Assembly: GCA_010015805.1 (NCBI GenBank)
Contig: ML978121.1
Span: 2,356,001-2,420,000 of the forward strand
From: Rhizodiscina lignyota
Taxonomy: Eukaryota
DNA: 64,000 bases
Reading direction: 5' to 3'
Within the stretch, counting starts at the first letter, position 1. Each line of letters starts with the position of its first letter. Of the stretch, positions 1 through 64,000 are shown one piece after another. A model generated the notes under the pieces. It made no database searches and was not told the origin of the DNA. It saw only the letters and a list, made by a program, of their open reading frames with translations. A program made the translations under genes and the position numbers.

Positions 1-101
1 GAGTCGGCCTTGATGTCGGTAATAGAGAGGTCTGGAGGGAGCAGGAAGGCATTCGCGGCGAGCGCGAGCGTGGCGGCTAGGCCGAGCGAACGGGCAGCCA
101 T
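1..101 (-). CDS. 5' end of a secreted or membrane protein gene running off the left edge (MAARSLGLAATLALAANAFLLPPDLSITDIKAD...)
   Basis: ATG at 101-99 on the minus strand in CAACCATGG context, preceded by a pyrimidine-rich leader; hydrophobic signal peptide ending A-N-A; frame open to the window edge. Confidence 0.7.
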   Translation of the reverse strand, partial: MAARSLGLAATLALAANAFLLPPDLSITDIKAD

Positions 102-805
102 GGTTGTGAGGTAGAAACAGAAAGAACAAAAGAACCAGATTCTCAGTTATCGAACCGGTGGTAGATGAAATGTAGATGCGGCACGGTTGAAAGACCGTTT
201 GTACATGTGGGAGGAAGAAAGAGGAAGCCTGGAACACGGAGGTGGTGAGATGGGTGGGCAGGCAACGTCAGCGCGCCAAGCCGATTGGGGGGCAGCGCCA
301 GCCCGGTGGCTGTGCCGGCAGAACTCCGGGCGCGGCGTCTTTCACGCAATCATCGCAGCATTCCTGCTCCTTGGCTCCAAATATATCCACTGCTCCGGGA
401 CAGGCGGATGATGACAGGATCTGGAGTATCGATTATCGAAACACAAACAATGACATTTACTGCGGAGTGGACCCATGGCCCCCTTCCAGACTAGCATTGG
501 GCGGGTTTCTACACTTCCTCAGCCCCAACGTCAAAAGAAGCACTCTGACACGTGAGGAGGACGAGCTCGCAAGACGGAACCTGGAATGTCATGAACACTG
601 TGTCACTCATCCTACATCACGTAATAAGTGTAGAGAACTCAAGTTTTGATTTTCTTCCAGTCTATGCATCTCTCGCGCTCTAATTCAATCGTAGTAGCCC
701 CACTCTTCTTAAACTCGCAATAAAATCCCAGAGCACAAAACCTTAACCCAGAATATATGAGGCAAACCCCAATGAGCAAGGAAAGAAAAGAAATTTCAGC
801 CATAA

Positions 806-2032
806 TTACCGCTCTCCTTTTGTGATAACGTCGCCCATCGGGTATGGTCGGTTTTCCCAAAATCGGGGATAATATGATCCCCCAGAGACATAGCTAGAGC
901 ATTCTCCAGGGGACTCATTATCCTCATTACAAGCAGCGTCCTCGGAATCACTGCCCAAGGGCTCAGAGCAGTCAACACCTCGGAGGCTCACGTCCGTGGA
1001 GGCTTCAGCGACTATGCCCACGACTGGAGCGGGAAGCTCATCGAACCGAAGGTCTAGTGAGGGCATAGTTATTGAAGGACGACTGCGCTTACCTTTCCTC
1101 TTCGCGCTCAGACGCTCGGGCTGTGGAGTTGTCTTCCCAAAGCGCACAAACGCGGTAACAGGCTCTTGAAAGGGTTCAAAGAGCGCTGCGCTAATCTTGG
1201 GTGTGCTTCGTGAGGTCTGTTCGGACAGCCCAGCTAAGGGAGCAGGCTCCGGGAGAGATTCGAGTATAGTCCCACCCAAATCCAACATATATGAAGGGAC
1301 ATCCATAGAAATACGGATACTCGTTTTCTTAATAGTACCCCGCCGAGGCTGTAGAGCATCCTCATCAGCCGGGAGCTCGGAAACAACAGACTCCCGAAGG
1401 GACCAATTAAACCTGAAGGGTCGCTGAGGCTGAGGTTGCATCAGCGTAGGATTGAGAGGCCTCGGTGGAGAAATTCCGGAATTACCAAATATATGGCCCT
1501 CCCATTCCGATGCGATGTGAGAGACAGGATAATTACGCTGCCGCCGATTTGGATCCGCCCAACGTTCGCGTTCGTCATTCCTCTCCTGGAGCCAACTTGA
1601 AGCGATACCGAGATCGTTACTCGACCGATCCTGATGGTTATGGTCGGAAGGACCTTGTGTTGGGTAATTGATACTGTTAGCCAACGGTTGCTCAACCTGT
1701 CTAGAACGAGCAGGCTTAGAAGGCAGATCGACACCTCGATAAGAATTATTTGGGAGATAATCCTGACCATGTGATGGGATGTATAGGTCCTCATCATATG
1801 TAGCTCTATGCCCGCGGGCCCCATAGGGCCTATAGCGGGCAGGCAAATTACCACTTCGGTGGTTATCAAGGCCACATGAAGGAGTCGGCCTCGGGGCCGT
1901 TGTTGGCATAGGAGCGCTCCGCTCGGGCTCCGCCTCGCTCTTTTTCCAGGTCACGAGCGACTTGATCATGTTAAGCAAACGCGTAGACCTCTTCGTCGAG
2001 CCCGAACGAGTGCTCTTAGCATGTCGAGGCAT
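806..2032 (-). CDS. Hypothetical low-complexity (Ser/Pro/Arg-rich) protein, about 408 aa
   Basis: Long single ORF (806-2122); first true ATG at 2032 (MPRHAKS...); no recognisable domain. Confidence 0.5.
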   Translation of the reverse strand: MPRHAKSTRSGSTKRSTRLLNMIKSLVTWKKSEAEPERSAPMPTTAPRPTPSCGLDNHRSGNLPARYRPYGARGHRATYDEDLYIPSHGQDYLPNNSYRGVDLPSKPARSRQVEQPLANSINYPTQGPSDHNHQDRSSNDLGIASSWLQERNDERERWADPNRRQRNYPVSHIASEWEGHIFGNSGISPPRPLNPTLMQPQPQRPFRFNWSLRESVVSELPADEDALQPRRGTIKKTSIRISMDVPSYMLDLGGTILESLPEPAPLAGLSEQTSRSTPKISAALFEPFQEPVTAFVRFGKTTPQPERLSAKRKGKRSRPSITMPSLDLRFDELPAPVVGIVAEASTDVSLRGVDCSEPLGSDSEDAACNEDNESPGECSSYVSGGSYYPRFWENRPYPMGDVITKGER

Positions 2033-2717
2033 ACTTGATGATGTCGTCGAGTTGGTGGGTCGCTTGTGAGTGTTGAAAATGGATGAGAGGATAGTGCCTC
2101 GGATGGTACCTTTGAAGTTCACAAATGTATAGCAAGCTTACAAGTATGAACTCAAGGTAGTTGGTGACCGAGACCGTTGATGAATTGAGATGATTCGACA
2201 ACAGAGGCCATATTTATATGCATTCGGTCCTGTTGTCCAAAGTGAGGATATGAGTGAGATGTTGACATTGTGGTAACAGACAAAGCGCTGGAGACTTTGA
2301 ACAAAGCACAAAACAGTAATGTTGTAACTCCTGCATGCAACAATGCATTGTTAGAGTGATGTTGGGCGTGAATGAGGAAGTCGAAGCAGAGTTCATGGGC
2401 GTTGTCGTGCCCGTAAAAGAGCAGAACAGAACTTTGGTATGTGCATTCCCGAGCACAACACATCGAAGATTCGTTGAGTTTGAGACTTGTGAATGAATCG
2501 CGCAAGGGTGAAGATGTTGAAAGATTGAGTTGCTGATTGGTCGGCGTCTCTTTCCGGTTAGACAGCAATATCCACATGTAAAGGGAAGTTGGAGAACTCG
2601 GTTAGGGTTAGGGTCGAAAGAGCCATCTGCTCGACTTCACGACGCGGGAGTTCAGGTCCAAAGGAATTTGAGAAACCAGACACATAGGTTACCCACCACA
2701 CAGTCGCCGCAAGTTTT

Positions 2718-4922
2718 ATGCGGCCGTTCTTTCATGTGCGGCCACTACGACGCATCGGGTACCCAAAGTCTCGTTCAACGTTGGGTGTGAATACACAAAC
2801 TTTGAGTCAGAGGCTCGACCCAAAAATTTCAACATATAAGAGCCTCCGTCAGCATCTTCCAGTCACTCATCCACGAAGTTACGCGACCATGGCGCTTCCC
2901 AATGGCGCACCTGCGCCTTCGATTGACGAGCTTGCGAAATCATTGCAGAGCCTCGGAGTCTCAGAGGTTCCAAAGCAACCAGGAACATATCCAGAACTAA
3001 ATCCTGTAGATATCTACAGATCGCACATTACAGAGCTTCTGGCGTCAAAAACCGACATCGATCCCAAAATCATCTATCCTGCGCTTCAATGGACACAAAC
3101 ACTTGACAAGGGAGATTTGGTTCTCGCTGTACCAGCACTGAGAGTCAAAGGCAAGAAACCGGACGTGCTTGCTAAAGAGCTAGTGGAGAAGGTAGAATAC
3201 CGAAGATACTCTTTCCAACTACGAAGCGAGCAACTAACGATATTTTGACAGTTCCCAGAATCCCCTCTAGTCGAGCCTCCAACAACCAGCGGAATCTACC
3301 TCCAGTTCTTCTTCAAGCCGCTTCCACTTGCTACGCTTCTCCTCCCATCCATTCTCCACGCGACTAGCTCATATGGCTTTAATCCTTATCTCGGCCTCCG
3401 CGACCCTTTTGATCCTTCTTCTGGTAGAAAACGCATGATCGTAGAGTTCAGCTCTCCTAATATCGCGAAGCCTTTCCATGCGGGACATCTCAGAAGTACA
3501 ATCATCGGTGGCTTTCTTTCAAGCTTATTCCAAGCGGCAGGATGGGACGTTATCAGGATGAACTACCTCGGAGACTGGGGCAAGCAATACGGTGTTCTGG
3601 CTGTGGGGTTTGAGAAGTTTGGCAGTGAAGAGGAACTGCAGAAGAATCCGATTGGCCATCTCTATGACGTGTATGTGAAGATTTCGGCAATAAGCAGGGA
3701 GGAAGAGGAACAAGTCAAGGCGAAGAAAGCTGAGGTAGCTGCAAAGAAGGAGAAGGGTGAGGACGCAGCAGAGCTGGAGAAAGAGATTCAGAAGATACAA
3801 GAGGAAGGCGTTGATGAGCAAGCCAGAAAATATTTTAAGAGAATGGTTGATGGTGATCCGGAAGCACTTGGTGTGTGGAAGCGCTTCAGGAATCTCAGTA
3901 TCGAGAAGTACAAGCAAACATACGCGAGGTTAAACATTTTCTACGACGAGTACTCAGGAGAGTCTCAGGTTCAAGACAAAAGCATGGATGAGGCTGCGAG
4001 GATAATGGAGGAGAAGGGAGTGAGTGAGGTCAGCGAAGGAGCGGTGGTTGTGGATTTGACAAAGTACAGCAAGAAGCTTGGTAAAGCTTTGGTCAAGAAG
4101 AAGGATGGCACGAGTCTGTACCTTACTCGTGATATTGGCGCCGCTGCGGAGAGGTTCGAGAAGTACCATTTCGATAAAATGATCTACGTCGTGGCATCGC
4201 AACAGGATCTGCATCTGGCGCAACTATTCAAGATAACGGAGGCCATGGGAAGGAAAGACATTGCTGAGCGGTGTCAGCACGTCAACTTTGGCATGGTCCT
4301 TGGCATGAGCACGAGAAAAGGGACTGCGAAATTCCTCGACGACATTCTCAGGGACGTCGGCGATTATATGCATGAGGTTATGAGGAAGAATGAGGACAAG
4401 TACAATCAGGTCGAAGATCCGGTAAAGACGGCGGACATCCTGGGAATCAGTGCGGTCATGATACAAGACATGACCGGCAAGAGGATAAACAACTACAACT
4501 TCGACATGGACCGCATGACGTCGTTCGAAGGCGACACAGGTCCTTATCTTCAATATGCACATGCTCGTCTCACATCGATCATCCGCAGGGCTTCTGGCTC
4601 CCCTGATCCTTCCGCTCTCATCCCCGATCTTCTGAAGGCGGACCTCTCTCTCCTTTCCGAACGTCATGCCATCGAACTTATCCGGACACTAGTTCAATGG
4701 CCCGACGTCTTCTTGAACACGCTAAAGACACTTGAGCCCATCACCGTGCTCACGTATCTCTTCAAGATGACGCATGCTTTGAGTTCAAGTTACGATCACT
4801 TGCAGGTTGTGGGTAGCGAGGAGAAGGTCAAGAACGCGAGATTGGCGTTGTATGTCTGCGCTAGACAGGTTTTGGGCAATGGCATGAGGTTGCTGGGCTT
4901 GACACCATTGGAGAGGATGTGA
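2718..4922 (+). CDS. argS: Arginyl-tRNA synthetase (class I); 2 exons (2718 or 2889-3191, 3252-4922); probable mitochondrial (ATG 2718) and cytosolic (ATG 2889) isoforms
   Basis: VEFSSPNIAKPFHAGHLRSTIIG (HIGH-like), YLGDWGKQ, GMSTRKG (KMSKS-like), GDTGPYLQYAHAR and C-terminal LGLTPLERM; intron 3192-3251 (GTAGAA...ACTAAC...ACAG) joins the two ORFs in frame. Confidence 0.96.
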
Positions 4923-4989
4923 TGATATGACGAATTGTAGTACGATAGGCATTAGAACAAAAGAATTCATTTCCGTGGTGACTTGAGCT

Positions 4990-5035
4990 ATTTTCAACTT
5001 CATTTTCAACTCATTTTTCAACTCATTTTTCAACT
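4990..5035. repeat. Short tandem repeat, about 4 copies of CATTTT(T)CAACT (11-12 nt), in the ArgRS 3' region
   Basis: Directly visible: attttcaact tcattttcaact catttttcaact catttttcaact. Confidence 0.75.
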
Positions 5036-5659
5036 TAACAAGCAAAACTCTGCTAACAGCCGCAGACGTACGCAACATTGCATCTCCAATCTTTCCCGTG
5101 GCCAAGCGGCGTTTCATAGGAACTGAAAAGGTACACTTCCACCGATGCGGCCGACAACATCTGTATAGCTCGCGGGTAATTTTCAAGAAACGCACCGCAG
5201 CTCTCGCGCGAGGCCAATTTCCTCTCTTAACACGCGAATATCGCTCAACCTCAGGTCGTGCACTTTCTTCCTTTCGCTTTTCCGTTATCACCCTGTGACT
5301 CGCCGTATCACTCGGAAGCCAATTTCCAATAACACTCGGAGAGCACAGGGCAAGTCGAGCGGAACCGGAGGAAGTGAAGCTGGAGCGTGTAAACCAATTC
5401 AAAGGACTACACCACTCACCCGCTAGGCAGACATACCTCAGTGCTATTTAAACACCAACAACTCCTCTTCAACTTCACTACTCGAAGCACGACCTCTTCC
5501 CTCATCAGAATTCTCAATGGATACGGGCGGTGCATAGGTAAGTCTTCTTCGTCTCTGATTCGTGCCCAATTGCATTGTAACTGTAGTATTAGCCCGGGGC
5601 GAGCTCCCACTGCCTCACGCCGACTGACCAGACCTGTCACTGTTGTACTGAGCACAAGC

Positions 5660-6276
5660 ATGAGCTTCAAGCTGATCATATCGAACACTCGCCATCCAAT
5701 CCAACAAGGCAACGACGCGGACACAAGAGAACGACTAGAAAGCTCAAGAAGAAAAACAACACGAACAGTAAGTCAGGATCTGTTTCTGAACCTCGCCGTA
5801 TAGCGGCGAAACAACGTCGAGCGCGCGACTATCTATCGAAACACCCCAGACGAGCAGCCATGCTACTTCTTCAAGCTCCCGCTCGAGCTCCGCCAGGAGA
5901 TCTACGGCTACGCACTGGACGACATCTACCGCTTCCCGGATCCGTACACTGATACGCCCGCAGACTATGGCAACACAGTCTCTGCTTTTGAGCTTTGGCT
6001 GAACTGGGAAGACTTCTTCTATGCAACGATGAAGGAAAATGGCGAGAACCAAGCGGCGATGCGTCCCTCCTGAACGTCAGTGCGCAAATTCGAGCCGACA
6101 TGCACATCTTCATCCGCGAACGCGTCGAGGTGATAGAGGATCTCCAAGGGATGGCAGCAGAACTCAAGTCGCGAATGATGGGGGAAGAGGATCTGGAGGA
6201 CGTACTGGACCCGCTGACTGGGTATGAGGGGTGGTTGGAGTGGCAGCGGATTAGGCTGCAGCAAAAGATGGAGTAG
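5660..6276 (+). pseudogene. Small F-box-like hypothetical gene, apparently frameshifted
   Basis: CYFFKLPLELRQEIYGYAL (from 5861) and SLLNVSAQIRADM (about 6064) are two motifs usually found together in one fungal protein family but lie in different frames; an in-frame TAG at 5801-5803 is removable only by a 36-nt GTAAGT...TAG intron. Confidence 0.45.
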
Positions 6277-6278
6277 GG

Positions 6279-6810
6279 AGTGGAGTAGATAGAGTGCAAT
6301 TTGACGACATATCAAACTGCGAGGCTGCGCGGCTGCGCGGCCTCTTCACTCGAGATATATCATCCTATTTAAAGCTATACAATGTGAACAAACACTGCCT
6401 AAATGAGATTATATTAACCTTTCGTTGATGCTCTCGTATGTGTTGGAGAGTAACACTTAGATTTGATTGGTACTTTATTATACTCCGCGGACAGTTTTCA
6501 AGTATAGAGTAGAGGATATAGATTACGCCCTGACGGCATATCAAACCATGAGGCTGCGCGACTCCTCTATCGACATATATCGTCCACTTCAAAGCCGAGT
6601 AACAGTTGGATTTGATTAGGTGTTTTATTATGCTCTGCTATCAGCTTTCAAATACGGAGTGGTGTATATAAATTGCGTTCTGACCAAAGCTGTGCGATGC
6701 TAACAAACACCTCCCCAATAATATTACATTGACCTTCCATTAATGATCTCGATGTATTGGAGAGTAACACTTTGAAATGATTACGTGTTTGATGGTGGTC
6801 CGCGATCAAC
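6279..6810. repeat. Degenerate tandem repeat, unit about 230 bp, 2-3 partial copies, AT-rich
   Basis: tgacgacatatcaaactgcgaggctgcgcg (6302) vs tgacggcatatcaaaccatgaggctgcgcg (6531); ttggagagtaacactt at about 6443 and 6757; gagtaacagttggatttgatt at about 6597. Confidence 0.7.
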
Positions 6811-9800
6811 AAATTCGTCACCTTCGGGTGCTCCCTACGACAGCGTATGAAACTGGCCTGGCTCTGAGAGAAATAAGGAGACATGGGACGATTCTGCTCC
6901 AGCTTTCCAATGGCCTAATCCAATCTAAAGGAGGACGAAGTTGACATTGTCAATCGAGTCAAGAGAACCCCAGCTTTGGTTGCATATCAGGAGCATCAGG
7001 GAGTTTCAACGGTATAGTGAGGCTTCAGAGGGTGAAGCGAGCTCGAGCGTGAACAGAGGGTGACAGAAATATTAGGTAATGGCTACAATAGCTCGGCCTG
7101 TGGAAGTGCAGTCAGTCAATTGGAGACGAGCTATGTTCATTAAAGCCGCGAAGACTGTATCACTACTGGCTGAGGTATATCGTACGGAGCTTTCAGCTAT
7201 GCTGTCACCTGAGTTGGAGAAGGGAATTCGGTTTTGAAAGTAAACTTCCAAGCATGCTCCCGTCCAAGCTGAAGAGCAAAACTCGCTTGTGCTGTGCTGT
7301 TTCGATATCCGTCGGGGTCAGCCATTCTGCCACCCTCGAGACGGGCCACGAGATGATTATGTCACTCGGTCCAAAGGCCCACGGAGTTCTAGTTCAGGTC
7401 AACTACGAAAGCGCAGCTCTATGTGAAACGATGCGAGTTTTTCTCAGTCTCGAAGGAGGTGGAAGTACGCAGTCACGTGATACGTCGTCGGATATGAAAG
7501 GGATAAAGGAGATTTAATCGAAACAAGAGATCTGGCCTTTGCCAAATCTCCCTCCCGATCATCTGCACAACATAGCCGGCGATTTTCACGCAATACTCGC
7601 CGACATGTTTGATCATGTGGTTCATGTGGTTCATGATTGGGGCCGGTCCGCGGACACACCAGTGCTTGACCATTGTGCCGCTTAATAGCACTTCCAATTC
7701 GGGAGCACGCGATAGTCGGCCCCGACCCGAGCCCCTTTTCGACGCGAATAAACTATGTGACCAGCACAAGACTGAAATTGTGAAAGACAAGAAGCTCGTG
7801 TGGGGCCCCGAGCCATGCCGCGCTCCTCGCGACTCAAGAAGGGTGGTCAGATTGGCCTCTTTCATTCGCGCGATCGCAGTGGCCAGAAGGAAGAGTATTG
7901 AAACGCGCCAGAGGGGGGTGAGAATAGGAAGTTGGCGGAAATCCTGATTTCTCAGGACTGGCGCTCAGTGACATTCTCGTCCAATCCGAGGACATTCGGG
8001 GACCCGACTAAGCTGGGAGAGCGCTAAAGTGACAAAGCACAATGGAATACTGAACAAAGAGAGTTGTGAGAGATTGTGCTGGTGTGTAAAAGCAGCGCGG
8101 CGCGTGTCAGGAGACAGGCAGAACGCGCCGGGCCCTCGAGCGGTGGCGTGAAATTGACGGGGAGACTTGAGACGAAGGGGCAAGACAAGCGAGAGGTAGG
8201 GAAAGGCGCCACCGAGTCACTTGAGGGCGGCCATTGGCCTGGCAGAGCAGCCTCCACAATGTCGGGCCGAGCCGACACGCGCCAGAGGGGGTTTGGGACG
8301 CTCCTCTCACCATGGAACGCGACGTGTGTGGCCGAAAATAGACCGGGCGCGGGTCGCGTGGCACGGTGCTGTTTTCGCTCCCTGCTGTCGAATTTTTCGC
8401 TTTGGGCATTGTGCATGATGCCCAAAAGTGAGTCAGAATTATCCTGCGAACGTCATGGACGCCGGGACTTTTTTCGCGAAGAGAAATGGAAATAAGAATG
8501 GACTGTGGCTGGAGGCCTGAAATTGGCTTAGAGGGATGGCGAATATGTGTAGTACCTGCGTTGATGCGCTGTTCGCGACGACATCCGCTTGGACGATGCG
8601 TCCCGTCGCGCCCGTTAGCGAACGCGTCCTGCAAAATGACATCCTCCGCGTTGAGAGTGGTTGTTTTCATCAAATTGGCCTTTTCTGCGGCCAGAGGCAC
8701 CAGAAACTCGAGTCTCGCGGTGCTCAGGGTGCTGCTACGGCTAAACGGACGGGTCCATTGGCCGCGACGGCGCGCTGAGCAGTTTCACGCTGGTTTCACT
8801 GGATCTGGGGCCGTTCAGCTCGTGAATGCGGAGTTCGACAGCCAGTTCAGGCGCTTAGAGGAGAGGAAAGCTGCGAAATAGAAGAGATGAGGTCCCTCAC
8901 TGACTTATGAGGCTCTGGCCGTTGCAGCATGGCGTTGTGCTCGTCCAAACAAAGAGCGGTGTGCTCGCTGCGCGCTGGTGGTGCTATCGATGCATGCACA
9001 GGACGATGCCCTTCCTAAACGACATGCGATTCATGTGCGCTTCTGGGAACATCCCGCCTGAGCAGCGAATCGTGGAATTGCCTGGCCCATTGCATTGAGC
9101 AATGAGCAGTATTCCCGAATATGTCCGCGCCATGGAGATCTGTTGTGACACAGTGCAATCGAATTGACGTCGAGCATCGTTTTCGATGAAAATGCGGTGA
9201 TACCTATTCGCCTATCCGACGCCTGCAAGCGAGCGTTCACGCTACTGCTCGTGCTTGATGCAGGTAGACAACTGCTACGCCGAAAACTTTTGGCTTCCGA
9301 GATCGATCACAACCGCATGGCATCATCACGCGCACCACATGGCAGCAAATGCGAAAATGTGAGCGCCCAATTCTTCCAAATTTTGCCAGGCGTGGCCCGT
9401 GGTTGGCTTAGAAATTGCCGGCTTTTTACGGGCCTGAGCACTCGTACGGGAGATTGACATGTAGAGGCTAAAGGAAGGGGAGCTAAAGCTACTGTACGTA
9501 CTTTTGCGGGCCACATCCGATCGTGAGCAGCGTCTATAGCATCCTGTCTGATAAGTTCCAAGGCGGGAGGGATGGGCCTGCTGGCAAGCATCAAGGGAGT
9601 TGAAGGCGGATGGGTTCTGGCGATTGTCGGCCCTATACGAACTGAGCTGCCAGAGCTTCGAAAGAGCTTCCATGGAGGTCGTAGTCAGACGCGGCGCAGC
9701 GTTTGAGCATCCTGGAAGCGTGGCCGAAGCACGCCGAGCGCCTTCTCGAATCGTGGGGGTTCCTTGCGCTGGATAAATGGATGCGCATCATCGCGGTCGG

Positions 9801-11376
9801 CCTCAGCCAAGGTGGTGCCGTTGCGGTGCCGGGAAGCGACGAAGGTTGGGTAGAGTGGTGAGAGCGAAGTCGAGGAAGCAGGCATCAGACGTTCACGCCG
9901 CAAAATCTCGAAAGGTGCAAGGAAGCGGGTGCAGGCGTGGAATGCAAAATTACAATGGTTTTGTTCTCGTTGAAGCCAATCGAGGCGCTGCGCAACCACA
10001 CCACGGCATGGATAGCATGGGCAGGTCGAGGCACAGGCGGAGCCATAGGCAGAGAGCGTGCAGCTTGTAGGCAGGCAGACAGCTCTCCACAGCTCTGAGC
10101 GATCAACAAGAGAGAGCGCATGAGCTCGGCAAGCCTGCGACAGACGCCGCGTTGACAGGCGTCCGGAACATGATCCCATCGCGAGTCTGCTCAGAGCACC
10201 ACCAGTGTCCGCCGCCCTAAAACAGCGCAGGCACCCATGCCTCTCCCTCTCGCCCCCTCCCCTCCCGCGCGTCGACACACAAGCTCTTTGCCGTCTTAAT
10301 ATATCGCATGTCTGACCTCAATCGCGGGCATCCCTTCACCACAGCTGCCCTCCGTCCTGCCATTCGCTGCGTTGGGCCCATCAGGCGCTAACCCCTAAGC
10401 ATCATCCTGCCCAGCCCACCCATCAGGCCGCGAAGCTGGTGACTGGTGTGAGCGACGCCGCAGCCGTCAGTCAGATCCTCTTAAATCTATGCGCGCCGCC
10501 TGCTCCCTTTTCGGCTCTTCTCTGCCACAGAAAAAGTCCGCCTCGAAGCTGTTGCACCACGACGCCAGCCCATCGACCGACACCCCACACGCCGTCGCCG
10601 AAGAGACGCGCACCGCGCACAGCAACCCGCCGTCAGCCCTGGCCGCCGCTTGCTTTATTATTTGCAAGCTCGCCCGCCAGCCTTGCTGCTGCTTCGTCGC
10701 ATCACTCGCGAGCAGAAGGCGCGTGGAAGATTCCACCTCGTCGTTACGCCCCGCTGACAGAGAGCGACCCCTACCCGCGACGCACTTGTACCCAGGCCGC
10801 TGCACCTAAAAACGCGCGCCTTCCCTATTTTCTTCCTTAGGCAGGCCCCGAAGCAGCCCAAACAGTCTGACCGGAATTTTGCTGCACAGCACGCACGAGA
10901 AAAAGACGGCGCGCACCGTCCACCATCGTCACTTTATTCATCATGACTCCAGCACTCCACTCGTCTCCTCGCCGACACTCTTGAGCCTCGCACACGAAAA
11001 TCAATCGCGCTCTCACCTCGCGCGCGCGCATTCGCAGCACCAAACCGCACACAGTCACAATCAATGCCGCCTCGCCAGTCTGGCCACCGTACCACCCTCA
11101 GCCTTATCCGCCGAGTTTATCGATATTCTTAAAAAGAACCCTATTATTCCCCGCGCGTCCAGTCACTCTCGAAAGCCGAATTTGCGATTCCTCGTGCCAG
11201 GACTTTCACTGTTCTCGTCTGGTCGCCCAACATCGCACACAGCCCAAGCTTGACTCACCAAAATACCTCCACCACTCACGAACTATTCGTCTCTTCTACG
11301 ACACCTACTTTACTGAACTGAAACTACAATCCATTCTACTTGGCCTCTGGCCTTGACAACACCACATTCGCCCACA

Positions 11377-13830
11377 ATGGGGCCGCCATCCAACTACATG
11401 CCACCGCAGTGCCAGTCGGACGACGAGGACAACAGCACACCGAGGCCTAACATGTCGACAAGGAGGAGGTCAATCTCCTCCTCGAGCTCTACCGGCACGC
11501 GGAAGGAGACCAAACCCCAGCCAAAGAGACAATCAGACAAGAACAGTGACTCTGGGTACTCGACAGGCGCGAAAGGGAATTCAGATACTGGAGGCACCAC
11601 CAAGCCTGCCGAGAAAGTAGACCCTCCTGAAGTGCCGCCAGTGAGTCCAATAAAGTCTCGGCCGGGTTTGGATAAGAGAATGTCGAGTTCTACCAGAAGC
11701 GAGACCAGCAGTGCGCGCAGTTCAAACAAGACAGCCAAGGCGCCCTCAAGAGCACCGTCTACTAAATCAAAGCCGACCGCGAGGCCTGACCGCAAGAGGG
11801 AAGAGCCATGTCCACCTGACTGTAAGAACTGCAGGAAGGAGCGAAGAGAGGAGCGGAGAGAGTCCCGCGCCTCGGAGGCTCCCCGCCCGGCGGTGTCCCA
11901 GTATTCATCTGTTCGAACTTCGCCCCCATCCTCACGATCTTCGCGCACTCCGTCACACAGCTCTCAGGAAATGCCACCACCTCAGTCCACTGTTCGACCT
12001 CGGCCACGAGCAGGCTCCACGACTCGCGCAGCGAGGCCATCCAGCTACCACGGCAGCATGGGATCAATGGAGTCATACTACGCACCTGCCTACTCCGCCT
12101 ACGAACGTGGCCCACCACCGGCCCGCTCCGCTTACATGGAGAAAGGAATGATGCCTCCTCCAGTTCGTCCTGGCCTCGCTGTGTTGCCGTCGCCAGCAAG
12201 CTATGCACCCTCGGCTTACCCTAATCAAGCGCTGGTACCGACTATGTACGGTCCTGAGCGAATGGGCATGGCTCTTCGCACGCAAACCGAAGTCTCCACG
12301 GCCTCAACATCCTCTGGGACGCACTATTCTGCTCGCCGTCCCGTCACGATCTATCAAGATCAACCAACTTCTTATGATCCGGCCACGATCTCACCTCCGG
12401 CGCCTCCATCGCCACCACCAGCACCAGTACCGGCGCCAGCACCATCTGCCTCTCCACTGCAAGCACGAAAGATTATCAGCGCAAGAAGACCTGCAGACCC
12501 TCCGTCGTATGATGATGCTGTGGACGACGACGAGGATGACGAATCTTCTGAGGAGGACTCGGAGCCGGAGTCAGAAGAATCAGAGTCTGGCTCGGGAGAC
12601 TCTGACTCTGAAGATGAGGTGCTCGTACCACAGTTCATGCCAATACGGAGAGTGGCTATTCGCGACGATCGCGACAATGCAACCAGCTATGGCAGATCTC
12701 CTGCCCGCGACAATGGCGACAGTCGCACTAGCTTCGGCAGGTCTCCTGTCCGTGACAATCGCGACAATCGCGACAATCGCACGAGTTACGCCAGATCTCC
12801 TGTTCGTGACAATCGCGATAACCGCGACGATAGCACTGGTTACGGCACTCGTGTTGCGGCGCGTGGTGGAGCATTTCCAGGAGGCTATACTAGCTACGAT
12901 ACCTTTGGCACGTCACCAGCTGTTGATTTCCCTGCTTATGACCCTTACTTCGACGACCAATATACAATGCCGCCACAACAAGACTACCGCCTCCCGGTCC
13001 GCTCAGCTGAAGATCAATACGCATTGCAACAACAACAGCCCCGTCCGGCAATCCGAGCAAATGACAACCAATACGCAATGCAACCACCAGAGTATCGCCC
13101 GTCAGTCCGCTCAAATACCACCAACAGCTCGTCCCAAAGCCGTCGACAATCCGTTGCATCCTCTGGCGCTGGTACTAGAGGGACGTCGCACTCTGCGTCA
13201 CACTCTGCATCTCACTCTGCGTCATATTCTGCGTCGTACTCTGCATCATCAGGCTCCGGTGGCAATGCTTCACAGCGACGCCGAAGCGTCTATGACCAGC
13301 AATTAAGCACATCGCCCCTCGACCAGACGGCCCAGCAAGCAGAGAGTTATATGAAGACCATGGACCGCCAAGCAACGCACACGCGCCAACAACAGCCAAA
13401 ATTGACGCAGGAATCGTTGCGTCAGGCTCAGGCTTCTCGCGCAATCGAAGCAAACCGATCGACCAAAAGAGGCAGTGTGGTCTCCTCTCACGCTAGCTCG
13501 TATCATGCTCGTACCGTCACCGCGGATGATGCGCAGACGGTGAAACTCTTGATCAACACGAAACAGGGTCTTGACATTGCCCTAGAAGGAGACACGGAAG
13601 GGCGACCAATCCAGTTTGTGCAGAGGCCTGGAGAAGAAATGGCACAACTCATCATTGGAACAGGCTCTGCTCCCAGGAGGGAGGAGACTGTCTACAATGA
13701 TGGCGCCAGTTCAAGAAGTGGTGGGCGCACCAACGGCGGGAGCCGAATCACCGCAAAGACAGCCGCAAACAGCAGAGCAGCGGTATCAGGGAAAAGGGAG
13801 AGGTCCAGAACGGTGGCTGAGTTGGGTTGA
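11377..13830 (+). CDS. Hypothetical intrinsically disordered Ser/Pro/Arg-rich protein (817 aa) with a short, possibly folded C-terminal segment
   Basis: Single 2.45-kb ORF; ATG in CACAATGG context; acidic tract; internal repeats (S[YF][GA]RSP[AV]RDN x3, S[HY]SA x5); C-terminal LLINTKQGLDIALEGDTEGRPIQFVQ segment. Confidence 0.85.
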   Translation: MGPPSNYMPPQCQSDDEDNSTPRPNMSTRRRSISSSSSTGTRKETKPQPKRQSDKNSDSGYSTGAKGNSDTGGTTKPAEKVDPPEVPPVSPIKSRPGLDKRMSSSTRSETSSARSSNKTAKAPSRAPSTKSKPTARPDRKREEPCPPDCKNCRKERREERRESRASEAPRPAVSQYSSVRTSPPSSRSSRTPSHSSQEMPPPQSTVRPRPRAGSTTRAARPSSYHGSMGSMESYYAPAYSAYERGPPPARSAYMEKGMMPPPVRPGLAVLPSPASYAPSAYPNQALVPTMYGPERMGMALRTQTEVSTASTSSGTHYSARRPVTIYQDQPTSYDPATISPPAPPSPPPAPVPAPAPSASPLQARKIISARRPADPPSYDDAVDDDEDDESSEEDSEPESEESESGSGDSDSEDEVLVPQFMPIRRVAIRDDRDNATSYGRSPARDNGDSRTSFGRSPVRDNRDNRDNRTSYARSPVRDNRDNRDDSTGYGTRVAARGGAFPGGYTSYDTFGTSPAVDFPAYDPYFDDQYTMPPQQDYRLPVRSAEDQYALQQQQPRPAIRANDNQYAMQPPEYRPSVRSNTTNSSSQSRRQSVASSGAGTRGTSHSASHSASHSASYSASYSASSGSGGNASQRRRSVYDQQLSTSPLDQTAQQAESYMKTMDRQATHTRQQQPKLTQESLRQAQASRAIEANRSTKRGSVVSSHASSYHARTVTADDAQTVKLLINTKQGLDIALEGDTEGRPIQFVQRPGEEMAQLIIGTGSAPRREETVYNDGASSRSGGRTNGGSRITAKTAANSRAAVSGKRERSRTVAELG

Positions 13831-15813
13831 ATCACATGAAGAGATGCATGATGAGAAGACGACGTTGATGAACTGATGATGAGGGATGACTGGTGGTTGT
13901 TCCCTTCTTCCCCTTTTCCTATTCCCCTTTCACCCTTGAGCACCGGTGGCCTTCTGAACTTTCACCTTTGATCATTACGTTCTGCGCGCACATGCTTTCT
14001 GGACTTAGCGTTGATTTGACACATTCTTCTTTGCTTCTGCCTGGCGCCTGCATTTGTTGTCTTCATCGGAGCGGGCATCCGACTTTTCTGTCTCTTCTGG
14101 TCTTCCGCGTCTCCTTTTGATACCCACAAAAGCCGTCGCTTTCGGGAGAGAAGGAAAAGTTGGACTTGGAAAAAAGGCGAAAGCTTGATTTGTTTTTTTG
14201 GGTACACGCATGCCTCGTGCCTGCATTTTGTTTGTACATTTCTGTTTCGGAACATTGTTATTACCCCTTTGCCACCACCACCCACCACCTCTTGCTTTAA
14301 TTGGATTGACCTAGTTTCCGGCGTTCTCAATGGAGCTCGCTCTCCTCCCTGCTAGACAGGAGGACGACCAGAGTCTTGCCGCGAGGCAATTGGGGCTACG
14401 GTCAGGGATTTCTTGTACACTTCACCTATGCCCGCGCACGAGTTTCTTTGTCTGACATCTGCACTGCATCTACATTGCATCCTTGATACCCTTCATGTAG
14501 TCGGCTGTACGGCCGGCCGTCGCTATCTCACCTGTGTGATGGCGCTTTTTGACTGCTTTTTGGCATATTCGCATCATCCTGCCCCCCTGTGCCTGTATTG
14601 CTATATCTGCTTTTCTGTTCTCACAAAACTGGACGGGCATCTGTATATCAGCAATTTAATCTGGCTTTTTTGGTTTACTGTCCTTACCCGCTTACTCTGG
14701 GAGGAGCACTGTTTGCGTAGCATACATAGCAATCATATGAGAGGACTCGAACCGATTCTTCGGTTCGATGTTCCGCTCTACTTTCGCGCAACATACTTCT
14801 CACATATGTCACTTGCTACATGTGCCTGTTGATTTACGCTGGGATCATGATCACGAAGCTCAACGCCGGGCCCGAACAGTTGTAAGGTGACCACATTCAT
14901 CACGGTATCTGCAGTTCCATTGCCGTTTCCATTGCTATCGCCTTCCATAATCATCATCATCGTTGCTATCGACACGTATGTAGTATCTTCTCTACTGTAC
15001 AATTTGAGACTAGTCCATCCAATTGACCATTGACCCAACCGAGGATCACGTCAACAGCAAGATTCCATCCCACATCTCACCTAGGGCATCAACTCGTCAC
15101 GCAAACCATCCTAATCATTCGAATCCTTCAGAACGCCTTTTTGCGTACCTGGTCCTAGTTCGTCACCATTCTTCCGCATTTGAACGGCGCATCTAGAGCT
15201 TGAATGCAGTCTCCCGTCTCACCTCAGCCCGGCGGGGCCCTCCTTTCGTGCTGCCATCAGCGATTCACGATTCAGGATCCCAAGAATATTGTCGCGATAA
15301 CCTTTTCGCAGAGATACGCTCCGGGAGGCAGCGGGTCGCTTCGAGTAGCAGGTGCTGATAGTGGAACAGGGCAACTGCCGCGGTGCGGTGACAGGCATTC
15401 CCCAGATTTGCGCCCCATCGTGCAGATTCGGAAAAGAGTCTTGTTTCGAAGTGCTGATTGTTAATACCCAAACGCCAAGGCCATGCTGCAGAACGATACG
15501 CTGCGAGGAAAGAAGGCCATTTCCAGACGGGAAGTGCGTGCATATTGCGCATGAAGTTGAAAAGAGCTGCGAGTCATTCTTCCCTGCATCCGGACACTTC
15601 TAGCCACAGCGATCGTCACGGCTCTCGCGGCCACTCCTCCCATCCACCTCCACCGCTTCTTCTTCACCACCAACTCCCCACAACTCTTCGCAGCAGAAAA
15701 CGTGCGAATTCCGCAACCCGCAAATCGTCGCCCTCATGGTCATCACCGCAACTCTTTCCCCACACTCTGCACATCAGGCACCACCCCCGCTTCACCCTCA
15801 CCGCCAATCCTGC

Positions 15814-17292
15814 CTACTCGCTATCACTCAAGCTATCCCGCCTCCTAACCGCCCCTCCCCCGCCCAACGCGCTCCTCCTGTACCCGCCCGTGGCCCGCCT
15901 CGCGCCCACCTGACTGACGCTCTCGTCGACGCCCACCTCGCTGGCGCCCTGGCGCAGGCCGGGGATGTGGTGACTGTACACCTTGGTGCCCGAGTCGCTG
16001 CTTCCCGCACCGCTCGCGCTGCCGCCGTCGGCGCGGCTCGAGTGGCGCGCCCGCTTGGTTGGCGAGCCGTTGCGGCTGTGCGCGTGTGAGTGCGATGGCG
16101 GCGTGGATGTCGAGTTGCGCGTGCGGCTGTCGCTGCGTCTGTCGCGGTAGCGCTGCGAGTGGGGAGTGGCGGCGCTGTGCGGTGTCTGCGGCGAGGACTG
16201 CGCGACGGGCCGGTAGGAGCTGTAGTAGTATGAGCCTTCTTGCGTGCCGATGCTTGGGCCGGTGTAGTGCGTCGAGGCGTCGTCGCCGACGGTGAACGAG
16301 TATGCTGCGCTGGGCTGCGAGCGCTTGGGTGTGGTAGGTACGGCTGCTGCTGCTGCTGCGGCGGCGGCAGCGAAGTCCCTTGTCTCGGTGGACGGCTCGG
16401 ACGAGCCTTTGCTTGACTTCTTGGGCTTGTCTTTTGGCTTGGACTTCTCTGCTTTGGCGGCTATCCTGGCTTCTTCCTTTTCGCGCTTCGCAGCTTCCTT
16501 GCGTGCTTTCTCGCGTGCGGCCTTCTCTGCCTTCTCGAGCTTCTTGCGGTCCTTTTCGTTGCCACGTCCTCCGCTGACGAGCGGGCGCTGCGACTGCGAG
16601 AGGTCGGACTGGTTGGAGTAGTCGAAGTGGCTGCCGTCATGCTGGCGGTTCAGTCCGCCCACCTTGGCTACCTTCTCGTGCCGGTAGTCTGTGAGGTCGC
16701 CGTCACGGCGACTGCTGCGATTGCTATGTGCTGGGCGGCCGGCGAGGTAGGTTGACTCTCCGTCACCTCCTCTCATGCCGCTATGCTGCTCCGGATCGTC
16801 ATAGGTTGAGTACGTATTGTCCGTGTAGCCCACGCTGCTACCGCCTACGCTCTTCTCTCCACTATGCTTGTTCTTCTTGTTGCGCGGCCATTTCTGTCCA
16901 TGCACCACACTACCACCGCCCAACCTCGTGCTCTTGGTTGCATTACTAAGTGTCTTTCCATCCGGACCCTTGCGTCGTAGAACCGTAGACTTGTAGTCGT
17001 CCCAGTCGCCTTCTTGGAATTTAAAGCCGCCGTTCTTCGCCCAGAAGAAGAACCAGATGGCCGCGAGGGCGGCGGCGGCGCCGATGATGGCGAAGAGAGC
17101 GAGGAAGAAGTCGTTGTTGAAATCCTTCGCGGGCTTGGAGCCGATGCCGAAGTTGGCATTGCTGTGAGAGGTTGCGGTGAGCGCGTCGGTCGTTTTGGAT
17201 GCGGATGAGGAGGTTGTTTCAGCGGGGAGGGGAGAGCGAGGGAGGAGGATGGATGTGAGAGTTTCGAGGGTGGATGTTGCAAGAGGTGCCAT
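15814..17292 (-). CDS. Conserved Pezizomycotina single-pass membrane protein of unknown function
   Basis: 492-aa ORF; one TM (FFLALFAIIGAAAALAAIWFFFW) followed by AKNGGFKFQEGDWDDYKSTVLRRKGPDGKTLSNATKST, a block recalled as conserved in filamentous ascomycetes; Lys/Glu coiled coil and poly-Ala. Confidence 0.85.
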   Translation of the reverse strand: MAPLATSTLETLTSILLPRSPLPAETTSSSASKTTDALTATSHSNANFGIGSKPAKDFNNDFFLALFAIIGAAAALAAIWFFFWAKNGGFKFQEGDWDDYKSTVLRRKGPDGKTLSNATKSTRLGGGSVVHGQKWPRNKKNKHSGEKSVGGSSVGYTDNTYSTYDDPEQHSGMRGGDGESTYLAGRPAHSNRSSRRDGDLTDYRHEKVAKVGGLNRQHDGSHFDYSNQSDLSQSQRPLVSGGRGNEKDRKKLEKAEKAAREKARKEAAKREKEEARIAAKAEKSKPKDKPKKSSKGSSEPSTETRDFAAAAAAAAAAVPTTPKRSQPSAAYSFTVGDDASTHYTGPSIGTQEGSYYYSSYRPVAQSSPQTPHSAATPHSQRYRDRRSDSRTRNSTSTPPSHSHAHSRNGSPTKRARHSSRADGGSASGAGSSDSGTKVYSHHIPGLRQGASEVGVDESVSQVGARRATGGYRRSALGGGGAVRRRDSLSDSE

Positions 17293-17801
17293 CGTCGATA
17301 ATCAGGGTGCTCCTCGACAAGTTGATGGTAAGTTTAATAGAGAGTCTGAGCTCTTGAGCACGAAGCTCAGCTCGTTGAAGGGGTTTCGGTCAGTGAGGGC
17401 GTCTCAATGAATACTTCCACCGACGAATTGTGAGTTAGTGAGGTAGTTGTGCAGTTCGACTTGGATAGTAGTGTGTAGTGCAGGATTGAAGATGCAGAAG
17501 AGCAGAAAGAATGTAACTTGGCCAGAAGAGGTTGGCGTTGACGGGTGGTGGGGGAGGTTGGGGGAGTGTGGCTGGAGAGAGTCGAGATGACGTGGGTTTG
17601 TTTACAAGGCTGTTGCCGAGCAACCGGCGCTAACTTCCGAGATGCGACGAGTCACGAACCTGGAAGGCCCAATTAAAGTCCAACGACACGCGTAAGTCGC
17701 GACACAACGTGAACTACTTCAGTCTACATAAGAACGTCAGTTCTTGATCAATCTGATCATGGCTTGAAAACTGTCGCTCTATGGACGACCGACGGGGACC
17801 G

Positions 17802-19054
17802 TCACCCATTCGCACCAGGATACTTCCATTGCTGATACGCAACCCAAGCCTGGAATATACCGACAGCAAGGCCGCATATACCCAAGATCACAGCGATAAT
17901 GACTCCTACCAAGGTTGCAAGCATCACATATCTGGCACCACTTCTCCGTTCAAGCTACTTCTCCAAGAGGCCACGGGGCTTTGGATTCTCAATCTCTTCA
18001 TACAAGTCCATGAGCCGCGAACCGAAGTGGTGGTACTGTGTCTCCATTTCATCCTCCGAGCGGTATTGTGCTGACTCGAAGCGGCGACAATCGGGATCGA
18101 AACCTTCTTCGGTAGTCAGAGCAAGAAGAAGTGATTGAGATTCCTGGTCAGCAGGAAACAATATCAGTTGCAGAGAGTCCAGAACTTCAAGGCCGAGTTG
18201 TCGCTGTACCCTTTTGCTGAAATAGACACATGTTGTTAAAATCAACCTCTGCTGTAAGCTAACAAGGATACTCACAGGTGCGTGGAGTCTGTAGGAGACG
18301 GCAGTTCCCTCACTTTTCGAGACGCCATCAGATGTTCCTTTATGAATGCGGTATGATGGTATATATGTAATATACCCTCACTTCGGTCCAATTTGAGGTG
18401 GCTCCGAAGATCGTGTGTCCCCTTAAATCGCAATCCAGCAAATTTCCTCAGTCTTTTGGCACTTAGTGCTTCTTTGACGTCCAGCGGCGTACCTGCAGGA
18501 GTGCATTTGGCCAGGCCAGGATGCCCTGTTTTAGGGAAGCTCTGTTCCATGAACTGCTTGAACGACATATCAGCTCGCCACGGCGTTGGTTGCGTTCCAA
18601 GCTCCACCAAGCCTGGGTCATGACTGCTGGTTGAACAGTTTGCCATAATCATGACTCTGACAGCAAGATTGAAAGCACGATGTTGATCCGCCATGGGGGG
18701 CATCGAAGCTTGACTATTCTCTCTTGCGGCGAAATAGCGGTCCATGAGTTGAGCCTTCGGAGCTAAAATGTCGCTCGTTATCGTCCGTATGATATCGCAG
18801 ACATCTTGGTGTGTTCTTAACGCAATTTTCTCGCCGCTGAGAAATTCTGGGATATAAGCGCTCGAGATTGTTTTGTAGTAGTCGAAAAACGATTCCAGTC
18901 TGGAAAATCTCTGTCCTGGACATTGCGTACTTTCACACTGCTGGTTAGCCTTGCAGGTGCGACACAACTGCCAATCCCACAGCACTGTGCAAAGTGAAAG
19001 AAGTTCGGACTTTGAGAGTTCTCCTAGGGTAATAGGTATTGCAAATTTATCCAT
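17802..19054 (-). CDS. Hypothetical protein with C-terminal TM anchor; 2 exons (19054-18276, 18216-17802); in-frame TAG at 17957-17955 (recoded gene or pseudogene)
   Basis: ATG 19054 (MDKFAIPITL); intron GTGAGT...TTTCAG 18275-18217 joins the ORFs in frame; after ...GLLEK-TAG the frame continues for 50 codons (LERRSGARYVMLATLVGVIIAVILGICGLAVGIFQAWVAYQQWKYPGANG) to TGA at 17804-17802. Confidence 0.8.
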
Positions 19055-19569
19055 TACGAAAACTGACCGAGCTTGATAGCTGTATGTCCTTTCTCCTCGT
19101 CCTTTAAATTCCTCTCTAAAATTTGTGCGCGGTCTCGAACACGTGCAGGAGTCGTGCAAGACTGAAGTTTACACAAAGCAAAAGGTAATTTAATAACGAG
19201 GCTGTCTGTCGATTATCAGGTACGATAAAGCGAACTTCTCCCCGGCAGCTGCCTGATTTTGGAGCCTGATTTTGGACACTTGTAGGTGGAGGCTGAGCAG
19301 ACAGTAGACTCCTCATGTCCCTACCAGGGACGACACGAAACGTCCTCGCTCCGCCTTCGCTTCATACGTGCAGCTGCACCGCATCAATATTCAACCAATG
19401 GGACATCAAGTGCATCGTGGCTGTGTTCAATGATGTATACGGAAAAAGATTGGGTTTTTGTTGAAAGAGGTCTCATTTCCCCGACTTTGGGTCTGGCTTG
19501 ACTCTTGAAGGCGCCTCGACTTCAGTTGCCATACTGTTTCAATTCCCGTCGCCTACGACCTCCCAGAGG

Positions 19570-21566
19570 ATGTCTTTAACAGCTACGACCCCATCAGATA
19601 CCCATACGAGGCCGCCACCGATAGCCTTAGACCCGCCAAAACCAGAACTCTACCCGATACGTGAAAGCCCTGAAGACATCACTCTGGCTATGGTAGCGTT
19701 TCCTCTACTCCTGGTGCTCAAATTAGCGAAAGTGATCACAATGTGACACAAGAACGAAGTCAAGTTGAGTCATCAACTCCAAGCCCAGGAAGCAGAGTAG
19801 CTCCCTTTCAATTTCCTGTGGGAATTTCCGAAGATCTTAAGCTGTTCGAGAAAGACCTCGATGAAGGAATTTGTGTTCGATTCCAGGATCTCTGTGACCG
19901 TCTCCAGGAACCGTTACTTAGCTACATACGAAAGTCAAAGTCCACCTCGAAGTACATTAAGCCAATTGCGTTGCGAATAGTCGTTTTCGGGACGACAAAG
20001 GAAGACGCCAAAGCGAGAATTGCCCTTCTGTGCCATCTAAAGGCATGCAAGCGCGCCAGGCAGTTCTTTGACAAGTCCTGGGTGAAAGAACTATGCCAAC
20101 CCACTGAAAGGTTTCTTCCATCCTTCGAAGTGGAGATTGTTGGCTGTCCTCCACAAGTGAAGATGGCTGATGGAGTCCTCCGGGTCCTCAGTGGTGTGGA
20201 GTTGAACGCCAACAATATCGCCTCAATGTGTGGGACCATCATAAAAATAGTTGCTGGCGAGTCGGAGAGGATTGCTACCCTTGGAGGATTGGTGAAGGTG
20301 CTTGACGATAGCGGATGGACTCTTTACGGAATGACAGCGGGCCATGTGGTTGACCAGCTTCTTGATAACGATATTGAAAGTTCAGAAGTGGACTTGAGCG
20401 ATATGACATCGTACTGTGGGGTCGACAGTTTGGGAACTTCAGAAGGGAACCTCACCGATAATGATGAAAGTGACATCTCATCATCTGATGAAGATGAAGA
20501 AAAGGTCGACCTGGTGTCCCTAATATCTTCCGGTTCCGGCCTTAATTCGTGTACCGATGTCAGCATCAACATGCCAGAGACGTGGGCTGCTCTAGGATGC
20601 ACAAAGGCTTTGAACTGGCATAAAGAGTCTGCTTTCAGCGGGAAATATTTTGACTGGTCACTGGTCGATATTGGGAACTCAGTGCCGATTAAGCCGAACC
20701 TTCTGCGTGACCTTGAGCGTACGGGAACGAAGATGGTAGAATTGCAAATGGGCTCCCACCTCAACGGCTCATTGAAGAAGCGCGACGTTATCGTGATGAG
20801 GGGCCTTCAAGGCTTGAAGCGAGGGTCCTTATCCAGCACTCCTGCTCGAGTACTATTGGCGCCTGGCGACGAGTTTGTGGAGGTTTGCCTGCTTTCACTG
20901 AGTGGAAATTCGAGTATGTATTCGATGCTTGGTTGACGCACATATGTTATTGACTTGGATTGTAGATGTGATTGAAGGAGACTCTGGCTCTTGGGTCGTC
21001 GATTCCACCTCCGGGGAAGTTTACGGACACGTAGTAGCCTCGGACTTATTCGGGGACGCCTACATCGTGCCACTCGACGCAACATTCAGAGACATGGCGG
21101 CTCGTCTTGATGTTGTTTCTGTAGTACTACCCACATCCGTCGATATCGTTCCTATTTCACTTCTAAGCCTGGCAGGTCAGGTATGCTCTCTACTTTTCTT
21201 CATGTCTTTCATAACAACTTTAACAAGTCAATGAGGGCTAATCATGCACTTATTACTTAGATTCCAGTAGAAAGCTCGCTGAGCAGGCTTGCCTTACGTA
21301 ATTCGGGAGCTGAACAGACGGAAATGGAGTACAAGGACTCTGGCTACTCATCATTAAGACCTAGTCCCGGTGGATCGCCGTCCGCCGTGGGCACCATAAA
21401 CCCGCCTGAAGAGTACACGGTGTATGAGGTTATAGATAATGGGGAGGAAAAGGAGAGTAATGATCAGAAAGGCAAGAATAATGGTACGGGGAAGGAGATG
21501 AGTGAAAAGGAAAAGGAAAAGGAAAGGAATGAAGAGCAGATGAAACTATTCTGGAATGAAAGATAA
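19570..21566 (+). CDS. Trypsin/chymotrypsin-fold (PA clan, peptidase S64-like) serine protease; exons about 19570-20913, 20966-21180, 21261-21566; 5' frame discontinuity near 19680
   Basis: Catalytic triad motifs YGMTAGHVV (His), FDWSLVDI (Asp) and EGDSGSWVV (Ser), plus ATLGGLV; canonical introns 20914-20965 and 21181-21260 keep frame; no signal peptide. Confidence 0.82.
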
Positions 21567-21954
21567 ATGAATAGGAAGGAGCATTTAAACCATCCTTGAA
21601 AGGATGGGAATAGTACCTAAAGTCGATGTGCGGTATAACGAGTGAATCGTTTGATGAATTAGCATGTATATAAGTGGTTACGACGAATGCAGTACACCCT
21701 TGCTATGCATCTGCGCCTGGGTCCTCCAACTGCATCCTTGTTTGCAGAAAACACCATTAAAGCAGCTGTAGACTCAGAAAGACCACCTGCTCAATCCCAA
21801 TTAGCATGAAAGTTCCAAAATTATGTATGCTCCAAGGTGGTATCTCGATCGTTCGCCCAGAAAAGAAATTCGGAAGATGGATGCATGTGCTTTTGTGCTG
21901 CCTCGCAGCAGACGACTCTTATTGTGAGATAGAAGGGTAACGAAGCTGCCCCAG

Positions 21955-24124
21955 CTACTTCACCTTGTCAGCATAGCTGGCATCCTCTTCCCTTGGATCT
22001 GCTGTGCTGAGTCCTTCTTGCTTCGGCTCCTCATCCCTCTTGTCTGCGTTGTCTTGACCTTGAGGAGCTTCGTTCTCGTTCTCCTCGTCCTCTTCATTGT
22101 CATCAGTATCGACGAGAACTCCCGAGTCTTGAGGACTAGACACGTTTTCTTCCTCTTCCTGCTTCACCTCGTCCGCCTTCTCTTCAGCTTCATCATTCAC
22201 CTCTCCTGCCTTATCTCCTTCATTATCAGCCACATTCTGCCCTTCCTCTTCCTGCTTCACCTCGTCTGCCTTCTCTTCAGCCTCATCTTTCACCTCTCCT
22301 GCCTTATCTCCTGCATCGTCAACCACACTCTGCCCTTCCTCAACGGCCTTCTTCGCACTTTCGATTCCTCTATCCAGCAGTGACTGCGCATATTCCTTGA
22401 CCTTCTGAGGAGTCATGCTTCCCTCGCCGTTTCCGTTCCACCGCCCAACTTTCTGCGCAAACTCATCGCTTATCTCCCTGGCCTCCCGTCTTGCCTTCTC
22501 ACCCAGCTCCTTGCCCTCTTTGATAGCTGCGTCATAACCCTTCCCCACACCCCTCTCAAACTTCTCAATCGTCTCGCTGATCCTCCTTTTATCGAGACTT
22601 TTCTTCACCCTCAGCCCCACCTCACCAACGCCATCTTCTGCGCTTCTGCCCAAGCTCTCCAGCTCACGATCCACACCACGCGCAGCATCGATTGCGCTCC
22701 TCGAAATTCTCCTCGTGTGTGTGGAATGAGCGGTCGATGAGCTGGTGCGCTTGTTGTAGCTCCGGAAGAAGAACCGCAGGAATAGCCAGGTCAGTGGGGC
22801 GAGATAGATCAGATTCAGCCAGATCGCGAAGCTCTGTCCCGTTGTATCAATGCACGAGATCAATTGGAACTCATCCTTCTTTGTCATTCTGTCCAATGTC
22901 TCTTGCACATAATCTGCCTCTGGCCCAAAGACTTCACCCCAGCTGTTGCGCACATTTTCCGCGAGGCCTTCTTGTCCAGCTGCGCGGAAGGCCAGCTTCT
23001 TAAGCCACGCTCCCAGCACTGCCGTCGCCGTTGGTGGTGCAAGGTCCGCCGCAGCGGTAGACATCGCAGATGCAGCAGCCGCCGTGGCAGCCTTGAAACC
23101 GTATTTGCCAGCGTAGATTACGCTGGATGGGATAGTATAACTGATGAAGAGGTGTCCAGCTGCGAACGTGAACCCGAGAACGAATTGAGCGATTTGCATC
23201 GTCGTGAGGGTCTTCTTGACGCGCCGAGGGACGTGAACGCCGAGCGCGGAGAGGGTGTAGTAGACATACTGTATAAGACTCATTAACTACTGATCAAGCT
23301 TGTAGAGAGTGTGAGAGACAAACCATTAGAGCGTGAATGAGTGAGTTCATGAACACAAACATCCAAATGGGCGGGCTCATGTATCGTATGCCGGCCCACA
23401 TGCAAAGCATTGCTCCAGCGTGGTGATACATTTGCAGTGTACTGCTCTTCTTTCCTTTCACCAGTATGATTGCAGTATCTACGACCTCGTAGAATTTGGA
23501 GAGATAGAAGAACCAGCCCCAAAACGCGAGTCCCTCGTTCCAGAGACGTCCCACGTCGGTTGAGTCTGGTAAGCCATTGAGACCGAGCTGGATAATCTTG
23601 TTCTTCACCTCCCACAATCCTTTGGTTGTATTGTATGTAACTGCGTCACCAAAGCCTCGCGGGCCTTGAATCTTGCATAGCGCATCTGCTGCGCCGGCGA
23701 ACCCATTCTGAGTGCGCAAACCGGGCCAGAGGATACCAAATCTTTCGTACTCGCGCTGTGAAGGCCAAGTATGTCTGAGGGCACGGATCATAGCCACGAA
23801 AGTGAGCCCGGAGAAAATTGCGAGGAAGACATTGTGGAGGATGACGAAGACGAAGAAGAGTCTCGTCGTGCTGATCCAATACGGCTTGAACCCTCGTTCG
23901 CGATTGATCTTGTTAACAATTATGACCGTGGTCGCGTAGATGGCCGCAATTGTAAGCGGAAGGTAGGGCGAGAGGAGGTCGTTGTAGAGCTTTGCGTCGA
24001 TGGGGAATGGAGATGCGAAACGAGAATCCCCATGTGGCGGCGGTATGGTCGGGGGCGCAGGATCGGGAGGGAATTTAAATAATGATAGCGGAGGTAGATG
24101 GACACTAACTGAAGGTCCTGCCAT
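21955..24124 (-). CDS. GNS1/SUR4 (ELO) family fatty-acid elongase-like protein with long charged C-terminal tail; 2 exons (24124-23324, 23268-21955)
   Basis: FYLSKFYEVVDTAII, LQMYHHAGAM (His box), NSLIHALM|YVYY and TTMQIAQF motifs; multiple TMs; intron GTTTGT...ATACAG. Confidence 0.92.
22150..22341 (-). repeat. 93-bp (31-aa) tandem duplication in the elongase C-terminal tail
   Basis: ttcctcttcctgcttcacctcgtc at 22150 and 22243; peptide GDKAGEV[KN]DEAEEKADEVKQEEE occurs twice. Confidence 0.85.
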
Positions 24125-24749
24125 GGCGCGCAAGGCCACTCGAGGCTGCAATGTCGAACAATTCTTGTTGAGATTATTTGGAGTTTCGTTTTTGTTGCGG
24201 CGGAGAAAAAGATTGGTGGTGGCCCGCACCTTTGGCCGCGCACGCGACACGAAACTGTTGTGCCGAGGCAGCGAGTCAGTCAATTGCGTAGAACTCGCAG
24301 GTCGTGAGAGGCAGGACGTGAGAAGTGGTGAGGAGAGCTTTGAAGGCTGTTATCGCGGTCAATGGGGAGTGGAAGGTTGAGTTTGCTGCTCCAAGAATTC
24401 CAGGCATGAAGCATTTCCAGCAGTGACGTATTCGAGGCTTCATGCGGCTCTCTTCCGCACCTGCCCGCCAACCAACGACGCCATGAACACGTCAAGTCGA
24501 GGTGTTGAGAATGGAATGCTGCGGCTTCCTTAGCGCGTCACTTGACTGGAGATTCGTCTGATTGATGTACTATCGTCCTTCTCGTACGCAAAAAGCTAAA
24601 CTATGGACACAAATGGGCTAGAGGCAAGTCACTAAATCAACGCTTGCAGCACCCTCTTGGAACCAGACCATTGTCTGATTTCGGAGCCGACTCCGAAATC
24701 GACGACTTGAAAGAAATTCGACCCCATTGAAACATTCAAGTCGCTGTCA

Positions 24750-25864
24750 CTATCTTGGCTTGCTCGATACAGGTATAGGTGGAGCTGCTGGTGCGGCCTC
24801 CTGACTGTGCAATTCTCTCTTCTTTGGAGGCGGTGGCGGAGGCTTCTTCTTTATAGGACTTGATGGAAATGACGGTGATGTAGGCGACGAAGCTGTCGCA
24901 GCATTCGAAGAGTTGCTTCCCATACGAGCGAACCGCGCTTGGAGCTCGTTCAATTGGCCTCCGTGTCCCAGTCCTGACGGTGATGCCGGAGCTTCAGCAT
25001 GAGCGGGTGGGCTCGCCAGAGGCGGCGACACCGGATTCCGTGCTGCTAGCCCTGGTACAGGACGTGTAGCTCCTTGGTTGCCTCCTATTCCAAAGCCCGG
25101 TACACTCACGCCAGCCTGCCCGAGTCTGTTCAACGCGCCTTGATTCAGCACTCCCCGCTCTGGCTCTGCTGCAGCTTCATTATAGCTTGGCGGTGGAGTC
25201 GCTATACTCCTTGTTGGTAGTCTAGGGGGTAGACTTGGTACAGGTCTCGCTGCTGGCGCTGGCGCTGGCGCTGGCGAATGAGCAGCCCCATCACCTCTAA
25301 ATCTCGGCGGAGGTGGTAACCCGGCTGTGCTCAACCCTGTTGTATCTGGCCTGTAAGGCATTGGCGGTGGTTGCTCTTCTTCCTCTTCTTCCTCTCTCTG
25401 CTCCTGCTCCTTGCGAGCATATCTGGGCTGTGTATGATCGTGCGATAACGGCGCGCCTGGTGATGCAGGGCTTGCTCTAGAACTTGATACACCAGAGCCA
25501 AAAGAATCTGCTGTTCCCGTTCGCCTTGGAGGAGGGCCGAAGGATGACGGGTCTTTGAGGGCACCCAGAGGTGTGGACTGGTGGTTATCTGCATCGTAAT
25601 CAGACTGTCCACCGCCCTTGCTGCTGCTATGGCCAGTCCACTTCGCCTGGTCTCGACTGATTAGTGCAATGCTCACCCAACTAGAGAAGGACAGCTTGGA
25701 ATTGGATCTCGTACAACTGTTTCTACGCCTTTGATATTTCTCCGTATGCCCAGGCCCGTCCTCGAATGAGTGCTGTTGGTGGTACTTGGGCCATAGTCGT
25801 ACGGGTCTTTTTCTTTACCCGGGCGCCAACCACCTTTGGCGATGCTCTTGAATTTATCGGCCAT
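24750..25864 (-). CDS. Proline-rich protein, AIM3-like (putative actin-patch SH3 ligand); 2 exons (25864-25715, 25646-24750)
   Basis: KSIAKGGWRP start, PLGALKDPSSFGPPPRR motif, multiple PxxPxR motifs, C-terminal KKKPPPPPPKK and PPIPVSSKPR; intron GTACGA...CACTAAT...CCAG. Confidence 0.8.
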
Positions 25865-26309
25865 AGTGGCAGGAGGGATTTGTTTTATATTACACTACGA
25901 TAATATGGGGATAAGAAGTATTGAAGAGGAATCTTAGGCAGGGAAGCTTTGTAAGACACGGACGGATACACGAGGAAGTAGAGCACGCGCGGGATGACGC
26001 GGGGAAGCGATGAACGAGGTCCAAGCTCTTCTTTGTTCACGAGCTTCTTCTGGTGTCTGCAGTTCTTCGTCCTGCATTGAACTCCCATACAGGAGAAGCT
26101 TCTTATATCGATTGATCGTATATTGCCTTCCAAGAAGTACTGCCTCAACTTGGCATGTGGGCAAGTTACTAATCCCGCAATACCCGTTTTACCCCTCATC
26201 TTGAAGCCATTGGATCAATACCTTCAACTCTATTTCTACTCTCGTGAGAATTTCGGATTCTGTCTCACCCCCAGTTGCATTCACTTCTTAATTCTTGACC
26301 AATTTCTCA

Positions 26310-27668
26310 ATGGCACCTAAGAAGCTCAAGCTCGCTGTCGCTCAATCGCGCACTCTCTCCACCAAAGCGGAGACTTTGGACGCGTTACAGAGAACTACTC
26401 ACAACGCAGCACAACGTGGCGCTCGCTTAGTACTATTTCCTGAAGCATATCTAGGTGGCTATCCAAGAACTTGTAACTTCGGTGCTGCAGTTGGTGGTCG
26501 CCTTCCTGAAGGACGAGAGCAATTCCTTCACTACTTTAACGATGCGGTGGATCTCGGGGACACACCAGCTGGTGCCGGGGATGACTGGATCGAGCGAAAG
26601 CTACCTGTTGCTAAGGGCTCGAAGTATCGAGGCGATGGGACGAGGGAGGAGCTAGAGCGTATAGCGCGGGACACGGGCGTATTCGTGGTTACCGGGTTAG
26701 TAGAAAGGTCCGGTGGGAGTCTGTACTGCACGGTAGTGTATGTCTGTCCGGCCAATGGCGTGCTGGGGAAGAGGCGAAAAGTTATGCCAACGGGTAGTGA
26801 GCGCTTGATCTGGGCACAAGGAAATCCCAATACACTGAAGGCGGTCACAACTACGATCGATGGAGTCAAACTTACACTTGCCGCCGCCATATGCTGGGAA
26901 AATTACATGCCTTTGCTCAGACAAAGTCTGTACTCTCAGAATGTGAACCTGTATCTCGCGCCGACAGCCGATGCGAGACCAACCTGGCTACCCCTTATGA
27001 TCACCACAGCTTTCGAAAGTCGCGCTTTCGTGCTGAGCTGCAACCAGTGCACGAAACGGAGTCAGCTTCCAGAATGGATCCGAGGGTCGGCTGCTGAAAG
27101 TGAGCGAACAGCAAGCCCCATAGCGACGGAACGGCGCGTGAGGAGAGGCTCGACGATCAGCAAAACCGAAGATGACAACGAGATCTGCTGGCCCGCTTTC
27201 AAACCTACAGCGGTGAACGGAGAGGAGCATGACAGTTCCACGAGAAAATCGGGTAAGGGAAGACGTTCGTCTATGATCATCGAGACACCGGATCAACATG
27301 AGATCTGCTTGCCCGGCCCAAAGGACGGGGAGACGGATGGCAATGCCGTTGCTGGCACCGAAACGATGACAAACGGTCACCCACTGAGCCCACTCAGACC
27401 CACCTTTACCAAGGCCCAGTCAACATCGCAAGCAATCGAAGAGGAGGATGAATACGTTTCTCGAGGTGGTTCTTGTATCGTCTCACCTCTAGGAGAAGTC
27501 CTGGCAGGACCGTTATGGGAGTCTGAAGACGGCGAGCTTCTTGTTGTTGAAGCCGACTTTGACGACTGCGATCGTGGAAGACTAGACCTCGACGTTGCGG
27601 GATCGTACTCGAGGAACGATGCCTTCAAGCTCACGGTGGAAGGACTGGACTTGAATCCACCACCGTAG
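26310..27668 (+). CDS. Nitrilase (carbon-nitrogen hydrolase, NIT1-like) with a disordered insertion
   Basis: Catalytic Glu-Lys-Cys motifs LFPEAYLGGYP, KRRKVMPT and AICWENYMP; C-terminal GGSCIVSPLG and DLDVAGSYSRND; intronless. Confidence 0.95.
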   Translation: MAPKKLKLAVAQSRTLSTKAETLDALQRTTHNAAQRGARLVLFPEAYLGGYPRTCNFGAAVGGRLPEGREQFLHYFNDAVDLGDTPAGAGDDWIERKLPVAKGSKYRGDGTREELERIARDTGVFVVTGLVERSGGSLYCTVVYVCPANGVLGKRRKVMPTGSERLIWAQGNPNTLKAVTTTIDGVKLTLAAAICWENYMPLLRQSLYSQNVNLYLAPTADARPTWLPLMITTAFESRAFVLSCNQCTKRSQLPEWIRGSAAESERTASPIATERRVRRGSTISKTEDDNEICWPAFKPTAVNGEEHDSSTRKSGKGRRSSMIIETPDQHEICLPGPKDGETDGNAVAGTETMTNGHPLSPLRPTFTKAQSTSQAIEEEDEYVSRGGSCIVSPLGEVLAGPLWESEDGELLVVEADFDDCDRGRLDLDVAGSYSRNDAFKLTVEGLDLNPPP

Positions 27669-28183
27669 ATGGCCATTCACGGATGCGGAAGGGAACGCGA
27701 AATTGCAGGGCACACTCCCTATTAGTTCACTGCAGTACCCACACACGCTGGAGCTTGTGTACGATAAGACTAAGGAGATGCAGACTGCATTATCTTGTTG
27801 AAAAGGCATTGAAGAATGGAATTGAACAGATTATGCTGATCGGACTGATCAGTGAACTAGCTTTGAAGGTTTGAAGATGGTGGCAAAACAGCTGAGCTTG
27901 ATAAAGGTGGAGCACGATGAAAGTTTGCTGCTCTTCAGGACAAGTGTACCATCTACGAAACGTTCACTTACTTAGATAATGTAAATCCAGAATGCATAAT
28001 TTGATGAATGTAACTTTTATTGATTTGAAGACCATGTACCCAGAACTCGTATGAAAACTAAAACCAAACCTTGTTGTCACTTCAAAGCAGGTGATTTGCG
28101 GACCATAATTAACGCCGAACGCCAATCAGAAGTTGACCGTCAGATCGTGAAACCTTTCCCTGCAGGGCCTTCTCAGCTCTCTG

Positions 28184-28849
28184 TTAGTCCTGCACCTCCA
28201 TACCGTTAGACCAGTCGTTGAACTCTTCAGAGTTCGGATCGCGCTGTGCCTCGTTGACTTCTCCCATAGAGAGGTTGGAGAGCCTACCACACGCGCGCGC
28301 AATCTGCCTGGCATCTCTCTGAGCCTGAGCGGCAGCATTTCTCTGAGCCTCAGCATCGGCATCTTGCTGTGCCTGAATATCAGCCAACCTAACGGGGTCG
28401 GAAGCTATGGTACCCAGACGCCAGAGCTGCTCGGTCTCAAGCAATCTGCTGAGAACCGCAATACAAATATGTCGCAGACTTCTTTCATCCGCGGCGTCAT
28501 ATAAAAAAGGATCTTTCGCGCGCAGCTCGTCGTACCGCGTCTTCTGCCGTTCCTCGTGGTCGTACTCATGGGTTAGGAGTTCCAAGTCCTCTTTCGTACA
28601 TGGCTCGCATAGGATTAGGAACATGCGGGACGCTCCTTCAGCTTCAGATAGTGGGCCACAGCAGTTGATGCCGCAGCGTTGGGGCTGCACTGTCTGGGCC
28701 ATGTGAAAGCATTTGAGGAAGTGGAAGTTGGTGCCGTCGCCTGGGCACCCGTTCTTGAAGCGTGAGAAAGCTGAGACAGCATCCACTTCTGAGAGTTGAA
28801 TGACCCACTCCGGGAAGCGGGGTCGAGATCCGGCGTAGCTGCTCGACAT
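28184..28849 (-). CDS. Hypothetical Cys/His-motif protein A (221 aa)
   Basis: ORF from ATG 28849 (MSSSYAGS); motif C..HFLKCFH...CGINC...CEPC followed by a helical/coiled region. Confidence 0.65.
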   Translation of the reverse strand: MSSSYAGSRPRFPEWVIQLSEVDAVSAFSRFKNGCPGDGTNFHFLKCFHMAQTVQPQRCGINCCGPLSEAEGASRMFLILCEPCTKEDLELLTHEYDHEERQKTRYDELRAKDPFLYDAADERSLRHICIAVLSRLLETEQLWRLGTIASDPVRLADIQAQQDADAEAQRNAAAQAQRDARQIARACGRLSNLSMGEVNEAQRDPNSEEFNDWSNGMEVQD

Positions 28850-29206
28850 GCTTGTGAGTTCTCGAAGTGGTCTTTGTTGGTTGGGGAAAGACGGTTGAAA
28901 GGGAAAGGGAAACCCACGGAAATACACAGCAAATTGTGTGAGATTCGAACGTGAGACTGTGATGTTGTTGGGTTGTGAACTTGTGTTGTTGACAATGAGG
29001 TGTGTTGCCTAAACAACACAGAGAGTGTTCTTCACTTCCTCACTTCACTTCTCCCTCATTGACCTGGCACCATCTCAATCTTCAACAGAGCTCAACTCGA
29101 GCTCAACTCGAGTCCACGTTTCAAAAGATAAGGACTCTAGCTAGAAGACCCCAGGCTCCTCCCTTCAACCCCATCTTGCGTGTCAGATCATCACATCAAA
29201 ACCGAC

Positions 29207-29716
29207 ATGGCAACAGGCTCAGCAGGCAACGTGACTCCCGAGTCGTCGAATACGGCTGCCACAAACCCCTTCCTGCCATGTCGCCGCCTTCCTCCGGGAC
29301 AACATCGCCTGAAGTGTGGTCACCGCGTCGTTGCATTAGACGACCAGAATGACCAGTCCATCTGCGCAACGAACTGCGTCATGACCGTCTTCTGCTCGAG
29401 ACTGCAATTTCTGTGCACCGAGTGCCTTGAAAACTGCTTTTACTGTGCCCTTTTCGATAAAGCGCGCGAAAATGAGCAGGTCTTACGAAAGTCGGAGGAG
29501 ACGGTTCGAGAAGAATACAACGCACACCTATCCGTAGTAAGGTCGATCCTCTGCAGTGAAAATGGATTTTATCTTGACACAAAGAAAGCGGAGGAGGTCG
29601 ACAAAAAAGAAGAAGTGTTGAGTCGAGCCTTTTGCAAGATGGAACTGAAGGATAACTTCGAGGACGACCTGAAGAACAATCTGGCTGCAGTTTTTCGATT
29701 AATGAACCTTATGTAG
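29207..29716 (+). CDS. Hypothetical Cys/His-motif protein B (169 aa), probable paralog of A
   Basis: ATG 29207 in GACATGG context; motif C..HRLKCGH...CATNC...CTEC followed by a helical region. Confidence 0.7.
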   Translation: MATGSAGNVTPESSNTAATNPFLPCRRLPPGQHRLKCGHRVVALDDQNDQSICATNCVMTVFCSRLQFLCTECLENCFYCALFDKARENEQVLRKSEETVREEYNAHLSVVRSILCSENGFYLDTKKAEEVDKKEEVLSRAFCKMELKDNFEDDLKNNLAAVFRLMNLM

Positions 29717-30569
29717 CTCCTTTATTGGACGGACATCAAGGTGTGACGATGCAGAAAAGCGATTACTTGCTCTAAAGGCCTAGCTAAAATAAATACTTAT
29801 ACCCACCAAGCTTGAAAAACTTGTTGATACATTGTCATAAGAGTTCTGAAAGCGTGTCTCGTCAAATTCGAACTTGGATGTCGTCCTTGATCGGCTCGGA
29901 TCCGTCCATTGGCTGGTTAGGATATGCAGAGTATCTCCTTTATACAATGTAGAGTGTGAATGTTAAAAACTGTGCAGTCCTTGTCGGATAATGTCTAAAG
30001 CGAATTCAATCAAGCTTTCAGTGATGCTCTCTCGCTTGTGTTGAAGACAAAACTCCGTGAGGAAATTGCAATTTTGAGGTGGGGCGTAACTTTTATCCAT
30101 TATTGGTCTAGCTCAACCCCTGGTATCGAATCTCTACCATGTTTTTAATCCTTAGGCTGTTCTAGCCGCGTACTACGGACTAGGGGTACTTACCTGCACA
30201 ACTTTCATGGAACTGCCGACATGCACACACATTTTTCCAAAGGAACTCCACGGATAGTCCAATCGTGTACTCGGTCTATCATTGCAAGCTGTGCGAACAA
30301 TGCCTTCAAATTCCCCGCCCACGGAGTGCTCACCGCACTACCAAAAGGCGGGGATTGTGATGGCTGATCTTCCATCATGCAGGTACAATCATTTAGCCGC
30401 CAATATGAGCCCAGCATTCAGTGTTTTCGCTGCGTCATCTCTCCCAGGACAAAGTTTGTTTGTAGTGTCTGGAAAATATATGAGCATGGCGCCGGCACGC
30501 AGAGTAAGTGCGTTCTGATGACGGTAAGCTGTGGAATTCGTCAATTCGGTCCGGTTCCATACAGTCACG

Positions 30570-32885
30570 ATGAGAATCAATCAATTCGCTCTCGCCCTTT
30601 GCTTCTCGTCTTTTTCCTTTGCTCAATATGCTGTTCACGCTCCGAGGTCGGATTCGAGTTCATTAAGTGTGAGCAATGGATACAAGACTATCTTGGACAA
30701 GTCCCAGGTTCTGGTGGGAAAGACCAACACGACGGTCAAGCCGGTCTCTGGCAATGACGCCAAAATCACCACCAAGCTCATTAGCCCTCTTGGAGGATCA
30801 CCTACTACGATACGTGTCGACGTAGAGAGCAAATTCAACTTCGTGGGCGCAAGGTTCAACGTTGGTGCCGATGATACGTTCTACGGTGTGTGGGAATACC
30901 CTTGGAGTGACAGCGTTGATGACGACGGGATCATGTTCAATTTGATGGGCGTGGGCAATGCGGATGGTGTCAATTGGGACAATGCTCGCGCGCCCTTCTT
31001 CTTCTCCACGGCAGGATACGGTGTCTATGCGGACACCCTTGACATGGGATCTTACAACTTCAAGTCTCCCGGACAGGCGGAATTCATCTTCAACACTAGC
31101 AGCTTGACGTACTACATTATCTTCCCCAAAGAAGAAGGCGATTACAAGTCCATCATTGAGCAGTACGTTGCTGGGCTGTCAGAGACAGTTACTATGCCGC
31201 CAGACTCAGGATACGGACCGACTTTCTGGTCAGACGATTTCGAGCAGGATTTCCACGACGGAGTCAAAAATGCGCAGGAGAACTATTTTGACGTCGTAAA
31301 CCACCTTTATGATTATCAGATTCATGCCTCGGCAATGTTTGCTGATCGGCCGTATGGCACTGGCAACATGTCGTGGGGTAATTTCGACTTTGATCCTGTG
31401 TTCTACCCCACGCCCAAAGAATTCATTGCCAATCTCTCAAAATCTGGCTACGATTTCCAGGTGCGTGTCAAGGATTGAGATACCGTTGTATGAGCTTCAC
31501 ATCAAGACTGACAGGTTATAGGTCTGGGCCGCCAATCGAGCATTCCTTGATACCGAGCTTTACAACGTGTCCGTCAAGAACGGATGGCTCTTCCCCGGTA
31601 TTAGTGCAGAACAGTTTCTCGGCCCTGCCCTTAACCTCTCGATCCCGGCTGCGTATGATTATTTCAAGGAGCGTCTGAGATACTTCCCATCTGTGGGCGT
31701 GAAAGGTTTCAAGATCGATCGCGGAGAGGAAGGCGAGATGCCTTGTACGTCATACAAACCATGGCATCAGTGCCCACTACTTAAGTCTGTGACTGACTTT
31801 CCCAGTTTATGAACAAAATATCCAGCAGTCTCTCTTTGAACAGCTCTGCTTTGATGTCATGGCAGAGAAATGGGGCCCACACGGCTTTTACACATTTGCT
31901 CGGAACGTCGTCGATCGGTCACGGTCGAAGACCAATGTCTGGAATGGTGACAGCCACTCGAACTACAGTGGTCTTGCATACAGCGTGACTAGCGGCCTGA
32001 GGGCAGGTCTTCTCGGATATTCCACGTGGGGCTCTGACACAGGTAAACAGTTATTGTGCTGCTTGCGATGCATCGCTTGCTAATCAGTCGCCAGGTGGAT
32101 ACGTGCGCGGACCAAATGATCCATCCCAGGAATTGTGGGCTCGGTGGATGTGGTTCTCCGCGTTCTCTAGCGTCTATGAGCTCCCGCTGGGTACAAACCA
32201 TACACCGTACTATCCCCCGTATACATCGAGCTTGGTCAATGTTATGAAAGACACCGCGAACCTGCACCACGACCTGATTCCGTACATCCGAAGCTTTACG
32301 TATGAGTCGACGCAGACGGGTCTACCAGTGATGAGAGCTTTGTTCCTCGAGACACCCAAGGACAAGAAGGCCTGGGGGATAAAGGACGAGTACTTCTTCG
32401 GGACCGAGTTGCTGGTGGCTCCAATCATTACTCCTGGAGGCTCGCGCTCAGTCTATTTCCCGTCCGGAACGAAATACCTCGAATACTTTGGCAAGAAGAA
32501 CGTGTACTCCGGAGGCACCACTACCAAGGTCAGCTTAGGTGTCGACAGTGTACCGGCGTACGTGAAAGCTGGCGCCATTGTGTCGAGAGGCGACATTGTC
32601 AAAGGGAACAATCTGTGGACAAAGAATTGGGAGCCGCAGCTCACGATTGAGATCTATCCGAGCTGGGACGTCCCGACGAATTCGTTCGCTTACTGGAATG
32701 GTGAGCAACCGGTGGAAATAACAGTCTCCACCGATAGCAAGTCTAAGACGGTGGAAATATGGTTGAGTGGCTCGCTGGCTGTGGACGCTTCATATGCCGT
32801 ATACACCAGAAACGGCTGCAAAGAAGGCAAGCTGATCGGATATGGCGGGGTGAAGCTGAGCGGAATTGAAACGCTATTTGAGTAA
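30570..32885 (+). CDS. Secreted glycoside hydrolase family 31; 4 exons (30570-31460, 31522-31744, 31806-32042, 32095-32885)
   Basis: Signal peptide MRINQFALALCFSSFSFA; GFKIDRGEE (nucleophile region), WNGD (acid/base), WGSDTGGY, ELWARW, LPVMRALFL and EYFFGTELLVAPI motifs; three canonical introns. Confidence 0.93.
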
Positions 32886-33358
32886 TACATAATTATGTAG
32901 ATTGTGCGCGTAGTTAAACGCCCATTGCTGATGCTACAAAGTATACATGCGCATCGAGAAAAGTCGTTGAAGTACGCGTGACCCTAATCCTAATCCGGCT
33001 AGATGTTGCTTATGTTATCGAACCCCGACGACCTCAGGTCTTGGCATTCAATCATCGGGCGCCGAAAGCCTCACTCTTCTTCCGTCATCGCCATTTCCAA
33101 CACCACTGCACGCAATCTTCGAAAAGGAACGCGCCTGAGCGACGCGCGCCGCGCTCTTCGACGGTTGACGGACTTGATACGCCTTCGCTCCTCGCGCATC
33201 GCACCTACCTCCGCGCGACACCTCCGCTTGCTTCCCCAACCAACATGGTAGTACGCGGACCGAGCAAACACGGCGCATAGCAAGCGCAACCCTTTCCAAC
33301 TTGCATCACCTCCCGAGACTCCTAGCCCAGTACCCCTCTCGCCTTCCGACACGCAAAG

Positions 33359-36300
33359 ATGGCAACTACAACAGTTGCCAAGCCCCCGCAGACTTTGCGC
33401 CAGAGGCGGGAGGCCCAGCGACCGAGCATTGCGCGCACGACTACCAGGGCAGGCACCACAGAAGCCATGGAACCGAATAACAGGAGTCTGCCAGAGCCAC
33501 TAGGTAAGGACAGCTTTGTATACTATCTTTCGCACTGAATGAGCTGACAATGGCTGCAGTTCGGGATCAGGACTACATCCTCCGCAAGTTCAGCGGCTGC
33601 CCACCCTCCCTCATCGTCCACCTACACCCCAACTTCTTCCGATTCGACCAGCAAGATGGCAGCTTCAGCTATAAGTCACCTCTCAGAGAATTCCTCGAGC
33701 ACGTCAAAGCGAAGACGGTACCGCACAATATGCTGGAGGAGCTTTTCTCAGGCAATGTGACATTCTACGATGACTGTCTCATCGTGCAAATCCACGACCA
33801 CAAGACCGGCGTGACTGCCCCATCTTCGACAGCATCGACCATGTCAGGTAATAACAAAAGCTCGCCGTTCTCGGTTCACAATTGGAATGAATACGTCACG
33901 CCATCACCTTACGTCCCCTTCCCAGATCGAACAGAGACAAAAGCACAGTCACAGTCCACGAAAGCGACACCTGAGAAGCCTGAGCCGTCATCAAATGGCA
34001 AGGAAGCGAACAAGGAAAACATGCCGGCTCCGGATCAACCGGCGTCTGGTCAAAAGAAGCCACAAAAGCCCAGGATCTTTACGACCGTTCTATTCCCCAC
34101 AGACAGAACAAGACTCGAAGAGCAGAGTATTTTGATGCGGACCCCGTATACCGATTCACGAGCGAACAAGCGTCAAGGTAGCATTCCCAATGGCAGTAGA
34201 GATGGAGCAACACCGACGATGCCTCACCCTCCGACTCCACTAGCTTCAGTCCCGTCCACGCCGCTCTTACCTAAAGGTCCCCCTGCAAAGCGACAGAAGA
34301 TGATTCTTGACGAGAGCAATGTACACGAGTTCGAGGCCGAGGTGCTCAGGCAAACTCAGCCTGTTCTCTATTTGAATCCCGCGAAGGACTTCCAGGAATC
34401 GCTAGATATTCTTGCCGCGTTGAAAGGCCCCATTCAGATTCCCACTCCTCCCGCACCAAGGGGCCGTAAGCGGACGACAGCCGAACTCGCTGCAGATGAA
34501 GCGCTAGCCGCAAATGAGGAGCGGTTCATGCTCACTTGTGATGACCGCGTTGTTCCTATCCTTGCTAATGCTGCTGGCGGAACAGGTAATGCAGCTTCAG
34601 AAGGCCAAGGGCCGACCAAGACATTCGAAGCTACATTCTCAAGATTCAAAACGCTGGAGAACATTAAGATGCGGCATGAGGAGCAAGAGAGGCAGAAGAA
34701 AGAGGATGAGGCAAGACAGAACTTGCTCAAGGTGCAGCAACGAGAGTCAGAAGCGGCAAGACGCAAAGTCGAATTGGAGCAGCAACAACAGCAGGAGGTG
34801 CAACAGAAGCAGAGACTTGCCCAGGAAGGGCGGCAACAAGCGCTGGCTGCGCAGCAGAACCAGAATCAAGAGCAAATGCGACTCATGCATCAAGCTCAAG
34901 CTCATGCGAAGGCGCAGCAAGCACAAGTTCAGATGGCCGCACAGCAGAATCAACACCAACACCCACAACATCCACAGATCTCGCAGGCTTCTTCAGGACC
35001 ACAGATGTCTCCAGTGATTCGGCAACAGACGCCAATGACGCAAAATTCATCTCCTGTCATCAATGGCAATCCTATGATGTCGCAACCAATGACAAGTGTC
35101 CCAATGGCAGCAACAGCCTCGAATCACGGTGGAAGTCAAGGCGCCGGAAGTCCAACTCGACCTGCCTCTGCGGTTTCCCATCATCCAGGAGGAGCACAAG
35201 TCGGTATGGCCCGCCAAATCAGCCAGCAACCGAGTCAACCTGCTCAAAGCGCGCACGGTACTCCCCAGATGAATCGCAGCACACCAAGTATGAACCAGGC
35301 TGTTCCTGCAACTGCTCAACGTATGACACCACAGCCGCGGATGAACCAGCAAGGCAGTCCTGCCACAGGCGTAGCACAAACTCCGGTAATGATGTCAACA
35401 CCTCAGATGCAGCAGGCGGTGATGGCTCAAGGAATGGCTCAAGGAATGTCGCAACAACAGCAGATGATGATGATGCAGCAAATGCGACAGCGGCAGCAAC
35501 AGATGCAAGCACAGCAGGCCGCTATGCACGGCTCTCCTCAGCCAGTCAACAACGACCACATGGCGCAAATCATGGCTCTGCAGAACCAGCAACGAAACGT
35601 ACAAGCCCAACAAGCTGCGATGATGGGCATGCCACCCGGACAGCAAATGGGTAATACGAACGCAGAATACCAGGCTCGCCTGCGACAGCAACAGATGGCG
35701 CAGATACAGCGCATGAGCCAACAACAAAATATGCAGAATGGTCATGCAATGTCAAACTCTCCCGGCGCCAACCAAATGGTCCCCCAGATGTCACAGCAAG
35801 GCCAGCAGATGGGTCAACAAATGAGCCACATGGGACAAAACAACATGCAGCAGAGGCCAGGAAGCCCACCAAACCCGCAGCAGCAACAGCACAATCAAAC
35901 CGACGTCATCCGTGAGCGAATTGCGGCAGAGTGGAAGCAGCGAATGACGGCAGAGGTTAACAAAGCGCGCCAACAGGGAGCCACTGACCATCAATGTCAG
36001 CAAATTGCCAACAGGTACCAGGCAAACTTTGGGAAGTACTATCAAGAGCGCTTGACGCAGATCATGAACCAGCGGCGCATGCAGGCCGCGAGGCAGATGG
36101 GTGGCGCCAACATGGGGCAGGGGATGAATGGCATGCAGAACATGATGGGCAATGGTATGCAGCAGAACGGCATGGCTGGCCAGGGCCAAGGGACTCCGAA
36201 CGGCGTCGATCCCAACTATGTGGCTCAGCTGCAGCAGCAACAGCGTCTGATGGCCGCGAGGCAGGCGGCCCAGGCCCAGCAGCAGGCGGCGCAGATGCAG

Positions 36301-36399
36301 CAAATGCAGGGCATGCAGATGGGCTTCAATGGCATGGGGAACATGAATGGCATGCAAATGAACATGAACAACATGGGTATGGGCGGACGGATGCAGTAA
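33359..36399 (+). CDS. SPT20: SAGA complex subunit Spt20 with Gln/Met/Asn/Gly-rich C-terminal half; 2 exons (33359-33503, 33560-36399)
   Basis: YILRKF...PPSLIVHLHPNFFRFDQQDGSFSYKSP...FYDDCLIVQIHDH (Spt20 domain); intron GTAAGG...GCTGAC...GCAG. Confidence 0.9.
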
Positions 36400-37817
36400 T
36401 TTTTTTTCCTCAAAGACCTGGCTTCGGGAATCGGGAGTATGGATTGTTTGGGACTACCACGCATTGAGAGTTGCCTTTTCGGCGGTTGGGTTTGTACCTC
36501 AGGACTGCTTTGTTTCACTTTGGGACGGATTCTCACGACATTGGCCTTCACGGTAATATCCGGTCACACAGCATTTGGGCGGGCGTTTTTCACAATTTTT
36601 GTCATTGGCTTTTTGCCACTGCGTTGAGACAGTTCTGATCTCCACAACGGCTCCTTTGCCAGCCTTTCTCAATGAGGTCAAGATGGCGCGATGTAATTAC
36701 TACAATTGAAGTCGCTGTCATATGAGCAAAATCGTCTAAGCACTTAAATCTCGCGTGCATCTAAATAGTGCTCCCGAAGTCCAGCGAAGTCGTTCGGATG
36801 TTCCGCGTGAGCAGTGTGGTTCACGCTAGGCGCTGCTCGCGGATAGAAAGCCGTGTGTTCCTGGCCGGAAACATGACGGTGATTGCAGGAAATGTTGGAG
36901 CCGAGTCCCAGGATGTATTCCAGCGAGTACTGCCAAGCACCAAACTTTAAGCCTACGTGCATAGCCGCACGTGGAAAAGCGGGCTTTGTAGTTGAATGTA
37001 GCTAAGTCCGGCTGGTTGGTGGCTGGGCCAAGACCGCCTAAGACCGACAAGCAACGCCATAGAGTCGGCGTCTTACTCTTACCGGAAGATTTCATCTGAA
37101 ATGTTTTTTGATCACGCCTTGGTCGCTTCATACACTTGTGGCCACTGTGGGTCACCGATAGATTCGGCTGTCTGCGGCATTTGGAATCTGGCTCGTACGA
37201 GGGGTGAGACTCTGGAGAAGCTGGAGATGTCGGACTCCGCGAGCCAAGAACTCGGGCGGATTTGCGGAGGGTTTCGAAAGAATTGCGACGTACCCGCAGA
37301 TGTCTTGGTCTTGAACGCATACTGAACATGGCATTGGAACTCAATCTAACAGGCCTGCCGATCACATAGATATACTTCAGCGCCGTCGCCGTCGCTCCCG
37401 TTGTCTATGTATGTACAGGCGTCCCAGGAGATCTCCCTGCAGGACCGGGATTGCACCACGTTTTGTCAGCGCGAATCTGACATCTAGAACGCACAATTGG
37501 ACAAAACACGAAAAGGGATTTGCGGGGAATCTGGAGAGGACGTGATTTCCGGGGAGCTAAAGTGGTCATCGGCGGCAGCCATCCGATGGAAGTTCAACAT
37601 CCACGGACCTGCCGTCCTTGCGAGCTCCTGGACTCCTGGATGCCGTGACCAATTCTGGAGGCGCCGTCTTTTTCCAGTATCCACTGTATTGGGAGCGCAT
37701 ATATGGCTGTTTGACCCCCCTTCTCTTACAATTTCTCCTCTGTGAGCCTGTTCCCGTTCACATCTCCCATCCATCCTCTCCATTTTCCTTGGCTCAGATC
37801 TCCTATACCCAGCAACG

Positions 37818-39513
37818 ATGGACGAGAAAAGGATTGAAGCAACCCATCCGGGAGAGCCGGAGGTTGCTCCGACTCCAGACTCGCGCGATATTCCCATTGA
37901 GATTTCGCCGGACAAGCTGGAATCTCTCCAGGTTGAGAACCTCGATCTCTCGGAGAAGCCGCTGCCGACCATTGAATTCACGGAGAAGGAGAAGAATGCC
38001 GTGATCAGGAAGCTTGACTGGCGCTTGATGCCTCTTATCTTCGTCCTGTACTCCCTCTCTGTGCTCGATCGGTCGAATCTTGGAAACGCTCGCCTGGCGG
38101 GACTCGTCCAGGATATCGATCTTACTGGCCGGAGATATGATTGGCTCGCAACTGTGTTCTACATCGCCTGTGAGTCCCTTGATCAATCGAGGTATCCCAT
38201 GAGTAGGCTGCTGATACAACAACAGATATCCTGTCACAATGGATGACGATCGGTTGGAAGGCATTCAAGCCGCACCACTGGGCCGCCTTCGCCGTTTTCG
38301 TCTGGGGCTTTGTTTCCACTATCCAGGCTGCCGTGACCAGCTGGGCCGGCTTGATGACCTGCAGAGTGTTCCTCGGTATCATCGAGGCTTGCTACGGTCC
38401 CGGTGTTCCGCTCTATCTGTCCTACTTTTACCCACGTGAGAGACTCGGATTTCGTGTCGGCTTCTTCCTGAGTGGTTCGGCACTCGCCAACGCCTATGGT
38501 GGCGCCCTCGCGTACGGTATCTCGCAAGCACGTGGTAGCATTGCGCCCTGGCAGATTCTGTTCATTGTGGAGGGCGTGCCGACTTGTGTCCTGGCAGTCT
38601 TCGCGTTCTTCTGGTTACCGGATTCACCCGAAACTTGCACTTTCTTGTCTGAGCGTGAGCGCGAAATCGCGATTGCAATCTCTCAACAGCAGCCTGGTGA
38701 TAGATCTGGCAAGAAGGGTCTGGACTCAAAGCAGCTGTTGGCATCGTTGATGGATCCCCGATGTAAGTCCCAACATATTGTCCGAATGAGACCAATTGCT
38801 AACAGAGCATAGCCTACCTCCCAGGTCTTTGCTACTTCGGGGCCAACATCTGCTTCGCTTCGCTGCCCCTCTTCGTCCCAACCATCATTTCGCAGATGGG
38901 TGCCTTCACGTCAATCCAGTCGCAAGGTCTCAGCGCTCCGCCATATCTGCTTACGTTCTTTGTCATCTGCTTCATCGCATGGGTATCAGACAAAGTCAAC
39001 TTCCGTGGACCTTTCGTCGCCGGCTTCGGCCTCGTTGGTGCCGTTGGCTACATTATTCTGGGCACGACTACTGGTGTTGGGCCCCGCTACTTCGGACTGT
39101 TCTTGGCTGCGATGATTTTCACATCCGTGGCGCAGCTGTTAGTCTGGGTGGGAAATACGCATGCCACAGACTCGAAGCGTGCAGGTGGTCTTGCGATTCT
39201 CGCAACCTTCGGCCAGTGTGGACCAGTCTTGGGGTGAGTTCGTCCCAATTGGAGTTGATTGATAAATTACTGACGAGAGTCCAGAACGAACGTATTCCCG
39301 ACCACTGATGCGCCATATTATAGGAAGGGCATGTGGGTCTCTTGCGGTGGTTGTTTGATTGTCTTCGTGTGCGGTACAATCCAGAGCATCTGTTTGTATC
39401 TGGAGAATAGGCACCTAGACAAGAAGTACGGGAAGGTCGAGAAGGGCGCGGCGCAGCATTTCGAGGTCACGACGAAGGATGGAACCGATCCTCGGTTTAG
39501 ATATGTGATCTGA
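37818..39513 (+). CDS. MFS transporter, anion:cation symporter (Dal5/Tna1-like) family; 4 exons
   Basis: IRKLDWRLMP, LDRSNLGNARLAG, YLSYFYPRERLGFR, WQILFIVEG, LPDSPE and C-terminal FRYVI motifs; introns at about 38170-38225, 38763-38812 and 39234-39284. Confidence 0.93.
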
Positions 39514-41119
39514 TCTGATTGTCAGAGACCCGCCACATCTGGTCCGCTGGCATCCGACGGTAATAGACACTCATATGAAATATGACATGAGATTACATGT
39601 TTAAGATATCCCAATGGTATATCCCGTGCAAGAGAGGCCCGATAAGTACTTCAGAAGTCGTTTGTGAATTCATTCTTATCGTTGGATGTGAATTTCTTGA
39701 ACCAAGGATGACGACCCAGCCAATCAACGCTTGTCCCACCTCTTTGGTATACATTTGTTACGAAAAGGAAAAGAAGAAGGGCGGTGGCACGTGCAAGAAG
39801 GATCTCGAACGTCTTACCTGGCTGACAACATGCTGAGTTGCGCGAAATCCTTCCAGTCATATTTCTTCTTCTCTGAATATAAGCCATTCACTTCCCCATT
39901 GTTTCGGGATGAACAATTGAGCCGCCTTCGATGATGGAGTAATTTCTGTCCGCGCAATTGTCAGCCTATGGAAGTGGGAAAGGATCACATGCTGATCTTG
40001 CCTCTCTCGGCTATCGTATCATATCGTACAAGCGACTCATAATCTGATTGAACGTGCTCAAAGAGCGAAGAAAAGGACGTGATCATAAAGGTGGTTCGTG
40101 AATATCTCTACAGGTAAAGAAGGTGAGTAACACGGTAGACGTTACCCTGTTACAGTCATACACGCATAGTGGAGAGCAACGGAAACGGGCATAAGTCTTG
40201 GCCGGGGAAAGGCCGGGGACAGCGAGCAGATCGTGTAGTGCAGACCACGGTAGTCTTGATAGAGCAAGGAGCTTGGTGCTAACTCATCTCAATGGTCTCT
40301 TCTAGTTGATACCGTATACGAGGATCATTTCCTTTAGTCGTATCCAACTTCGTACCGACCTGTGTTTCGTCCCGTCGTCTTCGGCCGCCGCAGGCTGCCG
40401 CGTGATTTCAGCATCTTTCGTGCGTAAGGGCTTCAGCCCCTCGAGACTCCCATGTCATGAAACATATCATTGGGGATTCACCATGCGCCGCTAACTTTAA
40501 GTTGCGTATATCGATGAGTGGTACGGATACTTAGCTTTTAGGCCTGCGCGTCACGCCCATAAGGCTGAGAGAAGTCTTCAGCTTGCACCTACTTCAACTG
40601 AGCCCTCAGCTCTTTCGCTAACGCAATTGCTACGGTGAGCTAAGGTTATTCGCGAATTGGCATCTGCCTTGGGCATATTTCGGCGACTATTTCTCTTCTT
40701 AAATATCAGAACCGAGCCCGCCTTCCCTCAGAGTTCCAGTCCTTCCAGTTGATTACCCGAGCAATCGGTCGATGATACTCTGCCTCTCAAAGTCTCCGTA
40801 CTCTGTAACCTATTTCACAACTTCACTTTTACTACCCTAAGCTGGCTATCAGAGTGGCTGAATTGGAATCTCCTAGCAAAAATTTCTGTCTGACTGTATC
40901 TCGAGCATTTCCGACCCCTCCGACAGCTCTACACATAGCTTGTGAGCCACGTCCACTGAGACAGGTTGATTAAAGCCAATTTCGAAGCTAGGCCTCGCAG
41001 AAATTCGGCCACATCCTTTGCTGTTTATACGCTAGTCCTAGCGTCAAGCCGGACACTGGGTCGCCCAAACGCTGTGTTGATCGCTTCGAAACCACTGTCA
41101 GGGACCGACCACAGCAATC

Positions 41120-43726
41120 ATGTCGAATCAGAACAACTCCAAGGACTTCAAAGTCTTAATAGCAGGAGCTGGAATTGCCGGCCTTACTCTTGCGAATTGT
41201 CTGGAGCTTGCCGGAATCGACTATCTTCTACTCGAAGCAAAAGACGTCATTGCGCCGACGCTTGGTGCTGGCGTCGCCCTCGGCGCGATGTCACTCCCAG
41301 TTCTCGATCAGATTGGAGTCATTGATGAATTCCACAACCTGACTATATCGGCGTCTTACATGACAATCCATAGCGGGGACGGCAGCGTCAATATGCATTA
41401 TGACACATTGCGGCTTGGCGAGATTAGGTTAGAATAAGGGTGCCTCCCGTTCTTTATTGAAAGCTAACGCAACAATAGAACTGGATATCGGAGAGGTTTC
41501 TTGGAGGGTGGCGAGGTCCTCAAGATGTTGCATGACCAAATTCCAAATAAGGAGCAGAAGGTGCTCAGGAACAAGCAAATCTCAAAGGTAGCTCATACCA
41601 AGGACGGTGTTACTGTCCACTGCACCGATGGCTCAACCTACGATGCAGACCTCATAGCAGGCACAGATGGAGTCCACAGCAAAGTGCGTGCAGAAATGTG
41701 GAGATCCGCAAACGAGCAAGAGCCTGGCGCCATACCTGAGTCGGACCAGAAGCTTCTTACCGCCACATTCAACACCATGTACGGCGTCTGCACGCCAATT
41801 GAAGGGCTTGACTCTTCCTCGTTTCACTTTATATTCTCTCAGGGACTGGCGATATTATACGCGGTGGCACAGAACGACCGTGCTTTTTTCGGCGTCTGGA
41901 AGAAGATGGACAAGAAGTACGAAGTTGGATCAAAGCGATATTCGTCCGACGATGCCGACAGGTACGCTAAAGAGATTGGTGACACGCCATTGCTGCCAAA
42001 TGGAGCCATGAAGTTCCGGGATATATACAAGCACGCCACTCATCTAGCGCTTGTGCCAACAGAAGAGGGAATACACGAGCACTGCATCTGGGGTCGATTC
42101 GCAATGCTCGGTGATAGTGTCCACAAGGTGACACCATCCAATGGCGAAGGCGCAAATATCGCAATCACTTCTGCCGCAGCGTTAACGAACACGTTGAAGG
42201 AATTGCTGGAGAGATCCAAAGGCCGAAAGCCGACTTACGATGAATTAAAGAAGGCTCTTAAGGAAGAGTATATGGATCCTCGACAAGAGAAAATTGCGTC
42301 AATCGTCGGGCAGGCGAACCAGCACACTAGAGTGATCACCAGGGACAATTTTATCATCAGATTCTTGTTGGATTATATCATGCCGAATTACGGACCAGAC
42401 GGCGGCTTCGAGCGAATAATGGACATGGAAATCGCGCCTGACATTCTCAACTTTGTACCTGTACCTGAGCGCGCGATAAATGGTACGATGGGTTACAACA
42501 AACTGCTGGGCGCCGGCAACAATCCAGACAAAGCAGCAGGAAACAGGTGGCTTCTCGCACTTCCGTTTATTGGGCTTATGGTCCTTGCTGTTGGCAGAAT
42601 GGATCCCACAAATGCGCTTGGCGAAATCATGGGTACTCTTCAAAAAGGTTCCGTCGAATGGAGTTCCGGATCCATTCCTGTCTACGACTCATTCTTCGGT
42701 ATCAAGGCGGTCGATGACTTCGTTAAAGTTGTAACAACCTTCTTCGCGCCCTGGACGCTCGGTTATGACCAGATTGGCTCCTGGCAGGCTCTGCAATTCC
42801 TTGTCGACGTTGCCCCTCTCTACGCAATCATGCTGTTCGAATCCAATCGACGCGGCAACGTCTTCACACCTCTCAGAATTCCTGTGCTCTTTGCACTTGC
42901 CGCTCAGTACCTGGGCGCTGGCTTCGTTTTCCAGCTTTACTACTTCTTCGCCTACGCTATGTCTCCTCTCAGGAAGTACAACGCTGCGGACAATCGACTC
43001 ACGGACCTGCAGTACACGAAAACTGTCCTCCCAGCGGTTGTCCTCGGCTTTTACCTACCGACGTACCTCTCCCTTGCAGTGCCAACAAACATTGGCCCGT
43101 TTAGTATCGGACCCTTTACCTTTGGACCAACATCGCTCGAGACACGTTACTGGTGGAGCTACGTGTGGCAGCTCTTCCCGGTATGGGTCTGGGCTATCCA
43201 GAAATTCCTCGCATGGGGCTTCGTCAACGACACGGTGCGCTGGGATCGCCTATATGCTCCAAAGCGCGATCTCCCATTCATCCGCACGACTGTCTACGGC
43301 TTTTCCGCCGTCTCAGCAGCAATGTGGTGGTACAATCTGACCCAATGTCCATTTTCGCTGTACGACGTCTACGTGCCGGTCTGGACTCCACCCGCCGACT
43401 TCATCCAGAATATTGATAATTTCATGAAGTGGGACTACATCCTCATCTACACCGGTTGTTTCCTCTGGCTTGCGCTGCTGTTCCGTGATCTCAAGACCTG
43501 GGAGATGCTGAGGGCTAGTTGGTTGAGCCTCATCCTCACAGCTGCGGTGACGATTGCGGCGACTGGTCCTGGCGGAGCAGCGGCACTGGCGTGGTTATGG
43601 CGCGAGGAGACGATGGCGAGCGAGAAGATGAAGGGAACTTTGACCAAGGATGGATGGAAGGGCGTTGAGGGCGGTGAGATAAGACCGAGCTCTGTAAATG
43701 GGAAGGTTAATGATCGGAAGAAGTGA
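41120..43726 (+). CDS. FAD-dependent monooxygenase (PaxM-like epoxidase type) fused to a C-terminal multi-TM domain; 2 exons (41120-41427, 41479-43726)
   Basis: VLIAGAGIAGL (Rossmann), GTDGVHSKVR (DG) and LGDSVHKVTP (GD) fingerprints; about 390-aa hydrophobic tail with WQLFPVW and FMKWDY; intron GTTAGA...GCTAAC...ATAG. Confidence 0.92.
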
Positions 43727-44059
43727 GCGTTGGTTTGGGCAGGAGACTACGATGGCTCCTTCATGGGAGTACCGCAAACCTCCGAGGGTATAAATCGAAC
43801 ATGCGCAAAGCTTGGTGATAATACCGAACTCCCCTCAGATAACAAGATGATGAACTTAGTTTCTTCCGGTAATTGATTATTACTACATAATCTGCAAAGA
43901 CAGATTCAGTGCTTCCAGCAAGTTCGGGCTTCAGAACGTGCACTTGCCACGCCTTTCAGAGTTATTCGCACAGGATATCCGCTTGAAAAAAAAAGACCCC
44001 CTTCGCCATAATGAAAGTGAACAGTGTGTTCCGAATGTCCCTCCTACGAGCCCGAGGCT

Positions 44060-45676
44060 TCAATTACCAAACAACTCCGCCTTGCAACTCGGATCTACCA
44101 TCTCGAGCAACTCCAGCTCAAACTTTCCCAGCTCATCCTCCACCATCACCTTTCCTTGGCCATCCGCAGCCTTGCCCACATACGTCCACTTGACGCCATC
44201 TTCTTCTACCGCTCCATCCTCACTGCTTCTGAATTTCGACGCAGAACTCGTCTGCAACGCCCACTCCCCTAATGCTTTACACTGATACGCCGCCTTCCCA
44301 TCCGCATTCTTCCCACCCAGCTTATACCTCGCCCTGACACTCGCATGCACCATCTCATTCGTGTGCTGCAGCATCTCGCCCTCGATCGGCATTCCCGTCT
44401 TGTAGTCCGTGCGGTGGTACCTATCGGGCGTGCGCATGACGCTGCCGAGCCATTTGTAGAGGGTGGTGAGGGAGTTGTAGATGGGGCCGCAGCCCCAGCG
44501 GGGGGAGGTGATCTTTTGGGATTGGTTGTACGCGCGGTTGAGCGCGGTTTGGGTGGAGAGGTAGTTGCGGTCGAAGGAAATCCATTGCGAGAGGTTGGAC
44601 ATCATCCAGGCGAGGGAGATGTCTGCTACGCTCTGAGGAGAGGGTTAGCTTCAAGGTCATTTGACAGAGTATGAGCGCAATGGCTTACTGTATCCGGGCT
44701 GCCGCTGCCACCGCCGATGTTGCTGTGTGAACCGGCAAACCAGACCTGCTTAAGCTTCTAATCGAACACATTAGTACCGTATCATGAACCGGTCTAGCAG
44801 CTCGCTCACCGTTTGGCACCCATCACGCCGCTCCCAGACTGCAGGCGTGAATGCAGACCTGTGCTCATCAAGAGCAAGAGCCTGAAAGGCGTATTGAATA
44901 TGGTTATCAAGCGTAGTGTCATAGAACTGATACTCCTGAAACGCAGTCTTGCCGAACAAATTCTGGAGCCAGGGATGAATCGGCATGCCCAAAGCACCTA
45001 CTGTGTCCCAAACACCGATTGCCGTGATTTCCACTTCTTGGGCAAGGCCGCAGTTCAGCAACTCTAGACGATAGGAATCAAGATAGCTCTGGAGCTTGGC
45101 CGGGTCAGCTTTCAGAGTGAAGTCTTTGTTGACGATAGGTAGTTTCGGCTTGTATCCAGCGACTCCCGCATTTTCGTAGTCGGAGAAGCAGTCATAGAAG
45201 TTCCGCATGCCGTCCTTCGTCAGCAGACCAATGCTGCCAAGCATGCCACCAATGCTACGCGCTGTGAACGCGCCTCTCGAGAAGCCCACAAGGAAAATAG
45301 AGTCGCCGTCCATGTAATTGTTGGCGAGGAAGCCGTACGCCTCTCGAATGTTCTCTGAGAGTCCGGCGCCGGTCGCACCAGCGTAGAGATGGTCGAGCAT
45401 TGATATGGAGGTGCTGCCGACTCCTGCTTGATAGTAGACAACTTGAGCTTTGTGGTTCTCATCCTCTGGCAATGTGGCGCGGGTGAGATGCGTCACGTTT
45501 GACGGAGATTGGAGGCTGCCGTTCGAGAACATGCCGCCCTTCTCAAAGCCATTATCGCTGTTATCCCAGGTGCCTAGTCGCGTTAGTATCAAGAATACGA
45601 TGGCTTCAGATGACATTGGATTACCATCGCAACAGATGATGATCTTTTTGGACTGGTGTTCCAAAGCAGGCGCCAT
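44060..45676 (-). CDS. DUF2235 (T6SS Tle1-like alpha/beta hydrolase) domain protein; multi-exon
   Basis: KKIIICCDG|TW, SNV, YYQAGVG, LVGFSRGAFTARS (GxSxG), IGVWDTVGALG, QALALDEHRSAF and QVWFAGSHSNIGGG motifs; introns near 45575-45623, 44758-44809 and 44634-44688. Confidence 0.9.
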
Positions 45677-46985
45677 TACGGAAGAGGCGAATCTGCGGAG
45701 CAGGTTGTTTTGTAAATAGAAATCTGAAGGCAGAACTATAAGGACGCCGGAGGTCTAGAAACTGGGTTGGCGTTTTAGAACGAAACGGAATTAGAGAAGA
45801 GAGTCAAGAGTCAAGAGGAACGAGAAGGTATGAGTTACGGGTAAAGAAAATCAAAGGAACTTAGTAGGCAACAAGCACCTGGAGTGAGATTATGAGCAAA
45901 GGCTCCGGTAACAGCCGCTGAGACACATATTCATATTTATTGTGTTGAAAGTGCAATTGCCTTGAGAGCTCCTTCCAACTGGTGAAAGGCTGTGTGTGAC
46001 ATCCATTTCACAACGTGCCCATGTGAGTGAACAGAGGCTGAGGCTGGTGACCAACCATGTCGAGTCGCACTCACACACCAAGCTGCTCAGCCTAAATATT
46101 TGTAGAATAATATGATGACCAGTCTGGGGGAGTGTTTGCGCGGCCATTGCTGAAGTTTGGGATGCAATCAATCATTCGTTGCACAAACTGGGGCACGTAG
46201 GGCGCCGTGCCTTGGCTTGACAGGCAAATAAAGAACTCCTGCAGGTACTTCAAGCACTTGAAGTGAACTGAACGTCACAAGTACAGTTCAATTCAAGGCT
46301 CTGTCTGTACGGGTCATCATAGTTCCCTTTTAGGAACCAGGAAGGCGCTTCATATTAGCCCCCATTTGCCTCTGCTATAGAAGGAACAGGTCCACTCTAC
46401 AGCAACAGTCTCCTCGTGGCAGTTCACGTAGACGTTCGAGTTGTTCCAGAAATGGCCTACAGTTTCAGCTCGTACAGGCCAAAAAGTTTCCCCAGGGCTT
46501 GGTATAAGGTTGTGTGCCAGACAATGTCCTCGTGAGCCCTCTCCGCACTTCGAAATGGCCAATCGTCATGTCTTGCACAGCACCAGGTCGCTGTCCAAGG
46601 CATGGTATGGCTAGAACACAAGGGAGTAAGCGAGCATTTCCAGGAAGCCGTGGCCTTCGTTTCCATTTCGCTCCGGTCCGCTGGAAAGAGACGGTGATGC
46701 ACTGATGTCTGGCTGCGTTTTGGTGGTGAAAGGGGATGTACAGATGCGCTTATGTAATTAACGCCGCCGCTCAAAGAACACCTATGCGGAAAGCAGTAAG
46801 CTGCAGTGTCTAAATTTAAATTTCAACACCCACTGACTTCATCTCCATCTTTCGAACAAGTGCGTAATAACTCTCCGAAGTCGCCATAGCAACTGGACAC
46901 GTTCAGAAAATTCACGGGCGAAATTCCCCTCTGACACTGCGGAAGCTCTCCAAAAGACTGAGCTGCGGTCGCAGCAACCTCGAAA

Positions 46986-49213
46986 ATGTCGACAGATTAC
47001 AACTACGATGAACAGGTACGACCGCATACATCGCCACATCAAATACATACTGATCTATCTAGGGACAATTCTTCCCCTACTTTGTCCTCGTCATAACCTC
47101 CCTCGTCACCCTTCCCACTACTTGGTCCGTCTTGAAACCAAGCAAAGGTAATGCGCACACGACAGGACGCCACGTCGCATTTCACACACTGACATCTTGA
47201 CTATCAGAGCTCGAGAATACCGCCCCGCGGATACAATCAGATTTCAAGCCCAAAGATGCAGACCTCATCGAGGGACAGCGGCGGAAGCAGAAGCGGAGGG
47301 AGCGCAAGTTGAAGCGCATGCTATTCGCTCTTGGCGGATGGCTGGTGATGGCGTACATGGTGTACCTGATAATTGTCACGGCGGCGACAATACCGAAGAT
47401 CTGGGATCCATATGAGGTGTTAGGTATTTCAATGAGCGCGGACGAGAAATCGATCAAAAGCCATTACCGCAAGCTTTCCCTCACAAAACATCCGGATAAG
47501 GTGCGAATCGACCCAGCGAAGAACGAGACGGCAGAATCGGTGAATGAAGCATGGGTGGAGATCTCAAAGGCGTTTAAGGCGCTTACAGACGAGGAGGTTC
47601 GAAACAACTATCTGCAGTATGGACATCCAGACGGAAAGCAAAGCTTCAGCATTGGCATCGCGCTGCCGAAAATCATTGTCACAGAAGGCAACGGCAAGTA
47701 TGTTCTGGTGCTGTACGCGATTGCTTTCGGTATCCTATTACCATGGCTCGTGGGCAGCTGGTGGTATGGAACGCAGAAGATGACAAAAGACAAGGTGCTC
47801 ATTGCAAGCGCTGGAAAGCTGTTTCAAGAGTACGATGGCAATATTGATGAAGGCGGCGTGATTGCGGCTTTGAGCACTGGCGACGAATTCAAGGACATGC
47901 TCAAAGGCGCGGAGGCGGAGAGGGGAATGGCATCCATTGAGAAGCGCGTCCTCTCTGAGACAGAAGGCGCTCTATCGGTGCGAGAAATGACCCTCAAAGA
48001 TCGCGACAAGCTACGAGACCTGGACGAAGGTGTGCGCCGAAAGGTTCTTGGTCTACTCTGGGCCTACCTCTCCCGCACGGATCTCGACGACCAAAAGCTC
48101 AACGACGAGAAATTTGAAGTTGCTCCGATCGCTCTTGGATTAGTCGAATCCTTCACATCCATCTCCCTCGCATTCATGAACGTCCAGCCCCTCCTTGCAG
48201 CGTACCGTACTTCGCAAAAGCTCATTCAAGCCACTCTTCCTAATGCCTCTCCGCTGCTCCAGCTTCCTCACTTCACCCCCAAGGTCGTCTCCGCGATTGA
48301 AGGCGAAAACAGCCGCACTCACTTGACTATTCAAGGCTTCATGGGCCTACCAGCCGACGAACGGAAGAAGCTCGCAACTGGTCCAGGTCTGCTAACCGAA
48401 TCACAATACTCTGAGGCAACCAAAATCGCCAAGCAACTCCCCGTCCTGAAGATCGAGAAGGCCTTCTTCAAGGTGCAGGGTGAAAAGTGCATCATTCCAA
48501 ACAGCTTGGTTCAGTTCGTCGTCAAGGCTCGCATCATCCCGCCCGGCACCGTTCCTCCTCCAGTCGTTGAAAAAGACCTGGAGGATAAGGATGAGGCGGA
48601 GGAAGATTCCCCAATCAATGCGGAGAAGAAGGAACAAGAGCGCATCCAACCTCCGGTCGCACACGCACCGTACTTCGCTCGCGACCATTCACCGCGCTGG
48701 TACATATTCCTCGCCGACGCAAAGCAGGGCAAGATCGCCGTCCCGCCCTTCACCTTCTCGACGTTCGACAAGCCGCTGTTCGATGACAATGGCAAGCCGA
48801 CCTTCAACGTGCAGACGCTGCGCATGCAGTTTGGCGCCCCGCCGGGCCCGGGAAGGTACACTTTCAGCATGAATGTGGTGTGCGACAGCTATGTCGGGAC
48901 AGACATCAGAATGGACGTCGTGATGGTTGTGGAGGAGGCGAGCAAGGCGGAGGAGATGGAGAGCGAGGAGGACATCAGTGAGCCTGATGAAGGTGAGTGC
49001 CTGCTACTACTGAAGACTTGAGATCAGTCGCTAATGAGCAACACAGACTCTATTGCCGGCCAAATGCAAGCACTGAAGACCGGTGGTGCCCCACCGAAGA
49101 AGAAGAAGGCGCCGGCACCGAAAGACGACTCTGACGACGACGAGAGTGATACTGAAGGTGACGCGGAGAGCGAGAGCGAGACTGACACGGAAACCGACTC
49201 GGATAGCGAGTAA
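46986..49213 (+). CDS. SEC63: ER translocon J-domain protein Sec63; 4 exons (46986-47015, 47063-47147, 47208-48992, 49047-49213)
   Basis: MSTDYNYDEQ|GQFFPYF start, three TMs, J-domain WDPYEVLG...HPDK, YGHPDGKQS, Sec63/Brl domain (LLQLPHF, CDSYVG) and acidic C-terminal tail. Confidence 0.97.
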
Positions 49214-49694
49214 GGATTGGGAATTATGCATGGTCTGCATGGCGTCGTAAATGGCTTTGGAAAAAGGACCGATGCATGGGCGGCGTTACGAGCGTTTTCT
49301 TCTCCATTTGCGACTTGTTTCTCACCCCCGTAGGCCAATGTTCGCAACAGTATGCGCATAGCAGACAATCGGACGACTTAAGTTCTTGACAGGTTGTGCG
49401 TCATAAGTGTATCTGTGACAAGCCGGGCGAAATCGAAGCACAATAAATGCTACGTCGTGAGATTAAGACACGATCCTGACACAATCCTGACATGAGCTTG
49501 ATTCAAACTCAGGAGAGATATGTTCAATCACTCATCGAATACATTCACAACTGGCGTGGTCTTGGGCACTCAACCGCTCTTTGGTTATTGAGTACTTGAT
49601 TAACTATGGGAGCCATGGAATAAGATACAACGCGATTCTCCGCGAACTATTCTCTGCAACATCTGGTGTACTTGATATTAATATATGCTGATGG

Positions 49695-49910
49695 AAAAAC
49701 ATTTCCCTCCTTCGAGTCTTTCAAGCAAAAGAGCAAACGTGACAGAAACCCTCACCGGGGCTTTCGGTAGACCGTGCCTTGTAGTGCTTAACTTCTGGCA
49801 ATACACACTGACGAAAATGACATCTCCCTCTTCGAATCTTTCAAGCAAAAGAGCAAAAGAGACAGAAAACTCCCTCGAGGCTTTCGATAAACGGTGCTTT
49901 GTGACGGTCA
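49695..49910. repeat. Imperfect 120-bp tandem duplication between SEC63 and the F-box gene
   Basis: tcttTCAAGCAAAAGAGCAAA at 49721 and 49841, with similar flanks (gacagaaa..., ggctttcg..., gtgc.ttgt). Confidence 0.85.
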
Positions 49911-49930
49911 AACGCTTGTCGCTGCGATTG

Positions 49931-51460
49931 TTAATACCGAGTGCCGCATGACGCTCTGAGGCGTTTGATCAACTTCCTCAATTCAGACTTTACGTTCTTC
50001 GATAAACTTATGCACTCCAGTTCTGGGCATACATGCGATTTCCCGTACTCGCTTTCCGGCTGGTCGTAGAGGTGCTCATCAATGCCGTGTAAGGTGAGTG
50101 TTTGCAGCCGCATGGCGCCATGCATGTACTGGAGACAGGGGATGAAGGAGCCCTTGATGGCAAGATCGACTAGTTCCACATCTCGAAGCGTAAGCTTGCT
50201 GTTGGAGAGAAACTGAATTATGGTGGACGGCTCGTAGAATGCAGCACGGCATCCGAACGGTCGGGATTCATAGCAATTCCACAGCCTCAAGGTCACTAGC
50301 TTCTGGAACTTTGTCTTTGACACGATATTGTTGAAATATCCGACAGATGGAGTATTGAATAGCCAGAGTCCCAGTTCCTTCAAATTCGTCGCGGATTGGA
50401 GCATTTGAACTAAAGCTTCGGACTCCATGTCGATTGTCGCGCGCATAGAGAGGTGTTGGAGTGAACGCAGTTGGTCTTGAAGCAGGTGCCGATCCTCGGT
50501 CGATACCGAGAGAGCCTCACAGCCGAAGAACTTTTCGAAATTGACAAGCAAGTTCTTGATCCGCGCTTTGCTTGCAATGAGCAGAGCAACCACAAATCTT
50601 GCTGTACGGGACGGATGAGTCATTGCCCCGTCCTTGAATAGTAGTGGCCATTCGGTTTTGATATCCCAGTCACGATCGGTTTCCCCCAAGGACTCATCTT
50701 CATCGCCCTCGCAGTCGCTGTCATCGCAGTCGCTGTCATCGCAGTCGCTGTCATCGTCGAATTCAAAGTCTATGAAGTCGTGCTCGCCGACTGGCATCTT
50801 TAACTTTGTAAAATCAATGTCCGACTCATCCTCCATATCATCTTCAGTTTCCAATGGCTTGATATCATTATTGCGCTGGCCAGTCGAGGGTACGCTGGTT
50901 TCGGAAAGGTCGTCGGCTTCAGAATTTTGAATCGGATCGTCGAGCTCAGGCAAGATGTCACCTGCAATGAGGCGAAGCTGGCGGAGTTGATGCTCACATG
51001 GATGCACAGTGGACAGCTGGACAAGGTCCGGGAACTTGGCCAACGCATCCGCCATCAATCGAATGTTTGATCCGGTTGTTGTCAGCCATTGTTGATCTTT
51101 CCAATATTGCAGGAACACGTCGGAATCAATATTGCATTCCAAGTCTTCACCGTATTGCCTCCGCAAGCCTTTCCAGTGGACCGTATCTTCATCATATCGT
51201 AAGCAATGACTTGCCAAGTCAACATTTCGAACATAACTGCGGAACGTCTGGTGGCGAGATATCTCAACGAGTTGATCAATGCTTCGCTTGATGTAGATGA
51301 AGACGAGTCTCCACTGGAAGAATCTCTTTCCCACAGTCCGAAGTGTCTTCTCATTGAGCTGACGGCATGTCAACCGAAGGTTGAGAAGATCAGCATTGGT
51401 CGTTTCATCCGCGATTTTTTCGAGAAGTTCGTTCGGGAGTGAAGTGATCCCGCCCGCCAT
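49931..51460 (-). CDS. F-box domain protein (509 aa) with acidic insertion and LRR-like C-terminal region
   Basis: N-terminal ITSLPNELLEKIA...DLLNLRLTCRQL F-box; LxxLxL repeats; intronless; 15-nt microsatellite (CDDSD) at 50709-50756. Confidence 0.88.
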   Translation of the reverse strand: MAGGITSLPNELLEKIADETTNADLLNLRLTCRQLNEKTLRTVGKRFFQWRLVFIYIKRSIDQLVEISRHQTFRSYVRNVDLASHCLRYDEDTVHWKGLRRQYGEDLECNIDSDVFLQYWKDQQWLTTTGSNIRLMADALAKFPDLVQLSTVHPCEHQLRQLRLIAGDILPELDDPIQNSEADDLSETSVPSTGQRNNDIKPLETEDDMEDESDIDFTKLKMPVGEHDFIDFEFDDDSDCDDSDCDDSDCEGDEDESLGETDRDWDIKTEWPLLFKDGAMTHPSRTARFVVALLIASKARIKNLLVNFEKFFGCEALSVSTEDRHLLQDQLRSLQHLSMRATIDMESEALVQMLQSATNLKELGLWLFNTPSVGYFNNIVSKTKFQKLVTLRLWNCYESRPFGCRAAFYEPSTIIQFLSNSKLTLRDVELVDLAIKGSFIPCLQYMHGAMRLQTLTLHGIDEHLYDQPESEYGKSHVCPELECISLSKNVKSELRKLIKRLRASCGTRY

Positions 51461-54400
51461 TCTGAATTGCCTCTCCAGGCTCGGCTCGAGTTAATGGGAG
51501 ATGCAATGTGATGAAATATTCGATGATTGGCTGCTTTGAAGTGGAGAGGTGAAGGAGTAAAAGAGTTCAAGGTGTGGGAGAAGAATATTGGAAGGGGGCG
51601 CCAAGAAATCAGGCAGCGCAGCAGAACTCGAGGAAGGAGCGACCACCAGCGCAATGACAGAACCTCATGACGAATTGTGTACATTGAAACGCGTGCCATT
51701 ATTCGACTGAGGTGATTGCGCTTTTGATAACATCAAACGAGCGTGAGAGCGCAATCATCTTTTTGAGCCATGCCGGATGGTCGCGAGACTGCGCGGCTCG
51801 AGGGTGACCAAATGACTTCCCGACAGCTTCAACACGCAAGATGCATACGCTCTTCCATAAAGAGAACTCGTGTTCGGTGAAGCAGTGCGATATAAGCGCT
51901 CTCTGAAATATGTCAAACTGAGCTTTAAGAGATGCTCTCAGCTGGCTTGAAAGCAAACCTCATCGTTGCTGCCAGCCTGGCCCCTTTCCAACACCAGCGA
52001 GATTAACACTCTTATCGGCTTCGCGGGTGCTTGAGATTCAGAACATTGACTTTCCGCGAGAAGCAAAAGACGCGCAATTGATTGAATTTAAAGACAAGGG
52101 GAATTTCTCTTACCATCTAACAAACCGCGAGTTACGATGCGCTTCTATCACCGAGCTTCCATTCACAAGTCTTCACATCGTGTTTACTTTTTGTCTCCAC
52201 AACGACGAGCGAGTCAACAGCGACAGCCCATTTGTTTTGCCAGCCGATGATGATGTATCGGAGCTTGCTCCGAGTCATTTCATCACCGGTTACACATTAC
52301 GTCGCACAACATGAAGCTTTTGTTAACTCCTTGCGCCAATGCGCCTGAGGCTACACAGCAGCTCGTCAGGAGTCAGGCCCGTAACAAGGCGCCCCCTCCC
52401 ATAAGTCTCGTCCGGCGACTGAAATGCCAGCGGGAGCGCGGTCCGGGTCGTTTCTCTCTCCCCTCTTACCTTTGCAGCGGTCGACGAGGTGTGGTTACAC
52501 AAAACTCGTCCAGGGACAGCATTTCGAAGGAGGGATCGGGCGGGTTCGGCTCGCTGCATGTGCTGCCAGCATGTTGCCATGTTTCTGATTCCCGCCCCGT
52601 AAGGTGTGCGCCACTGGTGCCACGCCCTGGGAATTGCTGCGCGATAGGCGCTGGAGTCGGGGTTGGACATCAATCGCCGAGTTGCGATTGCTGCCTGGGA
52701 CAAGTGATTGCGATTATCCAAAGCGTATTTACTGGATACGAGATACGCGCGATTCTGATGAACCAGCGAACGAGAATGCGCCGGAAATTCGTGGAAAAGA
52801 GTGTGGGAATACAGCTATTGGGAATACAGAACTCGGAGAAAATGGCGCTGGTGATTTGACAGGTCGTCGGTATGGTTCCACGTGGTCGGGGAGTGGTCGT
52901 CGCGTGAGGCCACTTTCCTTTTTGCGGCCAGAATGCACGATGGAGGTCATCTTAATGATGAATGTGTGTGGACGGCAATTTTACTTTTTAAGGTTGTTTT
53001 CGAGGCGGGATTCTCGAGATGGAGGGGCGGGTGAGTACTGGATCGCAGATCTGGAGGATGGCAGCACGAATTGTGCTTCGTATAGGTATGTGATTGTATA
53101 CCTTCTCTTCTAAGCTTCCCGTCAGATGACTTTGTTCGTGCGAGTGGGAGTATCACAGGCAGCAGGATTATAGTGGGCGCGTTGTTCTTTTTTCCGTCTT
53201 CAAGGCGTCGTGCAGCCTCGGTTCTCTTCATTCGTGTATGCTGTGAATGTTGAGATGATGTTGGGGCTGCTGAGGCTATCAATGGAAGAGACGGGAAGGT
53301 TTCGAGGTCTGAGACACTTGAGACAATGGCACAAGATGATGCACCCTGCCTTCCCGAGGCTGTCTCTGGAGCGCTGGGCGTTACCATTCGAGGACGGCTC
53401 ATACGAGCACCTGGAATGGTACATTGGTACTTATGTACGCTCAATATGTGCTCACGAAAAAGTTGGAAGAATTACCGGAGCGATTGCCCCACCTGGAATG
53501 TAGGCACGAAGTTGGTCAGAACCGAACCGATGAGCACGGTCTCCCTTCAAACGACGATCTCGAGCTCAGTCCGCGGTAGGCCGCGCCGTAGCGCAGAGCT
53601 TAAGTTAATGACAGTCCCGCGGCTGCTTCCCTCGAGTGTCTCGGAACGAGTTTCGGTCGCTCACAATGAACTGCGTGCGTAGGGAGCTTCCTTCGATGCT
53701 CAGGAAATGGCAACATGCTGACTGCATATTCACATCATCAGGTTAGAGGCGCTTTGAAACTAGCGGCAGCGCCGGGCATCCGAAGTACCAGCCCCATCGC
53801 TCATGAAGCAATATAAAGCGTTCAGGCAGACGCGGAATGGGGGCATCGCTGCACTCTAGAGATTTGGCTCAGGTGTCGCAGCACAGGTGTGGCTGGCGAT
53901 CGGTCTCATTCGTTCCCAAAGTGCATGCCGGGCAGCGGGTGCCGTTCCGTCGGTAGTGGACGCGCATCCGGGCATGCAGCTGCGGCTTGGGCAGCGAGTG
54001 GAAGTGGGAGGAGGATGGGGGGTCTGCAGAGGGGGTTGTGTCCGCGAAGGGTATGGCGCCTCCCTCGCAGCAAGCGTCCGGGGACTTTGATAATCGAGGG
54101 CTGCAGCTATAGCTGCAGGAGCAGCAGTGCGAGGCTGGGATCTGGGTTCAGAGGCGTTCTCCAGTTTTCCGACGTTCGAGACAGGTGCTGACGCTGTGTG
54201 CACCCTCGGAGACTCGACGTATCTCTTCTCACCACCTACAGAAGCGCTGGCGGCGTGGATGAGGTGTAGGGTGCTTGCACGCGCGACATGGCAACGGGCG
54301 GACGACGGACTACATATCTGATGTTTCAGCTGCTGGAGCCGGGGCGTGGAGACGCGCAGCGCTGTGAAGGAACGTCTGGACTGCAGTAAGGGCCGATGCA

Positions 54401-56049
54401 GACGAGCCGAACGAGCGAAAAGCGGGTCTCGTCAACTCCGGATCGTCGTCCCAAGATTGAGAGTCGCAAGGCTGAACGAACACTGGACTCGCACAAGCAG
54501 CCAAGGCTCGCGGTGGAATGCAGCAACGTCGCTCGCCTGCCGTGCGCCAGCACGCGAGAGGCTCCGCGAGCAGGCGCATGGAAAGCACGACGAAGAAGCG
54601 CTGCTGGCAAAGCGACGCTACACACGTCCACTGTATCTCAGACCGGTGAGCAATATGGGTCTCTGAACTGGGCCAGGATGATCGCCAGGATGGCGCGCAT
54701 GGAAGAGCAATCAGCGGCCTGCACGCTCAGACGAACAGCCGCCAGGGCGCATCGTGCTTGGGAATTGGGGCTGCTGGTACTTCCGCAACGGCGACAGCGC
54801 ATCATCCAACGTCGCGAGGGCTAATGGGAGGCTCAAAGGACGTTGCACCTCTCACATGTGTCGCCCGAGACGGCGCTGCTGGGAGCGTGGGAGGAGGGAG
54901 GAGGGAGGATGACGGCGGGCAGAGGGAGAGCCGGTGATACAGTGCCTCTCTTATTAACAAGCAGCGGATCATGATCCAGGGCAGCATCGCTGCTGCAATC
55001 GCGCTCTCCCCGCCCTTATCCCTATCCCTTCTGCTGACACTGGCACTGTGCCGTGCGTCTTCCATCGGCGTGCGTGAGTTGATCAAGCCATTGCGACGCC
55101 TCAGCAGTGCGCCGAGGCGATCTCCACCGCGTCACGACGGAGCAGACGCTATCGCCCATCTGCTCCATGCCCTCGCGAGCCCTCGCGCTCTGAGGCTGGC
55201 GTGGCGGCGATTGGCTGAGGCGCACGAGGCCGGGTGGTGGGCATCACGCACGCGTCCCGAGCGTCGCAGGTCACTAAGAGCAAGTTGCTTGGCCTCGAGC
55301 AGCACCGCTCGCCCTCCACCAGCACCCGCCGTGCGACGGCAATTGGCCGTGTGCCTCGACGCTCCGCCCGTCTTTTCTACACCACCACGCCAATCAATCG
55401 GCTGCGTTCCAACGCCCGTTCCCATCCCATCCATTCCCAAGCGCGCCCAAGTGCCGGTGCTTCCAGCTATACGAGCATCAGCCGCTGCGCACAGTTATCG
55501 CTGGCGCTGGCCCGTTCGCCTGCCATCCCACAACGACTATCAGCTCGCTCTCCCCGACGCGGTCGCATCCAGGCCAAAGCGCCCAGTGCATTGCGAAACT
55601 CGCCGCTCTGAAACATCACCACCACAAACTCCGTCCCTCGCTGCCTTTTTTTCTCCGCCCTATCACCACCATTGCTGCCCGTCTCCTCCTCCTCGACCAC
55701 TCGAGCGCCTGCATGCGTCACTGCACGCCGTTGCGCTCGTTTTTCCTGAGCCGCCCATTTGCGACGCCCCGCCGACTCGACCACTGACTCGACCTTTCAT
55801 CGCGACAATTGAACGCAACCACCGAAACCACTCTCGACGACGTCAACCCCACGCGCTGTTGACGCAACGCCGCAATTAAGCGTCAGTTCCATCGAGCATT
55901 CCGTCTCTCAAGCATTTCGCGACGAACTCGAACTTCTCCGTCCATACTTCACCCCAACGTCACGGCGGAGCTTGGTCGAGACCAACTCTTTGTTCGCACC
56001 CACCCCACTGGCACAGAAGAGCTGGAGGACAAAGCAAGAATTAGGTGTC

Positions 56050-57852
56050 ATGGCCGGCGGGCCGAGTCCCAGCAGTACGAGTCCTCCGGATACTAACAGT
56101 CCCTTCATACCCGGATCCTTCTCCTCCAGCGCCTCCTCTCCTCCCTCACACTCGTCCTCAGGCGCGAATCTTCTCTCGGCCAGCGCACTTGTAGGCGCGC
56201 CGGGATCCCTTTCGGGCGCGTACAATCGCGCCTCTATCAGCCCAATCAATGAACGCAAGCCCGCGGACAAGCAGATGGCATCGCTGTTAGGCTTTGGTTC
56301 GAAGCTGGAGCCGAGCAAGAGCAATCCCGAGATGGACGCCAATCCAACAATCTTTATACGCAAGCTGCCGCGCAATACTGGCATTGAGGCACTGCGCAGC
56401 ATGCTCCTCTTTGCAAAGGACCTGATTGACGTCGACTTTGTCCCGGCGGATATTCCGGACGATCAGAATTACGCCTCCGCGATTGCGCGATTTCGAACAC
56501 TCACTGGTGCGCATGAAGCAAGAGATAGGCTACATGGCAAGATCAATGCTGCGGGAGATGCCACCATGCTTGTGGATGTCTATCAGCATGGCATCATGGG
56601 CGCATTTGGCGGCAGGAGGAATACGATGGACTTGGGTGTGATGCGCAATGCGCCGACGGCGAACCATTCCATGCCTACAACGAATGGAAACGGTAACCGA
56701 CAGAGCTCAAGGTTCAATGGGACATTCCAGAGTCTCGAGAGACGCTCTCCGCCGAGTGCCAACGACCCGTTTCCCCCAGACTTGACTTCTCATAACATTC
56801 AGGGCCTCTTCTCACCAAAGTCGCCACTCGGATCTCACTACGTTCCCAACAAAGATAGTTACACTTCCTCAAAGGCAATGATCAACGACGATAACGAAGA
56901 CGATACGGGTAAGATTCTCGCTAATCCCGTCGAGTTCGCTATCAACGGAGAGACAAATCACAATATGACTTCCGCCCGACGTCCAACACAGCCAAATGTC
57001 TCTTCCATGAACTCCAGCCTCGCGGGTCTGTCTCTCAATACCAAGAGCCCTGGAGCGCAGGCATCTGGTAGCTCTGCTCCGATGAATAATTTCTCTTCTA
57101 CTCGCGCAATGTCGAACCTCCAATCGCCGGCCTCTGGCATCTCTCCGCACACCACCATACCTTCTGGCCCCCACCAATTCCAGGGCCTGTCCAACGCTGG
57201 CACGACAAATCATTCTTTCGGAGGGGGGCCTTATGGCGGACGCCACCAACTGCCGCCGGTCAACCCAGCCGATCAGAATCCGCCTTGCAACACCCTTTAC
57301 GTCGGGAATCTTCCACTCGACACGAGTGAAGACGAGCTGAAGGCCATGTTTAGCAAACAGCGCGGCTACAAGCGTCTGTGTTTCCGCACAAAGCAGAACG
57401 GACCGATGTGCTTTGTAGAATTCGAGGATGTAAGCTTTGCGACCAAGGCACTCAACGAGCTGTACGGCCATCCGCTCCACAACAGTGTCAAAGGCGGGAT
57501 AAGGCTTTCATTCTCCAAGAACCCTCTTGGTGTGCGAACTGGACAGTCTGGCCCTAATGGCGGCCTCTCTGGCCCAGGCGGACTTGGTATGAACAACATC
57601 CCGGCGCCTCCTGGTTTCAGCACTGCGAACGGTCCGCCTCCAGGGCTCTCTGCACCGCCCGGCCTAACGAGTTCCATGAGCGCAGGAAGTGGAATGGGAG
57701 GCAGCTCGTTTGGTGGGTGGGGCACGCACATGGGCGGCTTTGGCGCACCCAGCATGCGAACTCACAGCATATCCAGCAGTATGGGAGCGAGTGGGAGCGG
57801 CGGTAACTTTCCTGGCATGAACGGCGACTACGCTTACATGATGGGCCGCTGA
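56050..57852 (+). CDS. WHI3: Whi3/Whi4/Scw1-like RRM RNA-binding protein
   Basis: C-terminal PVNPADQNPPCNTLYVGNLP...KRLCFRTKQNGPMCFVEFEDV...GGIRLSFSKNPLGVR is characteristic of the family; a degenerate N-terminal RRM (TIFIRKLP) is also present. Confidence 0.93.
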   Translation: MAGGPSPSSTSPPDTNSPFIPGSFSSSASSPPSHSSSGANLLSASALVGAPGSLSGAYNRASISPINERKPADKQMASLLGFGSKLEPSKSNPEMDANPTIFIRKLPRNTGIEALRSMLLFAKDLIDVDFVPADIPDDQNYASAIARFRTLTGAHEARDRLHGKINAAGDATMLVDVYQHGIMGAFGGRRNTMDLGVMRNAPTANHSMPTTNGNGNRQSSRFNGTFQSLERRSPPSANDPFPPDLTSHNIQGLFSPKSPLGSHYVPNKDSYTSSKAMINDDNEDDTGKILANPVEFAINGETNHNMTSARRPTQPNVSSMNSSLAGLSLNTKSPGAQASGSSAPMNNFSSTRAMSNLQSPASGISPHTTIPSGPHQFQGLSNAGTTNHSFGGGPYGGRHQLPPVNPADQNPPCNTLYVGNLPLDTSEDELKAMFSKQRGYKRLCFRTKQNGPMCFVEFEDVSFATKALNELYGHPLHNSVKGGIRLSFSKNPLGVRTGQSGPNGGLSGPGGLGMNNIPAPPGFSTANGPPPGLSAPPGLTSSMSAGSGMGGSSFGGWGTHMGGFGAPSMRTHSISSSMGASGSGGNFPGMNGDYAYMMGR

Positions 57853-57869
57853 GCTTCTCCACTCCCGAC

Positions 57870-58950
57870 ACAGCATGGCTTCTTCCCTTCCTAGCGTTCA
57901 CCAACGCAAGCAAAGAAAGATGATCAACTGTCGTTTTCGGTCACCACCATCGCATCGCATTCTCTGGGCGCGTTCGAGCACAAAATCTCTCCATCATTGC
58001 GGCGGCGTATTGCATCCCCCTCCCGTCATTTCCGGCATCTCCCCTTTCAACTTGTGCTTGTTTTTTCCTTTTTGTTGGTTTGTTGCGCATTACGAGAGGC
58101 ATGTAGCATCTTGCATCTGCATGGCGCTCTAGCATACATCATACTTGCGAATGATTCCCCCTAGTGCGATTTTTCTTTCACGTTCTTGCTTACTGTTCTT
58201 CCATCGGGCTTTTTTATTGCGGAGTGCATTGCTGCTGTTATGCATGCTGCAGCGGGAAAGGGTGCACTGGGTCTGCTGTCTCTCTGTGCTGAGCGTCTGA
58301 AGCAGCGCAAAAGCGGGCGCAGGAGGAGTTTGCTGGGCAGTGCATCGTCGAAGGATTGCAGTGGGCTTCATCTGGGTGGATTCTTTTCCCTTTTGCAAGC
58401 CATCTCGCGATTCTCATGGTTTTTCTGAGCGTACCTGTTAGACTATCTGTCCTTACTGGCACATATGGGTTTGTTGTGTTGGATTTTTGCGAGGATATCA
58501 TGTGGCATGGAATCGGAATCACGCGAAATGGGATTTTGAACACTTTCTGCGGTGGCATCTTGACAGTTCTGCGATTTACCTTTCCGTCGATTCTGACGGC
58601 GATGGGCAGAATCCTGGTTTTTCTACTTCTTCGCGCATGCGCTTTGCGGACGACGGTTTGTCGAGATCACGACATTGCATCTTCCAATGTCGTGCCCGCC
58701 TCGACTCAACGCCGGCTCTGGGTGCTGCTTTCTTCAGACTTTACTGCTTTGATCCCCTTTTGTTTTAAGTTCTCTCTTAGTGGTTTTCTTTGGGCGCGAT
58801 ACCACCTAAGAGGCCTGTATGTTCTGGGGTCCTACTCGCACTGTCCTTACTGCATATCGGGAGGTGTTCGGGGAGGTGCGATTTGCCAGGCGTTCCACGG
58901 ACCTCTAGCACTGGCTGGGGGCTTTCATTTTTGGCAGAGAGCTAGCATAG
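57870..58950 (+). promoter_or_regulatory. GCAU/UGCAU-rich putative 3' UTR of the WHI3-like gene
   Basis: About 20 GCAT tetramers by hand count in about 1.1 kb, six of them in 58087-58135. Confidence 0.45.
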
Positions 58951-59564
58951 CGGGTAATCTGATATGATTTCATACGGTTTCCTCTTGCCTGGAACTGTGT
59001 CCGTTCTCCTTTTGCTTGTGAATGCCTTGCGATCATGATGAGGTTGGCTCAGGCTGGATTCTAGCCAATCAGAAATTTGGTGGTCCAAGCGTCTTCCCCA
59101 AATTTTGGAGTCGGATGGACACTGCTCTGATTCTTCATCACGCGCATGCGGACTGTCGAAAGACCCGAAAAGCTTAATGCGAAGGACCGCCTCAACTTAC
59201 TACTGGATTCCGGTCGACAACCGACACGTTCGTCGTTTGCAGACTCGTCGCAGGAGATTAATACTTGGGTGGCGGCTCGCGCCCTCCTGGGCGCTTAGAG
59301 CAGAGTGCCGCTGGATGAGAGATGGGTATTTTGGAAGCCTGAGCCGCTGGAGAGGCCGGATGCATGAGGGCAACTATGAAAAGCGCCTTATCGCTACCTC
59401 TTTGCTAGTCCTCTTGTTGCTCTCGTTTTCTCGTCTCTTTCGTTTGGGCGGTTGGGTCAATATTCTTAATTCCGTCTTTGCATTTTCCTTTCATTCTCTT
59501 GACCTGCATTCGTTTCTTAATCCGTTTTCCGGTTTCTGGGAGGATCCATGTGGTAATCTACTTA

Positions 59565-60956
59565 ATGATGCTGGTCGCTCTCGTCGCCTTCTCTTCCTGT
59601 CTTGCGTCGGCGCTGGAGGCGCAGCAAAGGCAACCAATGGAGCGACACCACGACTTAATCCGTCCTCGAGATGGCCTTCTGCATGCTGGATCAAATGCAT
59701 CACGCACCTCGACAGTGAGGGTCCAACATACCTTTGGCGCGAGCGCCCAATCATACCAGTTGGCAAATCACACGACCGTCTCCGAACGCGTATCCATCGC
59801 CGCCTCGATTTCACCAACAGCTCGACCGACTTCTGTGAATGGCTCCACAGACGGAGCTGTTTCTGTGCAGGGAGCCTTGTTGCTGGGAGAATCTTCATCA
59901 GGCGCGGAGGCACCTCAGGGGACTAGGGAAGTAACTGCGGCCGGCGCTACGATGAGCTGGGATGAGCTCTGGACACATTCGAGCCATTCGACCGGTACCG
60001 CAGCAGCAGCAGCCGAAACAACATTCACACTGGGTGGACAAACTGCATCTTCGACGAACAGTTGGGACGAGGCCTGGACGCTGTCATCATCCATCATTGT
60101 GCCCGAGTCATCTGCGCACAATCCAGACTCGGGCAGTCATGGCCACTCGACACTGACGATATACGCGCCGACAACATCAAACTCACACCTTGTACATCAT
60201 TCGTCCGCATTTTTACCATTGCCCACACGTGTCTCTGCAACCGACGCAACGTTAACGACCACAATCTCTCCCGGCGTATTTTCAGCCTCGTTCGTTTTGG
60301 TGTCAACATCCATATCGAAACCTGTACATCATTCGTCTGCATCTTTATCATTGCCCACGGCGATTTCTGCAACTGACGCAACGCTCGCGACCACAATCTC
60401 TCCTGGCATATCCACAGCCTCGTTCCCGATCTCTTTGCGCCCATCGACAGCTTCATCACCTAATACCCACGTTACCACTACCATTCCGGTCGACACATTC
60501 TCGACTTCCTTCGTCCTCGCATCTTCTCTTTCACAAGCACAGTCACTTGCTCCAACTCATGCCGCAAGCGCCATTTCATCCATAGGAAGCACATCCTCAA
60601 CCTCATTCATATTTGCGTCTTCATCATTATCAGGTTCGCCATCCATGCTTACCGATTCGCGAGGCACGGCAGCTAGGACGACTACGTTGATGCTCGGCGG
60701 AGGTGGCACGACGTCAACGCACTCGGCAAGTGCGATCGATCCGCTCACGGGCGATGGCACAACGAAAGAGACTTCGACGTCCACTTCAGTGGCAGTTCCT
60801 TCGGGGGACGGAACCGAGAGTGGGAATGGGGAGGACTTGCCGAATGTACCGACTGATGCAGCGCCGCTGTCCGCTGGGAGTGCGATGAGGGTTGACATAT
60901 GGCACTGGACTGTGGCCTTGACGTTTGTTTTCTTGGGCTTTATTTGGCGTTTGTGA
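59565..60956 (+). CDS. Ser/Thr-rich secreted, probably GPI-anchored cell-wall protein
   Basis: Signal peptide MMLVALVAFSSCLASA; S/T-rich body with a 132-nt internal duplication (60191/60323); small-residue omega-like region (SAGSA) followed by the hydrophobic tail WHWTVALTFVFLGFIWRL. Confidence 0.8.
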   Translation: MMLVALVAFSSCLASALEAQQRQPMERHHDLIRPRDGLLHAGSNASRTSTVRVQHTFGASAQSYQLANHTTVSERVSIAASISPTARPTSVNGSTDGAVSVQGALLLGESSSGAEAPQGTREVTAAGATMSWDELWTHSSHSTGTAAAAAETTFTLGGQTASSTNSWDEAWTLSSSIIVPESSAHNPDSGSHGHSTLTIYAPTTSNSHLVHHSSAFLPLPTRVSATDATLTTTISPGVFSASFVLVSTSISKPVHHSSASLSLPTAISATDATLATTISPGISTASFPISLRPSTASSPNTHVTTTIPVDTFSTSFVLASSLSQAQSLAPTHAASAISSIGSTSSTSFIFASSSLSGSPSMLTDSRGTAARTTTLMLGGGGTTSTHSASAIDPLTGDGTTKETSTSTSVAVPSGDGTESGNGEDLPNVPTDAAPLSAGSAMRVDIWHWTVALTFVFLGFIWRL

Positions 60957-61598
60957 TTATATACCAATAGATACGAAGGAGAGAGCGATATTGTGAAATG
61001 TTTATAATAGAAGGAACATCGGCGAGCAACTTCGAAACCACAACGAGTGTTTCAACGAGCCATCCCTTTAGAATATGGGAAAGGCGAAAGGCTCAAGTAA
61101 CTTACACCATTAGTATATAATGAAACTAAGAACTGTGAATGAAGAAACCAACAGCCCAGGCTGAGCAACAAAGAGACTCGATGGCAATCAAAAATTCGAG
61201 ATGGACTCGTGGCAACACATGTGGCGTTCGGCAGACGATGCCCCTCTCAACGTCTGCGCACCAATGCCGACGGCACACTTCTCCATAAGCATTTCGCCAT
61301 CTCAAAAAATGTGATATGATGATATTACTGTTACAAGTAATCAAAGTAATACATGCGGAAGCTGGGGCCCCGCGATGTTACGGAAGTTTGCTTCCCGTTG
61401 AAGATCTCCAGTCTCTCCAGGCCTGTGGTCTGAAATCAAATTCTCCTTCCTTTCCTTCATATTCTCTCTTATTTGCTACCCTTCGTTCTTCTTTGTCGCG
61501 AAAAGGTTAAAGCTAGAATTGCCAGAGCAGTCGAAGCCAGGATAGGGGCACTTCCTCTCGCTCTCCTAAATGCTGACAGACATCACCACTCTCTAAGC

Positions 61599-62543
61599 AT
61601 GGGCAAGCCTACAACAGGAGGCTTCGAAAAGACATCGGACTGGCTAGATTGGTATGCGGATCCCAGTAGGCCGACATTCAAGCTGCCACCGGGAGCGGTC
61701 GATTCACATTGTCACGTCTTCGGTCCTGGTGCTCAGTTCCCCTACGCTCCAGAGAGAAAATACACCCCTTGCGACGCGAGTAAAGACCAACTTTTCGCTC
61801 TGAGGGACCACTTGGGCTTTACCCGCAATGTCATTGTCCAGGCCACATGCCACGGAGCGGACAACAGCGCGCTTGTAGACGCTTGTCGTGCTGCTAACGG
61901 GCGAGCAAGAGGCGTTGGAACTGTGAAGCGAACTGTCACAGATGAAGAGCTGCAGCGATTGCACGGCGCTGGTGTACGCGGCGTGCGATTCAACTTCGTG
62001 AAACGCCTCGTTGACTTCACCCCGAAGGACGAACTGCAAGAGATCGCCGCGAGGATAGCAAAGCTGGGGTGGCACGTCGTGATCTATTTCGAGGCACAGG
62101 ACCTCCCCGAGCTGTGGGACTTCTTCACCAGCATCCCGACTACGGTGGTGGTGGACCACATGGGACGGCCGGATGTTAGCAGAGGTGTTGACAGCGAGGA
62201 GTTTGCGCTCTTCTTGAAGTTCGTGCGTGAGCATGAGAACGTCATGACGAAGGTGACGTGTCCGGAGCGGCTGACGAAGTCTGGTCCGAGAGCACTGAAT
62301 GGGGAGAAGAACGCGTATACGGACGTTGTGCCTTTTGCGCGGAAGCTGGTGGAAGAGTTTCCAGACAGGGTGCTTTGGGGTACGGATTGGCCGCATCCGA
62401 ACCTGAAGAGCCATATGCCGGACGACGGGCTGCTCGTCGATTTTATTCCACATATCGCACCAACAGAAGAGCTGCAGCGGAAATTACTCGTTGATAATCC
62501 GACGCGGTTATATTGGCCCGAGTTAGCTGGGAAAACATCATAA
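61599..62543 (+). CDS. ligI: 2-pyrone-4,6-dicarboxylate lactonase/hydrolase (LigI/PmdD, amidohydrolase superfamily), bacterial type
   Basis: VDSHCHVFGP, APERKYTPCDA, VIVQATCHGADN, GVRGVRFNFVKRLVD, VVDHMGRPD and VLWGTDWPHPN motifs; intronless coding region. Confidence 0.93.
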   Translation: MGKPTTGGFEKTSDWLDWYADPSRPTFKLPPGAVDSHCHVFGPGAQFPYAPERKYTPCDASKDQLFALRDHLGFTRNVIVQATCHGADNSALVDACRAANGRARGVGTVKRTVTDEELQRLHGAGVRGVRFNFVKRLVDFTPKDELQEIAARIAKLGWHVVIYFEAQDLPELWDFFTSIPTTVVVDHMGRPDVSRGVDSEEFALFLKFVREHENVMTKVTCPERLTKSGPRALNGEKNAYTDVVPFARKLVEEFPDRVLWGTDWPHPNLKSHMPDDGLLVDFIPHIAPTEELQRKLLVDNPTRLYWPELAGKTS

Positions 62544-62631
62544 CGCCAAAAATGCTCGAGTGTATTGAGCAGCCTGAACTGTCAAACTCAAAGTGCTTCT
62601 AAAGATCGTACTGCGAGTCTTGTCATTCGCA

Positions 62632-63678
62632 CTAATACGCATACATGCCGCCGTCGACTGCAATGACTTTGTTGTTGACATATGCATTCTTCACCATCCA
62701 GACGACCGTCTCCGCGATCTCGGCAGGTCTACCCAGTCGGCCCACAGGTATTTCTGTGAATGTCAGTTTGGGAGAATATATGAGAGCTTTGAGATGAGCA
62801 TACTCTTTTCTAGCTCTTCTACTCTCCCCGGCAACATTGTCGTCTCTTGGATAAGAGCAGGCGCGATCCCATTCACTGTAATGCCTTTCTTCGCATATGC
62901 CATTGCGAGCCAGTGTACCAATCCGTGCATGGCTGACTTTGAGCTCCTGAAATGCGGTCAAAACTGGATTGATCACGATATTTCGAGCATTGCGGGGTTA
63001 TTGAGAATCCATCACTTGTGTGACTTTGTAGGACATAAGAGTAGACTCACGCGTAATGCGGTCCCACCACTCCTCCTGTAAAAGCCGCGACGCTACTACA
63101 GAAGATGACTCTTCCCCATGCGTTCTTCTCCATCGCTGGGATGCAAAGCTGGGTGAGCAGATATGCCGATCCGCAATTCGCCTTCCACGTGAGCTCAAAT
63201 TGCTCCAGCGAGATTTCGCTGACGTCTTTGACGCCATGCTTGATCGTTATCCCGGCGTTGTTGAACAATATCGTGGGATCACCCAGCGACTCGACGACGT
63301 CCTTGTAGAGCTTCCGGACCTTGATTTGGAATTATAAGAGTCTGACGCTGGAATTTGCGCTGTTTGCTCATTGACACAAAGGCAACCGGAGAATGAATAT
63401 TGTGGACGTGGACAAAATGTATGGCAGGACGCTGTAAACTTCGAGATCTGGCATACCTGATCGTAGTCGCTCATGTCTGCTTGAAATGCCTTCGCCTTGA
63501 TACCTTGTGCTTCGAAATCTTTCAGCATTTCCTCCGCAATGCTCTTCGCCTGATTGTAATGGATGGCAATGGTACATCCCATCTTTGCGAGGGAATAGCA
63601 TGTTGCCTTGCCGATCCCGCCAGTGCCACCTGTTATGAGAGCGATATGCCCGGTTAGATCAGTAGTGATGATCGACAT
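62632..63678 (-). CDS. Classical short-chain dehydrogenase/reductase (FabG-like); 4 exons
   Basis: ITGGTGGIG, FNNAG, SS, spliced HYA|SSK (YxxxK), VNGIAP and VIAVDGG motifs; introns 63456-63320, 63050-62947 and about 62803-62754. Confidence 0.92.
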
Positions 63679-64000
63679 GCTTGAGGAATTGAAAGAAAAG
63701 CCCTTCGATGCGTGTATCCAAGAGAGTATTCAATATTCAAATAATGGACATTTGTGTTTAAGTCCGAGATACTTTCTCAGATTAGAAATGGATAAGGGAC
63801 TCGGTGAAATGACCGGGGAATATCTCTAAAAGACTCCAAGACAAGACAATGATAACGTCAGCCTCGACAACTTCGAAGGGACTCCGTGAATTGTATACCT
63901 ATTGAACAACGTGAATTTTGAAAGTATGTATTTCAATCAATGGCATTGGAGAAAGTTGAATGAGTCATGGTAGCCAGTGACTCGGGGCGAAGGGGGACCC

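Follow-up and report, generated by a model that had tools for sequence, protein, structure and literature searches.

An orphan, predicted PDC lactonase gene shared by three classes of filamentous ascomycetes and Burkholderiales-type proteobacteria

The genome of Rhizodiscina lignyota carries a gene for a predicted 2-pyrone-4,6-dicarboxylate (PDC) lactonase of the LigI/PmdD type, almost certainly of bacterial origin, within the 64,000-nucleotide stretch of DNA analysed here, referred to as the window. In the reading that we prefer, a pmdD/ligI gene would have passed from a Burkholderiales-type proteobacterium to filamentous ascomycetes long ago, most likely once, and this single intronless gene would have persisted in scattered lineages via many losses, fungus-to-fungus spread, or both. 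The lactonase would act as a naturalised cytosolic enzyme for the reversible hydrolysis of PDC to 4-oxalomesaconate. Taken as a whole, the combination of an old, most likely single transfer, a naturalised PDC hydrolase and a salvage supply of its substrate is one that we hold to be somewhat more probable than its opposite. PDC is generally regarded as an intermediate of bacterial metabolism and a product for industry, and LigI/PmdD belongs to the bacterial protocatechuate 4,5-cleavage route for lignin- and tannin-derived aromatics. That an orphan PDC lactonase has been kept with little change in three fungal classes suggests that some fungi encounter PDC and metabolise it.

The open reading frame is intact, running on the forward strand from an ATG at 61599 to a TAA that ends at 62543, with zero internal stops and no need for an intron.

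61599..62543, + strand: predicted PDC lactonase coding sequence, LigI/PmdD-type, Amidohydro_2, intronless, 314 aa (translation, Pfam and PDB match)
62283..62318, + strand: GPRALNGEKNAY segment, residues 229–240, with an 8-residue insertion relative to solved LigI (gap in the LigI alignment)

By sequence, the product is a PDC lactonase of the LigI/PmdD type (EC 3.1.1.57), in line with the original prediction, as it can be aligned over its full length with PmdD of Comamonas testosteroni (81% identity) and contains the motifs named there. FEKTSDWLDWY in the window protein stands against FEKTPGWLDWY in the C. testosteroni enzyme, and GPRALNGEKNAY corresponds to its GPKALDGEQNAY. The TIM-barrel domain Amidohydro_2 (PF04909) spans residues 34–305 with 210 bits, and LigI (PDB 4d8l) is matched over residues 16–308 with an E-value of 4.2e-107. 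In the alignment, H37, H39, Y55, R130 and R136 correspond to H31, H33, Y49, R124 and R130 of LigI, and Y163, H187, R224, D263 and N268 to Y156, H180, R217, D248 and N253. We take Asp248, His31, His33 and His180 of LigI to be catalytic and Arg124, Arg130, Arg217, Tyr49, Tyr156 and Asn253 to bind the substrate, roles that reportedly go back to Hobbs et al. 2012. The Asp altered in the mutant LigI chains 4dia and 4di8 aligns with D263. Across the protein alignment these active-site positions were invariant except for R136 and Y55, both conserved to at least 90%. Based on the similarity to LigI/PmdD, we consider the predicted PDC lactonase activity highly likely. In the copy of Oidiodendron maius Zn (P0131), a Gly replaces the conserved Asp two residues before His-x-His, along with two other odd changes; its close cluster mates retain the usual residues, and decay or a sequencing error is possible.

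Since no LigAB or LigC to make PDC was found in the host genome, PDC would arise when native intradiol dioxygenases cleave gallate-type rings as a side activity, or else be taken up from plant tissue or neighbouring bacteria. The host genome contains five intradiol dioxygenase loci and eight loci of the tannase/feruloyl esterase family. PDC is an intermediate of soil bacteria. PDC formation from gallate is described for the bacterial intradiol enzyme PcaHG in the accessible part of PMC12481942, at a modest level in Acinetobacter. The intradiol enzymes native to the fungus might therefore yield PDC as a side reaction, the gallate-to-PDC precedent being limited to bacterial PcaHG. Within plants, PDC amounts to 0.1–2% of Rosoideae tissue according to the accessible text of PMC9415522. 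The product would be handled by unrelated native enzymes, namely a PrpF-family isomerase, a hydratase and an RraA-like aldolase, or be excreted; homologues of RraA-like aldolases occur in all kingdoms (PMC5065237, accessible part), so the presence of such genes in the host proves little. In Aspergillus niger, gallate is used via the monooxygenase GacA, with none of 17 ring-cleavage enzymes needed (PMC10512348, accessible part), which by analogy would count against a central role for the lactonase; the same text describes the later part of the route by which filamentous fungi degrade gallate as unresolved. For a salvage role, with PDC from gallate side-cleavage or from plants or bacteria, we see the chances as evenly balanced. 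An undescribed hybrid fungal route for gallate or tannin-derived rings appears doubtful; in it, a native intradiol dioxygenase would yield PDC, the bacterial lactonase would open the lactone, and enzymes of the host's own PrpF, hydratase and RraA families would lead to pyruvate and oxaloacetate. If it were true, the gene would be a marker either of PDC catabolism as a fungal pathway or of fungi that feed on PDC from bacteria and plants, relevant to bark, wood and root fungi of the three classes.

A gene of the same origin may instead do another job, hydrolysing a different lactone or running in reverse from 4-oxalomesaconate to PDC as an end product or chelator that is excreted. LigI is reversible and forms PDC from oxalomesaconate below pH 7 (PMC13047686, accessible part), which would allow a reverse role; however, the genome searches turned up no enzyme of LigAB or GalA type that would make oxalomesaconate. 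The lack of a convincing downstream pathway in the host genome agrees with a different role, as does the membership in the family of 4-sulfomuconolactone hydrolase, which acts on other lactones (NF042924, 221 of 500 bits). The window protein nevertheless keeps all aligned active-site and carboxylate-binding positions as in LigI and differs from PmdD by less than 20% despite saturated synonymous sites. Altogether, another job seems to us unlikely, and the preferred reading of the enzyme remains PDC hydrolysis.

Both protein searches scored 8000 candidates and listed at least 120 matches each. The best 80 prokaryote-genome loci encode proteins 77–84% identical to the window protein, and by NCBI rank 62 of the 80 belong to Burkholderiales, 48 of them to Comamonadaceae. 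Proteins of the latter family are 81–84% identical, compared with 31–34% for the three native paralogues, the further family members in the host genome. This identity, the shared insertion and N-terminal motif and a joint branch in the trees bear out the proposed origin from Burkholderiales-type bacteria.

Looking up 30 proteins named 11 fungal taxa, all of them Sordariomycetes or Leotiomycetes. The carriers include Seiridium cupressi, S. cardinale, S. unicorne, Truncatella angustata, Annulohypoxylon stygium and A. nitens, and further carriers are A. sp. FPYF3050, Rostrohypoxylon terebratum, Thozetella sp. PMI_491, O. maius and Phialocephala subalpina. Four carriers were placed by taxon look-up, in Amphisphaeriales, Xylariales, Chaetosphaeriales and Leotiomycetes. 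The host itself was placed with a neighbouring gene.

55972..57852, + strand: Whi3-like RRM gene (class placement of the host)

Among the matches listed, the best named relative of the Whi3-like protein was Aulographum hederae (Dothideomycetes; 59%); 48 of the 120 listed rows carry species names, and 47 of these 48 relatives we take to be Dothideomycetes. The host is a Dothideomycete, with no finer placement from these relatives. The fungal group of the lactonase therefore spans three classes, Dothideomycetes, Sordariomycetes (three orders) and Leotiomycetes. None of the 48 named Whi3-like relatives appeared among the lactonase matches listed, and the scattered copies in Dothideomycete, Sordariomycete and Leotiomycete lineages among those matches hint at the patchy fungal distribution that had been expected.

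The metagenome scan, in which a protein could be extracted from 78 of 80 loci, added one member of the fungal group, contig L145, whose likewise intronless copy is accompanied by HET, ankyrin, MFS and zinc-dehydrogenase frames. Because of these neighbours L145 is fungal by context. The gene next to its lactonase on the upstream side, on the same strand, encodes an MFS transporter and is broken by introns (L145:3300–4300, +); it is a candidate uptake partner. No flanking synteny was found between the window and L145. Three ESM Atlas clusters shown were PDC lactonase or amidohydrolase and labelled 100% bacterial, and were uninformative on range.

In a FastTree of 222 rows every named fungal row fell into one 34-row group with support 97; with 308 rows the fungal group comprised 37 rows and its support was down to 80. 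An IQ-TREE quick tree of 88 rows yielded a 26-row fungal group with an SH-aLRT of 98, inside a Burkholderiales-dominated branch at 99. This group consists of nine named fungi (window included), L145, six 90% cluster mates of named fungi and ten rows without taxon or context. The N-terminal motif pattern occurred in 26/26 fungal-group and 44/44 Burkholderiales-type rows but in 0/18 rows of the more distant proteobacterial outgroup, and the GPxALxGE insertion pattern in 25/26, 44/44 and 0/18, respectively. The set was then reduced by 37 rows, of which 14 belonged to the distant outgroup and 23 were near-duplicates and extra bacterial rows. In the resulting 51-row trees the 24 rows of Burkholderiales type were recovered as one branch at 94/99, although the bootstrap had not settled, and the outgroup joined among the fungal rows. 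The fungal group and the Burkholderiales-type rows together made one branch, split from other proteobacterial LigI, at 99 with 88 rows and at 100/99 with 51 rows, and within it the fungal group is stably separated from PmdD of the Burkholderiales type. The expected nesting within Betaproteobacteria depended on the root: it was seen in the 88-row tree, whereas two 51-row trees placed the root among the fungal rows.

These trees also bear on the number of transfers. Several independent transfers from one poorly sampled bacterial lineage, with the host copy as its own event, would agree with the star-like base, where fungal identities between orders (72–82%) are no higher than fungal–bacterial ones (75–83%), with the outgroup joining among fungal rows in both 51-row trees, with the window and L145 having no common flanking synteny, and with the ten fungal-group rows without taxon or context. 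However, no named bacterium lies inside the fungal group among the 80 genome loci and the named proteins, and S271 is found in 26/26 fungal-group rows as against 0/44 Burkholderiales-type rows, though it is common in the outgroup too. Constraining the 23 fungal-group rows to one clade was 9.7 log-likelihood units worse and was not rejected (p-AU 0.349). Repeated transfers are hence quite improbable in our assessment, and a single transfer is preferred.

The inner order of the fungal group departs from the species tree. Trees forced to keep Xylariomycetidae (p-AU 0.196) or Sordariomycetes (p-AU 0.354) as one clade were not rejected, so the gene may have been inherited vertically and lost many times, or may have spread from fungus to fungus; as an established fact, fungus-to-fungus transfer is unsupported by these same tests.

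Several properties show that the gene is old in fungi and under purifying selection, namely host-like codons, saturated synonymous sites, low pN and similarity to bacterial DNA confined to the coding sequence. The GC3 of the lactonase was 0.63, within the 0.48–0.66 of eight host frames, compared with a median of 0.88 (range 0.61–0.97) for 80 bacterial copies. Its codon score of +0.46 likewise fell into the host range of +0.36 to +0.88, and the eight bacterial copies scored were negative. Against nine other copies, pN was 0.105–0.158 and far below pS, which was saturated at 0.73–0.89. The domestication originally proposed is consistent with all three measures. At the DNA level the lactonase reached at most 74% nucleotide similarity to the bacterial loci, over the coding sequence only, and a blastn of window positions 60001–64000 against the 80 bacterial loci matched only 61595–62523, which rejects co-transfer of flanking bacterial DNA. 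A recent or lineage-specific transfer was rejected as well, given synonymous sites saturated against all nine copies and a gene found across classes. Of the transfer first suggested, the bacterium-to-fungus direction stands; it is not private to this host, the fungal group being old and extending across three classes.

In 79 of the 80 bacterial loci at least one of ligA, ligB, ligC, ligJ and ligK lies within 6 kb. No similarity to these five genes was detected in the window, in the 24 kb beyond it or in L145, and the observation that no bacterial operon genes adjoin the lactonase held for the window and those 24 kb. Across the host genome, exon-wise matching in an assembly that may be incomplete found no bacterial-type ligA, ligB, ligC, ligJ or ligK, and the search for ligAB, ligC, ligJ and ligK equivalents returned only remote family members, those for LigU, LigJ (or GalB) and LigK falling below the cut-offs. 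Since none of the five was found, the lactonase stands as an orphan that on its own gives the fungus no 4,5-cleavage catabolism, and the original prediction that it enables gallate or syringate catabolism is not borne out.

That the gene completes a bacterial-like protocatechuate 4,5-cleavage or gallate/syringate pathway is very unlikely, although the genome holds remote kin in two LigB-domain, two PrpF-family, two RraA-like and one LigJ-like gene. Both LigB-domain genes scored best as 4,5-DOPA dioxygenase, and the C. testosteroni LigB query had no match in the host genome; fungal LigB-type proteins form a single, DOPA-type clade in the accessible part of PMC12420386. The LigA family PF07746 had no match in the host genome, with control genomes empty too. 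The LigC query gave eight host matches of just 25–33% that covered the N-terminal part only, and the LigJ query one match of 29% to a LigJ-like amidohydrolase. Two RraA-like matches to LigK (30–32%) reached at most 65 of the 304-bit cut-off, and the better of the two PrpF-family genes 294 of the 440 bits for OMA tautomerase, so that none of the candidate downstream enzymes attained its family cut-off. The single host PIG-L gene had no NCBIfam match.

The candidates are moreover scattered: none lies near the lactonase or near another, and a scan of 16 stretches of 10 kb round the ligU/J/K/B-like genes (120 of 131 frames of at least 165 aa) found no pathway cluster, the neighbours being mostly housekeeping or unrelated genes. 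On contig C14 (618029–620726) one gene, apparently interrupted by a single intron, joins a PrpF-family domain to an MmgE/PrpD domain. Judged by its domains, this fusion could in principle act on oxalomesaconate-like acids as a pairing of isomerase and hydratase type; its score is too low for the cut-off of OMA tautomerase, and none of its neighbours belongs to an aromatic pathway. A frame on contig C26 (57969–59024) matches LtrA (bacterial low temperature requirement A, PF06772).

The lactonase gene is single-copy and lies on a 4.06-Mb contig (C1) of the 33.4-Mb assembly, whose other genes include ArgRS, Spt20, Sec63, the Whi3-like RRM gene, an SDR, NudE and acetyl-CoA carboxylase (ACC1).

59565..60956, + strand: Ser/Thr-rich secreted or GPI-type gene, 463 aa, upstream neighbour (no Pfam match; signal and tail by eye)
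62632..63678, − strand: short-chain dehydrogenase (SDR), three GT-AG introns, convergent downstream neighbour (introns read by eye)

The upstream protein has a hydrophobic N-terminus and a C-terminal tail, judged by eye to be of the GPI type, and its gene contains a two-copy internal repeat of ~45 codons (window 60170–60420, +). Downstream, the lactonase and SDR genes converge with only 88 bases between the two stop codons, so their 3′ UTRs probably overlap. One sequencing-run contig covers the gene and both junctions without differences, at a depth of 142.9 compared with 147.1 for the next long contig; it agrees with the predicted linkage, as a check that is not independent, since the run may be the assembly's own source. 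The fungal location that had been read from the flanks is confirmed by the ordinary fungal genes on this contig. Bacterial contamination or a chimeric assembly, suggested by how closely the protein resembles bacterial ones and by the absence of introns, is next to impossible and was ruled out, since the 4.06-Mb contig holds ArgRS, Sec63, Whi3-like, NudE and ACC1, codons are host-like, nucleotide identity to bacteria is at most 74% and limited to the coding sequence, other fungal assemblies contain the gene, and the non-independent run contig spans both junctions. Farther upstream, the window contains a Tle1-like phospholipase domain frame (PF09994, 219 bits; 44774–45754, −), an FAD-dependent monooxygenase frame (PF01494; 41468–43723, +) ~18 kb upstream of the lactonase and, accompanying this monooxygenase frame, an MFS transporter gene at ~38200–39300.

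Two further elements precede the start codon.

61440..61500, + strand: pyrimidine-rich tract, putatively of the fungal core-promoter kind (sequence)
61570..61598, + strand: leader with TGCTGAC at 61571–61577, possible AAG acceptor (AG at 61596–61597) and upstream ATG at 61570 (sequence)

A branch-like TGCTGAC (61571–61577) and a TAAG (61594–61597) had been read as hints of a 5′ UTR intron, and both occupy the positions given for them. A branch word with an AG at most 5 bases before the ATG occurs at 22 of 2206 window ATGs by a strict definition and at 52 of 2206 by a loose one; the combination is uncommon, was noticed post hoc and weakly suggests a candidate 5′ UTR intron, whose acceptor would read AAG. 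A sequence scan found no GTRAGT donor in 61300–61560, and by eye no branch-like word was seen before the L145 lactonase start. The ATG at 61570 is out of frame and opens an 8-codon frame with its stop 2 bases short of the main ATG. Both the window (61570–61596) and L145 have an out-of-frame ATG ~30 bases before the start; the short frames end just before or after the start and encode unrelated peptides, and the common upstream ATG is likely due to chance.

The transfer event is already on record. In the accessible part of PMC5148876 (Table 4), Schlegel et al. 2016 list P. subalpina PAC_14321 as horizontally transferred and also present in O. maius, with Curvibacter lanceolatus (Burkholderiales) as its closest non-fungal relative and an empty function column; a text search of the nine supplements gave no match. 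As a case of horizontal transfer the gene is thus ordinary, the event being published and single-gene transfers being common in Pezizomycotina. We found no published fungal LigI, nor a report of spread to other classes, in a search with most subscription journals outside its range; no fungal LigI is named in the accessible parts of PMC12773724, PMC4624724, PMC12420386 and PMC8896014. The last of these reports for 30 Ceratocystidaceae genomes that meta-cleavage genes were not identified except for an aldehyde dehydrogenase. New here are the identity as a PDC lactonase, as assigned by sequence, the spread over three classes and the orphan state.

Compared with these known systems, PAC_14321 is 82% identical to the window protein and, together with the O. 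maius copy (81–82%), falls into the same fungal group. Whereas Table 4 of PMC5148876, as far as accessible, covers two Leotiomycetes only, the enzyme is identified here and Dothideomycetes and three Sordariomycete orders are added. The 4-sulfomuconolactone hydrolase model (NF042924), of the same subfamily of amidohydrolases, scores the window protein at 221 bits (E 2.5e-65; cut-off 500) and C. testosteroni PmdD alike at 217 bits, a match at the family level only. Relative to LigI (4d8l, 4dia, 4di8), the window protein has an 8-residue insertion after residue 230, and at the position of LigI Ser77 it carries Thr, as in PmdD. The Burkholderiales-type PmdD of C. testosteroni is 81% identical to it over 305 aligned residues and collinear, with the N-terminal motif and the insertion in common. 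In contrast to the Burkholderiales-type genes, the window gene stands alone in a fungal chromosome, with a GC3 of 0.63 against their median of 0.88.
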